A stretch of 41,621 nucleotides of DNA from IMG/VR virus record IMGVR_UViG_3300032319_000930, positions 1 to 41,621 of that record; one strand, written 5' to 3'. A model generated the notes under the pieces. It saw only the letters and a list, made by a program, of their open reading frames with translations, made no database searches and had not been told where the DNA came from. Within the stretch, counting starts at the first letter, position 1. Each line of letters begins with the position of its first letter. Source of the DNA: a virus. Its lineage: Duplodnaviria; Caudoviricetes. Positions 1 through 41,621 of the stretch are shown here, piece after piece. The position numbers and the translations under genes were made by a program.

Positions 1-98
1 CCGCTGAATTTGGTGAACACCGATGTGAGGGTCGGTCCACCTACCGCAGTGAAGGAAACTTCGTACTGCGCCTTTGTGATTGGACGTAAGATAGCCAT
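1..98 (-). CDS. N-terminal part of a probable structural protein, possibly the tail tube (runs off the window edge)
   Basis: ATG at 96-98 preceded by a strong SD (AAGGAGGT). Reads MAILRPITKAQYEVSFTAVGGPTLTSVFTKFSG. Lies directly after the capsid gene. The F..FSG pattern recalls tail tube N-termini. Confidence 0.5.
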   Translation of the reverse strand, partial: MAILRPITKAQYEVSFTAVGGPTLTSVFTKFS

Positions 99-121
99 GA
101 TAACACCTCCTTAGTGTCCGA

Positions 122-1180
122 TCAGGACAGAATGTCGGTGATCATCGCGCCAGAACCGATAAGACCAGTAGCACCGAGGCCAACCAGGTTGACAACGCGC
201 TCGACGGTGATCTCAGCGCGGACAACGCGACGCTCACGGATGTAGTACTCAGGACGAACGGCAGGGGTGCCGGTGAGCTGGTAAGTGTAAGCGAAAGCAG
301 GAGTAGCAGCATTAGCGCCACCAGCAGGCATAACGGAATCCGAAGGACCGTTGGGGCTGTAGAACAACAGGATGCCGTTCTCAGGGAACACGGGCTGCAG
401 GCTGCCGTTGGTAGCCAGATAACGACCCTCAGCCACGCGCAGACCACGCTCGAGACCGAAGTAACGGGCCAGCATGTCGGTGTCGATGCTGTCAGCGGTG
501 GTGTACTTGATACGCTCAAGGATCGCTTGGTTGGTCAGCAGTTGGTCGAACACGGCTGTACCGACAACCATCGAGTTAGGACGGATACCGATCTGGTTAG
601 CGACGGAGCGCTTCAGAGTCAGGACGTCTTCGATCGGGTTGGAGGTCAGCGAGGACCAAGCAGAAGGACCAGCAGCTGTGGTGTAGCTAGCAGAGAAAGT
701 GGTCCAGCTTTGGAAACCAAGACCGGTCTGGGTACCAGCACCAGCCGAAGGCTCGTAAGGGTTGTAGCTAGCAGCGGTGTTAACTGTAACAGCCTGAGAA
801 ACGGTGTACTCATAGGCGTTCATCAAACGGGACATCGCATTGCGAGTCTCGATTGCGCGCAGGTCAACCTGAGCGGGGCCTTCGCCAGCGTTCTCGATGA
901 CTTCTTCGGGAAGTTCCCAAGCCACAACTTCCTGCTCGAGAGCATAAGGCTCAGAGTCGTAACGGCTCTGAACGTAAGGAATGTTGGTGCCGTAGGCGCG
1001 GCGGAAGTCATTGATGGCGAACTGCTCTTTGCCGAAGCGCAGAATGCGGCCAGCACGAGTAGGGGTGTCAACAACGGGGGCAATAAAGTTGGCGATATTT
1101 GTCGCCGGCAACATGAAACCTTGTGCCAGTGTAGTCAGAATCGGATCTACACCAGCATAGGTTTGCTGGAGGTTCATCAT
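122..1180 (-). CDS. major capsid protein (HK97 fold, Mu-like head module)
   Basis: 352 aa. N-terminal VDPILTTLAQGF, FGKEQF, W......NPIEDV, GIRPNSMVVG..VF..L..N..I.ERIKY are typical of this capsid family. Follows the protease, gpF-like and cement genes. Confidence 0.85.
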   Translation of the reverse strand: MMNLQQTYAGVDPILTTLAQGFMLPATNIANFIAPVVDTPTRAGRILRFGKEQFAINDFRRAYGTNIPYVQSRYDSEPYALEQEVVAWELPEEVIENAGEGPAQVDLRAIETRNAMSRLMNAYEYTVSQAVTVNTAASYNPYEPSAGAGTQTGLGFQSWTTFSASYTTAAGPSAWSSLTSNPIEDVLTLKRSVANQIGIRPNSMVVGTAVFDQLLTNQAILERIKYTTADSIDTDMLARYFGLERGLRVAEGRYLATNGSLQPVFPENGILLFYSPNGPSDSVMPAGGANAATPAFAYTYQLTGTPAVRPEYYIRERRVVRAEITVERVVNLVGLGATGLIGSGAMITDILS

Positions 1181-1269
1181 GGGAGGGAGTCTCCGAAATT
1201 AAAATGTCTTCAAATGGTTGCAACCAGGGCTGGGACTTACACCGAAGATGCCCAGCCACCAGTCAATTA

Positions 1270-1731
1270 TCAGGCGAAGGAAACGAGCACGAGCTTGCGA
1301 CCGCCGATGTCCACGAGTTCGCGAATCAACGGGGTTGTGCCGTCCAGAGTGACAGCAACGCCGGTGCTGGAAGCTTGACCCAGTGTGTTGATCTGGAGTT
1401 GGGCGTTCAGAGTGAGGGGAGCGGAAGCGGGATCCTGCTCAACCAACAGCAGGCCGCTAGTGGCGACAGTCAGCTGACGAGCGGTGTAGGGTTGGGCCAG
1501 AGCCGAAGGCATATAAGCCTGGTTGATACCAACGATTGTGGTGGGAGGCACGGTGAAAGCATCACCGGCAGCAGCCGTGTTAGGGCCAGCCCATGTGGAG
1601 TAGGAAACAGCGCGGAGTTCGCCGATTTCAACGGTACCGATAGCACCACCTTGGGTGTTAGAGGGAGCTTCGAATGTTTCGGCGTAACGGATGTATTGCT
1701 TTCCGTAAATTGGTGCGGCGTTGGTGCTCAT
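1270..1731 (-). CDS. capsid cement/decoration protein (DUF2190-like)
   Basis: 153 aa, Ala/Gly/Thr-rich beta-type sequence. Lies immediately upstream of the capsid gene. Confidence 0.6.
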   Translation of the reverse strand: MSTNAAPIYGKQYIRYAETFEAPSNTQGGAIGTVEIGELRAVSYSTWAGPNTAAAGDAFTVPPTTIVGINQAYMPSALAQPYTARQLTVATSGLLLVEQDPASAPLTLNAQLQINTLGQASSTGVAVTLDGTTPLIRELVDIGGRKLVLVSFA

Positions 1732-1818
1732 AATTTTATCCTAAATAGTGGACTTCAATGTTTTTGGTTTACTCTGAGACTGGTTTTGGTACTCAGTTAC
1801 AGGTATCAGTTTTTACCC

Positions 1819-2583
1819 TCAGCGGTATTCAATACCACACCGGCAACGGTCATAGCAACGGCAACCTTTTCCGGGCATCGGGAGTTCTCCTATCGGAGCC
1901 CAACCCTCTTCTCCGTAGTTCTTGCAGTCAATGCAAGTTTTCTTGTCTCTTCGCGCTATTCTACGCATTTCTTTAAATCCTTGGTCCTGAGCAACCATGT
2001 ACTCGCCAAGGCTGTAAAAAGCAAAAGTCGGTGTAGCCAAATACCTGGATACTCGGTCAGCCAACCCAGGCCAACTTTTCCCTTGTGCTCGCCCTTGAGA
2101 AGCTTCTTGAACACCTTCCTCTTCGGGATTGATGCCGCCGATTTCGTCAATGGAGAGATCCATTGCTCCGGGTACCGCACCGAGCAGATTGTAGTCAGCG
2201 AAGTCTACCGTCTGATCTCCGAGGCGAAGTACACCGGAATCGATATACTCTCTGGTCTCTGCCAGGAACTTTGTAAGATGTGGGAGCATGTCGCCAACAA
2301 TAATCGGCCAACATTTTTCCAACTTCTGATCAGTTGAGTTGTCTTTAAGTCCCAGGATACAAGCAGCAAGAGCAGAAACAAGGGTTTTGTCGAGCATTGT
2401 ACGCTCGTACTCGTTCCACTTCATGAGTTTGTCCCGGAGACCCTTCACCAAGCCAAGGGACTCTGCCTGCATCCGTTCTTCCAGATTCGGCTGCTCTTTG
2501 TATTTTTTCGCTAGAGTTTTGGCCTGTGAGAAGTAATCGGACCTCCTCTTTGTGGCCATTGAAACCATGCTGAGAAGGTCCAT
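1819..2583 (-). CDS. head morphogenesis / minor head protein (Mu gpF-like)
   Basis: C-terminal Cys motif DKKTCIDC...GWAPIGELPMPG..C.C..RCRC. Located in the head module. Confidence 0.65.
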   Translation of the reverse strand: MDLLSMVSMATKRRSDYFSQAKTLAKKYKEQPNLEERMQAESLGLVKGLRDKLMKWNEYERTMLDKTLVSALAACILGLKDNSTDQKLEKCWPIIVGDMLPHLTKFLAETREYIDSGVLRLGDQTVDFADYNLLGAVPGAMDLSIDEIGGINPEEEGVQEASQGRAQGKSWPGLADRVSRYLATPTFAFYSLGEYMVAQDQGFKEMRRIARRDKKTCIDCKNYGEEGWAPIGELPMPGKGCRCYDRCRCGIEYR

Positions 2584-2591
2584 TATTTACC

Positions 2592-5354
2592 TCAGGAGAA
2601 CATTGTTTTCTTCAATGCTTCCACATAATCCATTTTGCCTTCGGACTCTTCCACCATACGCAGTGCTTTAGCGTGGGGGTCCAAATCCTGCTCCGAATAC
2701 TGGAAGGTGCCACCGGCAACTTCCCCGAAGGAAACCATCGGAGGCAGCTTGCTCAGCAGGTTCAGCAGCTTGGTAGCGGCTGTCTCACCTTCGCTAAACT
2801 CCAGAGTACCGAACTCCAGACCTTCACAGTAGCTGATCAGCTCTTGCTCAGGAATGATGCCATCGGTCAGACGACCTTCGGTGTACAGAGCCTCAACGAA
2901 GTTGGCCATGCGGTCACGACGGGCACGCATTTTCTCTTCGGAGTGACGACGCTCCAGCTCAGCATACTTGCTCTTCAGAGACATCAGCTCATCGTACATT
3001 TGCTGAGGGAAGCCCATTCCACGAGCTTGGCTCATTGAGCCCATACCGTACTCCATTCCACAATGGTCAACGGAAAGTTCGTTGTAGTCCTCTTCACCTT
3101 CGTCAACGCCGTCGTCACCTTCACCTTCGTCGTAGGTTGAACCGAAACCGGTTTTGGTGTAGGGGTTTTTGCCTTCCTTGTGCTCTTCGGAGAAAACACC
3201 GCCGGAACGCTTGCTGATTTGGTTAGGATCCTTAACGGTATCCATAGCACCAGGAGTCAGTTGCTTGGCATTTGACTTCTTGCCATCTCCGATGTTCTCG
3301 CGCAGGCTCTCGAGAGAGGCTTCTCCGTAAACACCGCTGGGGCCGGTGATTTGGTTGGGGTCGTCAATGTCGTCCATAGCAGCAGGAGTCAGCTGCTTGG
3401 ATTTGGCCTTGGGCTCACCCCTGTATGACTCAGCGTAGGCACCGTCGGGACCGACGATTTGACCGGGCTCATCGGTGGTATCCATGGCGCCGGGAGTCAG
3501 TTGCTTGCTCTTGGCTTTTTTGCCATCGCCGATTTCTTCGCGGAGAGTTTCCAGATTGGCGTCACCAGAAATGTCGCCTTGGTCATACTCAGCATGCTCA
3601 ACCATTTTGCTGCCCTTCATTGACTTGCGGGCGGTTGTAACACCGTCTTCGCCAGTCATTTCGTCAGCTTGGGGCTCAGCATACAGCAGGTTGTGTGTGC
3701 CAACCGATTTGGCGCGAGCATCAGAGGACTTCTGACGAATAACGCGCATGCTACCGTCAGACATCACATTGACAGTCTGAACAGCAAACACCTCGTCATC
3801 GGGCATTTCTTCCGACTCAGTTGGCATTTTGGTCTCGGTTTCGTCACGACCGTAGGGGTCGGTGCCGTCGGAGATTTTGGGAGCATTTACACCGTAGCTC
3901 TTGGCATCGGTGTCATACTGGTCCATGTTGTCGACACGCTCGTAGTTGTCAGCTTGGCCAGCCCAACGCTCAGCACCGTCGGAAGCCATTTCGGGATCCG
4001 AAGCGGTACGCATACGGTCGGTATCTTGCTCGCCGTTCATGGCGGTTTGCATGCGATTAGCGTCTTGAGCACCGCTCTGAGCGGTCTTGAAGCGGCCAGT
4101 CTCAGCGCCAGCGCCAGCTTTGCCGGTCTTCATGCGGTCGACGTAACCATTGTCGCTAGAGCGGGCAGTCTCATAACGATCGGTGGGATCACCATCTTCA
4201 CCAAGGTCGGTCTTCTTACCGAATTTCACCACGCCGGGGGAGGGGTTAGTCTTGTAAGAGACTTCGTCGTATTCGAGCTCGCCGTGATCGGCAGCCATCT
4301 CGTCCTTTTTGCCTTTGGACTTGGCTTTCATTTTTTCGACGTTTTTCTTAAAAGCCTCTGGCATTTCACCGTGATTAGAAGACAATTTCTTGTCCTCCAT
4401 CTTTTCGATTTCTTCGGTCTCTTGGGCTTCGTGCCCTTTACCTTCTTCCATTTGACGTTTGGCTTCAGCACTGCGGTCAGCAGCAGCTTTGCGTTCACGT
4501 TTTGGTTCTTTGTGAGCTTCCTCGTAGACGTTTTCTACGACTTGCATAACTTGGCCGTTGGCACCTTTGACGTGCTTCCGGCTGATTTGTCCTTGGTCCA
4601 TAAATTCCTCTTCCGGAAAGTGATCTTCGAGGTCAGCCGTCTGCTGAGTAATTTCAGTGCCTTCGCGACCTTTGGTTTTTTTGACTTCAGAGTACTGCTG
4701 ACTTGGATTTGCATCGGAGTTACCCGCTGTTGACCCAGCAGCCCCATCCACTTGGTTTATTTGTTGGTTTTGTGTGTTACCTTGCAGTTCAGCGACTGCT
4801 CCTGAGACGTCCTGACGAACTTCGTCAAGTTTCTCCCGGAGCATTTCGAGAGGACTCTTCTCCACAATGAGTGTGGGGCCGAGCTCATCATCGAAAATAT
4901 CCGAGGGAGCGAGAGCTACGGCAAAGTCGTAGACTCCCTCCGCCTCCGAGAAGGAGAAGGGTTCTAATCCCTTTACTGCCGGAGGGGATGCCCCCAGCAG
5001 TGCAAGGTGGCGAGCACTCCACTTTCCTTTGTGCGGATTGATAGCAGAGTCCGGTGAGTAGAACGAGATCGAAACCTTCCGGTAATGACCGTCTTTCACC
5101 AGATCCTTTGCTGTATCCGTAAAGGCAACGTCGGCATACAGATTGCTCCCCTGCTTGGCGAATCCTTTGATCCAACCGTATGCTGGGGTACTATCGTTAT
5201 CGCCTGCGTGACCGATCACGAGGGGGGCCTCATGGATCGCAGGATCATAGGTTTTAACTACTTGCTCGAGGTCTTTGTCAGAGAAGTTTCTCTGAACACC
5301 CTGAGCAGAGGTCTGATCACCTGCTTTGAAGACGTGGATGCGTTTTGTGAACAC
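2592..5354 (-). CDS. prohead protease fused to a long scaffolding region (Mu gpI-like)
   Basis: N-terminal IHVFKAG, YDP..HEAPLVIGH, PAYGWI, YRKVSISFY, HLALLGASPPAVKGL, then ~600 aa of acidic, repetitive sequence and a coiled-coil C-terminus. Confidence 0.8.
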   Translation of the reverse strand: MFTKRIHVFKAGDQTSAQGVQRNFSDKDLEQVVKTYDPAIHEAPLVIGHAGDNDSTPAYGWIKGFAKQGSNLYADVAFTDTAKDLVKDGHYRKVSISFYSPDSAINPHKGKWSARHLALLGASPPAVKGLEPFSFSEAEGVYDFAVALAPSDIFDDELGPTLIVEKSPLEMLREKLDEVRQDVSGAVAELQGNTQNQQINQVDGAAGSTAGNSDANPSQQYSEVKKTKGREGTEITQQTADLEDHFPEEEFMDQGQISRKHVKGANGQVMQVVENVYEEAHKEPKRERKAAADRSAEAKRQMEEGKGHEAQETEEIEKMEDKKLSSNHGEMPEAFKKNVEKMKAKSKGKKDEMAADHGELEYDEVSYKTNPSPGVVKFGKKTDLGEDGDPTDRYETARSSDNGYVDRMKTGKAGAGAETGRFKTAQSGAQDANRMQTAMNGEQDTDRMRTASDPEMASDGAERWAGQADNYERVDNMDQYDTDAKSYGVNAPKISDGTDPYGRDETETKMPTESEEMPDDEVFAVQTVNVMSDGSMRVIRQKSSDARAKSVGTHNLLYAEPQADEMTGEDGVTTARKSMKGSKMVEHAEYDQGDISGDANLETLREEIGDGKKAKSKQLTPGAMDTTDEPGQIVGPDGAYAESYRGEPKAKSKQLTPAAMDDIDDPNQITGPSGVYGEASLESLRENIGDGKKSNAKQLTPGAMDTVKDPNQISKRSGGVFSEEHKEGKNPYTKTGFGSTYDEGEGDDGVDEGEEDYNELSVDHCGMEYGMGSMSQARGMGFPQQMYDELMSLKSKYAELERRHSEEKMRARRDRMANFVEALYTEGRLTDGIIPEQELISYCEGLEFGTLEFSEGETAATKLLNLLSKLPPMVSFGEVAGGTFQYSEQDLDPHAKALRMVEESEGKMDYVEALKKTMFS

Positions 5355-5389
5355 CGTGTTTATTAGTGACCCATTATGATGTTTTTACC

Positions 5390-6991
5390 CTACTTCTTAG
5401 CCATTGATACAGCCTGGTCTTCGGTGATTTGCTCGTCCCCGAAGGGCTTCTCTTCTTCGTCTTCGTCCGCAAACAAATCTTCAAGACTCATTTCTGGGGC
5501 TTCAGAGTCACCTGGGTCCGGCATTTCGTCAATAACGCTCCCCAGCTCATCTTCTGGTGAGGGTCCTGAAGTCGCGTCAGCTTGTGACTCCTCCGGTGTG
5601 GCACCCGCAGGAGGTGTCATTACATTATCTGCCGCTTGAAGATCTTGAGCTGCTGCCTGATCTTGCCCAGCCGTTGGTTGTTGGGTGGACCCATCTCCGA
5701 AAATAGAACCGAATAAATCTTGATCTTGCTTAGGGTCAAACTGTGTAGACTCTTCGGTTGACGCCCCTTCCTTTTTCTCCTCAAGCTCAACTCGGAAATG
5801 ACGCTCAATCCACTCTTTTTTCGGAGTGTACCCTGACTGAATCATGAGTGAGACATCGGGCATTGTGAGGGGCGACTCCTCAATGCGGAACTCGCGGGTC
5901 AAGGAGGGAGCTGCAACGTCAGTACCAAAGTTCAGGTCAACGATCCAGCGAACCAGGGTTTGCGTCAAGGTGTGTGACAACATCTCTGAGATTTCACTGG
6001 CACGAACCACGCGAATTGAGTTAGCAACTTGCGAAGAAGCTCGGGAACCGGATTCTGCCCGCCCTGCTTCATCCTCTCCGCAGAGAACTAGGGAGATTTC
6101 TTTGTCAATATAGTCGATCAGGGTTTTAAAAACGTCGGGAGACCCAGAAGGAACAACAAACTCAAGCTCGTATCCTTCGGGCAAAATCATTGCCGTTTCC
6201 TGGCTCAGATTGGAAAGATGACCGTAGAGGGTGTCTAGTTCGCGAGTGCTTGCCGACAGGGGTGCTTTTGCAACTACGGTGGGCGTTGCGTAACGGTCTC
6301 CATATAGCACGTAGGATTCAATTGCACGACGGCGGAACTTAACTAGGGGGTAAAGAATGCGGCCGAGGGCAGAACCGTAGGGGTCGCCATTATGCGAGAC
6401 CCAGTAACGGTTGACGATAAACTTCCGTTGGGGTAGCTCAACACCTTCAAACATGCGGTTGAAAGTAAGGCAACGCATTGTGAATCCAGTTTGCGCATCT
6501 TCCGACTCTTGGAAGACGAAGCGACGTTGGTCACGCATGCGAACATCGTAAGGTACCACGCCGCGTTTGGTTTTCTTCCACATGATTTCTCCGACGGAAA
6601 ATCCGGAAATAAGACACTCTGCCATCCCTTTGTATATGTCGTCTAATGGCATCTCTTCCAGAACTTCTGCTACGAAGTCCCGGACTGCCAAATCGCCGGG
6701 TTTATCCGAATATTCCTGCACATACCACGGGCGAGAGGTCACCTCTTGCATCAACTTGCTGAAGCAGCCTTGAACTTGCTCATCGTAGAGAAGCCGTTGG
6801 TATACAACTAGAGCACGGTTCCCGCCTTTTTGGATGAGAAGATCGTCATTTGGGCGTACAATCGTATTCCCCTGCCCTGTGAAGGGAGAGGAACTACCGA
6901 ACATGTATATGGACGATAGGTTGTAGGGGTCGCTCGTATAACGAGCAACCTCACCGGATGGGACTGGTGCTGTCTTAAATCGTTGCGCCAT
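5390..6991 (-). CDS. portal protein (DUF935 / Mu gp29-like)
   Basis: GFSVGEIMW, DPYGSALGR.LY, E.YG..T.VAK, IDYIDKEIS.VL.G, GSRASSQV, LVRWIVDLNFG, plus an acidic tail. Confidence 0.85.
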   Translation of the reverse strand: MAQRFKTAPVPSGEVARYTSDPYNLSSIYMFGSSSPFTGQGNTIVRPNDDLLIQKGGNRALVVYQRLLYDEQVQGCFSKLMQEVTSRPWYVQEYSDKPGDLAVRDFVAEVLEEMPLDDIYKGMAECLISGFSVGEIMWKKTKRGVVPYDVRMRDQRRFVFQESEDAQTGFTMRCLTFNRMFEGVELPQRKFIVNRYWVSHNGDPYGSALGRILYPLVKFRRRAIESYVLYGDRYATPTVVAKAPLSASTRELDTLYGHLSNLSQETAMILPEGYELEFVVPSGSPDVFKTLIDYIDKEISLVLCGEDEAGRAESGSRASSQVANSIRVVRASEISEMLSHTLTQTLVRWIVDLNFGTDVAAPSLTREFRIEESPLTMPDVSLMIQSGYTPKKEWIERHFRVELEEKKEGASTEESTQFDPKQDQDLFGSIFGDGSTQQPTAGQDQAAAQDLQAADNVMTPPAGATPEESQADATSGPSPEDELGSVIDEMPDPGDSEAPEMSLEDLFADEDEEEKPFGDEQITEDQAVSMAKK

Positions 6992-7034
6992 CCAAATCTC
7001 TCGTACGTTTCCCTAGTTGGTTAGTTTTACCCGG

Positions 7035-7412
7035 TTAGTTCGCGAGTGCGAACTGAAGCGGGGGCTGAGGAACCCCATTGACCGAGTAGACAATGAAAAC
7101 CCGATATAATCCGTCGTCTCCCGCTGTTTGCCAGTCACCTGTCACGCTTAGGTCAGTGATGCCGTCAACATTTTGCAAAATGCTAAACTGAATCGCGGAG
7201 TTGATTTGCCCTGGGTTCAGGATTTCCAGAACATAGTCCCCGATACCATACTCTGCTCTCAGCACTCTTTCAAAGTAACGAGTTTCAACCACGCTACGGA
7301 TCTGCTGTGTGGTGAGAGAATAATCTGTGCTCGTGGCAAGATTACCATTGCTCACCGTAAGAGGATAGGTAATACCCCGAATTGATGGAGATAGTACGAC
7401 AGGAGCACTCAT
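7035..7412 (-). CDS. baseplate wedge / sheath initiator (gp25/GPW-like)
   Basis: GITYPL and IRSVVETRYFERVLRAEYG match the T..GER..RP.FG signature. 125 aa. Confidence 0.7.
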   Translation of the reverse strand: MSAPVVLSPSIRGITYPLTVSNGNLATSTDYSLTTQQIRSVVETRYFERVLRAEYGIGDYVLEILNPGQINSAIQFSILQNVDGITDLSVTGDWQTAGDDGLYRVFIVYSVNGVPQPPLQFALAN

Positions 7413-7690
7413 CTGACATATCTGCGAGAAATTTGAAACTCAAGAGCATTCACACGTTTGCGAACCTCTTCTTTTGTTAAATCACTTTCGATAACTTTCC
7501 GGACTTCTTTTCGAAGAATATCCAGAGTCATCGACTGATAGTATGTGGGATCGACTAACGAGTCCTCTTGTTTCTGATCGGAAAGAAGAGAGAAGCAGAG
7601 TGCCTCAAGTGAAACACCCTGCTCCTCAGCTTGCACTTCCAAGTGAAAAAGGAGAGTCTCGGGTAGCCTGAGGTTTAGGTCCCGGTACAT
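7409..7690 (-). CDS. ribbon-helix-helix (HicB/CopG-like) DNA-binding protein
   Basis: LNLRLPETLLFHLEVQAEEQGVSLEAL is an RHH pattern. Start may be 7690 (MYRD) or 7711. Confidence 0.55.
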   Translation of the reverse strand: MYRDLNLRLPETLLFHLEVQAEEQGVSLEALCFSLLSDQKQEDSLVDPTYYQSMTLDILRKEVRKVIESDLTKEEVRKRVNALEFQISRRYVR

Positions 7691-7710
7691 GGTTTGACTC
7701 TCTAGTTTCA

Positions 7711-10700
7711 TCAGGAGTTAGACTGGCCCAGACCGCGAATGTCGAGCTCTTCCTGCATTTTGCCGATGGCGACGCGGATGAGGTCGATTTGGATGCGCTC
7801 CAGTGTCGGAACGGGGGTCACGAACACCTTGGCGTTCACGATGCCATTCTCGATGGACTCGGGCGGGTTGATGCGAGCATCGCAGATAACCTGGAAGGCA
7901 TCGGCGGGGCGAGCACCAAACAGTGCGCCTTGGACGTACAACTGGTTCAGCACGCTGTTGCCAACCGAGATAATCTGGTTATAGATGACGCCGAAGCCAT
8001 CGATAACATTGAAGATCTGGTTGTCAAAGGCAGTACGCAGAGATCCGTAAACGATGTTGAGGATAACGCGAGTGTTGACGAACTGATACAGTTTCTGTTG
8101 AGCGTCTGCGCTGTTTACGCGAGTGCGACCGCCCCAGATGAACACGGCACTCTGAGGATAACCAGGCAGGGTGCGGATCGCGTTGCAACCTTTCGGGCTG
8201 AGCAGATTCTGCTGAGCGGAGTTGATGGGGATCTGAGCAGACACAGCGTCGGCCAGCTGGTACTTGACGCCAGCAGGCGGGAACTGGTAACCTTCGGAAC
8301 GGTAGCGACGAACAGCCACACCAGTCACATAGGGCGAAGGGGGGATGTACACGCCAGAGCCATTCTTGATCCAGGGACCGTAGTAGGCAATGAAACCGAA
8401 GGGGTTGAAGTAACGCTGCGAATCGTCGAGCAGGCGGTTGACATTGTCAACACCAGCATCAACGAAGGCAGCTTGAGGCACACCATTGAAACCGACACCG
8501 CGCAGGGCGTTGTCAATGATCTCAGTGGAGGTGATAGCGTCAAAGCGCCACAGGGTGGCAGGAACTCCTTGCTCAGGTGTGAACACGAGTTCAACCTGAC
8601 CGCCGTAGCAGGGTTGACCAACTGAGGTCAGGTCGCCACCAAGCGAAGCGGCGGGAACAACAACCCAGCTGTAGTTGCTACCATCGAAAGTGACGGCGAT
8701 TCGATCACCAAGAACAACAGCCGCACCGTTAGGGGCAGTACCAGCAACGGTAACGTCGAAATAGGTGCCAGTAAGAGCGGCCAGTTGAGTGTTCAGCTGA
8801 GCAGCACTTGCAGCGGCAACGACATTAACCGACGCCAAGTTGGTGCCGTAGGTGCCACTGGTGGCAACTACGGAGCCGACGGGACCAGCCAGACTGGCAA
8901 CGGCCAGAGTAGCACCACCGAAGCCAGCGGGCAGAGTCAGACCGGTGTCAGTGACGTCGTAACCTTGGCCACCGTTGTTAACGGCGGCGCTAAAGACCAC
9001 GCCACCAGTAATAGTGATTGTGACAGTCAGTCCAGTGCCAGATCCGAGAGTTACAGGGATGTTGTTGTAAACACCGTTAGCCAGAGTGGGAGCACCACCA
9101 AGGACAACGCTCAGAGTAGCAACAGGGCCAATTGTGCCTTGAAGAGCCCCGTTGTAGGTTCCGATTGCGATCGAACCGATGGAAGGAACGAAGTAGGCTT
9201 CAGGTTGGAAGAACTGGTCTACAGTCGGGACGCAGTATGCGTTCGTGATGGCAGAAACCGGGTTAAGGGTTGGATTGACCAGGTTCATTGCGGGCAAGTA
9301 GCCGCACAGTGAAGTTGCGCTCAGATCTTCACCGTAAGGGGTGATTTGATCTTCTCCAAGAATAACGGCGCTGTTATTCAGGAAAATAGAAGTAGCAGGG
9401 TCAGTAACCGCAACGCCCGAAGGAGCCACAGTCGCATCCAAAGCAGCGTTGAACACAGCATTGGAGTCAAACTCATACTTCCGAGCGCGAACCATCGGCA
9501 GAGTCAGAAGTTCAATCGAGGACACGTTAGTGAGGCCGCGACCCAGAACTTGAGAGTAGAAGATGGTAGGCAGAGTGCTCAGAGTACCGGATCCCCGAGC
9601 GATGAAAGACCCAGCGGTGTAGTTGCCGAGCGAGTTGGCAATAACAAAAGTGTTTGCGGTCAGAACTTTCACCCAGTAAGAGCGGGTCACCAGCTTGGTG
9701 GTGGCGCTTACGAGGTTGGTGGTTATGCCAGAAACTGTGGTTGCAATTGGCTGAGTGAAGAAGATTCGCTGACCGCTCACCAAACCGTGATTTAGCACGG
9801 TAAATAGTGCGGAGCCGGTTGTTACCAGCGTACCGGGGTACGAAGTAATCAGACCAGCAGCGGCAGGGTTGTAGATGGTGCGAGACACCCAGTTAAGGAT
9901 GTAGGACTCGGTAGCATCTTGCAGAGTACCGGGTAAGTGCAGTGTGTTTACACCGGCATTTGCACCAGAAATGTTTTCAATCAGGTCTGAGGTTTGTCCG
10001 TTGATTGTAACAGGCAGATCCCATTTAGGGTCGACGTAGCTCACAACAGCAGTGTCACCGGTAGGAGCAGCGATAACCACCGAACCATTGATGGGCGCTG
10101 CCACGAATTGTGAACCACCAGCCAGAATCACAGCATTGTAGATGTTACCTGCGTCTACAGCGTTGGTAGCTAACAGAACATAGTTCTGAGAGTACTCTGA
10201 GTCAGTGGCCGTGTTATAGGGAGGAGCAATAACGTAGACCTCGGTCCCATTCAAGCTGAAGGCGGGGGCGCCAGAACCAGCAACAGTTACAGCGGTAAAA
10301 TCATTACCACTGTTTGCACCAGTGAAGGATACCTTTTGAATCGGCAGGGTGACGGGCCAGAACTGAGTGGAGCTCAGCTGGAACACACCATTGGTTGCCG
10401 TAGGCACGGCATTGATTGTGTACCTGCCATCATCAAGCAGACCCACTTGAATGCTGTCAGCCACAAGGTTGGCCGACTCGTTCACTGCTGTCTCAGCAGA
10501 TTGACCCGCAACGATAGACTGATAAGTCAGTTTGTCGTAGGTGACATCAGTACCGGTCCACTCGTAAATGGCGTTGTCAACCAGATACTTCAGGCCGGTC
10601 ACTAGATCGGCAGAAGCTTTGTGGGGGGTGTAATCCTGGTACTTATTAACGTCAGTAATCAGGAACGGGCCGGGATCAGCCAGAGCCATCCACTTGAAGT

Positions 10701-11682
10701 TATTGCTTTCGCAATGCCGAGCAGCAGTTGCACCAACAAGGGCACGACCCTCAGCGTCGAACTGAGCGTAGGCGGTAGGTGTAACCAGGTAGCCCTGATC
10801 TTGCTGACCGTCAAACGCAGTGGTGATGCACTGGGAGTAGTCTTGGGGAACACGCTCGATTGCAACAGAACCACCGACAATGTTTTGAATGTCGTAGGCA
10901 TTCTGCATAAACACGAAGTTGCTACCAACTGGTAGAACTTGGGTCACCACGGAGACATTGGCGTCAAAAGTGGTGGCAGAGATTGTTACAAAGCTGTTTT
11001 GCGAGTTGGATGCGGGGTCGATGTCGTTCACCAGTCCGGTGTCACGAACATAAACCGAGGCGCGAACAGCAGGGTTCGACTCGATAGCAGCACTCACAGC
11101 GACGGCAATCGCAGCGGAGATCTTGCGGTTATTAGCTTCGTCGCCGGCAACATAGTTGACGGGGATTGTAACGGGAACACCCAACCACTCACCACCAGAG
11201 GTGTAACCGGTGGAGCCATCACCAGCAACCAGCTTAAGACCGTTGATGGTCATCTGCACGTACACCACGTTGCCAGCCATCAGGGCGGAAGGCAGGGAGG
11301 TGCTGTTAAGCTTGGTGGCCGAAGGCATGAACTCGATCTCAACGATCTGGTTCGGAGTGCCAACGCGAACAACGCGAAGGTCACCCACTTGAGCGTTCTG
11401 GAAGAACTCGTTGACGCAATCGTAGCTCAGCAGGGGAATACGACCGTCGGGAACGGTTGAAGTACCGATACGAATCAGCTCCTTGTAATCAGCCAGAGAG
11501 GTGATCGGGATGGGAGTGTTGAAGGGGAAACGAGTTACAGGTACGTCCTCGTCAGTTTCGACGAGCATGTAAACAGTGCTGAAACCGGTTACATTGGCGT
11601 TAGCAGCCAGACCAGCCTGTTCATTGATGTACACACCGGGAGCTCCAGGAGTTACCCCGGTCCCGAGAGAAAATGTTGCCAT
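7711..11682 (-). CDS. tail sheath protein, enlarged (1323 aa)
   Basis: N-terminal PGVYINE. C-terminal sheath motifs YYGPW, IPPS..V.G, PPAG, G.NAIR, IWGGRT, FVNTR, GALFG....AF.V.CD...N, PVPTLERI.I. Confidence 0.9.
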   Translation of the reverse strand: MATFSLGTGVTPGAPGVYINEQAGLAANANVTGFSTVYMLVETDEDVPVTRFPFNTPIPITSLADYKELIRIGTSTVPDGRIPLLSYDCVNEFFQNAQVGDLRVVRVGTPNQIVEIEFMPSATKLNSTSLPSALMAGNVVYVQMTINGLKLVAGDGSTGYTSGGEWLGVPVTIPVNYVAGDEANNRKISAAIAVAVSAAIESNPAVRASVYVRDTGLVNDIDPASNSQNSFVTISATTFDANVSVVTQVLPVGSNFVFMQNAYDIQNIVGGSVAIERVPQDYSQCITTAFDGQQDQGYLVTPTAYAQFDAEGRALVGATAARHCESNNFKWMALADPGPFLITDVNKYQDYTPHKASADLVTGLKYLVDNAIYEWTGTDVTYDKLTYQSIVAGQSAETAVNESANLVADSIQVGLLDDGRYTINAVPTATNGVFQLSSTQFWPVTLPIQKVSFTGANSGNDFTAVTVAGSGAPAFSLNGTEVYVIAPPYNTATDSEYSQNYVLLATNAVDAGNIYNAVILAGGSQFVAAPINGSVVIAAPTGDTAVVSYVDPKWDLPVTINGQTSDLIENISGANAGVNTLHLPGTLQDATESYILNWVSRTIYNPAAAGLITSYPGTLVTTGSALFTVLNHGLVSGQRIFFTQPIATTVSGITTNLVSATTKLVTRSYWVKVLTANTFVIANSLGNYTAGSFIARGSGTLSTLPTIFYSQVLGRGLTNVSSIELLTLPMVRARKYEFDSNAVFNAALDATVAPSGVAVTDPATSIFLNNSAVILGEDQITPYGEDLSATSLCGYLPAMNLVNPTLNPVSAITNAYCVPTVDQFFQPEAYFVPSIGSIAIGTYNGALQGTIGPVATLSVVLGGAPTLANGVYNNIPVTLGSGTGLTVTITITGGVVFSAAVNNGGQGYDVTDTGLTLPAGFGGATLAVASLAGPVGSVVATSGTYGTNLASVNVVAAASAAQLNTQLAALTGTYFDVTVAGTAPNGAAVVLGDRIAVTFDGSNYSWVVVPAASLGGDLTSVGQPCYGGQVELVFTPEQGVPATLWRFDAITSTEIIDNALRGVGFNGVPQAAFVDAGVDNVNRLLDDSQRYFNPFGFIAYYGPWIKNGSGVYIPPSPYVTGVAVRRYRSEGYQFPPAGVKYQLADAVSAQIPINSAQQNLLSPKGCNAIRTLPGYPQSAVFIWGGRTRVNSADAQQKLYQFVNTRVILNIVYGSLRTAFDNQIFNVIDGFGVIYNQIISVGNSVLNQLYVQGALFGARPADAFQVICDARINPPESIENGIVNAKVFVTPVPTLERIQIDLIRVAIGKMQEELDIRGLGQSNS

Positions 11683-11778
11683 GTTTTTACAGGAATGAAC
11701 CCTCTTTTTTCAGCTCGGCTACCGGCGAGGGCAGGTTCCGTTTAGGTCACCGTAGTGGCTAAGCTTACTACTAGGGTT

Positions 11779-12150
11779 TTACCCGTTCTGTGAACCTGTA
11801 ATGGCTTGTGCGGAGTCCAGGGTTATACCGTTGATTGTATCGCGTTCCACTACTCCTTGCACTGTGTAGCGGCCTAGGGCAACGTTGTACGACGCCTCGG
11901 TCTCGTAAGGGAAAATATCATCGTATGTTGTTACGTTGACAGCTCCGAAAATAAAGTTCCCCTGAGAAAGGCCTCCAGCGCCACCGTTTTGTCCACTTAT
12001 CAACAACTGAGCGCCGATTGGAGGCAATTCGGTTACGGTCCACTGGGGATTTTGCTCCAGCACTTCGCGATACGAGAGTGAATCCTCAAAGTAGAGGTAA
12101 CCGAGTTTCCTCCACGTGAACTGGGGTTGATACGGGACAGAGATGGCCAT
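11779..12150 (-). CDS. tail X / LysM-like baseplate protein
   Basis: TWRKLGYLYF.D...Y.EVLEQNP.....PIGAQL.I resembles P2 gpX/LysM. Confidence 0.6.
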   Translation of the reverse strand: MAISVPYQPQFTWRKLGYLYFEDSLSYREVLEQNPQWTVTELPPIGAQLLISGQNGGAGGLSQGNFIFGAVNVTTYDDIFPYETEASYNVALGRYTVQGVVERDTINGITLDSAQAITGSQNG

Positions 12151-12521
12151 TAGAAACGTTTCTGAGCGCGGGCGAGGAGGCGGGCACCGATTGAAGTGCC
12201 ACGAGTCAGTTCAAAACCGCTTTCCTTGGCTACTTCAGCAGCAGCTTTCTCGAGGGCGACTGGGTTTGCGGGTACAAACACGTTTTCGTCAACGGACCTT
12301 TTGGAGAGTTTTTCGCGAATGTCTGTTTGAATCTTCTCAGCAGGTGTTGCTTCGGGAGCGGCTACCGGCTCTTCGTTAAGGGACTCGGTTTCCAGGTTGA
12401 CCGGAGTTTTGTCTTCCTGCTCAATCACCGGGCTCTGGATTTTGTCGGGCTCAGGTGTTACCTGAAGATCCCCAACAGCGGGTTCGGTGTTTTTTGCAGT
12501 TCGTGTGCGTGTCATTGTCAT
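12150..12521 (-). CDS. hypothetical protein (acidic, Pro-rich, probably disordered)
   Basis: ATGA overlap with the upstream stop at 12518-12521. Fills the gap in the operon. Confidence 0.6.
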   Translation of the reverse strand: MTMTRTRTAKNTEPAVGDLQVTPEPDKIQSPVIEQEDKTPVNLETESLNEEPVAAPEATPAEKIQTDIREKLSKRSVDENVFVPANPVALEKAAAEVAKESGFELTRGTSIGARLLARAQKRF

Positions 12522-12931
12522 CGTTTTCGTGAAAGGATATTTTTCCAAGCAATCGGTACGATTTGCTCGAGAGAGATGTCTGGAACACCCATCCAGGGGC
12601 GTGCCGGTTGTCGGCCGATTCCAAACTGATTATCCGGACCATAGTCAGTGGAACGGACAAGAAAGCGGTTTCCTTGGGTGAAGATGTAAGCCGAGTCGAG
12701 CATTGTTCCAGTTGCTCGTAAAATGGGTTGACCGGGGTACTTCTTGGCTTTCCAGGCTGCGTAGCGAGGATTGAGTTGAGCCCAGGGTCGTCCCGTTGTC
12801 GGATCAACTTCTTTTCTCCAGAACGCAGGATGGTCGTCCAGAAGAACAGGCGTCCATTCTTCCTTCGTAGGTTTCCACCAGTTCAAGTTCATGGGAACGA
12901 GTCCGTTGCCTTGAGTCTTGAATCGAATCAT
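12518..12931 (-). CDS. phage virion morphogenesis / tail completion protein (Mu gpG / P2 gpS-like)
   Basis: DP.TG.PWA.L..Y..WK, IL..TG.M..S, Y....QFG...PARPWMG. Start at 12931 through an ATGA overlap. Confidence 0.75.
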   Translation of the reverse strand: MIRFKTQGNGLVPMNLNWWKPTKEEWTPVLLDDHPAFWRKEVDPTTGRPWAQLNPRYAAWKAKKYPGQPILRATGTMLDSAYIFTQGNRFLVRSTDYGPDNQFGIGRQPARPWMGVPDISLEQIVPIAWKNILSRKR

Positions 12932-13353
12932 CTTCTTCTCTTGGCTGACTTTTTGGCTTCTTTTTCTTGCTCTTCGGCATGGTTCTTGACGACCTGAATC
13001 ATGGTCTGAACCTTGCTCATTGGCTGTTCTTCCAACCAATCAATCGAGGAACCCCATCGTTGCTTGCATAAATGGTAAGCCACCTCAAGCCAGTTCTCGA
13101 CAGTTAAAACATTCTCATTTAAAATGTTTTCGCTAACCCATTTAAACATTGACCGAGTTTGAGGCATTGACGCGGAGTCAAAAACCTCTGGGTTGAGAAC
13201 TAAACGGTACAGAAGAGAGACAAAACTTTCCTCCTTTTGCCGAAGTATCTGAGCAAAATAAAAGTCTTTCGGTCTAATCTCCCGCAAGTGAAAGACTGGA
13301 CCAGACCCTGAGGACACGAGGTAAGTGAAATCCTCAAGATCTTCAACGATTAG
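12928..13353 (-). CDS. tail assembly chaperone, post-frameshift (GT) segment
   Basis: Open in the -1 frame from the slippery site CCCAAAC (13353-13359) to the stop at 12928. Confidence 0.7.
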   Translation of the reverse strand, partial: LIVEDLEDFTYLVSSGSGPVFHLREIRPKDFYFAQILRQKEESFVSLLYRLVLNPEVFDSASMPQTRSMFKWVSENILNENVLTVENWLEVAYHLCKQRWGSSIDWLEEQPMSKVQTMIQVVKNHAEEQEKEAKKSAKRRR

Positions 13354-13676
13354 TTTGGGTCTTCGTCCTCACTGCCGCTGGCGTCTCCCACCAGGCTACT
13401 GAGTTTCTTGAAGTCACGCACACCGAGGTCAAGGATTTCCTCGTAGGTGATTTTATCGTCGCCTACAATCAGGCGTTCGATGATTTTCATGCCTTTCTCG
13501 ACATCGCCAGCTTTTGACAGATCTTTTTCCATGAAGATCAGATCACGACCCGTCATTTCACGGATTGTGATCGTCCGTCCGTCGCTAATGGTGGTTGAGA
13601 AAGTTTGAAGAGCAGGTTTAGCTGCTTTTTTGGTTGTCGGTGTAGATTGCACCGAGTCGTCGGAAATAGTACGCAT
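13350..13676 (-). CDS. tail assembly chaperone (G)
   Basis: GRTITIREMTGRDL...EEILDL..RDF..L is a chaperone pattern. Ends C-CCA-AAC-TAA. Confidence 0.75.
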   Translation of the reverse strand: MRTISDDSVQSTPTTKKAAKPALQTFSTTISDGRTITIREMTGRDLIFMEKDLSKAGDVEKGMKIIERLIVGDDKITYEEILDLGVRDFKKLSSLVGDASGSEDEDPN

Positions 13677-13679
13677 GGT

Positions 13680-13913
13680 TTAGTGTTCTCGCGTTTGATT
13701 GATTTTACCCTGGGCAGCAATTATGCGATCCTCTAGATTTTGATCAAAGAAATTGCCCGGAAGCTTCAGGTAAAGATTCAGAGCGATTCTAAAACTAAGG
13801 TCCGCATCTTCGTTTTTGCCAAGGGCTAGACGGTCTTCTACGTCGTCAAGCCACACTTTGATAACCTCGATGCGGAACTCCTCGTCTATGGGAAGAGGGA
13901 ATGGCATGGTCAT
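13680..13913 (-). CDS. hypothetical protein
   Basis: ATG at 13913 overlaps the upstream stop (TAATG). Helical, 77 aa. Confidence 0.55.
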   Translation of the reverse strand: MTMPFPLPIDEEFRIEVIKVWLDDVEDRLALGKNEDADLSFRIALNLYLKLPGNFFDQNLEDRIIAAQGKINQTREH

Positions 13914-14098
13914 TACAGTGCTTTTAACATATTTACTGCGGCCTGAACGTTGAAATAATCCGAGTTGTAAGCACATTCCACGGAGGAAGGGATTACACGA
14001 TTTTTCTTGTCGTAGGGCACAGTTAGAAAATAGTTGTCGATGACACCTTGGAAAAGTTGGACACCAACATTTTCAACACGGGATCTTTTGCGTTTCAT
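13913..14098 (-). CDS. hypothetical protein
   Basis: 61 aa, translationally coupled to the polymerase stop (TGATG). Confidence 0.5.
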   Translation of the reverse strand: MKRKRSRVENVGVQLFQGVIDNYFLTVPYDKKNRVIPSSVECAYNSDYFNVQAAVNMLKAL

Positions 14099-16872
14099 CA
14101 GATGACTCCTTTTTTAATAGCTTCGTAGCGAGTGTTTAGTTTTTGAACGGCGCCGATTTCAGCAAGTTCGTACATCGAGTATTCTTCACCGAAGGGTTCG
14201 TTCTCCCCGCCAGGATTTGACAAGGTAACAGTCTTTTCTTTGGGAGTTTTGCGCAGACGGTTGTCAATCGCAACGCTTGAGAAGAATGCCCGAGACAGTG
14301 GGAGCTCAGGGATTCCCACTGCCGAGTGAAACAGAGACCAAGTGTAAACGTGAGCAATCTGAAACAGAACTGCAAACTGTTCTGCGTAACGATCCGGGGT
14401 CATAAACCAAATCTCGTCATGAATGCTGAGAACAAACCGGCATGGGATTTTGTATTCCTCGGCCAGCCAGTGGACAGAAGTGAGCATGATTGAGAGAATC
14501 TCGGCACCGGAAGATTGGATGGTCCAGTTTACTCTTCCCGTGCGAAAGTCATCGCCAACAGCGGCGGGTCGCATTGCGGTAGAGATTTTGGTCCCAAGGC
14601 ACGGAAGCGTAGGCAGCTTGGACCGCATTGCGATTTCCTCCATGTAGTTGAAACAACCACTGTCAGAACCTCCCTCGTACAGACCGCCGCGCAGCTTGCC
14701 CTTCTTGCCTTCCAACATGCGGTAAGCAAAGTTTTTCACCTCGGTTGGCGACTTTTCGGGATACTTGCGGCGGATGTAAGTTTGCACGGCACGCACACCG
14801 GCACCATACAGGATCGAGAAACCAGCGATTTTGGCAGTGTCGCGGTCTACGCCCGCCAACTTCGCGAGCGCAGAGTGCGGGTCCGTGCCCGCTTCTTTGC
14901 TTCCACTCAACACATTGTAGCCGAATGGGGAGCACCCGACGTGACCGCCCTCCCAAGCGTCGCTGTATATCGCCGCAATCTGCATTTCCTGACCGTCAAA
15001 GTCAGCACCCACAATCTTCCACCCATCGGGGGCTTGCACTCTGGATTTCAGCTCGGTGCCAATACGCCAGTTTTTGGTGGAGCACATTGTTACCATCAAA
15101 GATTCCACGGTGCGGCGAGTCACGGTGCCGTGGCACAAGATTTCGGGAAGGGTTACTAGGGCATCCTCACCGTGAGGATTGTGGGCGCGAAGAAAAATGC
15201 GGTCCATAACCCGTTTGCGCACCGAAGTCCAGTATGACACAGCGTTTGCGATTTCAAGCGCACGCTTAGCTTCCGGAAGATCGGAACTCAAACGGCCAAC
15301 CTTCATGTCGTCCACAAAGTCTTTGCTTAAAACACCGCCAACATTGTCGCCATTACCCTTCGGGTGCGGGATTTTAGTTAGTACACCTTCTTCGTTGTAG
15401 AAACACCAGCCCTTGTCTTTGGTTAGGATCATCGGGGTATTTTCCCACTGCAACTTAAGAAGCAAGTGGGAAAGGTTGGATTTCACGCCGATGTGTGTGT
15501 CGGGGTCTTTGATGAAAGGACGCATCCAGTTGGGCACGTGGGCATACTTGCCCTTCTCCGTTTTCACGTCCCAATCCAACTGGGCCAACCAAGGGTCTTT
15601 CGCTACCCAACGCTCGGCCATACCTGGTTCGGCAAAGTATAGTTCACGCCAATCCTCGTAGTTCGCCCGGACAAGATCCTGGCAGAGTTTGGTCATCTCT
15701 AGGTTGTGCTCCTCAAACACCTGTTCAACATTTTGAATCCACTCTTCCCACTGGGGGACCAAGGGCACAATAGAACCGTTCAAGTGGTAATGTCCGCACA
15801 AAGCAACGGGACTTGGTGTGGCATCCAGATACTTGGGCCACAACGCCTGGAAGAGTTCGGCAGTGTAGAAAGCGTCTTTGACGGCATAGTCGACAGCCTC
15901 GGTCAGCATCTGACGGATTTGGCTCAGATTTGTGGCGGTAACAAAAATGTTACGGAGTTCTTTGTCGCCGGCACCCAAAGGTTGAACGTTATCGCCGAAA
16001 AACTTGCGAACTTCGTAAACATGGAAGTTGTAAACGGCAACCAGGGAGTTGGTAGAACCCTCATCCAGCCACTTGGGTGCATACCTCAGTTTTCGCTTCT
16101 CTTCGTTAGTAAGATCCTCAGGGTCCTTACCGGCCAGAACGTAAAGCCAACGTTGGCCACCGGCAAGACCAGATACGCCAATGTGTGCAGATAGAGTGTC
16201 AAAGTAAAAATTTTCGGGTTTGGTATTTTCGAGGCTGTATCCCTCGCGCGCACGCACGCGATCGTAGGAAATGTTGTGACCCGCGATGAAACGGTTTTTG
16301 CCTACCGGAATCAGATCGTATTGATCCCACTGATCTTCGGGCAGAGAGGGGTCAATCAGTTCGCTAGCGAGCCAAATGTACGCGGCCTCGGCAGAAAGCG
16401 CCGTGCCGATGATTGGGAACGCACCGCCATGCACGAACGTCTCGGTGTCAAACGTGAAAGCGTCCTCCAAGGGGTAAGGAACTTGCTCGGTGAACCAGCC
16501 AGCAGCTGCGTCATTCTCGACCCAGGTGTAGCGAGTCCAGCCGGACTCAAACTTGATGACCTCTACTGGAGGCAGAGGGGGAAGTTTGCAGTTCGCAAAG
16601 TCATCGGCCCACGTTTTGTACTGGCCGATTTGCTCTTTGGCGATAGCGGCAAAGTGCTCCTGAATATCGTTACCCTTGAGATCAGGTAACGGCAGGGGGC
16701 CATCGTAAAGGTGTTCCGGATAGTCAACCGGAGTTTGAATATCAAACTCACCGAGTAAGTTTTCCGCTTTTTGTTTGGCAAGGCGACTCATTGCGGGAGC
16801 AGTCTGCCTACCAAAAATCCTCTCGGACAAGGTGTTCGAAAGGATCGGATAGCCTAGGGGTGTTGTACGCAT
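14098..16872 (-). CDS. family A DNA polymerase, mitochondrial Pol-gamma-like
   Basis: Exo motifs FDTET, GHNISYDR, FDTLSAHIGVSG, YAVKD. Pol motifs GTVTRR.VE, IGTELK..VQAP.G.KIVGADFDGQE, GTD.HS, RD.AK....LYGAG, NWTIQSSG, SIHDEI. All are colinear with POLG/MIP1. Confidence 0.92.
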   Translation of the reverse strand: MRTTPLGYPILSNTLSERIFGRQTAPAMSRLAKQKAENLLGEFDIQTPVDYPEHLYDGPLPLPDLKGNDIQEHFAAIAKEQIGQYKTWADDFANCKLPPLPPVEVIKFESGWTRYTWVENDAAAGWFTEQVPYPLEDAFTFDTETFVHGGAFPIIGTALSAEAAYIWLASELIDPSLPEDQWDQYDLIPVGKNRFIAGHNISYDRVRAREGYSLENTKPENFYFDTLSAHIGVSGLAGGQRWLYVLAGKDPEDLTNEEKRKLRYAPKWLDEGSTNSLVAVYNFHVYEVRKFFGDNVQPLGAGDKELRNIFVTATNLSQIRQMLTEAVDYAVKDAFYTAELFQALWPKYLDATPSPVALCGHYHLNGSIVPLVPQWEEWIQNVEQVFEEHNLEMTKLCQDLVRANYEDWRELYFAEPGMAERWVAKDPWLAQLDWDVKTEKGKYAHVPNWMRPFIKDPDTHIGVKSNLSHLLLKLQWENTPMILTKDKGWCFYNEEGVLTKIPHPKGNGDNVGGVLSKDFVDDMKVGRLSSDLPEAKRALEIANAVSYWTSVRKRVMDRIFLRAHNPHGEDALVTLPEILCHGTVTRRTVESLMVTMCSTKNWRIGTELKSRVQAPDGWKIVGADFDGQEMQIAAIYSDAWEGGHVGCSPFGYNVLSGSKEAGTDPHSALAKLAGVDRDTAKIAGFSILYGAGVRAVQTYIRRKYPEKSPTEVKNFAYRMLEGKKGKLRGGLYEGGSDSGCFNYMEEIAMRSKLPTLPCLGTKISTAMRPAAVGDDFRTGRVNWTIQSSGAEILSIMLTSVHWLAEEYKIPCRFVLSIHDEIWFMTPDRYAEQFAVLFQIAHVYTWSLFHSAVGIPELPLSRAFFSSVAIDNRLRKTPKEKTVTLSNPGGENEPFGEEYSMYELAEIGAVQKLNTRYEAIKKGVI

Positions 16873-16923
16873 CGGCGATAGGTTGTGTATGTTTCTATTA
16901 TAGGTTGTTTTTTGCGCGGTAAA

Positions 16924-19281
16924 CTAGAGAGCAGCGATGGCGGCCTGGGCTCCCTTGACGAGAGCGAAATTGGCTAGCGGGTTGCCAGCAGGTAAAACAG
17001 AGGCAGGGTTGGAGTAATCATTCGAGAGCTGCCACATGAACACGGCCCGGATGCCCAAGTTGGACGATGCTTGAACCTTGTCAGCGATTGTATCCACCGA
17101 GTCGAAGCCCCAGATGGCTGTTGTTGGGTTGTAGTAGAAGTTGGCCTGAGTCGTAGGATTGGGATTGACTATGGGGACAGCAGCATTAAGGCGACCAAGC
17201 ATAAATTGCGGATCTGCGACGCCACCAGAACCTGCGACACGAACGATCTGGTCGTAAGGGGTTCCGTTGTTGGTGAATGCTTGGCCACTGGCGCTATTGC
17301 GCCCATAACCAGCAATGCCCATACCCAGTTTATCGCGAGTCACACCTTGGTCAAGGAACCACTGAACGCTTTGAACCGAGCGACCAACGCCGGTTTGGTT
17401 GTAGACCGCGACGTTTCCAGGTTGATAAGGAGATTGGTCCAGGTTGTTCGGGTCATCGTAGGTCATGATGTTGATTTGATCAACATAAGACTGACATGCA
17501 AGTGCTGTGCTTATTTTTAAGTCAGGGTCGGCCAGAGACAGAGGTGGGATGATGGTTAGATGGACTTCGTACGAGGAGTTGAGTGCTTTCACAGCTGCCT
17601 GGATCTTCTGGCAGAGAAGCGCCATGTTAGCAGGGACACAAGGCTGACCGACAGGTTCATAGTCAAGGTCAACGCCAACTGCCCCAGTAATCTGCACGAG
17701 TTTTGCAATCTGGTCGGCAGCAGTCTGAGCCAGACCGGCACTGCCGCCAGCTTGGTCCATGTACTGAGACAGGTTGTATCCGCCAATTGACAGGATTAGG
17801 TTTTTAGTCGTCCAGGCTGTCTGCTGCGAGAGGTAGTAGACCGAGTTCTTGATTGCGTAAGCAGAGTAAGCATAGTCTGGATTAGTTGGGCTAACGTAAC
17901 CACCGGACACTGACCCCGTATTATTTGCCCAATCAGTGCCACCAGCGTTTAACACCAAAGCAGCTGAGTTGCCAACATTCGTACCAAAGTATAGCTTACC
18001 GTCGGAATAGATTTGGGCTTCAATAAGGATGTAAAACTTATCGAGCGAAGGTAAAAGGGTGTTGATATTGGACGCCCGCATATTGGGGTTGAGTCCGACA
18101 TAGGAACCATCAGGGTAAACGCCACCGGTATTGCGATACTGGTAAAGGTCAATGTACACCCCGAGTTCCGGGGTAGAGGGCGTAACCCCGGGCGTAATGG
18201 AGATAACCACACTTGTGGTCCCAACCTGCTGTGTATAACCAGGATTGGAATAAAGTGCTATGCCAAGAGTATAAGGACCACCAGCCGGCAAAGATGCGGC
18301 TAAGGTTTGAGTGAAGCTGGCTGTGTTTGAAGTGACAGTTGCCGTACCTTGCAAAACATTGGAAGTGAAGAACGAGGAGGTGATCCCGCTACCAAACATC
18401 CTCCAGTACACCACAGTACCATCGGTGACATTAGTTGTTGCTACGGACGTAGAGATAACCGTATTTTCAGTTGCGGCTGTTGGGGTTGTTGACAGAGTGT
18501 AGGTTGGGATTGCCGGCGGTGGCGGCGGAGTTGCACCAACCAAGACACCAACGGGGGGCGGCGTAGCGTTGTTCCCCACAGAAAACATGTAACTATAGGG
18601 GATGGCCTGGGAGTTATTGTAGGGCGGCACAAACGGTGCGACTTGGTTTTGGAAGAAGCGGCGAGGCACTTGGTTCCACTTAGGTTGGCCCGCAGGAGAA
18701 ACATTGGTGACAGACGCAACTGTTACTGCGAAATCGGATCCAGAACCAAGGGGACCAGGGGAGGCAACACCGAGACCATTGCCAGCAGCGTAGTCACTGC
18801 CAGGGGTATTCAGGGTGACTACTGTCACAAACCCACTTGCATCAACAGTGATGTCTAGGGTGGCGCCAGTACCAGAACCGCCGATGGTGGGGACATTGGT
18901 ATAAGTGCCAGGTGTGTAGTTATATCCGGCCTGAACTCTGCCGAAAGAGGCAACAGCACCAGTCTGAAGTGTGAACGAGTTGACGCTGTAGTGGAACATC
19001 GTCGGGTCGCCGGGGTTCACACCGTAGCCGTTCGGTTGGAGCTGGGTGTAGTACTCCATGTAGTTGGTAGTCCAACCCTTGAGTGCCGGACGTGTTTCTA
19101 CAAGGGAGGGTAAATCAACCGGCGGAGTCAGCGTTTCCGGGTACTGCCAAGCCTTTTCGTTGATTGTGTTCGGTACCGTCGATTGGTAACCAGTAAGGAT
19201 TATATTGCCGTAGTCTTCGAGTTCAGTTGGAGTAAACTGCGCAGCAACTTCCTGCGCCATAAGAACTGTGCGTGGGATCAT
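16924..19281 (-). CDS. GH18 chitinase-like glycoside hydrolase with an N-terminal structural (fibre-like/Ig-like) region
   Basis: LSIGG, GVDLDYEP (DxDxE), INIMTYD, KLGMGIAGYGR, VFMWQL. Pro-rich linker. Confidence 0.85.
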   Translation of the reverse strand: MIPRTVLMAQEVAAQFTPTELEDYGNIILTGYQSTVPNTINEKAWQYPETLTPPVDLPSLVETRPALKGWTTNYMEYYTQLQPNGYGVNPGDPTMFHYSVNSFTLQTGAVASFGRVQAGYNYTPGTYTNVPTIGGSGTGATLDITVDASGFVTVVTLNTPGSDYAAGNGLGVASPGPLGSGSDFAVTVASVTNVSPAGQPKWNQVPRRFFQNQVAPFVPPYNNSQAIPYSYMFSVGNNATPPPVGVLVGATPPPPPAIPTYTLSTTPTAATENTVISTSVATTNVTDGTVVYWRMFGSGITSSFFTSNVLQGTATVTSNTASFTQTLAASLPAGGPYTLGIALYSNPGYTQQVGTTSVVISITPGVTPSTPELGVYIDLYQYRNTGGVYPDGSYVGLNPNMRASNINTLLPSLDKFYILIEAQIYSDGKLYFGTNVGNSAALVLNAGGTDWANNTGSVSGGYVSPTNPDYAYSAYAIKNSVYYLSQQTAWTTKNLILSIGGYNLSQYMDQAGGSAGLAQTAADQIAKLVQITGAVGVDLDYEPVGQPCVPANMALLCQKIQAAVKALNSSYEVHLTIIPPLSLADPDLKISTALACQSYVDQINIMTYDDPNNLDQSPYQPGNVAVYNQTGVGRSVQSVQWFLDQGVTRDKLGMGIAGYGRNSASGQAFTNNGTPYDQIVRVAGSGGVADPQFMLGRLNAAVPIVNPNPTTQANFYYNPTTAIWGFDSVDTIADKVQASSNLGIRAVFMWQLSNDYSNPASVLPAGNPLANFALVKGAQAAIAAL

Positions 19282-19311
19282 TGCGCCACTCGGGATATAT
19301 TAGGTTTTACC

Positions 19312-19557
19312 CTAGAACTTGTAGTCCCAGCATAAATTGCCGGGTTTTTCGTCGTAAAGACCCAAGTTGCGAGCTTTGTTAATAGCATCAAGAAGGTCGC
19401 GGTCATTTTTCAGACGACGATGCAATCGAAGACGCCAGGTGCAGTATGCTGTGGCATTGGCTTCGTTTGGTTTTTCGTTGTATTTCTCGTAGTACCGCTC
19501 AACGGTGCTAACAATCCCGATTCCAACTCTTTCAATCAAGTGGCTGGCGGGGTCAAG
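19312..19557 (-). CDS. hypothetical protein (start uncertain)
   Basis: Non-overlapping 3' part of ORF 19312-19779. Fills the gap between two genes. Confidence 0.45.
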   Translation of the reverse strand, partial: LDPASHLIERVGIGIVSTVERYYEKYNEKPNEANATAYCTWRLRLHRRLKNDRDLLDAINKARNLGLYDEKPGNLCWDYKF

Positions 19558-19564
19558 CGGTTTG

Positions 19565-20374
19565 CTATGCGGTTTTTTCAGTTTCGAAAGTAAAGAGTTT
19601 GAGCTCAAACTCCCGGAGACCGGTGGTTCCATAGATTTCATCTTTGTGTTTGCGGTGGATCTCGTAAGCGTCAAAAATCTTTGAGAAGTTAAGGGGGCGG
19701 TCGCTTGGGGACTCTTTCCATAGCAGGATTTCTTGCAGCGACAAAGGTGTGTCGATGTCCCATTGTTCGTCGCGGGCACCGTACATCACGGGCAGCGCAT
19801 CGTTTCTCCACCACTCAGCGACGTAGTCAATGGCATTTGGCCAAGTCTCAGGGTCGGTTAGGTGGGTGTCATACTCTTCGCGAACCCACGCAATGTATTC
19901 TTTACCTCGGCTAATCACAAGCAGGGCCGATGGCGGTATCTCCTCCAGGAAGTAAGCGTGATTGTCGCTATCCATTACGCGCTCATACACGGCGGGAAAC
20001 AGAAATGCTTCAGAAGCAAGTCGGAAATCCTCGGCGTTGACACACATATGACGGAGTAATGCGTCAAAAATGCCTATTGTTGATGCAACTTTGCGGTCGG
20101 TGTTACTAGGGGTTGATAACGAGGGTGTTTCTTTCACACTTTTTGACAGGATCGCAAGCTCTCGCTCTAGGCGCCGAATCTCTCGACCTGTTTCTCGTTG
20201 TAGTTTGGACTTATAAATCTCTGCCTGAGCAATAACATTTTCAAACTTCGTGTCGATCTTTTCAAGATCGGCAGTTAGTGAGTCAACTTGAATGCGAAGG
20301 TTGGACAGTTTCTTCTTGAAGTTGGTGAGAGAAATTCGGGTAGTATTTGTGGCAAAGAGTAGGTTATCAAGCAT
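19565..20374 (-). CDS. hypothetical protein with an N-terminal coiled coil
   Basis: 269 aa, heptad-like N-terminus, tightly packed with neighbours. Confidence 0.7.
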   Translation of the reverse strand: MLDNLLFATNTTRISLTNFKKKLSNLRIQVDSLTADLEKIDTKFENVIAQAEIYKSKLQRETGREIRRLERELAILSKSVKETPSLSTPSNTDRKVASTIGIFDALLRHMCVNAEDFRLASEAFLFPAVYERVMDSDNHAYFLEEIPPSALLVISRGKEYIAWVREEYDTHLTDPETWPNAIDYVAEWWRNDALPVMYGARDEQWDIDTPLSLQEILLWKESPSDRPLNFSKIFDAYEIHRKHKDEIYGTTGLREFELKLFTFETEKTA

Positions 20375-20376
20375 TC

Positions 20377-20922
20377 TCAGATCGGTTTGTAGGTTGCTCG
20401 TAAAATGTCGTTGGGGACGTCGATGATGTCGACGTTAAAAGCATAGCGACGCTCGGGATCAGTAAGCAGATGGAAGGATCCTTCAAATCGCTCACCATCC
20501 TCAGATCGCAGGTAGCTGTTGCCCGGTGTCGGGGGTGAGCAGAGTGCAATGTCGTTTGTGAAAGCCGGGTTTGCGGAGCAAATGGCCTTGACGATACGCT
20601 CGTAGATGGCGGTGGTTGCGGCCATTTCGTGATCGTTAGTGATTTGAGCCCTGAGTTCGCCGTCAACGGGTTTCAGAATAGAAGCGAGTCCGGTGCTCAG
20701 CGTAAGCTGCACAGTTCCGTCGTCCTCGATGGAAAAACAGATTTCATCGGCGTCAAACTCGATTTCGTCGGGATCTTCGTAATCCCCAAACCCGTGTTCA
20801 ATCAAGTCGTAAAACGAACTTTTCAGGATTTCGCCATCGGGGCCGCCGAGAGCGTTGGCAATCGCGAAGAAAACGCGGGGGTTTGCCAGTAGGCGGTCGA
20901 TCGGATAGATGATGTCAGACAC
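20377..20922 (-). CDS. hypothetical acidic protein
   Basis: 181 aa, GTG start with an upstream GGAG and a promoter-like sequence. Confidence 0.7.
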   Translation of the reverse strand: MSDIIYPIDRLLANPRVFFAIANALGGPDGEILKSSFYDLIEHGFGDYEDPDEIEFDADEICFSIEDDGTVQLTLSTGLASILKPVDGELRAQITNDHEMAATTAIYERIVKAICSANPAFTNDIALCSPPTPGNSYLRSEDGERFEGSFHLLTDPERRYAFNVDIIDVPNDILRATYKPI

Positions 20923-20973
20923 GGTATAACTCCAACGGTTGCAGTATAGTGCCTTTGGCCCCTAGGTAAAGGC

Positions 20974-22929
20974 TCATTCCGGTTTTACCCCCGTGACCTC
21001 GTCGAGACTTGCGATTTTAATACCTTTACCTCCGGGTTTACCTTGTTTTGTGGTGATTGGGAACAGTTCCACTTTTTTCTTACGGGGATTGGCCCATGGC
21101 ACGGTGTAGCTGCCTTCTCCAAAGTGCAGGATGGTGTTTCCATCTGGAATCATGCGTTTGCCCTTTGAAGTTACTTTGGTGAGGTCCTCCCCAGTAATCA
21201 TCATGGCTTTAAGCTGGTCATCAATGGTAAAAACTGCCAGGAATTTTTTGTCAGCTAGGTCTTTTTCTTTCTTTGCCAATAGCACTTCGGTATAGCCCTC
21301 GCCAAGGGGACCCTTGTAGCTGGCGGGAATTTTTCGGAGGACTCCGTCGGCGGTTAGAGTGATGACTTTTTCGTTACGCTCAACGATGAGGCAGCCACGG
21401 GGACCCTTTGCTTGCTCGACGGTTCCTTTTTTCTTGTCAATCTTCAGGAATCTCGGTTTCGCCGGGGCGGCCGAGGGTTGGGAACCTTTTTCGACAACGA
21501 GGGATTCGGGTGGGCTAATGATTTCGCTGCGGCGTTTCTCGCCATATCGCACTCCGATTGCTTTAATCTCTTTGAGCATGTATGCTTTTCGAGTTTTCTC
21601 ATTAAAGTATAAGTCCTTGAGTTCTTCGAGTCGTGCGAGGAGGGAGGTTTGCTCCGTCAGCAAATCTTCGGAGTCAAGATTAGTAAGAGCACGCAGGCGC
21701 ATGTCCAGGATTGCACGGGCCTGGTCTGCTGTGAGTTTGAGATTGCGATTTGAGACTAGTTCAATCAATGCTTCTTTGGGTGACGCAGCGCCTCGAATAA
21801 TCTTGATAACAGCGTCGATCTTGTCGATGGCTTTGAGGTAACCACGGACAATCTCCAGGCGAGTTTCGCTCGCGTCTAACTCTGCAAAGAATTTACGACC
21901 CAGGCAATCCAGTCGCCATGTTTTCCATATCTCAATAAGTTCACTCGGAGAGAGTTCGGTGGGTTTCGTACCGTTAATAACCAACGTCCGCGCCGGATAC
22001 TTAGTGTCCAAATCGGTGAAGTGATACAGTTTCCTCCGAAGCATATCGGTGTCTGTATTGGGTTTCGCAACCACTGCGAGACGGTCGCCGCTGAGATCAG
22101 ATTCATCGATCACTTCTGCGATGTTGTCAAGGACACCTTTCTCTAATCCCGCAGCAATTTGCTCGCCGAGTTTTTCAGGATTGGTTGTTGGGGGCAGGTT
22201 GGTGAATGTTATGATAGAACGTGCTTGTTTGCGTCCTGCCTTGACCCCTTCGGTAATCTCGCAGCGAGCGCGTAGACGCAGAGAGCCGATGCCGGTTTGT
22301 TGGTACGATGCTAAACCGTCGTCGCTAACAATGTCGCAACCCGTGGGGAACGAGGGAACTAGCGGAGTGTTATTGACGACTGCATCGCAAATGTCTCGGA
22401 GGGAATGCGGTGGAATCTTAGTTGCGAACCCGACTCCGATGCCATCTTGCCCGTTTAGCAGGACTGTTGGCACTTTGGCGTTGAGTTCGATGGGTTCTTG
22501 CAGGGAACCATCGTAGTTGGGAGTAGTTTGCCAAATGTCGCTGTCGTCGAGCAGGGCATCCCACGAAAACGCAGTGAGTTTGGCCTCAGTGTAGCGCGAA
22601 GCAGCAGCACCGTCAACCGAGGAACCCCAGTTGCCCTGTCCATCAATCAAAGGCAAGTTGTTGTTCCACGGGGTGGCTAGCGTGACCATAACCCCGTAGG
22701 CGCCTCCGTGCGGGTGCAGTTTGCCCATGGTCTCGCCCTCGACCCTGGCGGATTTTATGTATTTGCCATCGGGTTTTAGCCCCAGCCATTTCATTGCCGT
22801 TAGTACCCGGCGCTGAGCAGGTTTGAGCCCGTCCGTCAGAGAGGGGATTGCACGACCGATTAGTACTGCCATGGAATAGGCAAGGTAATCGTCCTTAATC
22901 TGCGTTGTCAGATCAGTTGAGGTATCCAT
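20974..22929 (-). CDS. gyrA: type IIA topoisomerase subunit A (GyrA/ParC)
   Basis: YSM.V..GRA.P...DGLKP.QRR, KSAR..G..MGK.HPHG, DGQGNWGS, AASRYTEAKL (catalytic Tyr), NG..GI.VG.AT.IPPH, QA.AILDMRL..L. Likely start MDTS at 22929. Confidence 0.92.
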   Translation of the reverse strand: MDTSTDLTTQIKDDYLAYSMAVLIGRAIPSLTDGLKPAQRRVLTAMKWLGLKPDGKYIKSARVEGETMGKLHPHGGAYGVMVTLATPWNNNLPLIDGQGNWGSSVDGAAASRYTEAKLTAFSWDALLDDSDIWQTTPNYDGSLQEPIELNAKVPTVLLNGQDGIGVGFATKIPPHSLRDICDAVVNNTPLVPSFPTGCDIVSDDGLASYQQTGIGSLRLRARCEITEGVKAGRKQARSIITFTNLPPTTNPEKLGEQIAAGLEKGVLDNIAEVIDESDLSGDRLAVVAKPNTDTDMLRRKLYHFTDLDTKYPARTLVINGTKPTELSPSELIEIWKTWRLDCLGRKFFAELDASETRLEIVRGYLKAIDKIDAVIKIIRGAASPKEALIELVSNRNLKLTADQARAILDMRLRALTNLDSEDLLTEQTSLLARLEELKDLYFNEKTRKAYMLKEIKAIGVRYGEKRRSEIISPPESLVVEKGSQPSAAPAKPRFLKIDKKKGTVEQAKGPRGCLIVERNEKVITLTADGVLRKIPASYKGPLGEGYTEVLLAKKEKDLADKKFLAVFTIDDQLKAMMITGEDLTKVTSKGKRMIPDGNTILHFGEGSYTVPWANPRKKKVELFPITTKQGKPGGKGIKIASLDEVTGVKPE

Positions 22930-22934
22930 AGCAA

Positions 22935-23099
22935 TCAGTTGCCGGCGATGAAATACAGGGCGATGATGAGGCAGAATAAAAAGGGAAAAAAGTTTCCGGC
23001 GGCGATGGTGGAGAGGCACCAGAATGTTGCTAAAAGCGCGACGGGTAGCGCAAATATTAGCAGGGCAATGAGCAGAGATAACTTGATGAGTTCGGCCAT
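22935..23099 (-). CDS. small membrane protein (54 aa), not in the ORF track
   Basis: MAELIKLSLLIALLIFALPVALLATFWCLSTIAAGNFFPFLFCLIIALYFIAGN. Lies between a promoter and gyrA. Confidence 0.6.
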   Translation of the reverse strand: MAELIKLSLLIALLIFALPVALLATFWCLSTIAAGNFFPFLFCLIIALYFIAGN

Positions 23100-23419
23100 T
23101 AGGCGATGAGTTTTCTGAATGGATTATAGCCCCGGAGGGTGGGTGGTAAAGTGGGCCTCGTTACATTAGATTAACTAATGGGTAAATGGTGGAAAAATTG
23201 CCAGCAAAAAATTTCGAGATCGCATTTTTGGTTTGTGATGATACCGTTTTCGTAAGGGGGTGATCCAGGGGGCCCCTTTTTAGGGGGGCGGAAAATGCTG
23301 GCGGGGCGGGGGCACTTTAACCTGCACCCGAGCCCGTAGCCTTGGGCGCCTGGTCCCACAAGGGTGGATCGCCCCCGGCGGTCAAAAGGGACCCTTTTTA
23401 CACGGTCAGGATTTTTCAA

Positions 23420-23925
23420 TGTGTCATCAGGTTTGTATTTATCTACGTCACAACATTCACGATGATGTATTTACTTTGATTGTTATCATTTGTTATGATT
23501 GTATTTATTCACATCATGACAATCACTATGATTGTATTTACTTTGATGTGTCATTATGTTTGTATTTATTTGTATCTCAATGTATACTATGATTGTGTTA
23601 CATACATACTCACGAATAGGTATTTATCTAGATCCACATCAGTAGGGATTACATTAGTCATGCATGTTCACGCACATAGTATTACTCACGCACACACAGA
23701 TATCTGCGATTCACATTACATTGTCACGCAACAGTAGGTACATACAGTCTGGTACAAATATGGTGGGATAAGTTTAGAATCTCATTTACAAGCGATTCTA
23801 TCTGTGCACACGGGGGATTGTGCGTGTGCGTGTGTAGATCTATGCGTGTGTAGTATGATACGTGTGTATCAGTGGGTACGCACGCATGGTGGTGCACAGG
23901 TACGGGGACATAGATACATACAGAA
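23420..23925. repeat. AT-rich non-coding block with degenerate TGTATTTA repeats
   Basis: At least 5 copies of tgtattta in 23430-23575, then CA/TG-rich low complexity. GC-rich blocks on both sides. Confidence 0.65.
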
Positions 23926-24011
23926 ACACCCCCCAGGCAGCGCCGGGAGGGCAGGGGGCAGCCCCCTCAGGGGCAGGCGGGCAGGCCCCGTGCAGGGGCC
24001 AGGGCCGGCGC

Positions 24012-24689
24012 TCAGACGGCTACGGTAGAGCGCACCGAGGGCAGCGAGCGAGTGAACTGCTCTACCAGGGGACGCACTTCAGCACGGAAGGCCAGGGCGT
24101 CGTCACCGGAGAGAGCAGTGACGGAGGAGGGGCAGTAGCCGCCACCCCAGCGCTCGTTCCAGTTTAGCTCAAACTCCGTACGCATGGCCTCAAAGTGGCC
24201 CACCGAGTCATAGTTGGTTAGAGGGCGGCCCAGGGCGGCGGCGAGCTCAAGCAGCTCGGCCTCGGTACCACGGGCGAACGCGACACGGCGAACGGTATCC
24301 ACCTGATCCAGCACCGGCTGGTAGAGTTCGAGGGCACGCATCTGCTCCTGACGGATGATGACGATCGCCAGTTCTTCGCCGGGAAGCAGCTCAGCCCGCT
24401 GCTGGAAGTTAAGCACGTCGGCCAGGCAGAAGCGATAGTGCAGCTTGGTTTCGACCGGTTGCTTGCCGGACACGCGACGGGTTTGACCGTCACGGATGGC
24501 TTTGTCGATGGCCGTTTGGGCCTGGCTGCAAGCAGGCACAGCCGAGAGGTAGAACCGACGGTCGCTGATGCTCAGCGAGTTGAGACCGTGCTGCTGCTTG
24601 CGAGCCAGAAGCTTGTAGTAGCGATCTACCTGGGTTTCGGTCCAACCAGCGGACTCGAGAAGGGCGGCGGTGACTTTGACGTTTGACAT
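24012..24689 (-). CDS. hypothetical protein resembling a conserved picocyanobacterial protein
   Basis: 225 aa, own promoter repeat. Resemblance (LLE.AGW...RY..L, Y.PVL...DT, FR.EVR) is recalled, not searched. Confidence 0.7.
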   Translation of the reverse strand: MSNVKVTAALLESAGWTETQVDRYYKLLARKQQHGLNSLSISDRRFYLSAVPACSQAQTAIDKAIRDGQTRRVSGKQPVETKLHYRFCLADVLNFQQRAELLPGEELAIVIIRQEQMRALELYQPVLDQVDTVRRVAFARGTEAELLELAAALGRPLTNYDSVGHFEAMRTEFELNWNERWGGGYCPSSVTALSGDDALAFRAEVRPLVEQFTRSLPSVRSTVAV

Positions 24690-24710
24690 GGTTGTTTCGT
24701 TTTTGAACTT

Positions 24711-24798
24711 GATGAACTAAGTATAGAGCCTTTTGGCCGAAAAGTAAAGGGGTTTTAGGTACGGGAAACCGTACCTCCGAGGTAGTGGAAACCGTACC
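24711..24798 (-). promoter_or_regulatory. promoter repeat 1 (type A variant, leadered)
   Basis: TTTACT-17-TATACT with GGTACGGTT elements upstream. ATC instead of ATG at +1. Confidence 0.75.
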
Positions 24799-24805
24799 TC
24801 GGCCA

Positions 24806-25045
24806 TCAGGTCAGGTCGGTCATACAGCGACCAAACCGCTCAACCTCAGTGTCCGTACCCAGATCCTGGTAGCGGTCCACACCAGCGTCGTTGAGGCAGT
24901 AGCTCACCGTTTCCACGCGCGAGGGACCAAAGCCCGGCACAGAGGTCATCAGGACGTCGCTAGGGGCGAGCACAGGGCGAACGGGCACAGCCAGGGCGAC
25001 GGCGCCGAGGGCGAGAGCGGAGAGAGCGAAGAGTTGGATTTTCAT
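24806..25045 (-). CDS. small protein with a signal peptide
   Basis: MKIQLFALSALALGAVALAVPV... with two Cys in the mature part. Confidence 0.65.
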   Translation of the reverse strand: MKIQLFALSALALGAVALAVPVRPVLAPSDVLMTSVPGFGPSRVETVSYCLNDAGVDRYQDLGTDTEVERFGRCMTDLT

Positions 25046-25098
25046 GGTTGTTTTTAGTTTCGTGTGGTTTAGTTGGTCAGGCAAAGAGCGGGAAACCG

Positions 25099-25296
25099 TT
25101 ACTCAGCCATTTCCCAGGCAGCGATTCCAGCGTCAGCGACCATTTCGTTGGTCCAGTCACCGAACTCTTCAGTTGGGCCGTTCAGGATGTAGCGAACTTC
25201 ACCCTCGGCGTCTTCCCGGCAGTCCCAACCGGAGTTCTCTTCGGCCCAAGCATCGACAAGGGCCATGATTTCGTTGAAGCGAGTGAGGTTTTCCAT
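25099..25296 (-). CDS. small acidic hypothetical protein
   Basis: ATG lies at the repeat +1. Confidence 0.7.
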   Translation of the reverse strand: MENLTRFNEIMALVDAWAEENSGWDCREDAEGEVRYILNGPTEEFGDWTNEMVADAGIAAWEMAE

Positions 25297-25377
25297 GAGT
25301 TAAATATAGCGCGTTTCGGACCAGAAGTAAAGGGGGTGAGTGTCAGTTTGTGAACTGACCCTGATACGTTTGTATCA
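25294..25377 (-). promoter_or_regulatory. promoter repeat 2 (type B)
   Basis: TTTACT-17-TATATT-6-ATG. Palindromes GTCAGTT..AACTGAC and TGATAC-N4-GTATCA upstream. Confidence 0.8.
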
Positions 25378-25394
25378 CCGAGGGCCAGGGCCAC

Positions 25395-25556
25395 TCAGGC
25401 CGCGCAGCCCAGAAGAAACAGACCGCCGACCAGAGCGACGAACAGGATTGGTTGTTGGACCAGCAGGTAGAAGCCGCCAGCGACGAGAGCCGCCAAGGCA
25501 CCACCCCAGAGGGGGAGGGTGAGGCCGACGATTGCAAGAGCGATTAGGTTTGTCAT
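25395..25556 (-). CDS. small membrane protein (53 aa), not in the ORF track
   Basis: MTNLIALAIVGLTLPLWGGALAALVAGGFYLLVQQPILFVALVGGLFLLGCAA. ATG at the repeat +1. Confidence 0.7.
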   Translation of the reverse strand: MTNLIALAIVGLTLPLWGGALAALVAGGFYLLVQQPILFVALVGGLFLLGCAA

Positions 25557-25619
25557 GAGTTAAATATAGCGCGTTTTGGGCCAGAAGTAAAGGGGGTGAG
25601 TGTCAGTTTGATAACTGAC
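25554..25619 (-). promoter_or_regulatory. promoter repeat 3 (type B)
   Basis: TTTACT-17-TATATT-6-ATG with GTCAGTTATCAAACTGAC upstream. Confidence 0.8.
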
Positions 25620-25713
25620 TTTTTTCGACCAGTTCGGCAGCAGCGGCCAGGGCCGTTTCAGCGGCCAGGAGGGCCTCGGCGGTTTCGTAGACGGGAAGAG
25701 CGGTTTGATCCAT
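25603..25713 (-). CDS. 36-aa Ala-rich peptide, not in the ORF track
   Basis: MDQTALPVYETAEALLAAETALAAAAELVEKSQLSN. ATG 6 nt after TATAAT. Confidence 0.55.
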   Translation of the reverse strand: MDQTALPVYETAEALLAAETALAAAAELVEKSQLSN

Positions 25714-25748
25714 GAGTTTATTATAGGTCGTTTTCGGGGGCAGCGGGG
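25711..25748 (-). promoter_or_regulatory. promoter repeat 4 (degenerate, -10 only)
   Basis: TATAAT-6-ATG. The -35 and upstream element are not conserved. Confidence 0.55.
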
Positions 25749-25812
25749 GACTTTGGGCCAGATTGAAACGTTTTGAAATACAGTGTGTTTGTATTACCGG
25801 AGGCCGGGGCCA

Positions 25813-26031
25813 TCAGTCCGGACAGTTACGCTCCATCCAGTCCAGGTCGGATGCAAGATCGGCGGCGATCCAGTCAACCCGAGCACCAGCCCCATCCAGC
25901 TGCCTGTAGGCCCAGTTTAGGGTCTCAGCGTCCAGGTCGGTTAGATCACGGGCATAGCCGAAGGTTTCGAGCGTGGCTGCGGCAAAAGCAGCGGAGAGAG
26001 TGTCAACAGTCATATCCGTTTCGTTTTCCAT
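25813..26031 (-). CDS. small acidic hypothetical protein
   Basis: Start MENETDM at 26031, just after the upstream stop. Confidence 0.65.
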   Translation of the reverse strand: MENETDMTVDTLSAAFAAATLETFGYARDLTDLDAETLNWAYRQLDGAGARVDWIAADLASDLDWMERNCPD

Positions 26032-26038
26032 GGTTGAT

Positions 26039-26239
26039 TTACTCAGATAGACCGTTTGACACACCTTGAAGAATAGAGTCTACGAACTCACGGTTGGTTT
26101 TCTCGCGGTCACCGTTATTGATCCAAAGAAGGCCGAGGTAACAGAAAGGCAAAGCCAGCAAAAGAAGAAGGGGGACGAGAACGTGCTTGAGCACGTAGAC
26201 CCATGCGGCGATTTGAATGATAAGAGGGAGGTTTTCCAT
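26039..26239 (-). CDS. small membrane protein
   Basis: Hydrophobic N-terminal 40 aa. ATG at the repeat +1. Confidence 0.7.
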   Translation of the reverse strand: MENLPLIIQIAAWVYVLKHVLVPLLLLLALPFCYLGLLWINNGDREKTNREFVDSILQGVSNGLSE

Positions 26240-26313
26240 GAGTTAAATATAGCGCGTTTCGGGCAGGAAGTAAAGGGGGCAAACCGTACCTCCAAGGTAC
26301 GGGTAACCGTACC
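26237..26313 (-). promoter_or_regulatory. promoter repeat 5 (type A)
   Basis: GGTACGGTTACCCGTACC-TTGGA-GGTACGGTTT-GCCCCC-TTTACT-17-TATATT-6-ATG. Confidence 0.85.
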
Positions 26314-26315
26314 CC

Positions 26316-26498
26316 CTAGACCCAGCGCAGGCGGAAGGGAGCTCCGTTGGCGGGGCAGCGCCAGATGGTGCAGGGCTCGCCCCAGCCGTAGGCCACCAGC
26401 TCGGCCATTTCCATGTCGGTGACGTAGTCGGCGCCGTTGGCGTCAAAGACCTCCCAGGAGCGGGGCTGGACGGCGAGGGTGAAAGCGGTTTTTTCCAT
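26316..26498 (-). CDS. small hypothetical protein
   Basis: MEKTAFTLAV... ATG at the repeat +1. Confidence 0.7.
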   Translation of the reverse strand: MEKTAFTLAVQPRSWEVFDANGADYVTDMEMAELVAYGWGEPCTIWRCPANGAPFRLRWV

Positions 26499-26580
26499 GA
26501 GTTTACTATAGCGCGTTTTGGGCCGGAAGTAAAGGGGGGTAGGTCCACTTGTTGGACTGACCCTGATACGCATGTATCAG
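26496..26580 (-). promoter_or_regulatory. promoter repeat 6 (type B variant)
   Basis: TTTACT-17-TATAGT-6-ATG with CTGATAC-N4-GTATCAG upstream. Confidence 0.8.
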
Positions 26581-26747
26581 TCCTCCGGCCACTCCTCGCC
26601 GCAAACCTCGACCCAGTAGCGTCGGTACAGTTCTGGCTCCCAGCAGACCAGCAGCGAAGCCTCCTTTTCTCGTCCCTCGTCCTGCAGGGTTTCGTACTCG
26701 GCTATGAATCCTTCAAGGGTCATAGCGGTGGGTTGATTGATTTCCAT
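26577..26747 (-). CDS. small acidic protein (56 aa), not in the ORF track
   Basis: MEINQPTAMTLEGFIAEYETLQDEGREKEASLLVCWEPELYRRYWVEVCGEEWPED. Confidence 0.7.
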   Translation of the reverse strand: MEINQPTAMTLEGFIAEYETLQDEGREKEASLLVCWEPELYRRYWVEVCGEEWPED

Positions 26748-26821
26748 GAGGTTACTATAGCGCTTTTTCGCTGAAAAAGCAAGGGGGCAAACCGTACCTC
26801 TGCGGTACGGGTAACCGTACC
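26745..26821 (-). promoter_or_regulatory. promoter repeat 7 (type A)
   Basis: Type A element, TATAGT-6-ATG. Confidence 0.8.
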
Positions 26822-26823
26822 GT

Positions 26824-27291
26824 TTAGCTATCGCCCATCTCGGCCCAGTAGGCCTCGTTTGTCATTGGCCGAAGGCACAACACACCATTATCGTTGTAAA
26901 CTTTGGCATTCCAGGGACTGTCATCTATGGAAAAAGCAACATCCCAGACCTCGTCAATGTCCTTGAGCGCATCTTCTTTCATCTCGGCGGCGGTAGCCTC
27001 GACCGTATCATCGCGCATGTATAGGGCAGCGTAGACCGGCAAGTATTTCTCGAGCCAAGCCTCTGTCTCGCCGCGAAAGGCCTCTGGCCGAGCCGTAGAG
27101 ATTACCAGATCGTACCCGTGGCGATGCAAGGTCCAAGCCAGGTTCAAAATGGGTTGGATTGGCTTGTGGTTGACCATGTCCTCCCAGTTTTCGCCTTCCG
27201 GAGAAGATAATGTGCTATCCATATCGAGAATCACACATTGAGGCCGTGTGACTTTAAGAATGGTTTTGGTGTAAGTAGTTTCGTTTTTCAT
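26824..27291 (-). CDS. HAD-family phosphatase (T4 PNK 3'-phosphatase-like)
   Basis: ILDMDSTL (DxDxT), STARPE, TEAWL, LYMR, K, IDDSP. Confidence 0.8.
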   Translation of the reverse strand: MKNETTYTKTILKVTRPQCVILDMDSTLSSPEGENWEDMVNHKPIQPILNLAWTLHRHGYDLVISTARPEAFRGETEAWLEKYLPVYAALYMRDDTVEATAAEMKEDALKDIDEVWDVAFSIDDSPWNAKVYNDNGVLCLRPMTNEAYWAEMGDS

Positions 27292-27306
27292 ATTTTTCAG
27301 GGGCAC

Positions 27307-27486
27307 TTAGGCAAGGACCGTTTCAACGAGGTTTTCAGCAACTCCGAAGCACTCCAAAATGCCAACTCGGCGGTTAGTTTCAGCCGACCATTCATAGGCC
27401 ACATCGCGTGCTTGATCAAGCACAGCGTATTGCTCACCGTCGCAGTCGCAGCCGTTATCGGTGAAAGTCAGGTAGTAGTAAATCAT
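27307..27486 (-). CDS. small hypothetical protein (paralog of 28949-29140)
   Basis: MIYYYLTFTDNGCD... non-overlapping start at 27486. Confidence 0.6.
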   Translation of the reverse strand: MIYYYLTFTDNGCDCDGEQYAVLDQARDVAYEWSAETNRRVGILECFGVAENLVETVLA

Positions 27487-27493
27487 AGTTTTT

Positions 27494-27691
27494 TCAGTAA
27501 CCGCGATTGTAAATTTGAAGGGAGGAAAGATTTTGGGGGAGAAAGTTATTATCGTCATCAGCGGCGAGTTTTCGCCCTTCGATAACTGCAAGGGCTTCAG
27601 TAAGCATTCCGGGTGCAAGTTTGCCCTCCCAGAAAAGGCCAACGGCGTCGACCGCCTCGGCGTAGGTGAGAGTAGAGCGTTTGATATCCAT
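27494..27691 (-). CDS. small hypothetical protein
   Basis: ATG at the repeat +1. Confidence 0.6.
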   Translation of the reverse strand: MDIKRSTLTYAEAVDAVGLFWEGKLAPGMLTEALAVIEGRKLAADDDNNFLPQNLSSLQIYNRGY

Positions 27692-27754
27692 GAGTTAAAT
27701 ATAGCGCGTTTTGGGCCGGAAGTAAAGGGGGTGAGTGTCAGTTTGATAACTGAC
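27689..27754 (-). promoter_or_regulatory. promoter repeat 8 (type B)
   Basis: Nearly identical to repeat 3. Confidence 0.8.
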
Positions 27755-28100
27755 TTTTTTCGGTCAGATCTGCGGCAGCAATTGCATATTCTGTGCCAAT
27801 GCGTTGCGCTTCTTCGTCTGTAATGGTGGCGGCTTTGCGAAGTTTTTCCACCAGTGGCTCAAGTTCGTCCGGGACGTGAATGAAGCGACCGTCGTCGCGT
27901 ACGCAGTAAAGTAAGGTCACTTCCTGACGGCAACCGCACTGCCAATCAAGGGTGGGGTGACCGACCTCAACGCGCAATTCGACGCGATAGCGAGAGAAAC
28001 TTGCGGTGACTTCTGCGAGTTTGAAGCATCCGTTGACGACCGCAACCCTGATCGGGGAGGCAAAGAGGCGGGCGACGGCTTGTTTGGTGAGTTTGATCAT
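27738..28100 (-). CDS. hypothetical protein
   Basis: 120 aa. ATG at the repeat +1, stop inside the type B palindrome. Confidence 0.7.
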   Translation of the reverse strand: MIKLTKQAVARLFASPIRVAVVNGCFKLAEVTASFSRYRVELRVEVGHPTLDWQCGCRQEVTLLYCVRDDGRFIHVPDELEPLVEKLRKAATITDEEAQRIGTEYAIAAADLTEKSQLSN

Positions 28101-28174
28101 GAGTTAAATATAGCGCGTTTTCGTCCAAAAGTAAAGGGGGTAAACCGTACCTCCGGGGTACGGGTAACCGTACC
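28098..28174 (-). promoter_or_regulatory. promoter repeat 9 (type A)
   Basis: Type A element, TTTACT-17-TATATT-6-ATG. Confidence 0.85.
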
Positions 28175-28318
28175 TCACCCCACTTTCTCAACGAGGGCCA
28201 GCCGACCGGTGGTCTGGAAGACCGCCTCGGCGTGGTGCCAGGCCTCCTCGTAGGAGCGGAAGCGGGTGGGTTGTTCGCCGGGGATCCAGGCGATGTAGGT
28301 AGTGGTTTTTTTCTTCAT
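28175..28318 (-). CDS. small protein (47 aa), not in the ORF track
   Basis: MKKKTTTYIAWIPGEQPTRFRSYEEAWHHAEAVFQTTGRLALVEKVG. Fills the gap between two repeats exactly. Confidence 0.7.
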   Translation of the reverse strand: MKKKTTTYIAWIPGEQPTRFRSYEEAWHHAEAVFQTTGRLALVEKVG

Positions 28319-28389
28319 GAGTTAAATATAGCGCGTTTTCGGCCAAAAGTAAAGGGGGTGAGTGTCAGTTTGCCCACTGACCCTGATAC
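28316..28389 (-). promoter_or_regulatory. promoter repeat 10 (type B)
   Basis: TTTACT-17-TATATT-6-ATG with GTCAGT..ACTGAC upstream. Confidence 0.8.
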
Positions 28390-28402
28390 ACACGCACTAC
28401 CG

Positions 28403-28600
28403 TTACTTACCTGCAAGGTACTGGTCCTCGATAATGTCCATAAGCGAATCTTCGTCCACTTTCTCAAGGCCATCGGCCTTAAGTTCCCGCCACGTAGGTG
28501 CCGGATCGTGCTCTCGGTAAGCGTTTACGAAAGGAAAAAGTTTGGCCGCCAGAGTTGGATCCAGCTCAACATTGCGCAGATTGTAAATGGTGTTTGACAT
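28403..28600 (-). CDS. small hypothetical protein
   Basis: MSNTIYNLRN..., second gene of its cassette. Confidence 0.65.
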   Translation of the reverse strand: MSNTIYNLRNVELDPTLAAKLFPFVNAYREHDPAPTWRELKADGLEKVDEDSLMDIIEDQYLAGK

Positions 28601-28619
28601 TGTTTTCTCGGAAAAAAAC

Positions 28620-28874
28620 TTAGTAAAGGTACCAATCAATTTTCCGCTCGCCGTTCATTTGCTCCAGTTTGTAATCATGAAAAGTTTCTGTAATCATTTC
28701 AATATCGGCGTCGTCTGGTAGTTCCTGAGCGCAGATTACTAAGACCTCGTCGTAAAGGCGATCAAAGGCAACTTTGTCACCATCGTAACCGTCGTAGTTG
28801 CAATCGTAAAGTAACTCGTCGTGGAGCACGAATGAAGCACGGAGCGCTTTTTCTTGGAGTTGAATGTTTTTCAT
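28620..28874 (-). CDS. small acidic protein (paralog family with 30033 and 31036)
   Basis: LHDELLYD...GY.G....F..L..E....ELPDDAD.E.I...F..Y.LE..NGER. Confidence 0.75.
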   Translation of the reverse strand: MKNIQLQEKALRASFVLHDELLYDCNYDGYDGDKVAFDRLYDEVLVICAQELPDDADIEMITETFHDYKLEQMNGERKIDWYLY

Positions 28875-28948
28875 GAATTAATCATAGCGCGTTTTGGCCG
28901 TTTTGCAAAGGGGGCAAACCGTACCCTCAAGGTACGGGTAACCGTACC
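28872..28948 (-). promoter_or_regulatory. promoter repeat 11 (type A)
   Basis: TTTGCA/TATGAT-6-ATG plus a type A element. Confidence 0.8.
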
Positions 28949-29140
28949 TTAGTTAAAGTTTCGTATGACCGCCATAATTGCGTCGTTTTCGTAAATGTTT
29001 ACCGTCCGTTTTGCGTGCGCCGAGTAGGCCTCTGCTGTGTCATAAGCTTCGTCAAGGTTTTCGTAAACCGTGAAATCTGTGGGGCTGTCGCAACCGCCCC
29101 AAGTAAGGTAGTAGGTGTTCAAAGGGGTTTCGTTTTTCAT
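28949..29140 (-). CDS. small hypothetical protein (paralog of 27307-27486)
   Basis: Exactly bounded by repeats 11 and 12. Confidence 0.75.
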   Translation of the reverse strand: MKNETPLNTYYLTWGGCDSPTDFTVYENLDEAYDTAEAYSAHAKRTVNIYENDAIMAVIRNFN

Positions 29141-29214
29141 GAGTTAATCATAGCTTGAAACCGCTCAAAAGTAAAGGGGGTAAACCGTACCTCCCAGGTA
29201 CGGGTAACCGTACC
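29138..29214 (-). promoter_or_regulatory. promoter repeat 12 (type A)
   Basis: TTTACT-17-TATGAT-6-ATG plus a type A element. Confidence 0.8.
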
Positions 29215-29217
29215 CCC

Positions 29218-29319
29218 TCACCGCAGCAAGAACGGGCCGCCGAGCATGGCAAAAAACACCAAGGGGTGAACAAATAGGCCGAGAACAACGCTGAGAAGCA
29301 AATAAGAAAAGACAAGCAT
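29218..29319 (-). CDS. 33-aa hydrophobic microprotein (paralog of 30927-31028)
   Basis: MLVFSYLLLSVVLGLFVHPLVFFAMLGGPFLLR. Confidence 0.65.
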   Translation of the reverse strand: MLVFSYLLLSVVLGLFVHPLVFFAMLGGPFLLR

Positions 29320-29326
29320 TAGTAAC

Positions 29327-29674
29327 TCAGGCTGCGGAAAGGGTTAGTTTGTCGGCAGAAGTTCCCATACAGAAAGTGCCGTTGGAAAGATAAGCCGCCC
29401 AGAAATATCTATCATCGCAGTTAAACCACTCGGCAGTTACACTACCCAACTCAATCCTATCGGTTTCAAACTCCAGGTCACGCAGATTGCGCACGCCGAA
29501 GTGTGCTTTCAGCTGCTTCAAGTTAAAAAATAAGCAATCTCCAACTTTGAAACCAAGGAAACGGTTGGAGTCGGTGTAATCGCGCTCGCCACGCTTATAT
29601 CCAGCGCGGTACACATTGCCGCTGATAAGGTTAGCGACGGTTGGTTTTTTGATCAAGGTGGTTTCGTTTCTCAT
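29327..29674 (-). CDS. hypothetical protein
   Basis: MRNETTLIKK..., ATG at the repeat +1. Confidence 0.7.
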   Translation of the reverse strand: MRNETTLIKKPTVANLISGNVYRAGYKRGERDYTDSNRFLGFKVGDCLFFNLKQLKAHFGVRNLRDLEFETDRIELGSVTAEWFNCDDRYFWAAYLSNGTFCMGTSADKLTLSAA

Positions 29675-29747
29675 GAATTTACTATAGGTCATTTTCGCTC
29701 AAAAGTAAAGGGGGCAAACCGCCCTCTTTAGGGCGGGTAACCGTACC
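29672..29747 (-). promoter_or_regulatory. promoter repeat 13 (type A' with CCGCCCT/AGGGCGG arms)
   Basis: TTTACT-17-TATAGT-6-ATG. Confidence 0.8.
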
Positions 29748-29751
29748 TTTC

Positions 29752-30012
29752 TTAAAGTAATCCGTAAGTAACCAGTTGAGTTTCTAACTCGTCTACATAG
29801 CTTTGAAGTTCCAGCACACTCATGTCGGCGTAAACGTAACTGGAACTCTTCTCAAGTAGTGATTCAAAATACGACTCATCTGGCAGAGCGGCAACTGCAT
29901 CCACGCAGCAATTTGCGACCAAGTTAATCATATCCTGGTTGATATCGTCGTCGCCCAGGAAGTTAGTGAGAGCGTCTTCTGCAGCGAAGAAGTATTTGGT
30001 GTAGTCAGACAT
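29752..30012 (-). CDS. small acidic hypothetical protein
   Basis: MSDYTKYFF..., second gene of its cassette. Confidence 0.65.
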   Translation of the reverse strand: MSDYTKYFFAAEDALTNFLGDDDINQDMINLVANCCVDAVAALPDESYFESLLEKSSSYVYADMSVLELQSYVDELETQLVTYGLL

Positions 30013-30032
30013 GTTTGTTGAATAAAGAAAAC

Positions 30033-30284
30033 TTAAAGGAACCAACATACGTCGCGCTCGCCGTTTGTAATCTCGAGTTGGTATTGGTCGAAAAGGTTAA
30101 CAATCTGCTCTAAATCTGCGTCGTCAGGTAACTCCTCGTGAACAATAGTGTAGACCTCTCTGTAAAGGTAATCAAACGCCTCTTTGTCAGCGTCGTAACC
30201 TACGCAATAAGGGCAGTCAAGGTATTGCTGGTGGACGAGGATTGTAGCATTGAGAGTTTTCTGTAGGAGTTGAACGTTTTTCAT
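30033..30284 (-). CDS. small acidic protein (paralog of 28620 and 31036)
   Basis: Shares ELPDDAD.E.I and LEI.NGERD. Confidence 0.75.
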   Translation of the reverse strand: MKNVQLLQKTLNATILVHQQYLDCPYCVGYDADKEAFDYLYREVYTIVHEELPDDADLEQIVNLFDQYQLEITNGERDVCWFL

Positions 30285-30357
30285 GAATTAATCATAGCGT
30301 GAAATGGCCGAAAAGTAAAGGGGGTAAACCGCCCTCTTTAGGGCGGGTAACCGTACC
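30282..30357 (-). promoter_or_regulatory. promoter repeat 14 (type A')
   Basis: TTTACT-17-TATGAT-6-ATG. Confidence 0.8.
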
Positions 30358-30849
30358 TCAAACATCCTCGGTGAAGTGCCAACCATCCTCCTCATCTTCG
30401 TCGGTGAAGCTAAACTCTTCCTCCTCATCTTCGTCGGGTCCAAAACTCGTAATGATCTCAATATGACCGAAACAAACTACTCCGTCGTCATAGCCGCAGT
30501 TCAGAGTTTCAAACTCTTCTGGCAGCTCGATAATGTGTCCGAGGCCATTATCGATAGCGTTTTGAAACTCAGGGTCGGTAATATCGTCAACTTTAATAAT
30601 ACCCAACGTTCCGGAATCTACGCTATAGGAATGTCCGTAAAAGTCACGGTAGGTACCGTCGCCGTGAGCAGTTCCGTAGATAGCAAACTTACGGCCGTCG
30701 GCCAGTTGCAGTTTACCGGTGACCTCAGTTGTGTGGTCAGGAAAAGTTAAGTCGCAAACTTCGCTCCACTCAGGGTTCATAACGTAGCAAAGATCGCCGA
30801 CGTAGTAACGGGCAGTGGAGGTAGGCATTGAAGTGGTTTCGTTTCTCAT
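30358..30849 (-). CDS. conserved phage hypothetical protein with an acidic tail
   Basis: YYVGDLCYV, TAHGDGTY, YSVDSGTLG is a motif set common in phage hypothetical proteins. Confidence 0.75.
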   Translation of the reverse strand: MRNETTSMPTSTARYYVGDLCYVMNPEWSEVCDLTFPDHTTEVTGKLQLADGRKFAIYGTAHGDGTYRDFYGHSYSVDSGTLGIIKVDDITDPEFQNAIDNGLGHIIELPEEFETLNCGYDDGVVCFGHIEIITSFGPDEDEEEEFSFTDEDEEDGWHFTEDV

Positions 30850-30923
30850 GAATTAAATATACCGTGTTTTGGCCGAAAAGTAAAGGGGGTAAACCGTACC
30901 TCCAAGGTACGGGTAACCGTACC
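30847..30923 (-). promoter_or_regulatory. promoter repeat 15 (type A)
   Basis: TTTACT-17-TATATT-6-ATG plus a type A element. Confidence 0.85.
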
Positions 30924-30926
30924 TCT

Positions 30927-31028
30927 TCAGGTTACTAAAAACGGAGCGCCGAGCATAATGAAAAACACCAAGGGGTGAACAAATAGGCCGAGTACAACGC
31001 TGAGAAGCAAATAAGGGAAGATAAACAT
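30927..31028 (-). CDS. 33-aa hydrophobic microprotein (paralog of 29218-29319)
   Basis: MFIFPYLLLSVVLGLFVHPLVFFIMLGAPFLVT. Confidence 0.65.
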   Translation of the reverse strand: MFIFPYLLLSVVLGLFVHPLVFFIMLGAPFLVT

Positions 31029-31035
31029 TAGTAAC

Positions 31036-31308
31036 TCAACCTACCTCGTAGTAACCTGGATCGCGGTCACCGTTGACAATCTCTAGCTGGTTCTCGTAAA
31101 ACTTTTCTACGACCCACTGGGTAATACCCACTACGCGCAGTTCGTTTTCGATGATATACAAACATTCGGCGCGAAGTAACTGGAACTGGTCTAAAGTTCC
31201 TTCGTACCCCAAGAAAGCGTCGTCGTAAAGTAACTCGTTGTGGAGCCGAAAAGCGGCGCTCAGGGCCAGCAGGTGGTTGGTTTCGTTCAGGTTTTCCTCG
31301 TTTCTCAT
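31036..31308 (-). CDS. small acidic protein (paralog of 28620 and 30033)
   Basis: LHNELLYD...GYEG...F..L..E, QLEIVNGDRD. Confidence 0.75.
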   Translation of the reverse strand: MRNEENLNETNHLLALSAAFRLHNELLYDDAFLGYEGTLDQFQLLRAECLYIIENELRVVGITQWVVEKFYENQLEIVNGDRDPGYYEVG

Positions 31309-31382
31309 GAGTTAAATATAGGTCATTTTCGCTCAAAAGTAAAGGGGGCAAACCGTACCCCGTAGGTAGGGGAAACCGTACC
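31306..31382 (-). promoter_or_regulatory. promoter repeat 16 (type A variant)
   Basis: TTTACT-17-TATATT-6-ATG. Confidence 0.8.
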
Positions 31383-31518
31383 TCTCGCAAAGTTTTAACA
31401 ACGGTTGGTCTTGTTAAAGGTTTGGTCGGTTTGCTTTAATAAGGTCTAAAATAATGTTTACTTTGTGGCACATAATAAATCAATAATTGCAATAATGAAA
31501 TAATGATAATAAAGGCAA

Positions 31519-31628
31519 TGGCGGTCGCGGGGTAATGGCGGTCGCTCAATAATTGCTCTTCGATAAATAACTCAATAACTGCAATAACCATATAAAAGCA
31601 GTGGCGGTCGCGGGGTAATGGCGGTCGC
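31519..31628. repeat. 27-bp direct repeat, each copy with two TGGCGGTCGC 10-mers, in an AT-rich spacer
   Basis: tggcggtcgcggggtaatggcggtcgc at 31519-31545 and 31602-31628. Confidence 0.85.
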
Positions 31629-31907
31629 GATAATAATACAATAACGAGGCAACGCTTCAAAACCCTTGCGGCGTCTGACTTTGTAACTGCCATGCGGGGG
31701 TGATTTTTTGGAGTGTTGTTAAAAATGGGGGATTTTTTGTTAGAAATCTGCTTTTTAGTTGAAACCGCGTTACATCCAGGTTTTTCCCTTTCTTGCTCTG
31801 TTACTAACCTCTTCTCACTTTGCGAGAAATGTTTGCGAACTTCTCGCAAACTTCACAAGATAAAAAATGCAATGTCACTGCTGCCAAAATGGAAATGTAA
31901 CGCGGTT

Positions 31908-32576
31908 TCATCTGCTCTCTGGTGCAGTTACAATCTTTACCATCTTTCCGCTCTCTCGCCTTGCTCCCCACACCCATTTCCTATCTTGTAACTTATCTTT
32001 GACCGCTCTATACATTTTACTGTTTGCTCCCATATTCAGCGCTATTGGTATATCCGCCGCCAAAATCGTGTTATCCTCCCTAACCATTCTCCACAATAAC
32101 TCCTCCGTCTCTGCAATATCAATCTCCTCTATTTTCACCGGAAAGTAAATCTTCTCCCTGTAATCCACTCTCCCTTCTTCAAATATTCGCACCCACAACT
32201 TCGCACCCGAAGAAAAAACTTTGGGCTCCAACATTACTTTTGCGTCCGGAAACAGTTCCACCGCAACATTCAAAACCGTACGCTGCTCCCCGGGAAAAGG
32301 ATTTTCCTCAAGCACAATAATCAAATCGCCAACAAGCGTTTCAACGGTCACCATGCCGTCGCTAAAGGTAATCCGTTCGTGCTCAATATCCCAGTCTCGC
32401 CGAGCCCCGAGGTCCCATTTTTTATTTTTCTTGTAAACTCTTTGCGCCGCAATCGACTCAGACCGAACTTCTCTCCATCGTACATTCCGGGGTATTAACG
32501 ACACCCAAAATCTCCTCAAAGTATTCAGAAGAGAGTCGAGAGTAAAATTCCGACTGTTTGAAGTTGTCTTGGTCAT
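31908..32576 (-). CDS. hypothetical protein (start uncertain; overlaps ORF 32458-32715)
   Basis: 222-aa ORF with a basic C-terminus. Confidence 0.55.
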   Translation of the reverse strand: MTKTTSNSRNFTLDSLLNTLRRFWVSLIPRNVRWREVRSESIAAQRVYKKNKKWDLGARRDWDIEHERITFSDGMVTVETLVGDLIIVLEENPFPGEQRTVLNVAVELFPDAKVMLEPKVFSSGAKLWVRIFEEGRVDYREKIYFPVKIEEIDIAETEELLWRMVREDNTILAADIPIALNMGANSKMYRAVKDKLQDRKWVWGARRESGKMVKIVTAPESR

Positions 32577-32733
32577 GATAAACTCTTGCCAGTGAAAGGC
32601 AACCTTTGAGTATCATGACTTTGCGATCAAAAGCGCCTCTGTCAATCATTTCTTTTAGTTGCCGCAATAATGTTGGGATGATGGGTAACGCTCCCAAGAG
32701 GATTGCGGTCCTCAACGTTACCCACCGTTACTA

Positions 32734-33027
32734 TTAGTATACCCTATTGCGGTTTGCGTAAACTGACTTTTCTCTGTAATAACGTTGAAACTCAGTCAAC
32801 CCCAAGTTCAACCTCTTAAAAGTTAACCTACGATTATATTCTGCAACGGCGAGTGTGCAGATTTTATCAAACTCACTATAGTCTACTTCAATCATCTCTA
32901 GAATAATCTTTTCCAGAGCCGATTTAGTTCTCCGATCATCCGCACATTTACTAAGCCATTCGCCAATAATAGCAGTTTGCTCAGCCGTGTAATAATCTTG
33001 TCGTTGAAGTTCAAGAGCGATGTTCAT
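32734..33027 (-). CDS. hypothetical protein
   Basis: 97 aa, preceded by a GGGTAAAA motif. Confidence 0.6.
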   Translation of the reverse strand: MNIALELQRQDYYTAEQTAIIGEWLSKCADDRRTKSALEKIILEMIEVDYSEFDKICTLAVAEYNRRLTFKRLNLGLTEFQRYYREKSVYANRNRVY

Positions 33028-33162
33028 TGTAGTTTGTGCATTTGCACAATTTTACCCAACAGCAAACTCATCTGTAGCACACACTCCCTTGGGAATACCA
33101 ATTTGTTTTTTGAGGTAGGTTTCGGTCATTGCGGTTTGTTTAAAAGTTAGTACCGTGAGCAG

Positions 33163-33417
33163 TTAGAAACTAAAGACACCGGAATCATCTTGATTATCCA
33201 TCCAGAAACTAATTGCTTCTTCGATACTCACCGAAGGGCACTGATGAAAAATCCGACAGAAATCAAGCAAAAGAGTGTCAAAAGATTCCAGGGTGTCAGC
33301 ACCGTAGCCATTACTTTTCAGGTCTAAAGTAAGGACACAGGCAGCTTCAATAGCCGAGGAGGTTGTAGCGAGAGAGAACTGTTCAGGGGTGTTCATTGAA
33401 GGTGTTTTTGTGTCCAT
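33163..33417 (-). CDS. small acidic hypothetical protein
   Basis: ATG at the repeat +1. Confidence 0.65.
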   Translation of the reverse strand: MDTKTPSMNTPEQFSLATTSSAIEAACVLTLDLKSNGYGADTLESFDTLLLDFCRIFHQCPSVSIEEAISFWMDNQDDSGVFSF

Positions 33418-33490
33418 GAACTAAATATAGCTCAATTTCTCCCAAAAGAAAAGGGGGCAAACCGCCCCCTTCGAGTAGGGTTAACCGCCC
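33415..33490 (-). promoter_or_regulatory. promoter repeat 17 (type A variant)
   Basis: TATATT-6-ATG with GGGCGGTT direct repeats upstream. Confidence 0.7.
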
Positions 33491-33500
33491 CAGGTCATTT

Positions 33501-33998
33501 TCACTTCAAGGTAAAACCTTGCTCCACAACTTCCACCGCATAACCCTCCCGCAGGTTACGCATCCGAGTTGCCATTCCTTTCCGCCAACTTGGGTTCTGG
33601 TTACTACGATTCGCATTTCGCTCATTCAGAGTTTCCTCGTCCGCATCCAGATAATAAATAGTTACATCCGAACATTCGTCTCGGAAAAAGTCAAAGAATT
33701 TGGAGTTGGACATACGCTCGCCTTCAAAATAAAACGTCCAATCGTCCCACTCTGGATTTGCATTATGTCGTGCAATCCACTCTCGATACTTAGGCCCGCA
33801 ACCTTTACTTAAACGGTCGGTCCCCGAAAACACCTGTTTATCGTAAATACCTGCAACAATAACGTTATCGTCGTGAAACAGAGTATAAACAACTAGTCCC
33901 TGTTTTTGTATAGAGCAACCACCAAGAGTCGCGATAAATTTTTTCATGACCGTGCTTTTACCAGCAGCAGGTTCACCAATAAGACCGACGATTTTCAT
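33501..33998 (-). CDS. P-loop nucleotide kinase (5hmU DNA-kinase-like)
   Basis: Walker A GEPAAGKST, G.Y...FSGTDRLS, FEGERM resemble the kinases that accompany aGPT-Pplase genes. Confidence 0.75.
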   Translation of the reverse strand: MKIVGLIGEPAAGKSTVMKKFIATLGGCSIQKQGLVVYTLFHDDNVIVAGIYDKQVFSGTDRLSKGCGPKYREWIARHNANPEWDDWTFYFEGERMSNSKFFDFFRDECSDVTIYYLDADEETLNERNANRSNQNPSWRKGMATRMRNLREGYAVEVVEQGFTLK

Positions 33999-34873
33999 TT
34001 GTTTCTCCCCAGGATTTGTTTTAATTGCGCCCTCTTTTGAAGGGAGTTGTAGTTAGGCCTCAACCTAACCTCACTTAAATCTTTTTGAATATCCTCCAAT
34101 GTGAAATAAGGATACTCTTCCTCCAGTTTTAGTTTAATCTCCTCGGCTCGTTTTTGCTCCAAGGAGAAACCAGATTCCTCGCTATAGTCAGACCCCATTA
34201 AGTTAATCCCCTCTATAAATTTGCCAACAGGTACATCTTTAGCGTAAACAGCAAGGTGAATAAGTTTTTCTGTATATTCTGGACAGAAAGCGCCCGAACG
34301 AAAAACCGATCCCAATATCCAGTACCCCGGAATATACCCCACGGTTTCCTCCAGCTCCGCCATATAGTTCATGGGATAGCAATAGGTTGGATTAAAATCT
34401 GTTTTAATAATATAAGTTTGCAGTGCTTCCAGGTGACGCTTCAACAAAGGTAAATGCTCTTGACTAAAATAATACACAGCATTGACGCCCCGATACCATA
34501 ACTTTGCTGGATTACCATTTTCATCGGCTTGAAGATTGCACTGTAGAGCAACACCGTAATTAGATGGCGGGGCCCATATATGAAAATCATAGTCTAAATA
34601 CATCACCTCGTCGTAACCCGACTCCAAACTTTTTATCATTTCAGCAACTCGTGTGTAGTCGCTGATACTAGTGGCTTTTCTAACATTTCGTTTTGTGTAA
34701 CGAGCTGCTAGTTCAATCGCCACCTCATCTTGATCGCATCGAGTTACCCCTTTAAACTCAAATCCCGAAATCGAAAGAACACTTTCTCGTTTTTTTGCTC
34801 TTTGCAAAAGAGCGGTTGGACAAGGTCGGTCATTCGGTAGTTCCGGCCAAACCGAGAATGCGAGTTTTTTCAT
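33995..34873 (-). CDS. putative GT-A glycosyltransferase
   Basis: SDYTR followed by GYDEVMYLDYD (DxD after a hydrophobic strand). Confidence 0.55.
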   Translation of the reverse strand: MKKLAFSVWPELPNDRPCPTALLQRAKKRESVLSISGFEFKGVTRCDQDEVAIELAARYTKRNVRKATSISDYTRVAEMIKSLESGYDEVMYLDYDFHIWAPPSNYGVALQCNLQADENGNPAKLWYRGVNAVYYFSQEHLPLLKRHLEALQTYIIKTDFNPTYCYPMNYMAELEETVGYIPGYWILGSVFRSGAFCPEYTEKLIHLAVYAKDVPVGKFIEGINLMGSDYSEESGFSLEQKRAEEIKLKLEEEYPYFTLEDIQKDLSEVRLRPNYNSLQKRAQLKQILGRNK

Positions 34874-35265
34874 TTTTTCGTAAGTTCGTGAAGTAGGTGG
34901 ACAACTTTGACCTCGGGGACCATAGTTTCGATAATACCTTTTTGAACGGGATCGTCTTCGAAATGCAGAGCGATTCTCATAGTCTTTTGCAATTCTCTCA
35001 AAGTAAGAGCTTTGTGGTAACCGGATATCTCCCGTGTCTTAAGGTGCTCGGGCACCTTACTAAAGATGACCCGGTTGGTAATGCCAAACTTTTTGCACCA
35101 GGCTAATGTTTTATCCCGCTCCTCGTAACTTCTGCCGGTGATGATAATGTCCTCCGGGGAGGGACGAACCCCGGGATTCTCATCCCCAAAGTAAATCACC
35201 CCGTCAAAGTCGAAAGAATTGATGGTCGTAGGAAATGACCAAGGAGGTAAATACATTGCCCTCAC
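34870..35265 (-). CDS. minimal HAD-family phosphatase
   Basis: SFDFDGVI, IITGRS, K, HFEDD. Overlaps the ino1 stop. Confidence 0.8.
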   Translation of the reverse strand: MRAMYLPPWSFPTTINSFDFDGVIYFGDENPGVRPSPEDIIITGRSYEERDKTLAWCKKFGITNRVIFSKVPEHLKTREISGYHKALTLRELQKTMRIALHFEDDPVQKGIIETMVPEVKVVHLLHELTKK

Positions 35266-36413
35266 TTCTCCACTTGGGAACGGTCGGAAGCAAAGCTGTT
35301 TGTAACTTTGAGTTTAGTTAAATTGCGATTGGCAAATGCCTCACACTCAGCTTTTGCATCGGCGTACATAAGTTGCTGCGGAGGAGTTTTCTGAGTCCAC
35401 GCACTTGGACCACGCAGAGCACCAACAATCCCCTCCTCCCGAGCAACTTTCAAGTAACGAATGGCGTCGATAACGACACCCGCAGAGTTCTCACTGTCCT
35501 GCACAGAGAGTTTGGCATCGATCTCAATGGGTGCTCCGCCAAAACCCTCCAACTCGATCTTGAAATAGGCAACTTTATTGTCCTTCAGATAAGGGATGAA
35601 AGTAGAGGGCCCGGCGAACAAAGCATCGTCGTCCACGGGAATCCCTCGGATGTCATTTTGAGCACGAATAACATTTTCTTTCGAGATCTTCTTGCTTGCT
35701 AGACGCTCTTGCGTCATCATGTTGTTGAAATCGCTGTTTCCACCAACATTCAGTTGCTGGTGGTATTTAACAACCGCACCACGATCAAAAGCCAACTCTT
35801 GCAAAACTTGGCTCATGACCGACGCTCCAACTTGGCTACGCATATCGTCACCAATGAGGGGCAATCCCGCATCAATAAACTTTTGCTCCCAAACCGGATC
35901 ACTCGCAATAAACACCGGGATGCAGTTCAAGAAAGCTACATTCGCGCTGAGGCAGGCGTTTGCGTAGAACTCTGTGGCAATCTGAGAACCTACCGGCATG
36001 TAGTTAAGCAGGATGTCAGCTTTAGTATCTCGCAATACTTGAGCAACATCGCAAGGCTCTTCGTTGGAAATACGAAAGCCAAACCGTTCCGGTTGCTCCA
36101 ACATGTGCTGTGAAACACCATCAAAAACGGGTGCCATCTGGACAGTTACACCAGGAGGAACATTCGGGCAAAACACCCTTGCACAGTTCGGAGCAGCAAA
36201 AATTGCTTCGCCAATCGGACGACCAACTTTACGACGATCCACATCAAAAGCCGCGACAAACTCAATATCCGCAGGATGGTAACCGCCAATTCGACTAAAC
36301 ATTACGCCAGGGATGTTTTCTTCTTCGTGATCTTTGTAGAAGTTTACACCCTGATAGAGGGCCGAAAAGCAATTACCAACACCAGCAACTGCAACTTTAA
36401 TTTTCTTAGACAT
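35262..36413 (-). CDS. ino1: myo-inositol-1-phosphate synthase
   Basis: GVGNC.SAL.QG, FDVD..KVG, NYMPVGS..A..FYA, N.IPVFIA, GDD..SQVGA, QLNVGGN.DF.NM...RL.SKKISK, V.DS.NSAG..IDA.R. Confidence 0.95.
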   Translation of the reverse strand: MSKKIKVAVAGVGNCFSALYQGVNFYKDHEEENIPGVMFSRIGGYHPADIEFVAAFDVDRRKVGRPIGEAIFAAPNCARVFCPNVPPGVTVQMAPVFDGVSQHMLEQPERFGFRISNEEPCDVAQVLRDTKADILLNYMPVGSQIATEFYANACLSANVAFLNCIPVFIASDPVWEQKFIDAGLPLIGDDMRSQVGASVMSQVLQELAFDRGAVVKYHQQLNVGGNSDFNNMMTQERLASKKISKENVIRAQNDIRGIPVDDDALFAGPSTFIPYLKDNKVAYFKIELEGFGGAPIEIDAKLSVQDSENSAGVVIDAIRYLKVAREEGIVGALRGPSAWTQKTPPQQLMYADAKAECEAFANRNLTKLKVTNSFASDRSQVEK

Positions 36414-36502
36414 GGAACCTCAATATTTCAGTTTAGATAAGGGTCATTGGTCGAGGAACGTAGGACCCTGGTACTATTATACCCAATAGTTGAGTTTGTA
36501 AA

Positions 36503-37735
36503 CTACGTGTTGATGTAGGAGAAATCTACATAAGGCTTTTCCCAAGCCTCATGTTTTTTGTCTTTGAATCGCAGAAAATTAACGGGATTGTACTTCTTAA
36601 CAAGAGAGTTTCTCTTCCTCGCAGTAAAAGCATCCTCCCAGATATCTAGCATGTCTCGATGACCCTGAGGAGCAACTTTTTTAAGGTTCAAGACTTTATA
36701 AGCATCGGGCTCGTCAGTGTACAAATAATGAGTGTTTAGGTTAAACCCGTGTTCCACAAGAATAGTGAAGTAAGAGGGGTCGTAACCATAGTTGCGAACG
36801 TTTTGCCCTTTCGTCATAAACCCGGAAACGTATGGCACCCAATCGACAATGCCAGGTCCTTCATAATTTTCCCAAACTGTTTTCAAAGCCGTAAACTGCT
36901 CTACCAACTCATTGCTGGTCCAAAAAGTGAACTCTTTAATTCGTGGGCCATAGGCGGTTTTACGGTACTCACATTCGACCGACTCAACGTTGTAAATGTC
37001 AACGTGAAACGGCACTCGTTTATTAACTTCTTCCATTAAAACAAATGTCTTCTCCTGCATCAGCTCAATATTTGTTTTGGTCGGCTCGTATTTTAAAACT
37101 TTCCCGTCCGGTTGTTTTTGTTTGCGAGCAATGTCCAAACGATCAAATAAATAACAAATAGAATCGTATTGCGACCAAGTACCTTCGTCGTATAGTTGTT
37201 GATCCCAATAGTCAATATCCCAGTTAAAAAGCTCGTAGAAAGTTTGTTGAGCGAGCCACGCGGTCATACGCCCGATACCTCGTATTTTTCGAAGAGCTTG
37301 GTTTAGTGAGTAGTAGTTTTCTTTTGTAGACCCAACATGCGCAGCAGCATAAAAATAATCATAAATGCTTGATGGTCCAACAAGCTCTTTTAGAGACTGA
37401 ACAAAATCAGGGAAACGTCGAACTCCCCATTTAGTATCGTTACCATATTTCATCCTCCACCAGTTTGCATTGTGCCAGTCAACCAGTTGATCGTGAGGCA
37501 TATTGTACAAGTCCAACTGAAGGGCAATCATGGCCCAGTGGTTACGGTAACTCTGCCCAAAAAGTACACAATAAAGAGCTTTGTCCTCATCGGAAAGCTC
37601 CATCATGTCCGCAATCACTCTAGCCACGTGATGGTGATCACAATCGCCTTCTACCATTCGCACATGTGTAACGCGAGCGAACGCCTCAATTCTATTTTCT
37701 GGCAACCGCCAGTCGGTGTGTACGGTGGTAATCAT
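36503..37735 (-). CDS. alpha-glutamyl/putrescinyl-thymine pyrophosphorylase-like (amino acid:DNA transferase, HhH-glycosylase fold)
   Basis: HhH-like IRGIGRMTAW and C-terminal VESVECEYRK. Sits next to TET/JBP and kinase genes. Confidence 0.7.
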   Translation of the reverse strand: MITTVHTDWRLPENRIEAFARVTHVRMVEGDCDHHHVARVIADMMELSDEDKALYCVLFGQSYRNHWAMIALQLDLYNMPHDQLVDWHNANWWRMKYGNDTKWGVRRFPDFVQSLKELVGPSSIYDYFYAAAHVGSTKENYYSLNQALRKIRGIGRMTAWLAQQTFYELFNWDIDYWDQQLYDEGTWSQYDSICYLFDRLDIARKQKQPDGKVLKYEPTKTNIELMQEKTFVLMEEVNKRVPFHVDIYNVESVECEYRKTAYGPRIKEFTFWTSNELVEQFTALKTVWENYEGPGIVDWVPYVSGFMTKGQNVRNYGYDPSYFTILVEHGFNLNTHYLYTDEPDAYKVLNLKKVAPQGHRDMLDIWEDAFTARKRNSLVKKYNPVNFLRFKDKKHEAWEKPYVDFSYINT

Positions 37736-37795
37736 GCGAGTAAAGTCAGAGTGGTTGATGTTTGCGTCGTAAAGAAAAAGCTGAGCCGTAAAGGA

Positions 37796-39208
37796 TTAAG
37801 AGTGTTTCAGGTGCGGGCTACGCACTTCGACGGGTATCTGATCCGGATCACCCTTCAAGTTGCTGTTAGTGCATTCTTTTTCGTAGTTGTACCCCCCCTC
37901 CTCGGTTCGTAAACGTTTGTAGTTTTCCCAATAAGTGGAACCCCACATTCCCGGGAAGCTTCCTGCCCACTTTTTCTCTCCGGTGCCCAGCTCCGGATGG
38001 TTGATGACTGCGTAGTCCAAGAACTCCCGACGACAAATCTCGCATCTCAAGGAGTCTAACTTGATGATGTTATCTCGTTGGTAAAACACAAGCCAGACAC
38101 TCTCGAAGTCTGAAGAGGTGTTTTTAAAGGGCATCATACCGTGCATGAGCCCTTGATTATCACCGCCCAAGAAGTCACCGTGCCGAAGATTAAAAGCTAA
38201 ACGCAACTGGGGGAACACAAACTCGCTACCCTCGTAGGTTCCTTTCTCTAAGACAGTTAGTGCAGCAGCAGCATTTTTTGCGTTATTGCCGTCGTAATGG
38301 TACGCCACCTGAAAGTTCCAGTTGGTGGTGATACTGGTAAAACAAGTACCAAACAGGTTGTATGACTCATCTTTCACTTCCTTGAACCTTTTTGAGAGCA
38401 CTTTCCAAGTGTTTGGCATGGTCTCTTTAAGCAAACCATCAATTTCCCGGAACAGAGGCAATTGCTCACAGAAATCTTCGTAGCGGTCCATTGTAGGTTT
38501 AGTAAGGCGGCCAAATGGTGTGCGACCACTTCTGTCAATGGTGCCAAGTACTACGCTGTAAGCTTTATTTCCGCGCGGTTGCGTAGTCACATACCGCTTC
38601 TTAGCATCTTTAGCAGCTTGTTTTCGATTTGCCGATTTGACCCAAGTAGTCATCAGCCATTTGTCAAACCACGCAAGTTTCGCAGCATTCCGTTTGCTAA
38701 TGGCCTCTTCACGAAGAGGTGAAGACGTGCTCTTTTTACGAACCAGGCTATCCCATTTCTCAATTTCGTCGAGGTCAACTAAACCATCACTTTCCGTTTT
38801 GTGCACATAGAAAGTTTCACGAGAAGGAGTTTTATCAGTTGTTAGCTCTTGTGCCTCACTCAGAGTAAGTTCTCGTTTGACTGCTGCGGCGAAAAATTTT
38901 TTCTGACCCTCGGTAAGGCGAATCTCAACATTAGTAACCAGCTCACGACCGGCGGCGGCCCCTCTTTGATCGCTCAGCAAAGAACGACTTGCCCAGCGCC
39001 AGTACTTAAAAGTGGGACTGCTCGACTCAACATCGCGAAGAGTTTTCAGAGCCTGCTTGCGAAAAGTTAGCCCCAGAGTGCCGTCTGGCAGGTAAACATC
39101 GCAGTCCTCGTCTATAACTTCGTCAAAATCTCTCTCTGTCGGATAGATTCCCAAGAACTCTTTATCCGATATTTCGTGAAGTTTCTCAAGCTTGATGATG
39201 CGCACCAT
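37796..39208 (-). CDS. TET/JBP-family Fe(II) dioxygenase (atypical)
   Basis: DEDCDVY.P...FRK, RGAAAG, GT.FTSITTN.NF...HYD, G.Y.G...FP....N.R.GD, HG, LVFYQR. Likely start MVRII at 39208. Confidence 0.85.
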   Translation of the reverse strand: MVRIIKLEKLHEISDKEFLGIYPTERDFDEVIDEDCDVYLPDGTLGLTFRKQALKTLRDVESSSPTFKYWRWASRSLLSDQRGAAAGRELVTNVEIRLTEGQKKFFAAAVKRELTLSEAQELTTDKTPSRETFYVHKTESDGLVDLDEIEKWDSLVRKKSTSSPLREEAISKRNAAKLAWFDKWLMTTWVKSANRKQAAKDAKKRYVTTQPRGNKAYSVVLGTIDRSGRTPFGRLTKPTMDRYEDFCEQLPLFREIDGLLKETMPNTWKVLSKRFKEVKDESYNLFGTCFTSITTNWNFQVAYHYDGNNAKNAAAALTVLEKGTYEGSEFVFPQLRLAFNLRHGDFLGGDNQGLMHGMMPFKNTSSDFESVWLVFYQRDNIIKLDSLRCEICRREFLDYAVINHPELGTGEKKWAGSFPGMWGSTYWENYKRLRTEEGGYNYEKECTNSNLKGDPDQIPVEVRSPHLKHS

Positions 39209-39330
39209 GGTTTTAGTTGTCGTTGTGCAAGTTATACCCATTTTTAGTATAGCAAAAAGCCGCCCCCGTAAAGCGAGCGGCGTCTTCTGTTTGGCTAACG
39301 CCAAACGGTCGCGGCTTCGCCGCTTCCCGC

Positions 39331-39588
39331 TCATTTCGGAGGCAAACTCTGAATGTTTTCAATCAGAATGTCCACCATGTCTACCGTGCAGTAACGCAGC
39401 ACGTCGTTGGTGATTGCGGTGTCGAATGTGAGCCGGGCTCTTTTACCTTTCTCATGTTTCATCACAGCTACCTCGTAATGCACCTCGTCGGCCTCAGGTA
39501 TTACACTGACCCCGAAACCATTGTCAAATAAAGCCTCGTGGCGAAATCCGCGAGAGTGCGGATGAACGTTTAAATCGGATAGTTTCAT
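39331..39588 (-). CDS. conserved phage hypothetical protein
   Basis: F.NG.G.SV, YEVAV, T.IT.DV..Y motif set. Confidence 0.7.
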   Translation of the reverse strand: MKLSDLNVHPHSRGFRHEALFDNGFGVSVIPEADEVHYEVAVMKHEKGKRARLTFDTAITNDVLRYCTVDMVDILIENIQSLPPK

Positions 39589-39596
39589 TGTGTTAA

Positions 39597-40013
39597 TCAA
39601 TAAGAGCAACGAAAATAGTGGTCCCCAACGCGATCAACGTCATGCTGAATCAAATACGCTGCCGTCTCTTCCCAATCAATGGAGATGCGATAATCAAGGC
39701 GGTCGGTTTCTCCGTCGAAGTAATCCTGAGCCATACGATAGGGACTGTCGTATTCGCCGATATACGCATCAGCAAAATACGCCAAATCATACAAATCATT
39801 CAGTTTGATAAAAGCATCGACAGCTTCGTAACCGTTTTCCTCGCCGAGTTCAACATACTCATCGTAATACTTAACAAAATCCTCTTCGAAATGTTCGTCG
39901 ATAAACTCCAACATGCGACCGAGGTCATATTGGCTCTCAACGAAACCATCGATTTTTTCAAGAGTTTCCGCAGAGAAAATCTCACGGTAGTTGGCTGTGA
40001 AGGTGACAGGCAT
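39597..40013 (-). CDS. ArdA-like acidic antirestriction protein (DNA mimic)
   Basis: Very acidic. DAYIGEYDS...A..Y, IDWE..A..L...D, YFR match the ArdA C-terminal pattern. Confidence 0.65.
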   Translation of the reverse strand: MPVTFTANYREIFSAETLEKIDGFVESQYDLGRMLEFIDEHFEEDFVKYYDEYVELGEENGYEAVDAFIKLNDLYDLAYFADAYIGEYDSPYRMAQDYFDGETDRLDYRISIDWEETAAYLIQHDVDRVGDHYFRCSY

Positions 40014-40032
40014 TCAGGCTTGATGAGCGACT

Positions 40033-40107
40033 TATGAACTAAGTATAGCGCGTTTTCGCCTCAAGCGAAAGGGGGCGAACCGCCCTCATAGGTAGGGGAA
40101 ACCGCCC
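40033..40107 (-). promoter_or_regulatory. promoter repeat 18 (type A variant, leadered)
   Basis: TATACT with GGGCGGTT direct repeats. ATA at +1 and ATG ~22 nt downstream. Confidence 0.7.
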
Positions 40108-40691
40108 TACAGGTTATCCCATTCGTCCGAATACCTTTCGACCCTCCAGCCTTTACAAGTTCTGCCTGGTTTGCTCACCGCCCTCCACATATTTCGCATA
40201 TCCAAGTTATTTTCACGACAAAACTTACGTAAGTTGGTAATCTTGAAACTCTCTCCAGTTGCAACATTGTGAACAATCCAATCCATCATGCTCGGATGGG
40301 CATTTTGTTCAAATCTGGCTTTTAACGCTCTGCGACTGCTTTCCTTTCGTTTTTCAATCAAGGCGGGGTCGTGAATCCCGATGCCCTGCTCTTTCTGCAT
40401 CAATCCGTGCTCTCGGGCACCTTCTCGAGATGGCGCTAATCGTTTATGTTTCCGAACCTGCTGAAAAAGTTTCCTCGCCTTCCGCTCAAGCAGAGTTCGG
40501 TAACTGCCCACCCTACCTTTTTCTTTACGCCAGAGTTTAGCCAGGTCCACAAACTTTTCTTTATCTTCTCGTCGCGTCGAAACCCCCCACTTTAAATACT
40601 GCAAACAAAACTGTTTGCGCAGCGACAACTCGCTCGGCTCTCCGAGTTTTGCCGAGAGTTTGAGATAAGTTGCTCCGATTGAACGTTTCAT
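40107..40691 (-). CDS. basic protein with a homing-endonuclease-type (NUMOD1-like) DNA-binding C-terminus
   Basis: GIGIH and TGE..ITNLRKFCRENNL...M.......KGW. No HNH or GIY-YIG motif seen. Confidence 0.55.
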   Translation of the reverse strand: MKRSIGATYLKLSAKLGEPSELSLRKQFCLQYLKWGVSTRREDKEKFVDLAKLWRKEKGRVGSYRTLLERKARKLFQQVRKHKRLAPSREGAREHGLMQKEQGIGIHDPALIEKRKESSRRALKARFEQNAHPSMMDWIVHNVATGESFKITNLRKFCRENNLDMRNMWRAVSKPGRTCKGWRVERYSDEWDNL

Positions 40692-40948
40692 TTGATGAAT
40701 AAACCCAACAAATTAATCACAAAAAAGAAAGCCGTAATAAATAGCGAGTCCCACAGTTTTAGGCGAAGGTTAAGCGGAATGCCGAGCAAACCGCTCAGAG
40801 TGAGCACAATCAGACCGACTTCACGAGAAACAAATAACAACAGACACTGGCCCGTCATCAGGCCAATGTTTTGGAGTAAAATGCAAGCCCGAATTTTTCG
40901 GGGCAACTGATTACTGCCACGTGAATCAGCAGCTAGACCCTGAGACAT
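40688..40948 (-). CDS. small membrane protein
   Basis: Two to three hydrophobic segments. Start uncertain. Confidence 0.5.
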   Translation of the reverse strand: MSQGLAADSRGSNQLPRKIRACILLQNIGLMTGQCLLLFVSREVGLIVLTLSGLLGIPLNLRLKLWDSLFITAFFFVINLLGLFIK

Positions 40949-41621
40949 CTTTTTGACACCCGAGGGTTTCCATAATTTTGGTTTTACGCTTGAGTAATTG
41001 GCGAAACTCCAAGCTCTCGAACAACGCTTCAACGTGCGCCGAAACGGGGGACGAGGAGGCAAACCACCTAAGGTCAGGTAGATCATTTTCAAGTGTGACT
41101 AGGCGTAGATTTGCAAGGAAGGTGCCGGCTTGCTCTCGGACTTTAGGGTGGCTGACAATGCGGTCTGCGGTGCTGAAGAAAGGTTTTTCGCCGGAGTCAT
41201 CAACGATCGGTCGGCAGGACTCGATAATTTGAACGGCAGTTTTGGGACCCACTTTCGGAATACCCGCAACGTTATCACTGCTGTCGCCAGCAAGTGCTTT
41301 GAAGTATTTTACCTCGGCAGGAAAAACACCGAACTGTTTAATCACTCCGTCAATGTCAACCAACTCCATTTTCTTAGAGGAGTTAAACAGAAGCACTTTG
41401 ACGCGATTGGTTACAAGTTGCAACAAATCTTTATCGCACGTCAAGATGTGAATCTCTTCGTAGGCAGGAGAATGCCGAGAGATATGTGCAATCACATCAT
41501 CGGCTTCGTAACCAGGTGCGCGAACCACACTCATTCCGAGCACCGGAAGAACTTCGTCTAGCAGCAAACTTTGGTCAGCATAGTGAGCGATGTCGGCACT
41601 GGTTCGGTTCGCTTTGTATTC
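40926..41621 (-). CDS. 5'-3' exonuclease / flap endonuclease (Pol I N-terminal-like), 5' truncated by the window
   Basis: YKANR, GYEADDVIA, T.DKDLLQL, L.GD.SDN..G.P.VGPKTA. Confidence 0.92.
   Translation of the reverse strand, partial: EYKANRTSADIAHYADQSLLLDEVLPVLGMSVVRAPGYEADDVIAHISRHSPAYEEIHILTCDKDLLQLVTNRVKVLLFNSSKKMELVDIDGVIKQFGVFPAEVKYFKALAGDSSDNVAGIPKVGPKTAVQIIESCRPIVDDSGEKPFFSTADRIVSHPKVREQAGTFLANLRLVTLENDLPDLRWFASSSPVSAHVEALFESLEFRQLLKRKTKIMETLGCQKDVSGSSC

Follow-up and report, generated by a model that had tools for sequence, protein, structure and literature searches.

What would a phage do with its own myo-inositol-1-phosphate synthase (MIPS) in the midst of genes for DNA base modification? 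This question is raised by a 41,621-nt stretch of viral DNA (the window, ~19% of its genome) from a relative of Synechococcus phage S-CBWM1, in which six open reading frames encode a TET/JBP dioxygenase, an ADDT transferase, MIPS, a capless HAD phosphatase, a GT-A glycosyltransferase (GT), and a P-loop kinase (33501-39208; Table 1). The initial annotation had described six contiguous, co-oriented genes, and we found the reading frames in this arrangement, all on the minus strand, with Pfam matches for the Tet_JBP, ADDT, MIPS, and kinase families that bear out these assignments. The gene set was seen again in dozens of viral contigs, and this recurrence rules out a chance grouping.

Gene layout and enzyme assignments

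The last four genes had been described as overlapping, which holds for the HAD/GT and GT/kinase junctions (4 nt each) and probably fails for MIPS/HAD. As close HAD homologues start at MYLPPW, ATG 35256 is a likelier HAD start than GTG 35265, leaving a short gap behind MIPS, whereas an overlap would require GTG 35265. Gaps of 60 and 89 nt separate TET from ADDT and ADDT from MIPS, respectively. Terminator-like sites numbered 9, compared to a shuffle mean of 7.2; a promoter scan stayed at chance level, and the sequence TGGGTATAA, shared upstream of TET and MIPS, was not significant (8 one-mismatch matches versus 5.4 expected).

Table 1. Features of the cluster, with their positions in the window and the matches behind each assignment
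Feature	Position	Strand	Basis
TET/JBP-family dioxygenase, 470 aa	37796-39208	-	PF12851, E 2e-14
ADDT / aGPT-Pplase2 DNA transferase, 410 aa	36503-37735	-	PF18724, E 2e-10
Myo-inositol-1-phosphate synthase, actinobacterial type, 383 aa	35262-36413	-	PF01658, E 9e-23
Capless HAD phosphatase, predicted for inositol-phosphate	34870-35265	-	phrog_415, E 6e-7; no Pfam match
GT-A-fold glycosyltransferase-like protein, D94-x-D96, accessory	33995-34873	-	predicted fold; no Pfam or PHROG match
Predicted 5-hmU DNA kinase of the P-loop nucleotide kinase 3 family	33501-33998	-	PF18751, E 2e-10
Terminator-like hairpin 3' of kinase, end of cluster	33450-33472	-	consensus match only

The ADDT scored 41.3 bits against a curated cut-off of 26.2 and aligned over its full length with ViI gp247 (hhalign, 98.1% probability), the closer of the two characterised ADDTs that we compared (M6 gp51 scored 2.7%). 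Its motif, E251-S252 plus C255, has E251 and C255 invariant in 15 aligned rows and in line with the ViI and M6 motifs, where Glu-Thr/Ser binds metal and Cys is catalytic (PMC8989533, PMC13458397). The same pairing of a P-loop kinase with such an ADDT is found in the 5-hmdU kinase plus AADT/aGPT-Pplase2 phages ViI, M6, PaMx11, PhiW-14, and SH-Ab 15599 (PMC8989533, PMC13458397). ViI gp247 makes a C-O bond (PMC8989533), an ether via a hydroxyl being already formed there. For the window ADDT, we predict that 5-phosphomethyl-U in DNA is the acceptor of a transferred nucleophile; the enzyme differs from those of ViI and M6 in forming a separate clade with other pocket residues. Sequence searches of the PDB with the ADDT profile, the HAD profile, and the single TET gave nothing useful, single-sequence ADDT scans returned near relatives only, and the aGPT-Pplase1 helical domain had no match in the window in a search that also left its control unrecovered.

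The initial annotation had named a P-loop kinase and cited the phosphorylation of 5hmU in phages such as phiW-14, SP10, ViI, and M6. It is indeed a P-loop kinase, and when three sequences were searched with its profile, M6 gp54 was matched at E 4.5e-7; aligned pairwise, the two proteins showed no similarity. The window kinase belongs to PF18751 with no match to PF18748, the family of the tested M6 enzyme. Hence, it may act like a 5-hmdU DNA kinase, albeit outside the M6 gp54 type. This difference in family counts against the kinase step as assigned.

The synthase matched the M. tuberculosis-type Ino1 structure 1gr0 at E 6e-97, with an identical NAD-binding motif and catalytic Asp/Lys set, and D190, D228, K241, K245, K280, D306, and K342, which we take to be the catalytic residues, were invariant in 98/98 distinct phage MIPS. 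The phage enzymes are predicted to make inositol-1-phosphate from glucose-6-phosphate. It is very unlikely that they make another cyclitol or a sugar-phosphate that ADDT attaches: one close family member, 6k96, is a five-membered-cyclitol-phosphate synthase (E 3e-60), and one locus (L116) has an aldolase-like gene within its cluster, yet the match to 1gr0 is far stronger, and all 98 phage enzymes have R or K at position 192, where 1gr0 has K and 6k96 has A.

The HAD motifs (DxD, Thr, Lys, and Asp) were invariant in 21 rows, and the model (pLDDT 91) shows a Rossmannoid fold for which Foldseek returned the T4 Pnkp phosphatase (5uj0, E 1e-3) and the Nir2 LNS2 domain. The substrates of these closest structural neighbours are nucleic-acid ends or lipids, which counts against a role as inositol phosphatase.

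For the glycosyltransferase (pLDDT 88), Foldseek matches were GT-A enzymes at low TM scores of 0.3-0.4, the best being the PBCV-1 glycosyltransferase 2p6w (E 2e-6, TM 0.38). D94 and D96 were invariant in 14 rows, and phage RP13 has a homologue. The GT had originally been counted among the pathway genes; we rejected it as a core step and regard it as accessory, since it occurs in only 2/79 ADDT loci, one of them a copy of the source phage.

Linkage of ino1 to one transferase clade

The core inference of the initial annotation withstood the survey proposed there: we found ino1 to be tightly linked to the ADDT clade of the window and absent where the ADDT belongs to another clade. Across 79 loci from an ADDT scan seeded with MIPS-linked sequences, so that the figures hold for that clade only, MIPS was present in 77, HAD in 73, TET in 63, and the kinase in 62; among loci not already found via MIPS, the fraction was 57/59. 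In 50,697 phage records, full-length MIPS was present in 19, the very ones matched by the HAD, and ADDT matches fell only in Cr30 and RP13, both with MIPS. Cr30, a cultured Caulobacter phage, carries all five core genes (TET, kinase, ADDT, MIPS, and HAD) together with a TAGT. MIPS was absent from the Caulobacter and Synechococcus control genomes. In a tree, the MIPS-linked ADDTs fell on one side of a branch with SH-aLRT 100 (22 versus 9 rows), and at 90% identity clustering 41/42 clade members were accompanied by MIPS. One clade member, L116, is a 56%-complete record without MIPS, with the order ADDT-HAD-kinase plus the class II aldolase-like gene, which counts against a strict ADDT-MIPS linkage. 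The clade comprises three deep subclades (~25% mutual identity), in which the pocket residue after the Cys is E, Q, or M; as the subclades differ in their pocket, their donors may differ as well, which counts against inositol as the common donor.

A natural swap was provided by five loci (L202, L205, L208, L225, and L229) whose TETs are 64-76% identical to that of the window: these have a TET-to-kinase run with an ADDT of another clade, and neither MIPS nor HAD. In further relatives and in S-CBWM1, the slot is occupied by TAGT plus nucleotide-sugar supply genes, and MIPS was absent from four records of this kind. S-CBWM1 resembles the window in using the same genomic slot for a donor-supply module. 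MIPS and HAD also occur together inside 7-deazaguanine clusters (8/38 MIPS loci with FolE, QueC, or QueE), a version of the module carried by cultured Menderaviruses, and in thymidylate-synthase/aGPT-Pplase1 clusters of the hydroxymethylcytosine type (marker gene in 46/80 HAD loci). A clade ADDT elsewhere in deazaguanine-type genomes was found in none of five records, in a search that had no positive control.

These distributions bear on two other readings. In the first, MIPS and HAD would serve host metabolism or virion decoration (osmolyte, lipid, or capsid glycan) as chance neighbours of an ADDT whose donor is an amine or amino acid of the host. A Menderavirus paper gives ino1 a presumed bacterial origin (PMC9025141), the best GT-A fold match glycosylates a viral capsid, and L025, L033, and L034 (3/38 MIPS loci) are without HAD and without all three modification contexts. 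We nevertheless regard this reading as highly improbable, because MIPS and HAD are gone exactly where the ADDT clade changes and because they are found in three unrelated DNA-modification clusters. The second, which we consider unlikely to a lesser degree, has an inositol derivative as the donor: inositol-1-phosphate would be transferred and then dephosphorylated on DNA by HAD, or an oxidised or glycosylated inositol would be used. Such a route would suit a capless HAD resembling the T4 Pnkp phosphatase, a nucleic-acid enzyme, as well as the inositol-dehydrogenase-family oxidoreductase that L003 has between TET and ADDT, and the TAGT and GT4 genes in 7/79 and 9/79 ADDT loci, respectively. However, HAD follows MIPS whatever the base (78/80 HAD loci, across all three modification contexts), which fits a soluble-donor module, and the small HADs of arabinosylation clusters have been described as sugar-phosphate enzymes (PMC13326640).

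The dioxygenase and its target base

The iron triad of the TET (H304, D306, and H356) is present and is retained in 120/120 of its closest homologues. In an alignment with human TET2, S370 falls on the Arg of RISLVFY (the 2-oxoglutarate-binding residue, presumably R1896), and W372 on the neighbouring Ser. The Arg, which holds the 2-oxoglutarate C5-carboxylate, occurs in 0/120 of the closest homologues, whereas Arg and Ser are both retained in 13/13 sister sequences, and the enzymes of S-CBWM1 and Cr30 likewise bear the Arg. An ESM Atlas search returned Tet_JBP clusters only, and pN was 0.16-0.19 compared to a pS of 0.72-0.85. The missing Arg counts against a standard 2-oxoglutarate oxidation of T. 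That the Arg was lost in adapting to inositol was considered and rejected: 33/40 MIPS-linked TETs still have it, and the Arg-less ones pair with other modules, occurring also with TAGT and with non-inositol ADDTs.

We also weighed whether the Arg-less TET may not hydroxylate T at all, being either a non-catalytic DNA-binding partner or an enzyme that couples an inositol-derived co-substrate straight to the methyl group. The latter would resemble CMD1, an algal TET homologue with the iron triad and an altered co-substrate pocket, which is unable to bind 2-oxoglutarate, its co-substrate being vitamin C (PMC7854593). The clade-wide loss of Arg against its retention in the sisters would suit this reading. 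CMD1 retains the Arg in sequence with its side chain directed away from the site (PMC7854593), a substitution pattern different from that of the window TET. We give this reading very little weight, as Arg is kept by most MIPS-linked TETs, the TAGT and non-inositol ADDTs paired with Arg-less TETs require a hydroxymethyl acceptor, and the Fe triad, kinase, and ADDT are all retained. Furthermore, three partial records of Arg-less relatives are without a ThyA-type hydroxymethylase, and two of these have ThyX.

In its linkage to a P-loop kinase and an AADT, without a C5-methyltransferase, the window TET is like the 5mYOX T-dioxygenases C1/C2 (PMC13229309, PMC8256090), from which it differs in its length, the absence of a ParB match, and the loss of the 2-oxoglutarate-binding Arg and Ser. 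A search for ParB (PF02195) that covered five records bearing the cluster, of which two are complete, gave no match, nor was a ParB gene found nearby. Certain ParB-less clade C1 TETs were without activity on their own (PMC13229309), which, as ParB was not found in those records, counts against the TET step.

Inositol had been proposed to sit on hydroxylated T or 5mC. The latter we set aside: neither the window nor any of five records with the cluster, two of which are complete, yielded a C5-methyltransferase, making 5mC unlikely and T the likelier target.

A candidate inositol-ether pathway and its implications

Reading these genes together, we consider it probable that the cluster directs a post-replicative hypermodification of thymine, in which phage-made myo-inositol is attached to T as an ether. 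TET/JBP would oxidise T in DNA to 5-hydroxymethyluracil, which the P-loop kinase would phosphorylate to 5-phosphomethyl-U. MIPS would convert glucose-6-phosphate to inositol-1-phosphate, from which HAD would release free inositol. C255 of ADDT would then add to C6, the phosphate would be expelled, and an inositol hydroxyl would attack the exocyclic methylene, in the manner of the serine hydroxyl in phage ViI. In the source phage, the inositol may optionally be glycosylated further by the GT-A enzyme. The sequences establish the enzyme families, the retained catalytic residues, and the linkage of the genes, from which each reaction and product is predicted. The nucleoside would have a mass of 420.138 Da (5hmdU +162.053), or 582.191 Da with one further hexose, and the modification would presumably protect against host nucleases. 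A more far-reaching version strikes us as possible but doubtful: the first step of the inositol-ether pathway would be carried out by a conserved TET lineage with a rebuilt co-substrate pocket and not with 2-oxoglutarate, and MIPS-HAD would be a donor module for thymine, cytosine, and 7-deazaguanine pathways alike.

Compared to the ViI and M6 systems, 5hmU is here predicted to arise from TET, and a polyol made by the phage would take the place of an amine or amino acid drawn from the host; in the literature surveyed, only amines and amino acids have been shown as donors for the ADDT family. The same +162 Da is predicted here as for base J and phage TET/TAGT glycosylation (10.1101/2023.12.21.572611), while the predicted first step here would proceed without NDP-sugar activation and, in place of a glycoside, give a carbocycle in alkyl-ether linkage. 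A literature search, which did not cover Iyer et al. 2013, found no inositol-bearing DNA base.

The prediction can be tested directly in cultured phages, with Cr30 carrying the core set of five and Menderaviruses such as Moby the deazaguanine version. If true, a cyclitol on DNA would represent a new class of base modification, and inositol-ether T would be isobaric with base J, such that routine LC-MS could call it a hexosylated base. Independently of this, the Arg-less TET clade offers a lead to co-substrates other than the usual one among TET enzymes. Overall, if the pathway holds, phage ino1 would be reassigned from a host-metabolism gene to a DNA-modification gene.

Gene identities and active-site residues

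The six ORFs lie on the minus strand as the initial annotation placed them, and in HMM searches Pfam gave Tet_JBP (TET, E 2e-14), ADDT (E 2e-10), Inos-1-P_synth (MIPS, E 9e-23), and Ploopntkinase3 (kinase, E 2e-10) for four of the proteins. These modification-enzyme families were reportedly defined by Iyer et al. in 2013. The 131-aa and 292-aa proteins had no Pfam match; the AlphaFold model of the former (pLDDT 91) matches the HAD fold of T4 Pnkp phosphatase and LNS2, and that of the latter (pLDDT 88) matches GT-A glycosyltransferases with TM scores of just 0.3-0.4. Capsid, portal, sheath, polymerase, and topoisomerase genes identify the window as a phage fragment, estimated at ~19% of a complete genome. 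Its polymerase shares 58% identity with the one encoded by Synechococcus phage S-CBWM1, and from this kinship we guess at a cyanobacterial host. An ArdA-like anti-restriction gene directly upstream of the cluster is consistent with a counter-defence region. An identical TGGGTATAA precedes both TET and MIPS as a possible phage promoter element, its occurrences with one mismatch permitted showing no significance versus shuffles. Two ORF translations elsewhere have stretches in common (HELNIARFRPKVKGV; MREVR...), which suggests that the small early-type genes include repeated DNA.

The MIPS aligned over its full length to PDB 1gr0 (E 6e-97), more strongly than to the five-membered-cyclitol synthase 6k96 (E 3e-60), and D190, D228, K241, K245, K280, D306, and K342, which we take to be catalytic, were invariant in 98/98 distinct phage MIPS. 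ADDT residues E251 and C255, kept in 15/15 alignment rows, align with the Cys-Glu motif of M6 gp51 and ViI gp247, where both residues are reported as essential (PMC8989533) and the motif Glu-Thr as metal-binding (PMC13458397). Of these two characterised enzymes, the closer was ViI gp247 (hhalign 98.1%, versus 2.7% for M6 gp51), which joins serine via its hydroxyl (PMC8989533). The residue following Cys, a reported donor determinant (PMC13458397), is E in the window ADDT at the position that we infer by offset, whereas M6 has K and ViI has W. The kinase belongs to PF18751 and M6 gp54 to PF18748; pairwise BLAST between them gave no match, and a profile of MIPS-linked kinases matched M6 gp54 (E 4.5e-7, search of three sequences).

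Linkage of inositol genes to DNA modification

We surveyed ino1/ADDT co-occurrence by an ADDT-alignment scan, whose best 80 of 83 stretches form 79 loci. MIPS was present in 77 of these, including 57 of the 59 not previously found via MIPS, alongside HAD (73), TET (63), kinase (62), GT4 (9), TAGT (7), and the GT-A gene (2); after 90% identity clustering, 41/42 clade members had MIPS. As the seeds were MIPS-linked, the linkage is demonstrated for this ADDT clade only. ViI gp247 matches 379 phage records; with MIPS matched in 20 records of the set, no more than 20 of the 379 could carry it. One of the two MIPS-negative loci, L108, stops within ADDT; the other, L116, lies in a record that is 56% complete and shows no MIPS, and it possibly uses a different polyol donor. 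A two-domain oxidoreductase encoded between TET and ADDT in L003 could oxidise or epimerise inositol. Public annotations of L040, L117, and L121 wrongly name the TETs 'SNF2 DNA repair protein' and the DNA kinases 'terminase small subunit', and the pathway is therefore hidden in them.

MIPS and HAD occur in three contexts: ADDT/thymine, 7-deazaguanine, and thymidylate-synthase/aGPT-Pplase1, the third scored by its marker gene. A MIPS-seeded scan of viral contigs yielded 38 loci, including one copy of the window phage, with HAD in 31, ADDT in 22, FolE, QueC, or QueE in 8, and the third marker in 3; two (L013, L030) are contigs truncated upstream with HAD and kinase present, and three (L025, L033, L034) showed no HAD and none of the contexts. 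Among 50,697 phage records, 20 had MIPS, 19 at full length, and HAD matched those very 19. The cultured Caulobacter phage Cr30 holds TET, ADDT, TAGT, ino1, HAD, and kinase within one region, RP13 has a GT-A homologue, an ADDT-like gene, ino1, and HAD, and Menderavirus Moby carries ino1 and HAD between folE and queC/tgt-like/queE. In the best 80 of 434 HAD-seeded loci, MIPS was found in 78 and the third marker in 46, making this the commonest context there; one such locus, L152, was inspected throughout. The 7-deazaguanine clusters (FolE, QueC, QueE, QueD, TGT/DpdA-like) hold ino1, mostly plus HAD, with an extra GT4 gene in L020 and L027. The MIPS gene of L037 is split over several frames, by either insertion or assembly error, and is intact in the near-identical L089.

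Features and loci (L, database-scan loci; P, TET homologue sequences)
Feature	Position	Content
TET/JBP, Arg-less, Ser-less clade	window 37796-39208 (-); P0018-P0137	iron triad kept; several different downstream modules
ADDT	window 36503-37735 (-)	
MIPS (ino1)	window 35262-36413 (-)	
HAD	window 34870-35265 (-)	
GT-A protein	window 33995-34873 (-)	
P-loop kinase	window 33501-33998 (-)	
ArdA-like	window 39597-40013	phrog_36653, E 1e-13
TGGGTATAA	window 36477-36485; 39232-39240	
ORFs with common stretches	window 27957-28597; 31067-31849	
Cluster without MIPS	L116:5778-10909	MIPS-clade ADDT, HAD, kinase, class II aldolase-like, radical SAM, FkbM methyltransferase
Oxidoreductase	L003:742-2385	547 aa, two GFO/IDH/MocA domains
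Mislabelled genes	L040:3709-5037, 12057-12602; L117:3729-5165; L121:16686-17249	
Moby deazaguanine cluster	L039:8201-13615	with ino1
Further 7-deazaguanine loci	L018, L020, L024, L027, L031, L032, L036, L038	with ino1
Third context	L152:2888-9913; L023	MIPS+HAD, thymidylate-synthase homologue, aGPT-Pplase1-like, ~360-aa protein, C5-methyltransferase-like
Split MIPS	L037:8001-9121	

Module exchange behind an atypical TET

TET-seeded scans (at least 43 metagenome and 39 viral loci, many ending before the downstream genes) revealed that the slot downstream of TET differs among close relatives. Some have a MIPS-clade ADDT together with MIPS and HAD. Five loci complete through to the kinase (L202, L205, L208, L225, L229), with TETs 64-76% identical to the window's, hold another ADDT, adjoined in two by a glutamine amidotransferase, and lack both MIPS and HAD. 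In many other relatives, as in S-CBWM1, the slot contains TAGT along with genes for a nucleotidyltransferase, a sugar kinase, and a small HAD; no MIPS was found in the records of four TAGT-type relatives (one complete, three 51-61% complete). A tree was built from 31 selected ADDTs, with M6 gp51 omitted as a long branch; in it, the 22 MIPS-clade rows, including L116, share one side of a branch (SH-aLRT 100). Given this slot variation and tree, MIPS and HAD go with the transferase, not with TET or kinase, and occupy the place of the donor-supply module. This swap pattern is the strongest argument that the ADDT donor would be inositol or a close derivative.

The window TET retains H304, D306, and H356. 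Human TET2 has RIS, its arginine presumably being R1896, at the place where the window protein carries S370 and W372. The Arg that binds the 2-oxoglutarate C5-carboxylate is described as strictly conserved (PMC7854593). In the best 120 of 169 homologues, the iron triad was present in all and this Arg in none; Arg and Ser occur in 13/13 sister TETs, S-CBWM1 included (some near-duplicates), against which positions 300 and 358 covary with the Arg/Ser state. The gene is conserved (pN 0.16-0.19, pS 0.72-0.85, six relatives). We infer that the enzyme still produces 5hmU with a rebuilt pocket, in which a compensating residue may replace the Arg; perhaps it uses another co-substrate. A link between Arg loss and inositol was rejected, because 33/40 MIPS-linked TETs keep the Arg and Arg-less TETs occur with TAGT and with other ADDTs. 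Tandem TET paralogues, mostly both with Arg, exist in related phages (L258, L261, L262, L264, L269, L270).

Target base and predicted product

The initial annotation had proposed hydroxylated T or 5mC as the acceptor. Neither the window nor any of five cluster-bearing records (two complete) yielded a C5-methyltransferase, which speaks against 5mC; ParB was likewise not found in those five records. Cr30 has a strong ThyA match. S-CBWM1 and three partial relatives have no ThyA-type gene; ThyX is present in S-CBWM1 and in two of those relatives. T oxidised post-replication is the simplest reading and agrees with PMC8989533 and PMC13229309.

In the proposed pathway, TET would convert T to 5hmU, the kinase would form 5-phosphomethyl-U, and ADDT would turn this into an inositol ether with inositol supplied by MIPS and HAD, the GT-A enzyme optionally adding a sugar. 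MIPS had no match in Caulobacter and Synechococcus control genomes, which would explain why the phage must bring its own. Computed masses are 258.085 for 5hmdU, 420.138 with inositol, 582.191 with a further hexose, and 500.104 with inositol phosphate; 5hmdU plus inositol is isobaric with base J.

We found no description of an inositol-bearing DNA base in the literature, although older, subscription, or supplementary sources could already note the linkage. The word 'inositol' is absent from the main texts of PMC13229309, PMC8989533, PMC13458397, PMC6884629, PMC8256090, and 10.1101/2023.04.13.536721, as it is from 12 supplementary files accompanying PMC13229309 and one accompanying PMC13458397. 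Its mentions in PMC13326640 and 10.1101/2023.12.21.572611 belong to names of structural matches, and PMC9025141 gives phage ino1 as a bacteria-like gene. The product is quite probably one with inositol or inositol derivatives, and we lean, with less assurance, toward an inositol ether of thymine. Overall, the cluster is real and widely conserved, and we predict that it represents a known kind of thymine hypermodification but with a cyclitol donor.

Follow-up and report, generated by a model that had tools for sequence, protein, structure and literature searches.

A clade of phage TET/JBP-family oxygenases without the 2-oxoglutarate-binding arginine and its possible switch of co-substrate

A clade of TET/JBP-family oxygenases from uncultured, cyanophage-like viruses has lost the arginine that contacts the C5-carboxylate of 2-oxoglutarate (2OG) and keeps the iron ligands and base-binding residues of the family; the variant is genuine, and no earlier description of it was found. 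Judged from the sequences, the clade-wide loss is best read, with a probability of roughly 0.4, as a natural switch from 2OG to a mono-carboxylic 2-oxo acid. The enzyme likely still hydroxylates thymine in replicated DNA, with 5-hydroxymethyluracil (5hmU) as its predicted product. Taken together, all readings in which 2OG is not the co-substrate have a slightly better than even chance. To our knowledge, the C5-carboxylate arginine has been regarded as invariable in TET/JBP enzymes, with CMD1 the only member known to have left 2OG. In the literature searched, which includes few subscription papers, neither an Arg-less phage TET nor an inositol-bearing DNA base was found described.

The window, i.e. 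the whole stretch of 41,621 nucleotides that was analysed, is a linear virus record (IMGVR_UViG_3300032319_000930) with an estimated completeness of 19%. It encodes capsid, portal and sheath proteins and a polymerase-gamma-like DNA polymerase that shares 57.6% identity with the polymerase of Synechococcus phage S-CBWM1, which suggests that the host is a picocyanobacterium. The oxygenase was called as an open reading frame on the minus strand (37796-39334). Its start is likely Met43 at 39208, because the homologues are about 470 aa long and residues 1-40 have a pLDDT below 50. The PF12851 score was 53 bits (cut-off 34.9), and the predicted model (pLDDT 90.6, built from 113 sequences) was aligned by VIA-align with TET2 (Z 19.6, rmsd 4.4, 267 residues aligned), NgTet1 (Z 18.7) and CMD1 (Z 18.1); it also resembled CcTet by structure comparison. 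By profile and by its predicted double-stranded beta-helix fold the protein belongs to the TET/JBP (5mYOX) superfamily. A search of solved structures with the single oxygenase sequence gave no relevant match, a locus scan with the same single query gave one near copy only, and no relatives were found in the prokaryote genome contigs searched. The gene and its diagnostic positions are as follows.

37796..39208, minus strand: TET/JBP-family oxygenase of the Arg-less clade (Pfam PF12851, Tet_JBP, E 2.8e-14)
38963..38965, minus strand: Arg124 of the DQRG motif, kept (125/126 Arg-less and 28/28 Arg-keeping proteins)
38291..38299, minus strand: iron ligands His346-x-Asp348 (H346-Y-D348), kept in 126/126 Arg-less proteins
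38219..38224, minus strand: Glu371-Phe372, clade-specific (Tyr-Leu in Arg-keeping relatives, Glu370-Phe371 in CMD1)
38135..38143, minus strand: His398, the third iron ligand, kept in 126/126, with Met400
38075..38101, minus strand: last core strand, with Ser412 at the Arg position and Trp414 at the Ser position; Val416, Tyr418 and Arg420 kept (alignments)

In the profile alignment the last strand of the query (E-S-V-W-L-V-F-Y-Q-R) falls on RISLVFYQH of human TET2. This places Ser412, encoded by AGT at 38099-38101, at the position of the arginine and Trp414 at that of the serine two residues further on, which we take to be TET2 S1898. The arginine itself, TET2 R1896 or NgTET1 R289, is named as the C5-carboxylate partner in the CMD1 paper (PMC7854593). 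An earlier note on this DNA had described the lost arginine, the serine replaced by tryptophan, HGNT altered to HGMM, and an intact HYD and distal histidine; all of this was confirmed on the minus strand, the HYD codons lying at 38291-38299 and that of H398, in the motif H-G-M-M, at 38141-38143. The same note had pointed out that AGT is one base away from an Arg codon and that an error would be indicated if close homologues kept the arginine. They do not: when the query was aligned with the best 120 of 173 homologues (50-100% identity), Arg was present at position 412 in 0/121 proteins (Asn in 59, Ser in 51, Cys in 7 and Ala in 4), and the iron triad was kept in all 121. A larger set of Arg-less proteins gave 0/126, with Ser not among the top four residues at 414. 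At the nucleotide level the position was occupied by AGT, AGC, TCG, TCA, AAC, AAT or TGT in 42 of the 44 loci read, the remaining two being Arg-keeping sisters. Values of dN/dS were 0.05-0.21 in 8/11 pairs (dS was saturated in the other three), well below 1, so the clade is under purifying selection. With no Arg in 121 proteins, seven codons, four amino acids and such ratios, there is a negligible chance that the loss stems from decay of the gene or from a mistake in sequencing or assembly. Among more distant relatives, collected by a profile search of 1.84 billion representatives, the arginine was kept in 131 of the 141 listed matches with an aligned last strand (150 were listed); nine of the ten others were top-scoring relatives of the query and the tenth was a distant protein with Gln.

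The metal-proximal and base-binding residues are conserved. T336, N338 and V416 are invariant in 126/126 Arg-less proteins, Y418 is found in 125/126 and R/K420 is retained, so that the Thr/Val/Tyr base pocket of TET2 (T1372, V1900, Y1902) is present as T336, V416 and Y418. The positions kept are those of the conserved TET pocket (Burke 2021; PMC8256090), and their invariance spans 126 proteins with identities down to about 40%. From its conservation and position, Arg124 would be the equivalent of TET2 R1261 and CMD1 R244, which serve the C1-carboxylate and base stacking.

The far end of the co-substrate pocket, read from alignments and strand positions, was compared between the 126 Arg-less proteins and six sisters plus 22 other long Arg-keeping TETs. 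Seven residues common to both Arg-keeping groups are lost in the clade (R342, Y371, L372, N400, R412, S414 and E421), and the first six of these are near-universal in the 28 relatives. Phe372 is present in 125/126 Arg-less proteins, where 6/6 sisters have Leu; position 400 is Met in 76, Gln in 38 and Ile in 12, against Asn in 28/28 Arg-keeping proteins. The residues at 400/412/414 differ between sub-lineages (M/S/W, M/N/M, Q/N/T, I/S/T and M/C/M), as expected if no polar group is read there. Within residues 330-421 the alignment of Arg-less with Arg-keeping proteins revealed no conserved Arg or Lys gained, and R384 and R420 are common to both. Basic residues were gained outside the core (K179, K219, K245, K246, R284 and R316); in the model these sit in helices and in the insertion, where they look more like a DNA-binding surface. 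As far as alignments can tell, the half of the site that serves the metal and the base has been preserved, whereas the far end has been remodelled, for the most part with non-polar side chains that vary from one sub-lineage to another.

There is precedent for a switch of co-substrate: loss of the equivalent arginine in AspH and PAHX admits mono-carboxylic 2-oxo acids. The variants AspH R735Q/W and PAHX R275Q/W run on hydrophobic acids of this kind, whereas wild-type AspH uses none of the 12 tested; AspH R735Q still turns over 2OG, more than 3000-fold less efficiently (PMC12816917). Those are disease variants with a single change and low activity, which counts against the precedent; the phage clade is natural, carries five or six co-ordinated changes and is under purifying selection. 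The predicted co-substrate lacks a far carboxylate and could be pyruvate or the keto acid of an aliphatic amino acid; a short tail such as that of pyruvate fits the variable far residues, the exact acid being a guess. Against the switch, no recurring neighbour gene able to supply a special co-substrate was seen among the clustered Arg-less loci. Fe(II) would bind the head of the 2-oxo acid, O2 would decarboxylate it, and the ferryl species would then hydroxylate the thymine methyl.

Alternatively, the protein may still be an ordinary 2OG-dependent thymine hydroxylase, with the C5-carboxylate held by uncharged donors, by water, or by a basic residue that reaches in from beyond the core strands. 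This is a doubtful though not a slight prospect. Its downstream partners are all as for ordinary T-dioxygenases, AspH R735Q sets a precedent for residual 2OG activity (PMC12816917), and the six clade-specific basic positions could offer a substitute. In one sub-lineage the trio Gln400/Asn412/Thr414 could hold a carboxylate via neutral hydrogen bonds, which counts against the switch. However, the basic positions lie in the helices and insertion of the model, the sub-site of the query and many others reads Met/Ser/Trp/Phe/Leu or Met/Cys/Met, and the arginine is widely kept, both in the distant relatives listed (131/141) and in all phage TETs of Burke 2021 (PMC8256090).

Trees were built with 26 of the 126 Arg-less proteins. 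With the pocket columns included the Arg-less proteins grouped at 99/93. Without these columns a quick tree split the group and needed two changes, and a careful tree recovered one Arg-less group, with support of 86/84 that rose to 95/88 when the long row P0125 was left out. A single loss of the arginine, as judged from these sequences, is therefore likely. The nearest Arg-keeping group, sister to the Arg-less clade in the tree, includes gp8 of S-CBWM1 (ATW62692.1, annotated 'SNF2 DNA repair protein'), the closest cultured relative (37.6% identity over 88%). This phage is of the same type and has the TAGT-HAD-nucleotidyltransferase-APH neighbours of many Arg-less members, but gp8 keeps Arg-x-Ser, the Asn after His-Gly/Ala and Tyr-Leu, which the clade does not; gp8 is a natural Arg-keeping control. 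The GenBank label 'SNF2 DNA repair protein' is also carried by the TET/JBP genes L002:3729-5165, L003:6001-7347, L005:5491-6819 and L007:5662-6570, all of which match PF12851.

CMD1 shares with the query the TET fold, the iron triad, and Val and Glu-Phe at two pocket positions (PMC7854593). The earlier note had invoked it as a TET homologue without canonical 2OG-binding residues. This holds in so far as Trp358 fills the C5-carboxylate site of CMD1; the aligned Arg410 is kept in its sequence and points away (PMC7854593), whereas in the query the arginine itself is lost. Positions 372, 400 and 412 map to CMD1 F371, T399 and R410, all of which lie along or next to the co-substrate site, with a numbering offset deduced from H345 and cross-checked at S335, T337, V342, I356 and W358. 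In the profile alignment, two of the hydrophobic contacts V342, I356 and F371 are matched by V343 and F372 and the other differs (A357), and the essential contacts T337, W358 and T399 are replaced by N338, L359 and M/Q/I400. The parallel is thus partial, and in fold the model resembles TET2 at least as much as CMD1.

If the enzyme worked like CMD1, ascorbate or a similar sugar acid would drive either a reductant-dependent hydroxylation or the transfer of a carbon-carbon-linked fragment to the methyl group. We regard this as unlikely. Besides V343 and the E371-F372 pair, matching CMD1 V342 and E370-F371, it can call on CMD1 being the top Foldseek match (E 5.2e-9) and the only TET-family chain among the clade-profile matches listed (E 0.36), and on R124, which is compatible since CMD1 keeps R244. 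Against this stand the unmatched essential contacts, the three VIA-align Z scores, which are nearly tied, and a wider profile that favours TET2 (E 1.8e-7 versus 0.003). The special kinship to CMD1 suggested by Foldseek and the clade profile was thus not upheld by the wider profile alignment and VIA-align. Moreover, CMD1 acts on 5mC and forms a C-C bond (PMC7854593), whereas the neighbours of the query call for a hydroxymethyl group, and a carbon-linked glyceryl would not be expected to supply the leaving group that the amino acid:DNA transferase (AADT) needs (PMC8989533). It is more improbable still that the clade is a second, independent departure of TET enzymes from 2OG and, as CMD1 does, joins a piece of a host sugar acid, or of some other organic co-substrate, to the methyl group of thymine; if it were, cyanophages would contain an undescribed DNA base before any transferase acts.

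The genes that follow the oxygenase bear on its product. On the minus strand the order in the window is TET/JBP, AADT, Ino1, HAD phosphatase, a 292-aa DxD protein and a P-loop kinase.

36503..37735, minus strand: AADT (aGPT-PPlase2) with a Glu...Cys active-site motif conserved in the alignment (Pfam ADDT, E 1.9e-10)
35262..36413, minus strand: myo-inositol-1-phosphate synthase, ino1 (Pfam PF01658, E 9.1e-23)
34870..35265, minus strand: HAD-type phosphatase travelling with ino1 (DFDG motif; PHROG 415, E 6e-7; in 67/82 ino1 loci)
33995..34873, minus strand: 292-aa DxD protein, possible GT-A glycosyltransferase (no Pfam match)
33501..33998, minus strand: P-loop kinase, putative 5-hydroxymethyluracil DNA kinase (Pfam Ploopntkinase3, E 1.7e-10)

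AADT acts on 5-phosphomethyl-dU via an exocyclic methylene, with catalytic roles for its Cys and Glu, and in AADT-type clusters TET/JBP genes replace the dUMP hydroxymethylase (PMC8989533). Where AADT and kinase genes adjoin a phage T-dioxygenase, the enzyme produces 5hmU (PMC13229309). As the kinase, AADT and glycosyltransferases need a hydroxymethyl handle, the product of the Arg-less enzyme is likely still 5hmU. The P-loop kinase would phosphorylate it and AADT would swap the phosphate for a nucleophile, here probably inositol from Ino1 and the HAD phosphatase; the inositol-bearing base may be glycosylated further. In relatives a TET-associated glycosyltransferase would sugar the same handle instead. 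Kinase and AADT with catalytic Glu and Cys are shared with phages ViI, M6 and PaMx11, and ViI gp247 forms an ether by way of a hydroxyl group, the route that inositol would take; those phages, by contrast, obtain 5hmU from a dUMP hydroxymethylase and carry amino-acid cargo (PMC8989533), where the window has a TET and inositol as candidate cargo.

In five records with an Arg-less TET or, in the case of S-CBWM1, its relative, other sources of the handle were sought; apart from S-CBWM1 these were 19-61% complete. Neither a ThyA-type hydroxymethylase nor a C5-methyltransferase (PF00145) was found in any of these five (S-CBWM1 and four partial records), and ThyX was present in 3/5. One TET per record was found in 5/5 Arg-less records. 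As the sole source of the handle visible in these incomplete genomes, the Arg-less TET would seem to act by hydroxylation, as opposed to being dead or transferring a carbon-carbon unit. An iron and DNA binder with another job (a different substrate, further oxidation of a base that is already modified, or a non-catalytic scaffold for the kinase and transferase), the handle coming from an unseen gene, is rather improbable: no iron ligand or base-binding residue varies among 126 proteins with identities down to about 40%, and no second TET or hydroxymethylase was found in the records searched. In its favour, the genomes are incomplete, and some clade C1 phage enzymes without ParB are inactive on T or 5mC (PMC13229309).

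With the phage T-dioxygenases (5mYOX C1/C2) the clade shares the TET/JBP fold, the iron triad and the absence of a C5-methyltransferase (PMC13229309, PMC8256090), as well as AADT, P-loop kinase, glutamine amidotransferase and glycosyltransferase neighbours and a variable insertion after the first conserved Arg, which is essential in those enzymes (PMC13229309). It differs in length (about 470 against about 300 aa) and in that no ParB was seen among the scanned neighbours in the window, other loci having been clustered and partly scanned. The C5-carboxylate arginine, absent here, is carried by the phage TETs of Burke 2021 (PMC8256090) and by the assayed sequences in the part of Dataset S11 covered (PMC13229309), and the clade motifs do not occur in the first 400 characters of the cells in all 12 supplement files of O'Toole 2026 (PMC13229309). 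The Arg-less enzyme has N351 where assayed T-dioxygenases have Asp, and its preference for thymine is for this reason less secure.

The proposal of the earlier note that another co-substrate is used gains from the clade-wide loss, the sub-site changes and the lack of a basic replacement in the core strands. Its candidate, inositol or inositol-1-phosphate from the adjacent Ino1, fared otherwise and is very improbable. In its favour, ino1 lies two genes off here and is found in 9/21 Arg-less loci (those with 5.9 kb or more of downstream sequence; a manual count in which some loci are the same virus), and L025 also has an inositol-dehydrogenase-like gene. Against it, ino1 is absent nearby in the other 12, and a whole-record search found it in only 1/5 larger, partial records. 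Conversely, TETs beside ino1 keep the arginine in 21/29 cases, so that its loss tracks ino1 in neither direction. These 21 share the order TET-AADT-ino1-HAD-kinase, and in Caulobacter phage Cr30 AADT and ino1 accompany a TET that keeps the arginine. The 82 ino1 loci came from the best 80 of 280 viral matches together with two cultured phages; 29 have a TET, 25 have a thymidylate-synthase-type gene and no TET, and nine are 7-deazaguanine clusters. TETs 65-77% identical to the query adjoin amidotransferase/amidoligase genes without ino1; the ino1-less Arg-less loci carry either TAGT, HAD, nucleotidyltransferase and APH, as in S-CBWM1, or amidotransferase, amidoligase, AADT and kinase. Inositol also has neither a 2-oxo acid nor an enediol group to drive O2 activation. 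Since ino1 is distributed independently of the arginine, inositol appears to be interchangeable cargo for a later step, and is likely the cargo of the AADT transferase reaction and not the co-substrate of the oxygenase.

Several further observations were made on these loci. Two very divergent AADT subtypes occur with ino1 (L005, L009, L013 and L031 versus the window, L010, L020, L025 and L039), and since near-identical TETs have different AADTs, the module downstream of TET is swapped freely. At L045, L046, L056 and L019 Arg-less TETs have no recognized transferase directly downstream (L019 has a kinase only, the others small unknown genes), and there the hydroxymethyl base may be the end product. 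At L025:742-2385 a tandem Gfo/Idh/MocA (inositol-dehydrogenase-like) oxidoreductase lies between the Arg-less TET and AADT-ino1-HAD-TAGT-kinase; it could convert inositol to inosose or an isomer before transfer. Within 7-deazaguanine clusters (FolE, QueC, QueE), ino1, usually with HAD, was found in Stenotrophomonas phage Mendera (L062, 8092-13618) and at eight more loci (L096, L102, L111, L113, L122, L130, L135 and L141), which suggests that in cultured phages inositol may be cargo attached to a guanine-derived base. A 356-aa protein without a Pfam match adjoins ino1 at L114:6812-7882 and at 27 related loci, where the clusters also contain a gene of the thymidylate-synthase type and one resembling a 5-hmdU DNA kinase; an AADT-like nature was rejected (profile comparison probability 0.8%), and it is a candidate for a new transferase family. 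The 292-aa protein was found among TET loci in the window virus and its near copy only; its Atlas look-alikes (Gb3_synth / Gly_transf_sug, 0.92-0.95) are a lead only. Elsewhere in the window, a DNA unit repeated at 27900-31400 between small paralogous genes of 83-90 aa gives the same spurious peptide in ORFs 27967-28191, 29148-29315, 30288-30461 and 31067-31390, and the 785-aa product of 16924-19281 contains a domain of glycoside hydrolase family 18 and matches virion proteins weakly.

If the switch of co-substrate is real, the clade, a lineage of more than 100 sequence clusters, would provide the first natural case of a DNA oxygenase adapted to a 2-oxo acid other than 2OG. 2OG is a carbon/nitrogen signal in cyanobacteria, and phage DNA modification could then be uncoupled from the 2OG pool of the host. 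The enzyme would also be a scaffold for co-substrate-orthogonal TET tools, and the operon of the window is a candidate for an inositol-bearing DNA base.
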